Shown here one piece after another: positions 1 through 20,000 of a stretch of DNA of 20,000 bases; position 1 is the stretch's first letter, and every line of letters begins with the position of its first letter. The stretch lies in the sequence record SRR31156797_5029; one strand, given 5' to 3'. The notes under the pieces are model-generated. The model did no database searches. It was not told the origin of the DNA and saw only the letters and a program-made list of their open reading frames with translations. Made by a program: the position numbers and the translations under genes.

Positions 1-720
1 GTTAGGGGACGGCTTAACCGGAAGTTCATAAAAATCGTTGTGCGTATAGTTCTTTACCGGGATTACGCTTAGCTCACATTGAACGCTATCTTTTAGCCAG
101 AATTCTCCATTCACCATTTGGGCATATTCGCCCACCGTCATGCCATGCACAATGGGTACCGGATGCATCCCGACAAACGATTTGAATCCGGGCTCCAAAA
201 CCGGCCCGTCAACATAAAACCCATTGGGATTTGGCCTGTCAAGAACCATTACTGGAATCCCATTTTCGGCACAGGCTTCCATTACATAGGTCATGGTTGA
301 GATGTACGTGTAAAATCTTGCCCCTACATCCTGAATATCGAAAATCACAATCTCGATATCCTGAAGATCTTCGGAATTGGGTTTTTTATTGTTTCCATAA
401 AGTGAGATGATGGGCAGTCCGGTAACAAGATCAATTTTGTCGTCCACCTTTTCGCCGGCATCGGCTTTGCCTCTGAAACCGTGTTCAGGACTAAAAACTT
501 TTGTTACACGGATTCCTGCTGAAAGCAAACTATCCACTAAATGTGCACTACCAATCAGTGAAGTATGATTGGCTACCACAGCAACTGTTTTACCTTCCAG
601 CAGCGGAAGGTATTGTTCTGTCTGTTCGGCGCCGGTAATTAGTTCAGGCTTGTTGTTTTGTGAAGAAGCAACAACAGGTGTTAAAATTGCAATCGCTAGG
701 ATCAGGAAAATATGTTTCAT
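1..720 (-). CDS. namZ: Exo-beta-N-acetylmuramidase NamZ / DUF1343 (YbbC) family protein, 5' part only; runs off the left window edge
   Basis: Not in the ORF track because there is no stop codon in the window. Manual minus-strand translation from the ATG at 720 gives MKHIFLILAIAILTPVVASSQ (signal peptide) then ITGAEQTEQYLPLLEGKTVAVVANHTS, FSPEHGFRG, SLYG and FDIQDVG-RFYTYI, all hallmark DUF1343 motifs. Confidence 0.9.
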   Translation of the reverse strand, partial: MKHIFLILAIAILTPVVASSQNNKPELITGAEQTEQYLPLLEGKTVAVVANHTSLIGSAHLVDSLLSAGIRVTKVFSPEHGFRGKADAGEKVDDKIDLVTGLPIISLYGNNKKPNSEDLQDIEIVIFDIQDVGARFYTYISTMTYVMEACAENGIPVMVLDRPNPNGFYVDGPVLEPGFKSFVGMHPVPIVHGMTVGEYAQMVNGEFWLKDSVQCELSVIPVKNYTHNDFYELPVKPSPN

Positions 721-802
721 GTAGTGTTGGGTTTACAAGACAACGGCTTAAATTTAGCTTTGATATTTAACTATGATAAAAATAATCTCAATTTATTCCT
801 GT

Positions 803-810
803 TACTTTTG
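803..810 (+). promoter_or_regulatory. Bacteroidota primary-sigma -7 element (TACTTTTG) for the LolE-like permease
   Basis: Exact TAnnTTTG match ending 15 nt before the proposed TTG start at 826. Confidence 0.65.
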
Positions 811-825
811 CACAAATTTCCAGAA

Positions 826-2052
826 TTGAACTTTGAACTATTCATAGCAAAAGGAATACTCTCAGGCGACAAAAATAACTTTTCGCGCCCTATTGTCCGT
901 ATTTCCATTATCAGCATTACTCTTGGCCTTGCTGTGATGATCCTTTCGCTGGCCATTACCACCGGATTTAAAAATGCAGTTTCTGAAAAAGTCATTGGTT
1001 TTGGGTCGCACATCCAGATTACTGGGTTCGGCCTCAACAATTCCTGGGAAAAGGCCCCCGTGGACAAAAACCAGGACTTTTATCCATCTCTGGAAAATGA
1101 ACCGGGGATCACTCATATCCAGGTTTTTGCCAATAAGTCCGGATTGATCAAAACTGAAGATCAAATCCAGGGCATTGTTTTGAAAGGCATCTGGACTGAC
1201 TATGACTGGTCGTTTTTCGAGGATAAACTGGTTGAGGGTGCGCCGATTGTTATTGATTCTTCGAAACGGACGGATGACATTTTGATCTCCAAAAAGATGG
1301 CAGATGACCTGGTTTTAAAACTTGGTGATGATGTGCGGGTGTACTTCATCAATCCGGATGAAATGAGCCCGCGAGGCAGAAAATTTTCCATTAAAGGTAT
1401 TTACGAAACCGGCCTTGAGGAGTTTGATGATAAATTCCTCATCGGAGATATCCGGCACATTCAGCGATTGAATAAATGGGATGAAAACCAGGTGGGTGGT
1501 TTTGAAGTTTTTGTGGAAGATATGACTAAAATAAGCGAGATGTGGGAGCGGGTTTATAATATCATTGGTTACGAACTCAATGCCACCTCAATTAAAACCC
1601 TTTATCCGCAAATATTCGACTGGCTGGACCTTCAGGATATGAATGTGATTATTATTTTGATACTGATGGTTGCCGTTGCCGTAATTAATATGATTTCAAC
1701 ACTGCTGATCTTGATCCTTGAAAAAACCAATATGATTGGCGTTCTTAAAGCGCTTGGGACCAAAAATATATCCGTAAGAAAAATCTTCCTTTACAACGCC
1801 GGATTTATTATCGGCCGGGGATTGATTTACGGTAATGTTCTGGGGTTGGGCTTAGCGTTGATCCAATATTATTTTCAGGTGATTTCTCTCGATCAGGAAT
1901 CCTATTATGTGCCTTATGTGCCCATAAACCTGGAGATACTTCCCGTTGTTCTGCTAAACGTTGGAACTTTACTTCTTTGCTTGTTGTTCCTCATTGTACC
2001 CTCTGTTGTGATCACCAAAATCAGCCCGGTGAAGGCCATAAGGTGGGAGTAG
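826..2052 (+). CDS. Lipoprotein-releasing ABC transporter permease, LolC/E family (MacB_PCD + FtsX)
   Basis: One N-terminal TM helix, a periplasmic domain and three C-terminal TMs with IG(V)LKALG and ISPVKAIRWE. The start was moved from the track's 712, which overlaps namZ, to TTG 826 (MNFELFIAK), just downstream of a -7 box. Confidence 0.88.
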   Translation: MNFELFIAKGILSGDKNNFSRPIVRISIISITLGLAVMILSLAITTGFKNAVSEKVIGFGSHIQITGFGLNNSWEKAPVDKNQDFYPSLENEPGITHIQVFANKSGLIKTEDQIQGIVLKGIWTDYDWSFFEDKLVEGAPIVIDSSKRTDDILISKKMADDLVLKLGDDVRVYFINPDEMSPRGRKFSIKGIYETGLEEFDDKFLIGDIRHIQRLNKWDENQVGGFEVFVEDMTKISEMWERVYNIIGYELNATSIKTLYPQIFDWLDLQDMNVIIILILMVAVAVINMISTLLILILEKTNMIGVLKALGTKNISVRKIFLYNAGFIIGRGLIYGNVLGLGLALIQYYFQVISLDQESYYVPYVPINLEILPVVLLNVGTLLLCLLFLIVPSVVITKISPVKAIRWE

Positions 2053-2126
2053 GGGAGGTTGCGCGAGATGAGCGGGAATTAGGCAGAGTGTAGTGAATGT
2101 CTTGAGGATGGAAGTAGTAAAAAGTA

Positions 2127-2175
2127 AATCAGTTGGCAGTCGGCACTGATCAGTCAGCAGTCTGAAGTATCCAGT
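2127..2175 (+). repeat. Degenerate heptamer tandem array, about 7 units of NNNCAGT
   Basis: aatcagt tggcagt cggcact gatcagt cagcagt ctgaagt atccagt, with exact period 7. Confidence 0.7.
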
Positions 2176-2226
2176 CCGCCGGGGCCAGACAAAGTGTTTT
2201 TTTTGGAAAATGATTTTGCAGTTAAC

Positions 2227-2296
2227 CCATTCCTTCATCCATCCATCACTCCAATAACCCATCACTCCAATAACCAAATAACCCCGCCTTTGGCGG
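2227..2296 (-). repeat. Degenerate octamer tandem array (7 units) followed by a small GC hairpin
   Basis: ccattcct tcatccat ccatcact ccaataac ccatcact ccaataac caaataac (2227-2282; the 16-mer ccatcactccaataac occurs twice), then ccgcc-ttt-ggcgg (2284-2296). Confidence 0.75.
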
Positions 2297-2345
2297 CACA
2301 TCGCTTCGCTCAGCTCAATAACCCGGTAACAATAACGGCCCAATA

Positions 2346-3593
2346 CTACTCATACCTCAGCGATTCAATCGGATCGAGGGCAGCGGCTTTCGAGGCCGGA
2401 AGTATGCCTGAAACCAGTGCAACACCAAAACACAACAACACGCCAATTGCAATCCATGCCCAGGGAATGATAAAACTGGTGTCGGTGAAGAGAGAAACCA
2501 GGTTGCCCGCAAGGATACCCAGGATAATTCCGCAGATTCCGCCCAACTGGCCAATTACAATTGACTCTACCAAAAACTGGTTCCTGATTGTAAGTTTGTT
2601 GGCACCCAGTGATTTGCGTATGCCAATTTCGCGGGTTCGTTCCGAAACGGAAACCAGCATAATATTCATCAAACCGATGGCTGCGCCAAAGAGTGTAATA
2701 AAACCAATAACCAGGGCTGCCATTTTAATGGCCGCTGTGTTTTCAGACAGCATCTTTAGCAACTGATCACTTTTGGTAATATCGAAATCATTTTCCTCCT
2801 GTATCTTGTTTTTCCTGATCACCCTGAACAGTCCGGTGGCTTCGCCAATGGCGGCATCAACCTGCTCCGTGTTGTTGGGCATGACGTTGATGGTAAACGA
2901 CATGTTTGGGCGGGAAAAGTATTGTCTGACGTTGGTGATGGGTAGTAAAACCTGCCGGTCGGGAGAAAACCCCATGCCGGTACCTTTTTCTTCAACAACG
3001 CCGATTACGCGATATTTACCTGGTCCAATAGAAACTACTTTTCCAATCGGATCTTCATTTTGTTTAAATAGTGTGTTTGCAATTTCGCTTCCCAATATCG
3101 CCACATGGGTTCCATAGTACACTTCATTATCAGTGAAGGTGCGTCCCTTTGCAATTTCATTGCCTGAGGTTAGCATGTAGTTCTCGTCGGTGCCAATGAT
3201 CTGCGAATTGGGATTGGTTTTTTCTGATTTATATTTCACTGTTGCCGTCCATGAGGCATTGGTGAAAACAGAAACTGTTGCAGGAAAAGTGTATTGCTCC
3301 TTGAAATCCATGGCCTCCCTGAACTGTATCGGGGCATAATATTTTGCCCTGCTTCGGTTGTGTCCCATCTGCACGTTCATCGACCGGTTTTTGATGGTGA
3401 AAGTGTTGGAGCCCATCATCATAAGGTTATCACCCAGGCTTTTTTCCAGTGCATCAATGGCAGTGGAGATGCCCACCAGTGCCATAATCCCAAACGCGAT
3501 GATTGCAACAGTTAAGATGGTTCTGAGCAAACTGCCTTTGATGGCGCTGAGCGAAATCCTGATGTTTTCGATTAAAACCTGGTTCTTTGCCAT
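2346..3593 (-). CDS. MacB/FtsX-family ABC transporter permease
   Basis: LRTILTVAIIAFGI, AAIGLMNIMLVSVSERTREIGIRKSLGA and AAALDPIESLRYE are canonical MacB-type motifs. Start refined to ATG 3593 (MAKNQVLIEN). Confidence 0.92.
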   Translation of the reverse strand: MAKNQVLIENIRISLSAIKGSLLRTILTVAIIAFGIMALVGISTAIDALEKSLGDNLMMMGSNTFTIKNRSMNVQMGHNRSRAKYYAPIQFREAMDFKEQYTFPATVSVFTNASWTATVKYKSEKTNPNSQIIGTDENYMLTSGNEIAKGRTFTDNEVYYGTHVAILGSEIANTLFKQNEDPIGKVVSIGPGKYRVIGVVEEKGTGMGFSPDRQVLLPITNVRQYFSRPNMSFTINVMPNNTEQVDAAIGEATGLFRVIRKNKIQEENDFDITKSDQLLKMLSENTAAIKMAALVIGFITLFGAAIGLMNIMLVSVSERTREIGIRKSLGANKLTIRNQFLVESIVIGQLGGICGIILGILAGNLVSLFTDTSFIIPWAWIAIGVLLCFGVALVSGILPASKAAALDPIESLRYE

Positions 3594-3746
3594 GTTTAAA
3601 ATATTAGCGTGGTTTATTGAGTAAACGAAAATAATCAAATAACCTGATTTGCCTCCATAGATTTCATTATTTATCTTTTTTACAAAAGTTATAATCCAAT
3701 TCTCTATCCTTAATAGTTACTCACTTCTGCCCACTTTTCCTTCATA

Positions 3747-4640
3747 CTACTTTCTACCTACTTCTTTCTCTTTAACATGTTTCCACCGTCTATGCGACCA
3801 AAGCCAGTACCAGGGCCACTCACGGATGCCTTCCTCGATTTTTCGGATGTATTGGAGGGCGATTTCTTCTTCGGTGTGTTGTTGGGGATTTTCCACTAAC
3901 ATCGAAAAATCAGCCTGGTAATATCCACGTTTAATTTTTTTGATTTGCATGAAGACTACAGGCTGGTTAAATTTTCGTGCGATTCGTGCCGGGCCGGTGA
4001 AAAAGGGTGTTTCCCGGTTCATAAAATCCGTCCAGAAAGGATAATCTTTGGGTGGAGATTGATCGGCAAGAAACCAGGTAACAGTTTTAATTTCGTTTTG
4101 CCGGTGTGTAATCAGCTTTTTATAAATATCTTTCATGGCAACCAACTCGCCGCCATTGGCGTATTTTTCGCGTATGTTTTTCATGAGCAGATCAAAAACC
4201 GGATCAGTAAGTGGCTTGTATATGGCCACAAATTTGTGCTTAATTTTCGACTGGATATCAATCATCCACTCCCAGTTTCCCTGGTGTCCCGAAACCAAAA
4301 CAACGCTTTTACCGGATTGGTAAATTTCATCAAACAGTCCGGGATTTTTAAATTTAAATCGCCTGTTGAGTTCTTTTTGGTTGATTCCCATCACTTTTAT
4401 AGATTCGTATAAACTATCGGAAAAGTGCCTGAAAAATTTTTTGGAAATCTGTTGAATCTCCGCTTTGGATTTTTCAGGAAATGCATATTGCATGTTTTCG
4501 GAAACAACATTTTTTCTATACCTGATCAGATAAAAGATGATGAAATACGAGATGTCAGAAAAGAAATATAAAACCGGCAGTGGAAGCAACGCAATGAGCC
4601 GGAGTAAATAATAAATCAGTTGAAAGTAGACAGTCTTCAT
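3747..4640 (-). CDS. Lipid A biosynthesis late acyltransferase (LpxL/HtrB family)
   Basis: Catalytic H-x4-E motif (SGHQGNWE), FLADQSP, GPARIARK and YWLWSHRRWK, plus an N-terminal membrane anchor. Confidence 0.9.
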   Translation of the reverse strand: MKTVYFQLIYYLLRLIALLPLPVLYFFSDISYFIIFYLIRYRKNVVSENMQYAFPEKSKAEIQQISKKFFRHFSDSLYESIKVMGINQKELNRRFKFKNPGLFDEIYQSGKSVVLVSGHQGNWEWMIDIQSKIKHKFVAIYKPLTDPVFDLLMKNIREKYANGGELVAMKDIYKKLITHRQNEIKTVTWFLADQSPPKDYPFWTDFMNRETPFFTGPARIARKFNQPVVFMQIKKIKRGYYQADFSMLVENPQQHTEEEIALQYIRKIEEGIREWPWYWLWSHRRWKHVKEKEVGRK

Positions 4641-4670
4641 TACTGATCAATGTACAAAGTGAAATGATTA

Positions 4671-5321
4671 TCAGGCTTTTCCTCCAAATGCCAAATCGCC
4701 CGCGTCACCCAGCCCGGGTACAATATAAGCCTGTGCAGTGAGTTCATCGTCGATGGCGCCAACCCATATGGTGACGTCACTACTGGAGATTTTGCTTTTC
4801 AGGTAGTTGATGCCTTCCTGGCTGGCAATGATGGCTGCAAGGTGCGTGTGGTTTGGCTTATTGGTACTGATCAATTCTTTGTAGGCCAGGTGCATTGAGT
4901 AACCGGTTGCCAACATTGGATCGGCCAAAATCAGGTCTTTACCTTCAATTTCGGGTTTGGAAACATATTCGATCTCAACTTCAAAACTGCCATCTTTATG
5001 GTGTTTGCGGTAAGATGAAATAAATGCATTTTCTGATTTGTCGAAAAAATTCAAAAAACCCTGGTGAAAAGGCAATCCTGCTCTGATAATGGTAGAGAGC
5101 ACAGGGTATTTTGAGATTACAGGTACCTCAGCACTGCCTAGTGGGGTAATCACCTCTTTGGATTCATAATCCAGCTTTTTGCTGATTTCGTAGGCGAAAA
5201 TTTCTCCTACCCGCTCCAGGTTGTGTCTGAATAACTGACTGTTATTCTGCGTATTTACATCCCGCAGTTCAGCTATAAACTGGGTCAGCAGCGAATTTTC
5301 CTGTCCAAGATTTATGACCAT
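4671..5321 (-). CDS. upp: Uracil phosphoribosyltransferase
   Basis: IIRAGLP, PRPP-binding LADPMLATGYS and YIVPGLGDAGD. Confidence 0.97.
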   Translation of the reverse strand: MVINLGQENSLLTQFIAELRDVNTQNNSQLFRHNLERVGEIFAYEISKKLDYESKEVITPLGSAEVPVISKYPVLSTIIRAGLPFHQGFLNFFDKSENAFISSYRKHHKDGSFEVEIEYVSKPEIEGKDLILADPMLATGYSMHLAYKELISTNKPNHTHLAAIIASQEGINYLKSKISSSDVTIWVGAIDDELTAQAYIVPGLGDAGDLAFGGKA

Positions 5322-5340
5322 GGTTTTCAGTGTTTAATGG

Positions 5341-5348
5341 CAAAGGTA
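5341..5348 (-). promoter_or_regulatory. -7 promoter element (TACCTTTG) for upp and the acyltransferase
   Basis: Reverse complement of caaaggta, about 20 nt upstream of the upp ATG. Confidence 0.7.
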
Positions 5349-5428
5349 CTTAATCTTATCTATTAACACAATGGTAGTTTATATTGTTGAAAATTGAATT
5401 ATACCAATGATATTAGATGCTTTAGTTA

Positions 5429-6364
5429 TTATCCGGTAATCTGCTTTTTTACTTTCAATAACAGCTTAATTGCCGGGTTTAGTTTGCTGTAGTTATAATG
5501 CAGATAATGAACTTCTTCAGCGCCAAAACCCTTGTAAAAACGGGCAAGGTTTTTATCGTTAGAACCTTCAAAATCCAGCGTGAGATGTGAGCCAGCATGT
5601 TTGCGGATGAAATGGTCGATCAGGTAGGGCATAGCTGCTGTTGATTTAGCATGATCGTTTGTGGCGGAGAAATAAAAAATCACCTTGTTGCCGCTGTAAA
5701 CAAAAAATGCGCCGGCACACAATTCGTTCATTTCGTTATATGCGCCAATCACGCTGGCCCTGCGTTTGTATATCATTACATAAATCAACCGCCGTAAAAG
5801 GTCATAATCATGGTCCTTCAGATTTTTAAGGTACTTACCCTTGTTATCCCTGAAGATTTTAATAATGTTTTCCGGTTTTGGATTTTCAACAATATTTAAA
5901 GAAGACTTGTCAGCTTTTTTTAAGTTGCGCTTTAGATTTGTAGAGTAATTTGTGGCAATGCTTTCGTAATTGTTTATCAGGTCAAGTTCATGCGTTTTCC
6001 AGGGTGTAAAATATTTTTTCTGGCCTTTGATGTTATTATGTGTATTCAGGTTGATTTCGATAAACCGGTACTTTTCCGGGATCGTATCAAGAAATTCCTT
6101 AACAAGGCTTTCGGTGAGGTGGACCTGGGAAAAAACACCAAGTTGCTGGGTAAAGTTAGGCTGGAAAAGATAACTGATGCCAAATTTCTTACCAGGTGTA
6201 AGTGGCATAACGGATTGATAATCATCTTCAACCAATGCCTCCCAGCGGTCGTTCACAAGATCGAGATACCACGAAAAAGCATAGATCATCCCATTTAGTG
6301 ATTTGCGGATACACTGATCCCATTTGTCTGTATCAACTTCGCTATGTTTGAGGTGCCTGATCAC
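5429..6364 (-). CDS. FemAB-like / GNAT (Acetyltransf_6-type) family protein
   Basis: IYAFSWYLD, QPNFTQQLG, NLKRNLKKA and LDFEGSN...LARFYKGFGA match the Bacteroidota FemAB-like GNAT pattern. Start refined to GTG 6364 (MIRHLKHSEVD), downstream of a -7 box. Confidence 0.75.
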   Translation of the reverse strand: MIRHLKHSEVDTDKWDQCIRKSLNGMIYAFSWYLDLVNDRWEALVEDDYQSVMPLTPGKKFGISYLFQPNFTQQLGVFSQVHLTESLVKEFLDTIPEKYRFIEINLNTHNNIKGQKKYFTPWKTHELDLINNYESIATNYSTNLKRNLKKADKSSLNIVENPKPENIIKIFRDNKGKYLKNLKDHDYDLLRRLIYVMIYKRRASVIGAYNEMNELCAGAFFVYSGNKVIFYFSATNDHAKSTAAMPYLIDHFIRKHAGSHLTLDFEGSNDKNLARFYKGFGAEEVHYLHYNYSKLNPAIKLLLKVKKQITG

Positions 6365-6381
6365 TGGAATTAAATTTTGGT

Positions 6382-6389
6382 CAAAAGTA
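6382..6389 (-). promoter_or_regulatory. -7 promoter element (TACTTTTG) for the FemAB-like gene
   Basis: Reverse complement of caaaagta, 17 nt upstream of GTG 6364. Confidence 0.6.
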
Positions 6390-6493
6390 CATGAATTTTT
6401 CACGAAGGGTTTTAGCCGGTTAATTTGTGGATCGTAAACGTTCAAAAAGCAATTGATGATGCTTTTTCTTATTTTCGCTGAAAATTTTTATGC

Positions 6494-7645
6494 ATGATCA
6501 AGATTCTTACCATTGTTGGAGCCAGGCCCCAAATAATAAAGGCTGCAGCACTTAGCCGGGCTATTAAAAACCGGTTTGCTAATCAAATCAGCGAATTCAT
6601 CTTACATACCGGTCAGCATTACGATCAAAATATGTCTGAGGTGTTTTTTAAGGAGATGGGTATACCCAAACCTGATTTTAATCTTCATGTCGGTTCCGCC
6701 TCTCATGGTGTGCAAACTGCAAGGATGATTGAGGGCATCGAAGAAAAACTCCTCGAAATAAAGCCAGATTGTCTGGTGGTTTATGGAGATACAAATTCCA
6801 CGCTTGCAGGGGCCATTGCTGCCTCAAAATTGCATGTTCCTGTTGTTCATATTGAAGCAGGTTTGCGGTCGTTTAATAAATCCATGCCGGAGGAAATTAA
6901 CAGGATTATGTGTGATCATGCATCTACCCTGCTGTTTTCACCTACCGGGACAGGTATAAAAAATTTATTGAATGAGGGATTCAAAAATGGCGCTAAATCA
7001 CCATTCTCTGCTGATAATCCTGCAATTTTTCATTGTGGTGATGTAATGTACGACAACAGTATATATTTTGGTGAAATAGCTGACAAGCAATCAAATGTGA
7101 TCAGGGAGAACAACCTCGAAAAGGGAAATTTCCTGCTGGCCACCATCCATCGTGATCACAACACAGATCATTCGGAACGCCTCACTTCAATTTTTGAAGC
7201 CATGCTTCGGATTGCTGATGAAAGTGACGTTGATATTTTTCTTCCGCTGCATCCACGAACAAAAAAAATGCTGGAAAAGAATCTTCCCACATTATTACGT
7301 TTAGCTGTGGAAGCACATCCGCGGATGAAACTTTCAAAGCCGGTTTCTTTTCTGGATATGATCAGTCTGGAGCGAAATACATCACTAATAATTACGGATT
7401 CCGGTGGCGTTCAAAAGGAGTCCTATTTCTTTAAAAAACCATGCGTGATCCTGAGGCCTCAAACAGAGTGGGTTGAGATAGTTGAACAAGGTACTGCAAT
7501 TATTGCAGATGCAGATAAAGCCCGTATTCTGGAAGGCTTTGGAAAGCTGTATAAAAATCATTCTTTAGCATATCCACCAATTTTTGGCGATGGAAAAGCC
7601 GCTGAATTTATTTGTGAACAAATCATCCGGTTAAATATTTTATAA
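6494..7645 (+). CDS. wecB: UDP-N-acetylglucosamine 2-epimerase (non-hydrolysing; WecB/WbpI-like)
   Basis: GARPQIIK, HTGQHYD, VYGDTNST, HIEAGLRS, MPEEINR, TDSGGVQKE and GDGKAA. Confidence 0.95.
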   Translation: MIKILTIVGARPQIIKAAALSRAIKNRFANQISEFILHTGQHYDQNMSEVFFKEMGIPKPDFNLHVGSASHGVQTARMIEGIEEKLLEIKPDCLVVYGDTNSTLAGAIAASKLHVPVVHIEAGLRSFNKSMPEEINRIMCDHASTLLFSPTGTGIKNLLNEGFKNGAKSPFSADNPAIFHCGDVMYDNSIYFGEIADKQSNVIRENNLEKGNFLLATIHRDHNTDHSERLTSIFEAMLRIADESDVDIFLPLHPRTKKMLEKNLPTLLRLAVEAHPRMKLSKPVSFLDMISLERNTSLIITDSGGVQKESYFFKKPCVILRPQTEWVEIVEQGTAIIADADKARILEGFGKLYKNHSLAYPPIFGDGKAAEFICEQIIRLNIL

Positions 7646-7646
7646 T

Positions 7647-8783
7647 ATGAAAATTATCGTATTAGGTGCAGGCCTGGTTGGAGCACCCATGACTTTCGAT
7701 CTGGCAAGAGATGCTGATTTTAATGTGTCTGTTGCTGACTTTAGCAAAGAAAACCTAAATAAATTTTCGGGCCTTGAAGCCATCAACACCATCGAAAAGG
7801 ATCTGTCTGATCCAAAATCAGTAAAAAATCTTGTTAAGGATTTTGATATGGTACTGAGCGCGGTTCCAGGGTTTATGGGTTTCCGAACTCTCAAAGCCAT
7901 TATTGAAGCCGGTAAAAATGTTATCGATATTGCTTTTTTCCCTGAAGATCTTTTTGAATTGCATGAATTGGCAAAAAAAAATAATGTGATTGCCATTTCA
8001 GACATGGGAGTTGCGCCGGGAATGAGCAATGTGCTGATCGGGTATGTGGATCATGTGATGGATAAAACCACAAAAGCCGCAATTTATGTTGGTGGATTAC
8101 CGAAGGAACGGTTTTGGCCTTACGAGTATAAGGCCGTGTTTTCACCCATTGATGTGATTGAAGAATACACGCGTCCGGCAAGATATATCGAACAAGGCAA
8201 ACTTATTGTTAAACCTGCCTTGTCTGATCCTGAGTTGCTTAACTTTCCGGGAGTAGGAACGCTTGAAGCCTTTAACAGCGATGGATTGCGTTCTTTGGCC
8301 GAAACCATTAACTGCCCGAATATGATCGAGAAAACCCTGCGTTACAAAGGGCACATCGAAAAAATGGCCATGCTGCGTGATACAGGTTTTTTCAGCAAGA
8401 AGCCGATCGATATTAACGGAACCATGATCAGCCCACTCGATTTCACCACAAAGCTCCTATTTCCTAAATGGAAACTTGAGGAAGGCGAAGAGGACATCAC
8501 CGTTATGCGTATTATGGTTGAAGGTGAAAAAAGTGGAAGCAAAAAGCGGTATACCTACGATTTGTTTGATGGTTACGACCCTGTAACAAAAGTTCATTCC
8601 ATGGCCCGGACCACCGGTTATGCGGCAACAATGGCATTGCGTATGCTGGCAAAAGGGCTGTACACCCGAAAAGGCGTTTCAGCACCGGAGTTTGTTGGAA
8701 AGCATAAAAAATGTGTTGATTTTATGCTCAATGGATTGAAAGATCGTGGGGTTGTTTATAAAGAAACGGTAGAGGAAATGTAA
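7647..8783 (+). CDS. Saccharopine dehydrogenase / lysine 6-dehydrogenase-like oxidoreductase
   Basis: N-terminal Rossmann motif IVLGAGLVG, DMGVAPGMSN, YVGGLP, EKTLRYKGH and SMARTTG. Confidence 0.88.
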   Translation: MKIIVLGAGLVGAPMTFDLARDADFNVSVADFSKENLNKFSGLEAINTIEKDLSDPKSVKNLVKDFDMVLSAVPGFMGFRTLKAIIEAGKNVIDIAFFPEDLFELHELAKKNNVIAISDMGVAPGMSNVLIGYVDHVMDKTTKAAIYVGGLPKERFWPYEYKAVFSPIDVIEEYTRPARYIEQGKLIVKPALSDPELLNFPGVGTLEAFNSDGLRSLAETINCPNMIEKTLRYKGHIEKMAMLRDTGFFSKKPIDINGTMISPLDFTTKLLFPKWKLEEGEEDITVMRIMVEGEKSGSKKRYTYDLFDGYDPVTKVHSMARTTGYAATMALRMLAKGLYTRKGVSAPEFVGKHKKCVDFMLNGLKDRGVVYKETVEEM

Positions 8784-8819
8784 CTCTGCAAGTGGTATTT
8801 TGGTAAGTATGCAGGGTCA

Positions 8820-9287
8820 TTAATAACCTGACCCAAGGATTCTCCTATCAAATGGAAATGGCTCTTTATTTACAATTTTAATTTTGTTGAAATCCGGGTG
8901 TCGGGGGTTGATTAAGTAATTGTAATCCCCTTTGGTTACTACTGAAGGGACTTTAAGAATACAGCATTTATTTTCAGAAATAAATTTATCTCCAATTGTT
9001 TGTGTTTGCCTGATATGAGGAAAGCTGTTCCAACCTGTGGGTAGGCTTGAAATTTCTAATTCATAAACCTTTAAGTTATCAGGACAGTTGATCGTGATCA
9101 TCATGTAATCACCAGGCAGAGTAGCAAGGGTAAAATGGACTGCAACTTCGGCCATGGCCAGTGAGCGGTTTGATGCCGTATAAATCATTTCTGTACCCAC
9201 CGAATTCCATCTGGCACCTTTTAATGCAGCACCAAAACCAGAAAGACTGTCAGTATACTTTTGTCTTACCAATCGAAATATCTCCAT
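8820..9287 (-). CDS. RES-domain toxin (MbcT/ParT-like) of a type II TA system
   Basis: SGFGA...GARWN, YTASNRSLAMAE, VPSVV and NYLINPRHPDF supply the R-E-S residues; lies 3 nt downstream of the antitoxin. Confidence 0.93.
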   Translation of the reverse strand: MEIFRLVRQKYTDSLSGFGAALKGARWNSVGTEMIYTASNRSLAMAEVAVHFTLATLPGDYMMITINCPDNLKVYELEISSLPTGWNSFPHIRQTQTIGDKFISENKCCILKVPSVVTKGDYNYLINPRHPDFNKIKIVNKEPFPFDRRILGSGY

Positions 9288-9290
9288 GGC

Positions 9291-9794
9291 TTAAATAAAG
9301 ATGCCGTGTTCAATTCGGGTTAATTCATTAATGACCATTTCTTTGCCGTAGGAATCTTTTAGTAATTCCATAGGTTTAATGTCTCCCAGAGCATAGTTGG
9401 GTGTGTTCAGCCAAAGGTTAAATTTTTCGATCGACTCAAAAATATCTATCCCTACATTGGTGACCTCAGCAATTTCTATAATTTTTTCTGATTGTGTGGA
9501 TTTGAAAATATGTTTTTCTGATTGTTTGTAACGCTGTAATGATTTTAGTGAAATGCCCAGGAACTCCGCCCAATCCGATTCGCTAAATGGCGCTTTAGCC
9601 TGGATTTCCTTAAAAAGCGAATATGGAATACCTTTTCGGATGGCAGCAATGATCATGAGTTTATCAGATAGGAAATTACCGAAAGTGATTGGCTGATGTT
9701 TTTCAAATTGAATGTCTACGAAATCCTGATGCATCAGGAGTGCATTTATCTCTTTGTTTATGTTTTTTGAGGATTTTGTATTCGGTTCTTTCAT
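9291..9794 (-). CDS. Xre/MbcA/ParS (DUF2384) antitoxin
   Basis: IRKGIPY, HTH WAEFLGISLKSLQRY and C-terminal WLNTPNYALGDIKPMELL...G...RIEHG. Start refined to ATG 9794. Confidence 0.92.
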   Translation of the reverse strand: MKEPNTKSSKNINKEINALLMHQDFVDIQFEKHQPITFGNFLSDKLMIIAAIRKGIPYSLFKEIQAKAPFSESDWAEFLGISLKSLQRYKQSEKHIFKSTQSEKIIEIAEVTNVGIDIFESIEKFNLWLNTPNYALGDIKPMELLKDSYGKEMVINELTRIEHGIFI

Positions 9795-9948
9795 GGCCTG
9801 TACATTTGTCTGCAAATAACGGACATTTTTCCAAGAAATCAAAATGTAATTCTGATAGATGTATTATTCCCGCTAAAAATTGAATCTTAATAGTGCGGTA
9901 TGACCAGGATAATTATCAGTTGCAGGAAGCCAATAAATAAGTGGAATG

Positions 9949-11109
9949 TTACCTTAGTACGATCAATTTTTCAACTGCAATAGGTTTATTTTCTGAAATT
10001 AGCTGGACGAAATAAGTACCGTGTTTAATATCTAAAGCATTGAAAGGTAATTCCGATACCCCGTTTTGTAATTCCAATTTTTGAATAAGCTGGCCTGAAA
10101 TGTTTCTGATCTCGATTTCTGATGCGTTATTTACTTTGTTAAACTGAAAGATCGTCTGACCTGAGGTTGGATTTGGTGATATGCCGATTTTTGAAAGTCT
10201 TCTTTGTTTATCTCCAGTTGAACTACTTGCTTGTGGCACTAGTTTAAGCCCCACCGGCCGGTGATCGGAAACATTGCCCTCATACTCCCAAAAACCATTT
10301 TCGAGATAATCGTCAATACGTATGGTCTGGACTTCACTGGCAGGATCCTCAAAATCATCAAACAGCTCATTGGATATCATGATGTGATCCAGGTGTGATG
10401 GCCACGAAGGATAAGACCAATCTGCGGATGACCCTTCGGCAATTTCCAAGTCTGTAAAATCATAGCTGAAAGGATCATTAAAAAATACCTGGAATACATT
10501 GTTTGATTCATCATCGGTAAGTATATCGTTTAAGTCGCCAAGCAGGATCACATTTCGATCATCAAAGTTTTCACGGATGTATTCATCCATCAGCACACAG
10601 GCGTCATACCTCCGGGTTTCTTCGTCCCACGGGTCATCCAAATTCATATACCCATCACCACAACATTTCAGGTGGTTGTTTATCAGCACATAATCCTCGT
10701 CCATAAAGGTAATTTCCAGAACAAGTGGCAAACGAGGAAGCTCGCGGCTGTTACCGGGTAAAATCTGGTAAATGCTGTTCATCTGCACAAACTCCGGATT
10801 GTAAATGTAAGCCAGGTTCAGGTAACCTGTGTTTGTGGAAATACCCTCCCATTCTTCCAGTTCATCTATCATTTCAACAAAATCGGGGTAGTCATCAATT
10901 TCCTGCACGGCGATCACGTCGGCCTCCATGGCCTGGATGATTTCTTTCACATATTCAATGGTTGTTGCACCTTCTTTCGGGAACCATTCGATGTTCCAGG
11001 TTACGATATCCAAAGTTGAGTCAGTTCCAAATTCGAGGTCTTCAAGGTTTTGTGCGCTGAGTGCAAGTGTGATAATTAATCCGAATATTTGCAATAGAAG
11101 ATTTTTCAT
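9949..11109 (-). CDS. Secreted endonuclease/exonuclease/phosphatase (DNase I-like EEP) with a T9SS type A C-terminal sorting domain
   Basis: Signal peptide with a probable Gln at +1. EEP motifs TWNIEWF, AVQEI, HLK, GDLND, LDHI and SDHRPV. CTD motifs ISPNPT, IRNISGQLI, GTYFVQL and KLIV. Confidence 0.9.
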   Translation of the reverse strand: MKNLLLQIFGLIITLALSAQNLEDLEFGTDSTLDIVTWNIEWFPKEGATTIEYVKEIIQAMEADVIAVQEIDDYPDFVEMIDELEEWEGISTNTGYLNLAYIYNPEFVQMNSIYQILPGNSRELPRLPLVLEITFMDEDYVLINNHLKCCGDGYMNLDDPWDEETRRYDACVLMDEYIRENFDDRNVILLGDLNDILTDDESNNVFQVFFNDPFSYDFTDLEIAEGSSADWSYPSWPSHLDHIMISNELFDDFEDPASEVQTIRIDDYLENGFWEYEGNVSDHRPVGLKLVPQASSSTGDKQRRLSKIGISPNPTSGQTIFQFNKVNNASEIEIRNISGQLIQKLELQNGVSELPFNALDIKHGTYFVQLISENKPIAVEKLIVLR

Positions 11110-11193
11110 CCGTGTTTATTTAAATTGCCTGTCAACTGTGAGTTATTGATTTGGTTGTTTCTTCGTGAGTCAAATTGTAAAAAAAACAAGCTG

Positions 11194-11201
11194 CAAAGTT
11201 A
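11194..11201 (-). promoter_or_regulatory. -7 promoter element (TAACTTTG) for the EEP gene
   Basis: Reverse complement of caaagtta; implies a 5' UTR of about 80 nt. Confidence 0.6.
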
Positions 11202-11252
11202 TCTCAAAAATTAAATCTAAGAAACACTAAAAAATCTTTCACATATAAAATG

Positions 11253-11319
11253 TTGACAATTGAAAATCAATTAACTAACAAGTTTTATACATAATTTCCA
11301 CCTTGATTTTCAATGTCAA
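11253..11319. repeat. Inverted repeat with 18/17-bp arms and a 32-nt spacer
   Basis: ttgacaattgaaaatcaa (11253-11270) matches the reverse complement of ttgattttcaatgtcaa (11303-11319) apart from one indel. Confidence 0.7.
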
Positions 11320-11517
11320 GGTAAACCGCTTACAAGTATAATACGACTCAATGAGTCATCATTACTGACATCATCGATTGCCGGCCCTACGGTGCTTAAT
11401 ACATTTTTGTGAATAATACGGGTAAGTAATAAATCTGTGTAATTTAAGCTGTTAACCTGCTGAAATTCTATGAATCCAGTACTTAAACTTACTGAATTAT
11501 TAAAAATATGATAACAT

Positions 11518-11551
11518 AAGTTACCGTATTTTGTAAAATTCGGTAACTTTG
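11518..11551 (+). promoter_or_regulatory. 32-bp palindrome (putative operator) overlapping the -7 element TAACTTTG (11544-11551) of the ATPase gene
   Basis: AAGTTACCG-t-ATTTT-gt-AAAAT-t-CGGTAACTT (11518-11549); 14 of 15 arm positions pair. Confidence 0.7.
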
Positions 11552-11572
11552 TAAATGTAAATTATCATCCAC

Positions 11573-12712
11573 ATGAATAATATTTGGTTTAATCGGTATT
11601 ATGAAAATGAATTTTCTTCGTTTTTAAAAGCAGGTAAGGTATTGGTTATCTATGGTCCGAGAAGAGTTGGAAAAACAGCATTGATCGAGAAATTTCTTTC
11701 CAGACAAAACGCAAAAGTTTTTAAAGGAACCGGGGATGACATGGAATTAAGTGAAGTATTGTCGTCCAGAAAGCTGAGAAATATATCTGTTTTGTTTTCC
11801 GGTTATGACATTATTTTTATTGATGAAGCTCAAAAAATTCCCAATGTTGGGTTAGGCCTGAAATTACTCGTAGACCATCACGATGTTAAGGTCATTGCCA
11901 GTGGATCATCCTCCATGGACTTGTCCAATAAATTCGGTGAGCCTTTAACAGGTCGCCAAACAAAACACAAGTTATACCCACTGTCAATATTGGAACTTGT
12001 AGAACAATTTGGTGGTTTTGATGTAAAAAGCAGGCTGGAGGAACTCATGATTTTTGGGAGTTATCCGGAAACTTTAAACCTGTCTGCGAAAACAGGTAAA
12101 ATTGAATATTTATCAATGCTCAGGGATTCCTATTTATTAAAGGATATTTTTGAGATGGAGAATATTCGGTTTGGTGAAAAGATAATGCAATTATTAAAAC
12201 TCGTTGCATTTCAGATTGGGAAAGAAGTTTCATTATCAGAACTTGGCCAAAATCTTGGCCTGTCAAAACAGAGTGTAGAGCGCTATTTGTATTTGCTGGA
12301 AATGGCCTTTGTGATCACCAAAGTAGGTGGATTTTCAAGAAACCTTAGAAGTGAGGTGGTTAAGACTTCCAGGTATTATTTCTGGGATAATGGTATAAGA
12401 AATGCAATCATCAACAATTTTAATAATATTGATTTTCGTGATGACGTAGGTAAGCTGTGGGAAAATTTTATGTTTATCGAAAGGATGAAAACGCTGACAT
12501 ACAGGAATATGTATTCTAATATTTATTTTTGGCGGACATATAATAAAAAAGAGGTTGATCTGGTTGAGGAACGGGATGGCAAGTTATTTGGTTATGAATT
12601 TAAGTGGAAACCAAAAAAACAAAAAGCACCAAAACTTTGGCTGGATACCTATCCGAATGCTACTTATGATGTTATTTCACGGGAGAATTTTCTTGAATTT
12701 TTAGTATTATAA
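11573..12712 (+). CDS. AAA_14 ATPase with wHTH and DUF4143 / PD-(D/E)XK-like C-terminus
   Basis: Walker A GPRRVGKT, Walker B IFIDEAQ, SGSSS, LTGR, HTH-like SLSELGQNLGLSKQSVERYL, and EVDLV...YEFKW. Confidence 0.9.
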   Translation: MNNIWFNRYYENEFSSFLKAGKVLVIYGPRRVGKTALIEKFLSRQNAKVFKGTGDDMELSEVLSSRKLRNISVLFSGYDIIFIDEAQKIPNVGLGLKLLVDHHDVKVIASGSSSMDLSNKFGEPLTGRQTKHKLYPLSILELVEQFGGFDVKSRLEELMIFGSYPETLNLSAKTGKIEYLSMLRDSYLLKDIFEMENIRFGEKIMQLLKLVAFQIGKEVSLSELGQNLGLSKQSVERYLYLLEMAFVITKVGGFSRNLRSEVVKTSRYYFWDNGIRNAIINNFNNIDFRDDVGKLWENFMFIERMKTLTYRNMYSNIYFWRTYNKKEVDLVEERDGKLFGYEFKWKPKKQKAPKLWLDTYPNATYDVISRENFLEFLVL

Positions 12713-12713
12713 G

Positions 12714-13181
12714 CTATTTCCAGTTTTTAAAAGGATTTTGTTTGAGCATGGCATTGTAGTAACGTTTATCGCCGGAAACTTCTTTACCAAGCCAGGCAGG
12801 CTTTTGAAATTTTTCATTTTCGTGATTTAACTCAACCTCAGCCATGATGAGGCCGGCATTGTCACCATAAAATTCATCCACCTCAAATTCGTGATTGCCT
12901 ACCGGGACAATATACCTGGTTTTGTCTATCACGCCCGGTTCACAAAGATCAAGTAATTGTTTTGCTTCCTCCAAAGGAATCTCTTTTTCCCACTCAAACC
13001 GTTTAATACCACCTGAATCACTTTGGCCTTTGATGGTTAAATATCCCAGATCGCCCTTAATGCGAACCCGCACAGCACGGCCTGGTGTAGAATTTAAATA
13101 ACCCTGGGTTATTCGATATGATTTGGTTGCGAAAGACTTAAACGCCCCAACCACCAAAAATTTTCTTTCAATTTCGTGCAT
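12714..13181 (-). CDS. CYTH domain protein (triphosphate tunnel metalloenzyme, CyaB-like)
   Basis: ExExK signature EIERKFLV, plus RVRI, LTIKG, EVDEF, AEVEL and PAWLGKEVSGD. Confidence 0.92.
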   Translation of the reverse strand: MHEIERKFLVVGAFKSFATKSYRITQGYLNSTPGRAVRVRIKGDLGYLTIKGQSDSGGIKRFEWEKEIPLEEAKQLLDLCEPGVIDKTRYIVPVGNHEFEVDEFYGDNAGLIMAEVELNHENEKFQKPAWLGKEVSGDKRYYNAMLKQNPFKNWK

Positions 13182-13200
13182 TTCCAATTAACTCCAATTT

Positions 13201-13306
13201 CTCCCGAAAGGATGCCTGTGGCATAAATTCCAAACTCGTAACTCCAAACTATAATTCTAAATTCGTAATTCCAAACTCTCAACTCCCAACTTTAAACTTA
13301 CAACTT
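13201..13306 (-). repeat. Degenerate heptamer array (about 12 units of NNAAYTY on +) adjoining a short REP-like element
   Basis: taaattc caaactc gtaactc caaact ataattc taaattc gtaattc caaactc tcaactc ccaactt taaactt acaactt (13224-13306), preceded by ctcccgaaaggatgcctgtggcat, which contains atgcc-tgt-ggcat. Confidence 0.8.
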
Positions 13307-13547
13307 ATTCTTCAACCCTCACTACTTCGATTTTAAAATTAGCAGCCAGCGCAGCCAGTGCGCCAATAGCGGCAAAAACAGGCGCCAGGATGGTCCCGAT
13401 AACGCCAATGGTTACCGGTATTTCAAGGTATGTTTTGCCTTCTTCATTTTTGATGATGATCCTGTTCACATTGCCTTCGTGGATGATCTCCTTGATTTTT
13501 TTCAGCAGTTCGTCACCTGCCACATGAAAGTGATTTCGTTTTTCCAT
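13305..13547 (-). CDS. Small DUF4342-like membrane-associated protein
   Basis: KIKEIIHEGNVNRIIIK...LEIPVT followed by a hydrophobic Ala/Gly-rich segment and KIEV, typical of DUF4342. Confidence 0.8.
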   Translation of the reverse strand: MEKRNHFHVAGDELLKKIKEIIHEGNVNRIIIKNEEGKTYLEIPVTIGVIGTILAPVFAAIGALAALAANFKIEVVRVEE

Positions 13548-13638
13548 GATTCAAATAATTTTGCTCAAAAATACCAAGATTACGTGATTTTTGATAAGGA
13601 AAACAACTATTTTTACAGTCCATCCTCAACCAGAGCTT

Positions 13639-15354
13639 ATGAAAAAACCGGCAAATTTGATTTATGGGCTTGAGGACAAGCCTCCATTGATTGAAATGAT
13701 TGTTCTTGGTTTACAGCATGTTAGTGTATTTTTTATCTCCATTGTTTTCCCGGTTTTGTTAATTGCGCATATGGGCAATGCAGTTGATGAGCGTTCTGCA
13801 CAAGGGTTTATCAGCCTTTCGATGATAACTGCGGGCGTGGTTACCATCTTGCAATCCTTTCGAAAATCAATAATGGGTTCCGGATATCTGGTTCCTTCTG
13901 TTTGTGGCCCATCCTATTTTTCTGCTTCCATTACGGCTTCTACTATGGGCGGATTTCCACTGCTTTTTGGAATGACCGGTTTTGTTGGATTCGTTGAAGT
14001 GGTTTTCTCGAGGTTTATGGGACGCCTTCGGTTTTTGTTTCCATCCGAGGTTACGGGCGTAATTGTGATGATGGTGGGTGTGGTTATCATTCCTTATACC
14101 ATGAAAAGTTTTGTTGGTATAGGTGTAAATGACAATGTAGTAACTAGTGCAGAAATTGTAACCGGGTTACTAACGCTTGCCCTGATGGTTGGGCTCAATG
14201 TTTTTTCCAAAGGAAAACTAAGGCTTTACAGTGCTTTGTTCGGAATGGTATTTGGCTATCTGTTATCCGCATTGCTGGGTATTTTTGGGGAGGTGCAGTT
14301 GAAACAACTTGGCGAAACTTCCCTGATGGCTATACCACATATCGATGGTTTTGGTTGGGCTTTCGAGCCAACGCTGATCATACCTTTTACCATAGCAACT
14401 TTAAGTTCTACGCTAAAAACTGTTGGTGATATCACCACGGCACAAAAGATCAGCGATGCCGGCTGGACACGGCCAAACATGAAATCCATTTCAGGGGGCA
14501 TTTTTGCTGACGGACTGGGTGGTGTGATCCCGGGGTTGATTGGCGGTTTCGGTCAGTCCACATCTTCTGCTAACGTTGGATTGTCATTGGCAACAGGCGC
14601 AACAACCCGAAAAATTGCCTGGTACATGGGCGGGATGTTGATAGTTCTGGCATTTATGCCCAGGGTGTCGGAAGTTTTTCTGCTTATGCCATTGCCTGTT
14701 ATTGGTGCCACATTGATCTATGCAGCTTCGTTTATGATCATTACCGGCTTACAGATTATCATGTCGCGGATGTTGGATACACGGAAAACCTTTGTTGTGG
14801 GGATTTCGATAATTGCGGGGTTGAGTGTTTATATGCTTGGTGATGTTTACAACGAGGTTCATGATTGGTTCAGGCCTGTCTTCAGTTCATCATTATCCAT
14901 GGCTACGGTTACGGCTATTGTCATGAATTTGATTTTGCGAATAGGCATTCGAAAAAAATTGCAACTGAATTTTTCGCCAGGTGATGACTATTCCACCATG
15001 ATTTTTGAATCCCTTGAAAAGAAAGGTGGAAAATGGGGTGCACGTAAAGAGATCATTTTTAAAGTTGCTGCCGCCATCAATGAATTTATGGAAATTGCCA
15101 GTGTCCCTGGCGTGTTAAAAGATTCCGTGGTTAAGATGAGTGTGACTTTTGATGAGTTGAAGCTTGAAGTGAATATTCATTATGATGGCCAGGAAATCAG
15201 CTTTCCAACAGAACGACCCGGCCCGGATGAATTGCTTGAAAAGAGGGACTCACATTTAATTCTGGCCGGCTATTTGGTAGGCAGGCATGCTGATCGGATA
15301 AGTAAGCATGACAAAGGCATAACCAGGCATATCAAGCTGACTTTTGACCACTAG
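13639..15354 (+). CDS. NCS2/NAT (xanthine/uracil permease family) transporter with a C-terminal soluble extension of about 130 aa
   Basis: YGLEDKPP, TM1 GLQH, LFPSEVTG, GGIFADG, NAT-like ANVGLSLATG and PLPVIGA. Start refined to ATG 13639. Confidence 0.9.
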   Translation: MKKPANLIYGLEDKPPLIEMIVLGLQHVSVFFISIVFPVLLIAHMGNAVDERSAQGFISLSMITAGVVTILQSFRKSIMGSGYLVPSVCGPSYFSASITASTMGGFPLLFGMTGFVGFVEVVFSRFMGRLRFLFPSEVTGVIVMMVGVVIIPYTMKSFVGIGVNDNVVTSAEIVTGLLTLALMVGLNVFSKGKLRLYSALFGMVFGYLLSALLGIFGEVQLKQLGETSLMAIPHIDGFGWAFEPTLIIPFTIATLSSTLKTVGDITTAQKISDAGWTRPNMKSISGGIFADGLGGVIPGLIGGFGQSTSSANVGLSLATGATTRKIAWYMGGMLIVLAFMPRVSEVFLLMPLPVIGATLIYAASFMIITGLQIIMSRMLDTRKTFVVGISIIAGLSVYMLGDVYNEVHDWFRPVFSSSLSMATVTAIVMNLILRIGIRKKLQLNFSPGDDYSTMIFESLEKKGGKWGARKEIIFKVAAAINEFMEIASVPGVLKDSVVKMSVTFDELKLEVNIHYDGQEISFPTERPGPDELLEKRDSHLILAGYLVGRHADRISKHDKGITRHIKLTFDH

Positions 15355-17176
15355 CACCGGCTTTAGATGGATGAAAGTGTTTAAAAACCAGCATTCCTTT
15401 TGATTTCCCGATGGCCTCCTGTAAATCCTCAGATTTGGCTTCTTTTATCTTTTTAACTGATTTGAAAGTGGTCAGCAGTTTTGTTGCTATGGTATCGCCA
15501 ATGCCTTCAATTTCGGTGAGCTCACTTTTGATGGTTCCTTTTTCGTGGCGTTTGCGATAATGTGTGATGCCAAAGCGGTGGGCTTCATCACGCAGGTGCT
15601 GGATGATTTTTAAGGATTCGGATTTTTTATCGAGATGGATGGGTAATGGATCATCCGGAAAATAGAGTTCTTCAAGCCTTTTTGCAATCCCGATGATAGT
15701 TATTGTCCCTCTGAGGTTAAGCTTTTCCAGACTTTTTACTGCAGCCGAAAGTTGTCCTTTCCCGCCATCGATAACAATAAGCTGAGGCAGATCCTGCTTC
15801 TCGTCCAAAAGCCGTTTGTACCGGCGAAAGATCACCTCTTCCATCGAGGCGAAATCATTGGGGCCTTCAACGGTTTTGATGTTGTAGTGGCGGTAGTCTT
15901 TTTTACTGGGTTTGGCATTTTTAAAGCAAACCATGGCTGCCACGGGGTAATCGCCCTGCATATTGGAGTTGTCGAAACACTCGATGTGCCTGGGGAGTTC
16001 CTTCATACGCAAGTCTTTCTGCATGGTGGCCAGGATGCGTTTGGTATGTCTTTCAGGATCAGTAAGTTCAAGTTGCTTACGCTTTTCCATCAGGTAATAT
16101 TTGGCGTTTCGCTCCGAAAGTTCGACCAGGTGCTTCTTATCGCCGATCTTGGGAACCGTGAATGTAACGTCCGGGATGGAAAGTTCGAGGTTGAAGGGAA
16201 CCAGGATCTCTTTCGAACTGCTCTCGAAGCGTTGCCTGATATCTGTAACTGCAAGCGCCAGCAGGTCTTCTGCAGTTTCGTCCAGTTTCTTTTTCATCTC
16301 GATGGTATGTGCCTGAACGATGGCACCATTTATAATCTTCAGGTAATTAACGTATCCGGATTCCTGATCCGTGATGATCGAAAACACATCGACATCATGA
16401 ATTTTTGGGTTAACTACCATGGATTTTGACTGGTATTTTTCCAACAGCTCAATTTTTTCTTTTACTGCCTGTGCCTTTTCAAACTCCATGGCTTCGGCAT
16501 GCCTTTGCATCAAAGCTTTCAACTCCGATAGAACATTCGAAATATTCCCCCTGATGATCTGCCTGATCTCCATCAGTGTTGCGGTATAATCTTCTTCGGT
16601 TTGCAGTCCTTCACAGGGCCCCAGGCAATTTCCAAGGTGATATTCCAGGCATACTTTAAATTTCCCTGCTTCGATGTTTTTCTTACTGAGGTTGTGTTTG
16701 CAGGTGCGGATGTGATACAGTTGCCTGATCAGTCCAAGCAGCGTGTTCATCACCTTCACAGAGGCGTACGGCCCAAAATATTCAGAGCCGTCACGGATGA
16801 CGTTACGTGTTGGGAAAATCCGCGGAAACCGTTCTTTTTTGATGCAAATCCAGGGGAAGGATTTGTCGTCTTTCAGGCTAACATTGTATCGCGGCTGGTA
16901 TTTTTTGATGAGGTTGTTTTCGAGCAACAGGGCATCCAGTTCGGAGTTCACCACAATGTGACAGATGTCGAAAATCTTTTTGACCATCACAGCCGTTTTT
17001 CCGGTAATCCCGGATTCTTTGTTGAAATAGGAAGATACCCTTTTCCTGAGAGATTTGGCTTTGCCGATATAAATGATTTTGTCTTTTTCATCCAGATACT
17101 GGTACACACCGGGTTTGTCAGGCAGGGTCCTGATGATCGGTTCCAGCTTGTCCATATTTGGATTTGATGTGGCCAT
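15332..17176 (-). CDS. uvrC: Excinuclease ABC subunit C
   Basis: GIY-YIG (PGVYQ...IYIGKAKSL), Cys cluster, UVR domain, RNase H-like ECFDNS / IDGGKGQ / RDEAHRF, and HhH. Confidence 0.98.
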   Translation of the reverse strand: MATSNPNMDKLEPIIRTLPDKPGVYQYLDEKDKIIYIGKAKSLRKRVSSYFNKESGITGKTAVMVKKIFDICHIVVNSELDALLLENNLIKKYQPRYNVSLKDDKSFPWICIKKERFPRIFPTRNVIRDGSEYFGPYASVKVMNTLLGLIRQLYHIRTCKHNLSKKNIEAGKFKVCLEYHLGNCLGPCEGLQTEEDYTATLMEIRQIIRGNISNVLSELKALMQRHAEAMEFEKAQAVKEKIELLEKYQSKSMVVNPKIHDVDVFSIITDQESGYVNYLKIINGAIVQAHTIEMKKKLDETAEDLLALAVTDIRQRFESSSKEILVPFNLELSIPDVTFTVPKIGDKKHLVELSERNAKYYLMEKRKQLELTDPERHTKRILATMQKDLRMKELPRHIECFDNSNMQGDYPVAAMVCFKNAKPSKKDYRHYNIKTVEGPNDFASMEEVIFRRYKRLLDEKQDLPQLIVIDGGKGQLSAAVKSLEKLNLRGTITIIGIAKRLEELYFPDDPLPIHLDKKSESLKIIQHLRDEAHRFGITHYRKRHEKGTIKSELTEIEGIGDTIATKLLTTFKSVKKIKEAKSEDLQEAIGKSKGMLVFKHFHPSKAGASGQKSA

Positions 17177-18229
17177 TTATTCCGCTTTTCGCATGTGGTC
17201 CCATCCCTGTGCTTTGATCTCCACCACAGGTCCTGATTTGGTGATCAGGTTGATGCCATTGCTCTTGTGGGTCATGTGCCCGATTACGGTAATATCAGGC
17301 AGGTTTTTCACTTTGTCGTATTCAGAACTTTTGATGGTGAAAAGCAACTCGTAATCCTCGCCGCCATTCAGCGCATACATGGTTGGGTCCATTTTAAAGG
17401 ATCGTGCTGTATCGTAAGTTTTTTGGTCGATGGGGATTTTATCTTCGTAAATGGTTACCCCAAGATCAGAATGTTTGCAGATGTGTTTGACCTCCGAAGC
17501 CAGCCCATCCGAAATATCGATCATCGCTGATGGTTTGATGCCGATCTTGTCCAGCAACTCAACAATATGTTTCCCGGCTTCAGGCTTGAGCTGGCGTTCC
17601 AGAATATAGTCCTGGCCATCCAGGTCGGGTTGCATGTTGGGGTTGGCTTTAAATACGGATTTTTCGCGTTCAAGCACCAGAAGCCCGGCGTATGCTCCTC
17701 CCAAATCTCCTGAAACACAAACCAGATCGCCTTCAAGGGCGGGGCCCCGGTAAACCAGCTTATCTTTTGCTACTGTTCCAATGGCCGTAACCGAAAGGAA
17801 CAATCCACGCAGGCTGCTTGTGGTATCCCCGCCAACAAGGTCAACACCATATTTATCGCAGGCCAGTTGCATGCCGCTGTATAGTTCGTCGAGTGCCTCA
17901 ACCTGGAACCGGCTTGAAATACCAAGGCCCACCAAAACCTGCCTCGCAGTACCGTTCATGGCGTAAATGTCCGACAGGTTAACCGTAATGGCTTTGTAAC
18001 CCAGGTGCTTTAAGGGGTAATAGGTCATATCGAAATGAACTCCTTCGAGTAAAATATCCTTCGTGACGAGCATATAGTTGTCACCGGTATCGATTACTGC
18101 AGTGTCATCACCAACGCCCTGTATGGTTGATTCCTGCTTATTTTTGAGGTTTTGGGTCAGGTGGTCGATCAAACCAAACTCCCCGAGTTCTGAAATGTCT
18201 TTTTGCTTTTTTTCTCTTTTTTCAAACAT
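17177..18229 (-). CDS. thiL: Thiamine-monophosphate kinase
   Basis: LGEFGLI, GDDTAV, EGVHFD, NLSDIYAMNG, GGDTT, IDISDGL and GGEDYELLFT. Start refined to ATG 18229; the stop abuts the uvrC ATG. Confidence 0.96.
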   Translation of the reverse strand: MFEKREKKQKDISELGEFGLIDHLTQNLKNKQESTIQGVGDDTAVIDTGDNYMLVTKDILLEGVHFDMTYYPLKHLGYKAITVNLSDIYAMNGTARQVLVGLGISSRFQVEALDELYSGMQLACDKYGVDLVGGDTTSSLRGLFLSVTAIGTVAKDKLVYRGPALEGDLVCVSGDLGGAYAGLLVLEREKSVFKANPNMQPDLDGQDYILERQLKPEAGKHIVELLDKIGIKPSAMIDISDGLASEVKHICKHSDLGVTIYEDKIPIDQKTYDTARSFKMDPTMYALNGGEDYELLFTIKSSEYDKVKNLPDITVIGHMTHKSNGINLITKSGPVVEIKAQGWDHMRKAE

Positions 18230-18253
18230 ACTGTCGGTTAAAAAAATGAGCTG

Positions 18254-18261
18254 CAAAATTA
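18254..18261 (-). promoter_or_regulatory. -7 promoter element (TAATTTTG) for thiL-uvrC
   Basis: Reverse complement of caaaatta, 24 nt upstream of the ATG at 18229. Confidence 0.65.
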
Positions 18262-18423
18262 GGTATAAATTGTAACCTCATCTATCTGGTAAGTTGAACG
18301 CTTTTCTAAATAGTGTTTTTGCTGAACTTAATGCGTTTGATTGTGTTGAAATCATGTCGCTGAAATCCTGTTTTCAAATTATTACAGCAATTGTAAATAG
18401 GTATTTGAGTGCTTAAAATTATG

Positions 18424-18431
18424 TAGTTTTG
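18424..18431 (+). promoter_or_regulatory. -7 promoter element (TAGTTTTG) for sufB
   Basis: TAnnTTTG match about 50 nt upstream of sufB, with a tttg at approximately the -33 spacing (gtatttgag, 18401-18409). Confidence 0.65.
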
Positions 18432-18482
18432 CAAGCCTTTTCGGCAAACGTTGCTAAAACTTTTTAAATACTAAGTTGAATC

Positions 18483-19931
18483 ATGGCAGAAGACGAAAAT
18501 GTATTGATTGACAATGTCACTAAAGGTGAATATAAATATGGTTTTTACACGGATATTGAGATGGATACAGCCCCGAAAGGGCTGAGCGAGGATATTATCC
18601 GTTTTATTTCAGCAAAAAAGAAAGAACCGGAATGGCTCCTTGAGTTTCGTTTAAAAGCTTATCGACACTGGCTTACCATCAAAGAGCCGGAATGGGCACA
18701 CCTCAAACATCCACCCATCGATTATCAGGGCATTATCTACTACGCTGCTCCAAAAAAGAAAAAGGAACTGAGTAGTCTGGATGAAGTAGATCCCGAATTG
18801 CTGGATACATTTAATAAACTGGGAATATCACTCGAAGAACAGAAGCGACTTTCAGGTGTGGCTGTGGACGCTGTAATTGATAGTGTTTCTGTTAAAACAA
18901 CTTTTACCGAAACCCTCGAAAAACTTGGGATTGTTTTCATGTCGTTCAGTGAGGCAGTGCAAAAGCATCCCGAACTGGTAAGGAAATATATGGGTTCTGT
19001 GGTGCCTTACACCGATAATTATTTTGCAGCACTTAATTCAGCCGTTTTTACTGATGGCTCATTTTGTTACATCCCGAAAGGTGTTCGCTGTCCTGTGGAG
19101 CTGTCAACCTATTTCAGGATCAATGCGGCAAATACCGGCCAGTTTGAGCGTACGCTGATTGTTGCTGATGAGGAAAGTTATGTGAGCTACCTGGAAGGTT
19201 GCACTGCCCCGCAACGCGACGAAAACCAGCTACATGCTGCCATCGTGGAAATTATTGCCCTGAAAGATGCCGAAGTCAAATATTCAACTGTTCAAAACTG
19301 GTATCCCGGAAACTCAAAAGGCCAGGGGGGTGTTTATAATTTCGTGACCAAACGTGGCATGTGCCGGGGCGCCAATTCAAAAATTTCATGGACCCAGGTG
19401 GAAACCGGATCGGCCATCACATGGAAATATCCCAGCTGCATATTGATGGGCGATAACTCAGTGGGTGAATTTTATTCGGTTGCTGTAACAAATAACCACC
19501 AGCAGGCCGATACAGGATCGAAAATGATCCACCTCGGAAAGAATACCAAAAGCACGATTATCTCCAAGGGTATCTCTGCCGGCTACAGTAACAACAGTTA
19601 CCGGGGCTTGGTCAGGATGTCGAGAAGGGCTGAAAATTCGCGGAACTTCTCCCAGTGCGATTCTTTGCTGCTTGGCGATAAATGTGGTGCACATACGTAC
19701 CCTTACATCCATAACGAGAATAAATCATCCATTGTGGAGCATGAGGCCACAACTTCTAAAATTTCGGAAGACCAGTTGTTTTATTGTCTCCAGCGGGGAA
19801 TCAGCGAAGAAAACGCCATCGGGCTAATTGTAAACGGTTATGCCAAAGAGGTGCTCAAAAAACTGCCTATGGAATTTGCCGTGGAAGCGCAAAAATTACT
19901 CACCATCAGCCTTGAAGGGAGTGTGGGGTAG
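18483..19931 (+). CDS. sufB: Fe-S cluster assembly protein SufB
   Basis: [44 protein letters not shown] and LEGSVG. Confidence 0.98.
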
Positions 19932-20000
19932 GGAGAGTAGGAAGTAGGAAGTAGGAAGTAAGCAGTAGGAAGTAGGAAGTAGGCAGTAGGAAGTAGGCAG
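19932..20000 (+). repeat. Heptamer tandem repeat (AGGAAGT/AGGCAGT)n, truncated by the window end
   Basis: ggagagt aggaagt aggaagt aggaagt aagcagt aggaagt aggaagt aggcagt aggaagt aggcag, starting immediately after the sufB stop. Confidence 0.92.

Follow-up and report, generated by a model that had tools for sequence, protein, structure and literature searches.

An RsbW-type, probably non-catalytic domain fused to NCS2/SLC23 permeases and encoded in relatives beside STAS and PP2C genes

Introduction

Nearly all known partner switches act on sigma factors or on one of a few further soluble regulators. The anti-sigma-factor serine kinases RsbW, SpoIIAB and UsfX (PF13581) are encoded with STAS proteins and PP2C phosphatases and follow the order strand, two helices, hairpin, lid, helix and hairpin, both of which features recur in the permease-fused domain described below. 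The switches SiaABC-SiaD, SypE/SypA and Rv1364c likewise combine a PP2C phosphatase, an RsbW-type kinase and a STAS-type protein, and here the output is not a sigma factor alone, being a diguanylate cyclase, a polysaccharide locus regulator or a sigma factor. Binding and phosphorylation may also be divided between paralogues; a study on Mycobacterium smegmatis reports that the UsfX-like RsbW1 binds its partners without kinase activity, the phosphorylation of the STAS protein RsfB being left to a separate RsbW2 (PMC7693655).

According to a second source, NCS2 and SLC26/SulP carriers have a common 7+7 inverted-repeat transporter architecture (PMC6497670). SLC26/SulP carriers possess a cytoplasmic C-terminal regulatory domain from the partner-switching toolkit, and a domain of this kind is present in the NCS2 permeases considered here. 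The substrate-binding Glu in TM8 of NCS2 proteins is E356 in UapA, E272 in XanQ and E241 in UraA, and the NCS2/NAT signature in TM10 is [Q/E/P]-N-x-G-x-x-x-x-T-[R/K/G]. The present study concerns an NCS2/SLC23 permease gene with a C-terminal extension, located in a stretch of DNA of 20,000 nucleotides (the window), together with its relatives.

Results

The permease body

The open reading frame (Table 1) begins with a TTG codon, but the true start is probably ATG 13639, giving a protein of 571 aa, since the aligned homologues (8/8) begin at the position of Met17 (MxxKPxxL). The product passes the PF00860 gathering score (165 bits, cut-off 27) and the cut-off of the NF037981 NCS2_1 model (49.1 bits, cut-off 40); it does not reach those of the superfamily model TIGR00801 (183.9 vs 291.8) and the xanthine-permease model TIGR03173 (236.5 vs 414.15). 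Judged by these profile scores, the window permease is a member of the NCS2 fold family and not an equivalog of a known permease. Its substrate is uncertain, because both TIGR scores lie under their cut-offs, and an Rfam scan of the window gave no match and so no riboswitch pointing to a substrate.

The window protein shares PF00860 with UraA, UapA, XanQ and SVCT1, and its best sequence matches among solved structures are SVCT1 (E 8.9e-14), UapA and UraA; unlike these proteins, it has about 135 extra C-terminal residues and a Lys in place of the TM8 Glu. Among 69 sequences of the tailed family, 44 have K in this column, with D (6), R (4) and S (4) next in frequency; Glu is not among these four leading residues, and the Lys is present also in four of the five domain-less relatives examined (L056–L059). 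The TM10 segment of the window protein reads A-N-V-G-L-S-L-A-T-G, where the N-x-G core and the T-G of the signature are present and the first position is Ala; its motif SSANVG resembles SSPNIG of SVCT1. The Asn column of TM10 contains N in 31 and S in 24 of the 69 family sequences.

Table 1. Coordinates of the permease gene and of the elements of its C-terminal domain within the window
Feature	Position	Strand	Details
ORF, NCS2/SLC23 permease with C-terminal domain	13591..15354	+	587 aa from TTG 13591
Xan_ur_permease (PF00860) match	13696..14832	+	residues 36-414, E 2.7e-48
Lys276 in TM8	14416..14418	+	by alignment, where SVCT1 ('IIESIGD') and UapA ('CECIGD') have the substrate-site Glu
RsbW/SpoIIAB-like GHKL domain, as modelled	14926..15351	+	residues 446-587
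W482-G-A-R485, family-specific, loop between helices 1 and 2	15034..15045	+	W 143/147, G 133/147, A 126/147, R 140/147
N-box-equivalent helix	15046..15099	+	alignment with kinases
G1-equivalent strand end	15160..15189	+	alignment with kinases
Lid-equivalent segment PTERPGPDELLE	15205..15240	+	P543 conserved 142/150
G2-equivalent helix LAGYLVGRHADRI	15262..15300	+	alignment with kinases
Last strand and conserved end F585-x-H587	15328..15351	+	F 126/149, terminal His 130/148

Extent and conservation of the C-terminal tail

The model of the whole protein contains helices up to TM14, with a membrane body that reaches approximately residue 452 (nt 14946). Beyond the last membrane helix come some four residues and then the first strand of a soluble α/β domain, whose GHKL fold proper begins with this strand at about residue 455 (nt 14953). 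The initial annotation had described about 130 extra soluble residues after the last transmembrane helix, and the ORF with every peptide quoted there was recovered, the tail measuring about 135 residues; the solved UraA chains, with 429–437 aa, agree with its remark that the bacterial NCS2 proteins characterised so far stop shortly after TM14.

No Pfam or NCBIfam model matched the last 134 residues (14950–15351), even at E 10. A search with residues 448–587 retrieved eight proteins, all of them PF00860 proteins of about 569 aa with a tail coverage of 100% (E 2e-24 to 8e-17). The conservation of the extension among homologues, on which the initial proposal depended, is evident from matches to at least 376 cluster representatives (50% identity) at E ≤ 0.001, 144 of them at E ≤ 1e-10; among longer proteins at least 1369 clusters at 90% identity were matched, with PF00860 as the only Pfam family on all 120 of their listed matches. 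The domain is also fused to other proteins, namely an AMP-binding enzyme, a receiver and a Usp. Short matches that could have represented a stand-alone tail domain were mostly fragments on contigs of about 1 kb, and a 116-aa ORF in L032 and odd ORFs in L038 and L050 turned out to be frameshifted permease genes; L004, L028 and L048 carry ordinary permease-plus-tail genes.

Tailed carriers were found in syntrophic and methanogenic anaerobes, including Syntrophales, Smithella, Pelotomaculum, Methanothrix and Cloacimonadota, the uptake systems of such anaerobes being poorly known. The best match to the window protein among 401 sampled genomes from the phylum of L027 was 53% identical, and a full-length match with the tail was present in three of these genomes.

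Fold of the tail and its relation to anti-sigma-factor kinases

AlphaFold2 modelling of the tail domain gave a pLDDT of 94.2 and a pTM of 0.87. The Foldseek search with this model revealed 21 matches at E ≤ 0.001, the first 14 of which in the list belong to SpoIIAB, UsfX or RsbW (E 3.9e-7 to 2e-5, TM 0.55–0.72). A VIA-align comparison with 48,161 chains placed UsfX at the top (Z 13.3, rmsd 2.1, 116 aligned), followed by the RsbW domain of Rv1364c (Z 12.3), SpoIIAB (12.2), RsbW (11.9), LvrC (11.1) and SiaB (10.8), with histidine-kinase CA domains ranking below the anti-sigma kinases (Z ≤ 7.9). The hhalign comparison of the tail family with 11 genuine HATPase_c_2 domains encoded in the same operons yielded a probability of 92.3% and an E of 5.4e-7 over 129 columns. 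The PF13581 model itself did not match the window's own tail at E ≤ 10; it matched seven of 49 family members weakly (best E 4.3e-4) and was the only Pfam family matched by more than one member.

With two independent structure searches ranking RsbW/SpoIIAB/UsfX kinases first and the profile alignment in agreement, the modelled tail is shown to be homologous to the RsbW/SpoIIAB/UsfX anti-sigma-factor serine kinases. The RsbW/SpoIIAB GHKL fold had been proposed in the initial annotation from the order of the elements, and the N-box helix, G1 strands, lid, G2 helix and last strand assigned there coincide with the hhalign alignment.

A profile search with the tail against PDB sequences was topped by coiled-coil spike constructs, which were treated as spurious, and contained RsbW at a non-significant E of 0.44; phmmer, run with the tail on PDB sequences, detected a weak likeness to galectins spanning about 30 residues (best E 5.3e-5), which was likewise set aside as spurious. 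In the ESM Atlas, PF13581 is assigned to 15% of the members of the rank-2 cluster, which was taken as a lead only.

Loss of ATP-binding residues

Comparison with the kinases column by column confirmed the erosion of the N-box Asn, the G1 Asp and the GxG glycines that had been suspected at the outset. The position of the Mg-binding Asn50 is occupied by I502 in the window protein, and the Asn is lost in the family (commonest residues A 47, S 29 and T 21 of 150); the adenine-binding Asp77 is replaced by Y531 (Y in 137/150). Both residues are invariant in the genuine same-operon kinases, Asn50 in 11 out of 11. The GxG motif is lost too, kinase G103 and G105 being aligned with I557 and A559. Residues retained include G533, the next Gly of the G1 box (149/150), and, near G2, G560 (111/148) and D568 (123/148, aligned with kinase D114), while E498 corresponds to the conserved Glu46 of the kinases (E in 108, Q in 34 of 150). 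Three family-conserved motifs, WGAR, FDE and the C-terminal F-x-H, are not found in the kinases. The motifs of the tail are identical across all operon types, and all the family-conserved residues examined are present in the window's own copy. With neither the Mg-binding Asn nor the adenine-binding Asp left, and with an eroded GxG lid, the tail no longer has the residues needed for binding Mg-ATP and is probably a pseudokinase.

Gene neighbourhoods of tailed permeases

Six-frame scans with local HMMs indicated a STAS gene in 33, a PP2C gene in 31, either of the two in 35 and an RsbW-type kinase gene in 16 of 51 relatives' loci, which were found by two peptide patterns from a nine-sequence alignment and are biased to one part of the family. 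The same scans of 14 neighbourhoods of domain-less relatives revealed no STAS, PP2C or kinase gene. The Fisher p for 35/51 vs 0/14 is 2.4e-6, a value to be read in the light of the relatedness of the 51 loci, which are not phylogenetically independent, and of the origin of all controls from one phylum. This adjacency of the relatives' tailed-permease genes to genes for a phosphorylatable STAS protein, a sensor PP2C/SpoIIE phosphatase or both is the new observation of the present study. A link to a partner-switching STAS/sigma protein had been anticipated in the initial annotation; its STAS part is upheld by these neighbourhoods and its sigma part is not, as ECF-type sigma genes adjoin the permease in L013 and L023 only.

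Among 203 neighbour ORFs from 49 loci, Pfam searches placed SpoIIE domains at 27 loci, STAS domains at 25 and HATPase_c_2 domains at 11. The neighbouring phosphatases are membrane sensors of the dCache_2(+HAMP)-SpoIIE or 5TMR-LYT-SpoIIE architecture, and the phospho-Ser loop SS.G.R is kept in all 24 aligned STAS neighbours. Loci with STAS/PP2C neighbours span many bacterial phyla and methanogens, and the association persists despite a lineage-dependent gene order. Clustering of the neighbours did not reveal any recurrent extra output gene such as a sigma factor or a cyclase.

In 16 of the 51 relatives' loci, some of which end at contig ends, neither STAS nor PP2C was matched, and the 20 kb of the window contain no STAS, SpoIIE or HATPase_c_2 gene. 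Such copies would fit a tail unrelated to STAS proteins in the organism of the window, serving as a structural or dimerising foot or as a regulatory domain that binds a small molecule in the old ATP pocket, with the operon association of the relatives being secondary; the family-specific motifs absent from the kinases would then reflect a function of the tail's own. NCS2 transporters are dimers. RsbW-type proteins are described as forming homodimers (PMC7693655). We consider this explanation quite unlikely, given that the STAS/PP2C adjacency occurs at 35/51 loci of tailed relatives, across unrelated lineages and gene orders, and at 0/14 of the domain-less ones, and that fusions of the same domain to an AMP-binding enzyme, a receiver and a Usp are to be expected of a regulatory module rather than of a foot.

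The type-A operon consists of the permease, Cache-SpoIIE and STAS genes, and six complete examples were found (L001, L010, L011, L014, L024 and L031), with no canonical kinase gene detected within about 8 kb of them. The complete operons with a PP2C phosphatase and a phosphorylatable STAS protein but no other kinase nearby leave room for the tail as an active, atypical serine kinase acting on the neighbouring STAS protein, in which case the transporter-kinase would be the RsbW of the module, perhaps gated by transport. The Glu of the kinases is mostly kept, and E498 and E501 line the former N-box helix. Nevertheless, such activity appears very unlikely: the Mg-binding Asn has become A, S or T, the adenine-binding Asp is Tyr in nearly all sequences, the GxG of the lid is gone and the supposedly catalytic Glu is Gln in 34/150, whereas genuine kinases of the same operons retain all these residues, and canonical PF13581 kinases are encoded elsewhere in the genome in 5/5 type-A genomes searched. 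In operon types B, C and D, a canonical kinase is encoded alongside the probably non-catalytic tail; the phosphatase-kinase fusions of type B resemble the architectures of Rv1364c and SypE.

Discussion

Proposed mechanism

The fold of the tail and its gene neighbours suggest a hitherto undescribed on-off control of a transporter. We favour, with moderate confidence, a partner-switching module in which the transporter itself is the output and a STAS protein docks in trans on the fused pseudokinase. The body of the protein is a 7+7 elevator-type NCS2/SLC23 transporter joined by a linker of about four residues to the presumably non-catalytic tail, at which a phospho-regulated STAS protein of the RsbV/SpoIIAA antagonist type would dock. 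The STAS protein would be dephosphorylated by the membrane sensor phosphatase (dCache_2(+HAMP)-SpoIIE or 5TMR-LYT-SpoIIE) and re-phosphorylated by a genuine RsbW-type kinase, which may be fused to the phosphatase, encoded by a separate gene of the cluster or located elsewhere in the genome. The unphosphorylated STAS protein would bind the tail and thereby alter the activity of the transporter, so that the switch would have a transporter as its output instead of the sigma factor. Here we infer the STAS binding, the lack of kinase activity, and the effect on transport together with its direction. If the model applies to the window copy, its partners would lie outside the 20 kb.

The same structural and neighbourhood evidence would also accommodate a transceptor, where the substrate or the conformation of the permease sets the sequestration of the STAS protein by the tail and thus sends a nutrient signal to another target of the STAS protein or of the kinase. 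The replacement of the substrate-site Glu in TM8 by Lys fits a changed or sensing role, and ECF-type sigma genes lie beside two of the permease genes. This reading seems unlikely, however, because the clustering of neighbours lacks a recurrent additional output gene, the sensor domains of the phosphatase (dCache_2, 5TMR-LYT) already provide an input, and the TM8 Lys is shared with most of the domain-less relatives examined.

Comparison with described systems

The tailed permeases depart from the known systems in several respects. Compared with RsbW, SpoIIAB and UsfX, the tail is fused to a transporter, is without the N-box Asn, the G1 Asp and the G2 GxG, and has no regular sigma neighbour. The kinase-negative RsbW proteins (M. 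tuberculosis UsfX; M. smegmatis RsbW1 as opposed to RsbW2) show the same split between binder and kinase as operon types B, C and D, but they are free proteins holding a sigma factor, whereas the tail is a part of a membrane transporter. SLC26/SulP carriers have a covalent STAS domain of their own; in contrast, a tailed NCS2 permease has a putative STAS receptor, the phosphorylatable STAS protein being encoded by a gene of its own.

In the open full-text literature, PMC6308229 and PMC8256260 included, and thus outside subscription journals and the notes of domain databases, no NCS2/SLC23 carrier was found to be described as having an RsbW-like domain or as taking part in a partner switch. Somewhat more tentatively, at a little under an even chance, the tailed permeases may represent a class of partner switch that is widespread among bacteria and methanogenic archaea and as yet undescribed, with a transporter as output instead of transcription. 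In it, a free, phospho-regulated STAS protein would act on a carrier-fused pseudokinase derived from RsbW, and the same module, being portable, may also receive STAS proteins when fused to an AMP-binding enzyme, a receiver domain or Usp. Where source names are given, the listed members are called 'xanthine permease', 'NCS2 symporter', 'purine/pyrimidine permease' or 'solute carrier family 23 protein', and neither the tail nor the absence of the substrate-site Glu is reflected in these names.

If the proposed mechanism is correct, it would extend partner switching to the direct post-translational control of a membrane carrier, and the combination of carrier and STAS protein, which is permanent in SLC26/SulP, would be assembled on demand. 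As the reciprocal case to SLC26/SulP, the tailed permeases would make the role of STAS on 7+7 transporters directly testable, and they would offer a mechanistic and evolutionary bridge for the long-noted STAS link between anion transporters and anti-sigma antagonists.

Permease gene and its genomic context

All eight aligned homologues (8/8) of the permease start at the position of Met17 with the pattern MxxKPxxL, and in the window this position is occupied by an ATG ('MKKPANL'); the true product is therefore probably a 571-aa protein starting at this ATG rather than at the upstream TTG. PF00860 (Xan_ur_permease, Pfam) covers residues 36–414 (E 2.7e-48), and the permease scored above the cut-off of the NCBIfam NCS2_1 subfamily model and below those of the NCS2 superfamily and xanthine-permease models. 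The last 134 residues matched no Pfam or NCBIfam model, even at E 10. The extra C-terminal residues reported after the permease in the initial annotation are real, and all the peptides quoted there were found in the ORF. The model of the whole protein (pLDDT 93.1, pTM 0.87) contains helix 418–434 followed by strand 439–445 (571-aa numbering), the tail being joined about four residues past the last membrane helix of a 7+7 carrier.

The permease gene is solitary in the window, with divergent DUF4342 and CYTH genes upstream and a convergent uvrC downstream, which shares the last 23 bases of the permease gene. The Por_Secre_tail (type IX secretion) sorting domain of a secreted Exo_endo_phos protein suggests that the window comes from a member of the Bacteroidota.

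Features of the window
Feature	Position	Strand	Remarks
Permease-plus-tail ORF	13591-15354	+	587 aa from TTG
Probable ATG start	13639		
Lys276 codon	14416-14418		TM8
C-terminal tail	14950-15354		last 134 residues
Overlap of permease gene with uvrC	15332-15354		3' ends
Exo_endo_phos nuclease/phosphatase	9949-11109	-	secreted
RES-Xre toxin-antitoxin pair	8820-9842	-	RES-domain toxin (155 aa) adjoining Xre/MbcA/ParS-type antitoxin (183 aa)
ORF	5429-6445	-	338 aa, no Pfam match at E <= 0.001
Uracil phosphoribosyltransferase	4671-5321	-	about 8 kb upstream of permease
ORF	1969-2343	-	124 aa, no Pfam match at E <= 0.001

Conservation and predicted fold of the tail

The tail is real and conserved. A search with residues 448–587 revealed eight PF00860 proteins of about 569 aa (100% of the tail covered, E 2e-24 to 8e-17), and when 1.84 billion cluster representatives were searched exhaustively with the tail (phmmer), 376 matched at E <= 0.001, 144 of them at E <= 1e-10; most of the matches sit at the C-terminus of proteins about 570 aa long. 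Among longer proteins, a profile search in which the best 8000 candidates were scored found at least 1369 clusters at E <= 1e-5, and PF00860 is the sole Pfam domain in all 120 clusters listed; the source names among the listed tail-bearing matches include xanthine permease, NCS2 symporter, purine/pyrimidine permease and solute carrier family 23 protein. The most conserved positions of a 150-sequence alignment (G479, W482-G-A-R485, E498, E501, F520-D-E522, Y531, G533, P543, L558-A/S-G560, A567-D568, F585 and the C-terminal H587) are all present in the window protein.

Three matches, which are single metagenomic gene calls and possibly chimeric, carry the domain in other contexts (Pfam): in P0105 it ends an AMP-binding (acyl-CoA synthetase-like) enzyme, in P0097 it follows a receiver domain and in P0144 it precedes a Usp domain. 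Its presence on such proteins suggests that the tail domain is a portable regulatory module.

AlphaFold2 modelling of the tail with the 150-sequence alignment (pLDDT 94.2, pTM 0.87) predicted the order strand, helix, helix, strand, strand, short helix, helix, strand, strand. A Foldseek search of the PDB revealed 21 matches at E <= 0.001; those listed at ranks 1–14 are all SpoIIAB, UsfX or RsbW (E 3.9e-7 to 2e-5), and LvrC, the Rv1364c RsbU-RsbW protein and SiaB were found below them. A second, independent search, which compared structures all against all across 48,161 chains, gave UsfX (Z 13.3, rmsd 2.1 over 116 residues), the Rv1364c RsbW domain (Z 12.3), SpoIIAB (Z 12.2), RsbW (Z 11.9), LvrC (Z 11.1) and SiaB (Z 10.8), with a clear step down to the histidine-kinase ATP-binding domains (Z 7.9 or less). 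HATPase_c_2 (PF13581), the only Pfam family matched by more than one of the 49 tail family members, was matched weakly by seven (best E 4.3e-4), and the window's tail does not reach its threshold. A profile-profile comparison of the tail family with 11 genuine HATPase_c_2 domains from the relatives' own operons indicated a relationship over 129 columns (probability 92.3%, E 5.4e-7). From the two structure searches and the profile-profile match, the tail is placed, on predicted structure and sequence, within the GHKL superfamily as a diverged member of its RsbW/SpoIIAB branch, in agreement with the fold originally proposed.

Partner genes beside the permeases of relatives

Scanning one genome per prokaryotic species yielded 51 loci, from taxa that include Syntrophales, Smithella, Geobacteraceae, Syntrophorhabdaceae, Sporomusa, Pelotomaculum, Dehalococcoidales, Verrucomicrobiota, Cloacimonadota, Armatimonadota, Bacteroidales, Ignavibacteriales, Leptospiraceae, Hydrogenophilales, Methanothrix, Methanoculleus and Methanophagales. 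A tail-bearing permease is encoded in 51/51, frameshifted in three (L032, L038, L050); the contig names suggest long-read assemblies, so the frameshifts may be assembly errors rather than pseudogenes. The frameshifted gene of L038 is called as two ORFs, and tandem pairs of tail-bearing NCS2 paralogues occur in L020, L021, L034 and L040.

Clustering of neighbouring ORFs revealed two recurrent families (Pfam): sensor PP2C phosphatases, composed of dCache_2, often with HAMP, or of 5TM-5TMR_LYT, followed by SpoIIE, and STAS proteins of about 110 aa. Across 49 loci, the 203 ORFs from position -2 to +3 gave Pfam matches to SpoIIE in 27 loci, to STAS in 25 and to genuine HATPase_c_2 in 11, the kinase being fused to the phosphatase end (L021, L022, L025, L030, L041, L042, L045), encoded by a separate gene of about 140 aa (L029, L035, L051) or joined to a GNAT domain (L006). 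Local HMMs detected PP2C in 28/51 loci, STAS in 26/51, both in 22/51 and the kinase in 14/51 (two of them small fragments) over called ORFs; over six-frame translations, the counts were 33/51 for STAS, 31/51 for PP2C, 35/51 for either and 16/51 for the kinase, all lower bounds, as several loci stop at a contig edge beside the permease. About a third of the loci are without partner genes, like the window.

The same six-frame scan of 4–17 kb around each of 14 domain-less NCS2 relatives, 35–38% identical over the membrane part and drawn from a 401-genome sample of one phylum, found STAS, PP2C or kinase genes in 0/14. STAS/PP2C adjacency thus amounts to 35/51 versus 0/14 (Fisher p 2.4e-6, the loci being mutually related and the controls coming from one phylum). 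Two further tail-bearing genes came from this sample: L074 has STAS and kinase genes directly upstream and PP2C further upstream, and L075 showed no match to any of the three. The gene order varies by lineage (permease, phosphatase, STAS; permease, phosphatase-kinase, STAS; STAS, phosphatase, kinase, permease; permease, STAS, phosphatase, kinase), and the persistence of the association through these rearrangements speaks for function, not inherited synteny. The coupling to partner-switching proteins suggested earlier is therefore reflected in 35 of the 51 relatives' loci, but not in the window, where no STAS, SpoIIE or HATPase_c_2 gene was found anywhere within the 20 kb.

In 24/24 aligned STAS neighbours D21, S54, S55, G57 and R59 are kept, forming the SS.G.R loop in which the phosphorylated serine of SpoIIAA and RsbV resides; these partners look functional and are predicted to be phosphorylatable. 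Longer STAS-domain proteins occur in the same clusters (L036:2639-3853, L039:2639-3853, L034, L038, L040:2027-4159), some of about 404 aa with an N-end STAS domain and a remainder without an assigned domain, and one an ORF of 710 aa that matches NHase_alpha, STAS and PALP. In two Bacillota loci without a PP2C gene, the permease is closely followed by a sigma-70/ECF-type sigma gene (L013:8982-9563, L023:9326-9952); L023 also contains genes for Hpt and for a STAS protein of 438 aa.

Loss of the kinase motifs

E46, N50, D77, G79, G103 and G105 are invariant in 11/11 genuine kinases. Pairing of residues in an hhalign alignment, read against the 150-sequence column counts, indicated that E46 is kept as E498 (E 108, Q 34 of 150) and G79 as G533 (149/150), and that the Mg-binding N50 and adenine-binding D77 are lost, being replaced by I502 (commonest in the family A 47, S 29, T 21) and Y531 (Tyr 137/150), respectively; G103 and G105 correspond to I557 and A559. 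The erosion of the N-box Asn, G1 Asp and GxG glycines, noted initially, is thus borne out, and the motif pattern is the same across all operon types. Since the Asn and Asp are lost and Glu is Gln in about a quarter of the sequences, the tail is probably a pseudokinase, not an active kinase. A precedent is found in Mycobacterium smegmatis, where the UsfX-like RsbW1 lacks kinase activity and RsfB, the STAS protein, is phosphorylated by a separate RsbW2 (PMC7693655).

The rival view, in which the tail itself would be the kinase of the module, draws its strongest argument from six complete 'permease, Cache-SpoIIE, STAS' operons (L001, L010, L011, L014, L024, L031), where no canonical kinase lies within about 8 kb; however, full-length PF13581 kinases (E between 7e-16 and 1e-30) were found elsewhere in 5/5 such genomes searched, and the pseudokinase reading is preferred.

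Substrate of the carrier

In alignments, Lys276 occupies the position at which SVCT1 and UapA have their TM8 substrate-site Glu. The four commonest residues of this column in 69 family members are K 44, D 6, R 4 and S 4, Glu not being among them, and the Lys is also present in 4/5 domain-less Bacteroidota relatives examined (L056–L059). The replacement of the Glu of characterised NAT/NCS2 carriers makes the 'xanthine permease' label and nucleobase specificity doubtful. The TM10 motif SSANVG is similar to SSPNIG of SVCT1. No riboswitch was found in the window, and the uracil phosphoribosyltransferase gene, too distant and on the opposite strand, is no argument for a pyrimidine substrate.

Probable mechanism and comparison with known systems

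The 7+7 carrier has an RsbW-like tail with lost ATP motifs, and in relatives its gene is accompanied by those for a sensor phosphatase, a phosphorylatable STAS protein and, often, a true kinase. Most likely, the Cache or 5TMR-LYT sensor would receive a signal by which the phosphatase is set; the dephosphorylated STAS protein would then quit the true kinase and dock on the tail, altering transport, and the kinase would reset the system. Activation and inhibition of the carrier would both be compatible with the sequence, as would a reverse flow of information with the carrier as a transceptor. NCS2 carriers dimerise via the gate domain ending in TM14. As RsbW-type proteins are described as homodimers (PMC7693655), two tails could, by analogy, pair beneath the carrier dimer.

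By descent the tail belongs with the RsbW-type anti-sigma factors, and it would act like them, but the catalytic hallmarks are absent. The module resembles the kinase-negative UsfX/RsbW1 with its separate kinase and the SiaABC-type partner switches with non-sigma outputs, SiaB being a structural match of the tail. In architecture the module comes closest to SLC26/SulP, a family that has the same 7+7 arrangement and carries a STAS domain (PMC6497670), whereas the carrier here bears the putative STAS receptor. Full-text literature searches within one library, together with passages of an NCS2 classification paper and of a STAS review, revealed no description of an NCS2 carrier with an RsbW-like tail. 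Taken together, the observation made in the initial annotation is confirmed, and its interpretation is supported and widened by the operon evidence; for the window's own protein, a partner-switch role is likely only if the partners are encoded elsewhere in the genome.
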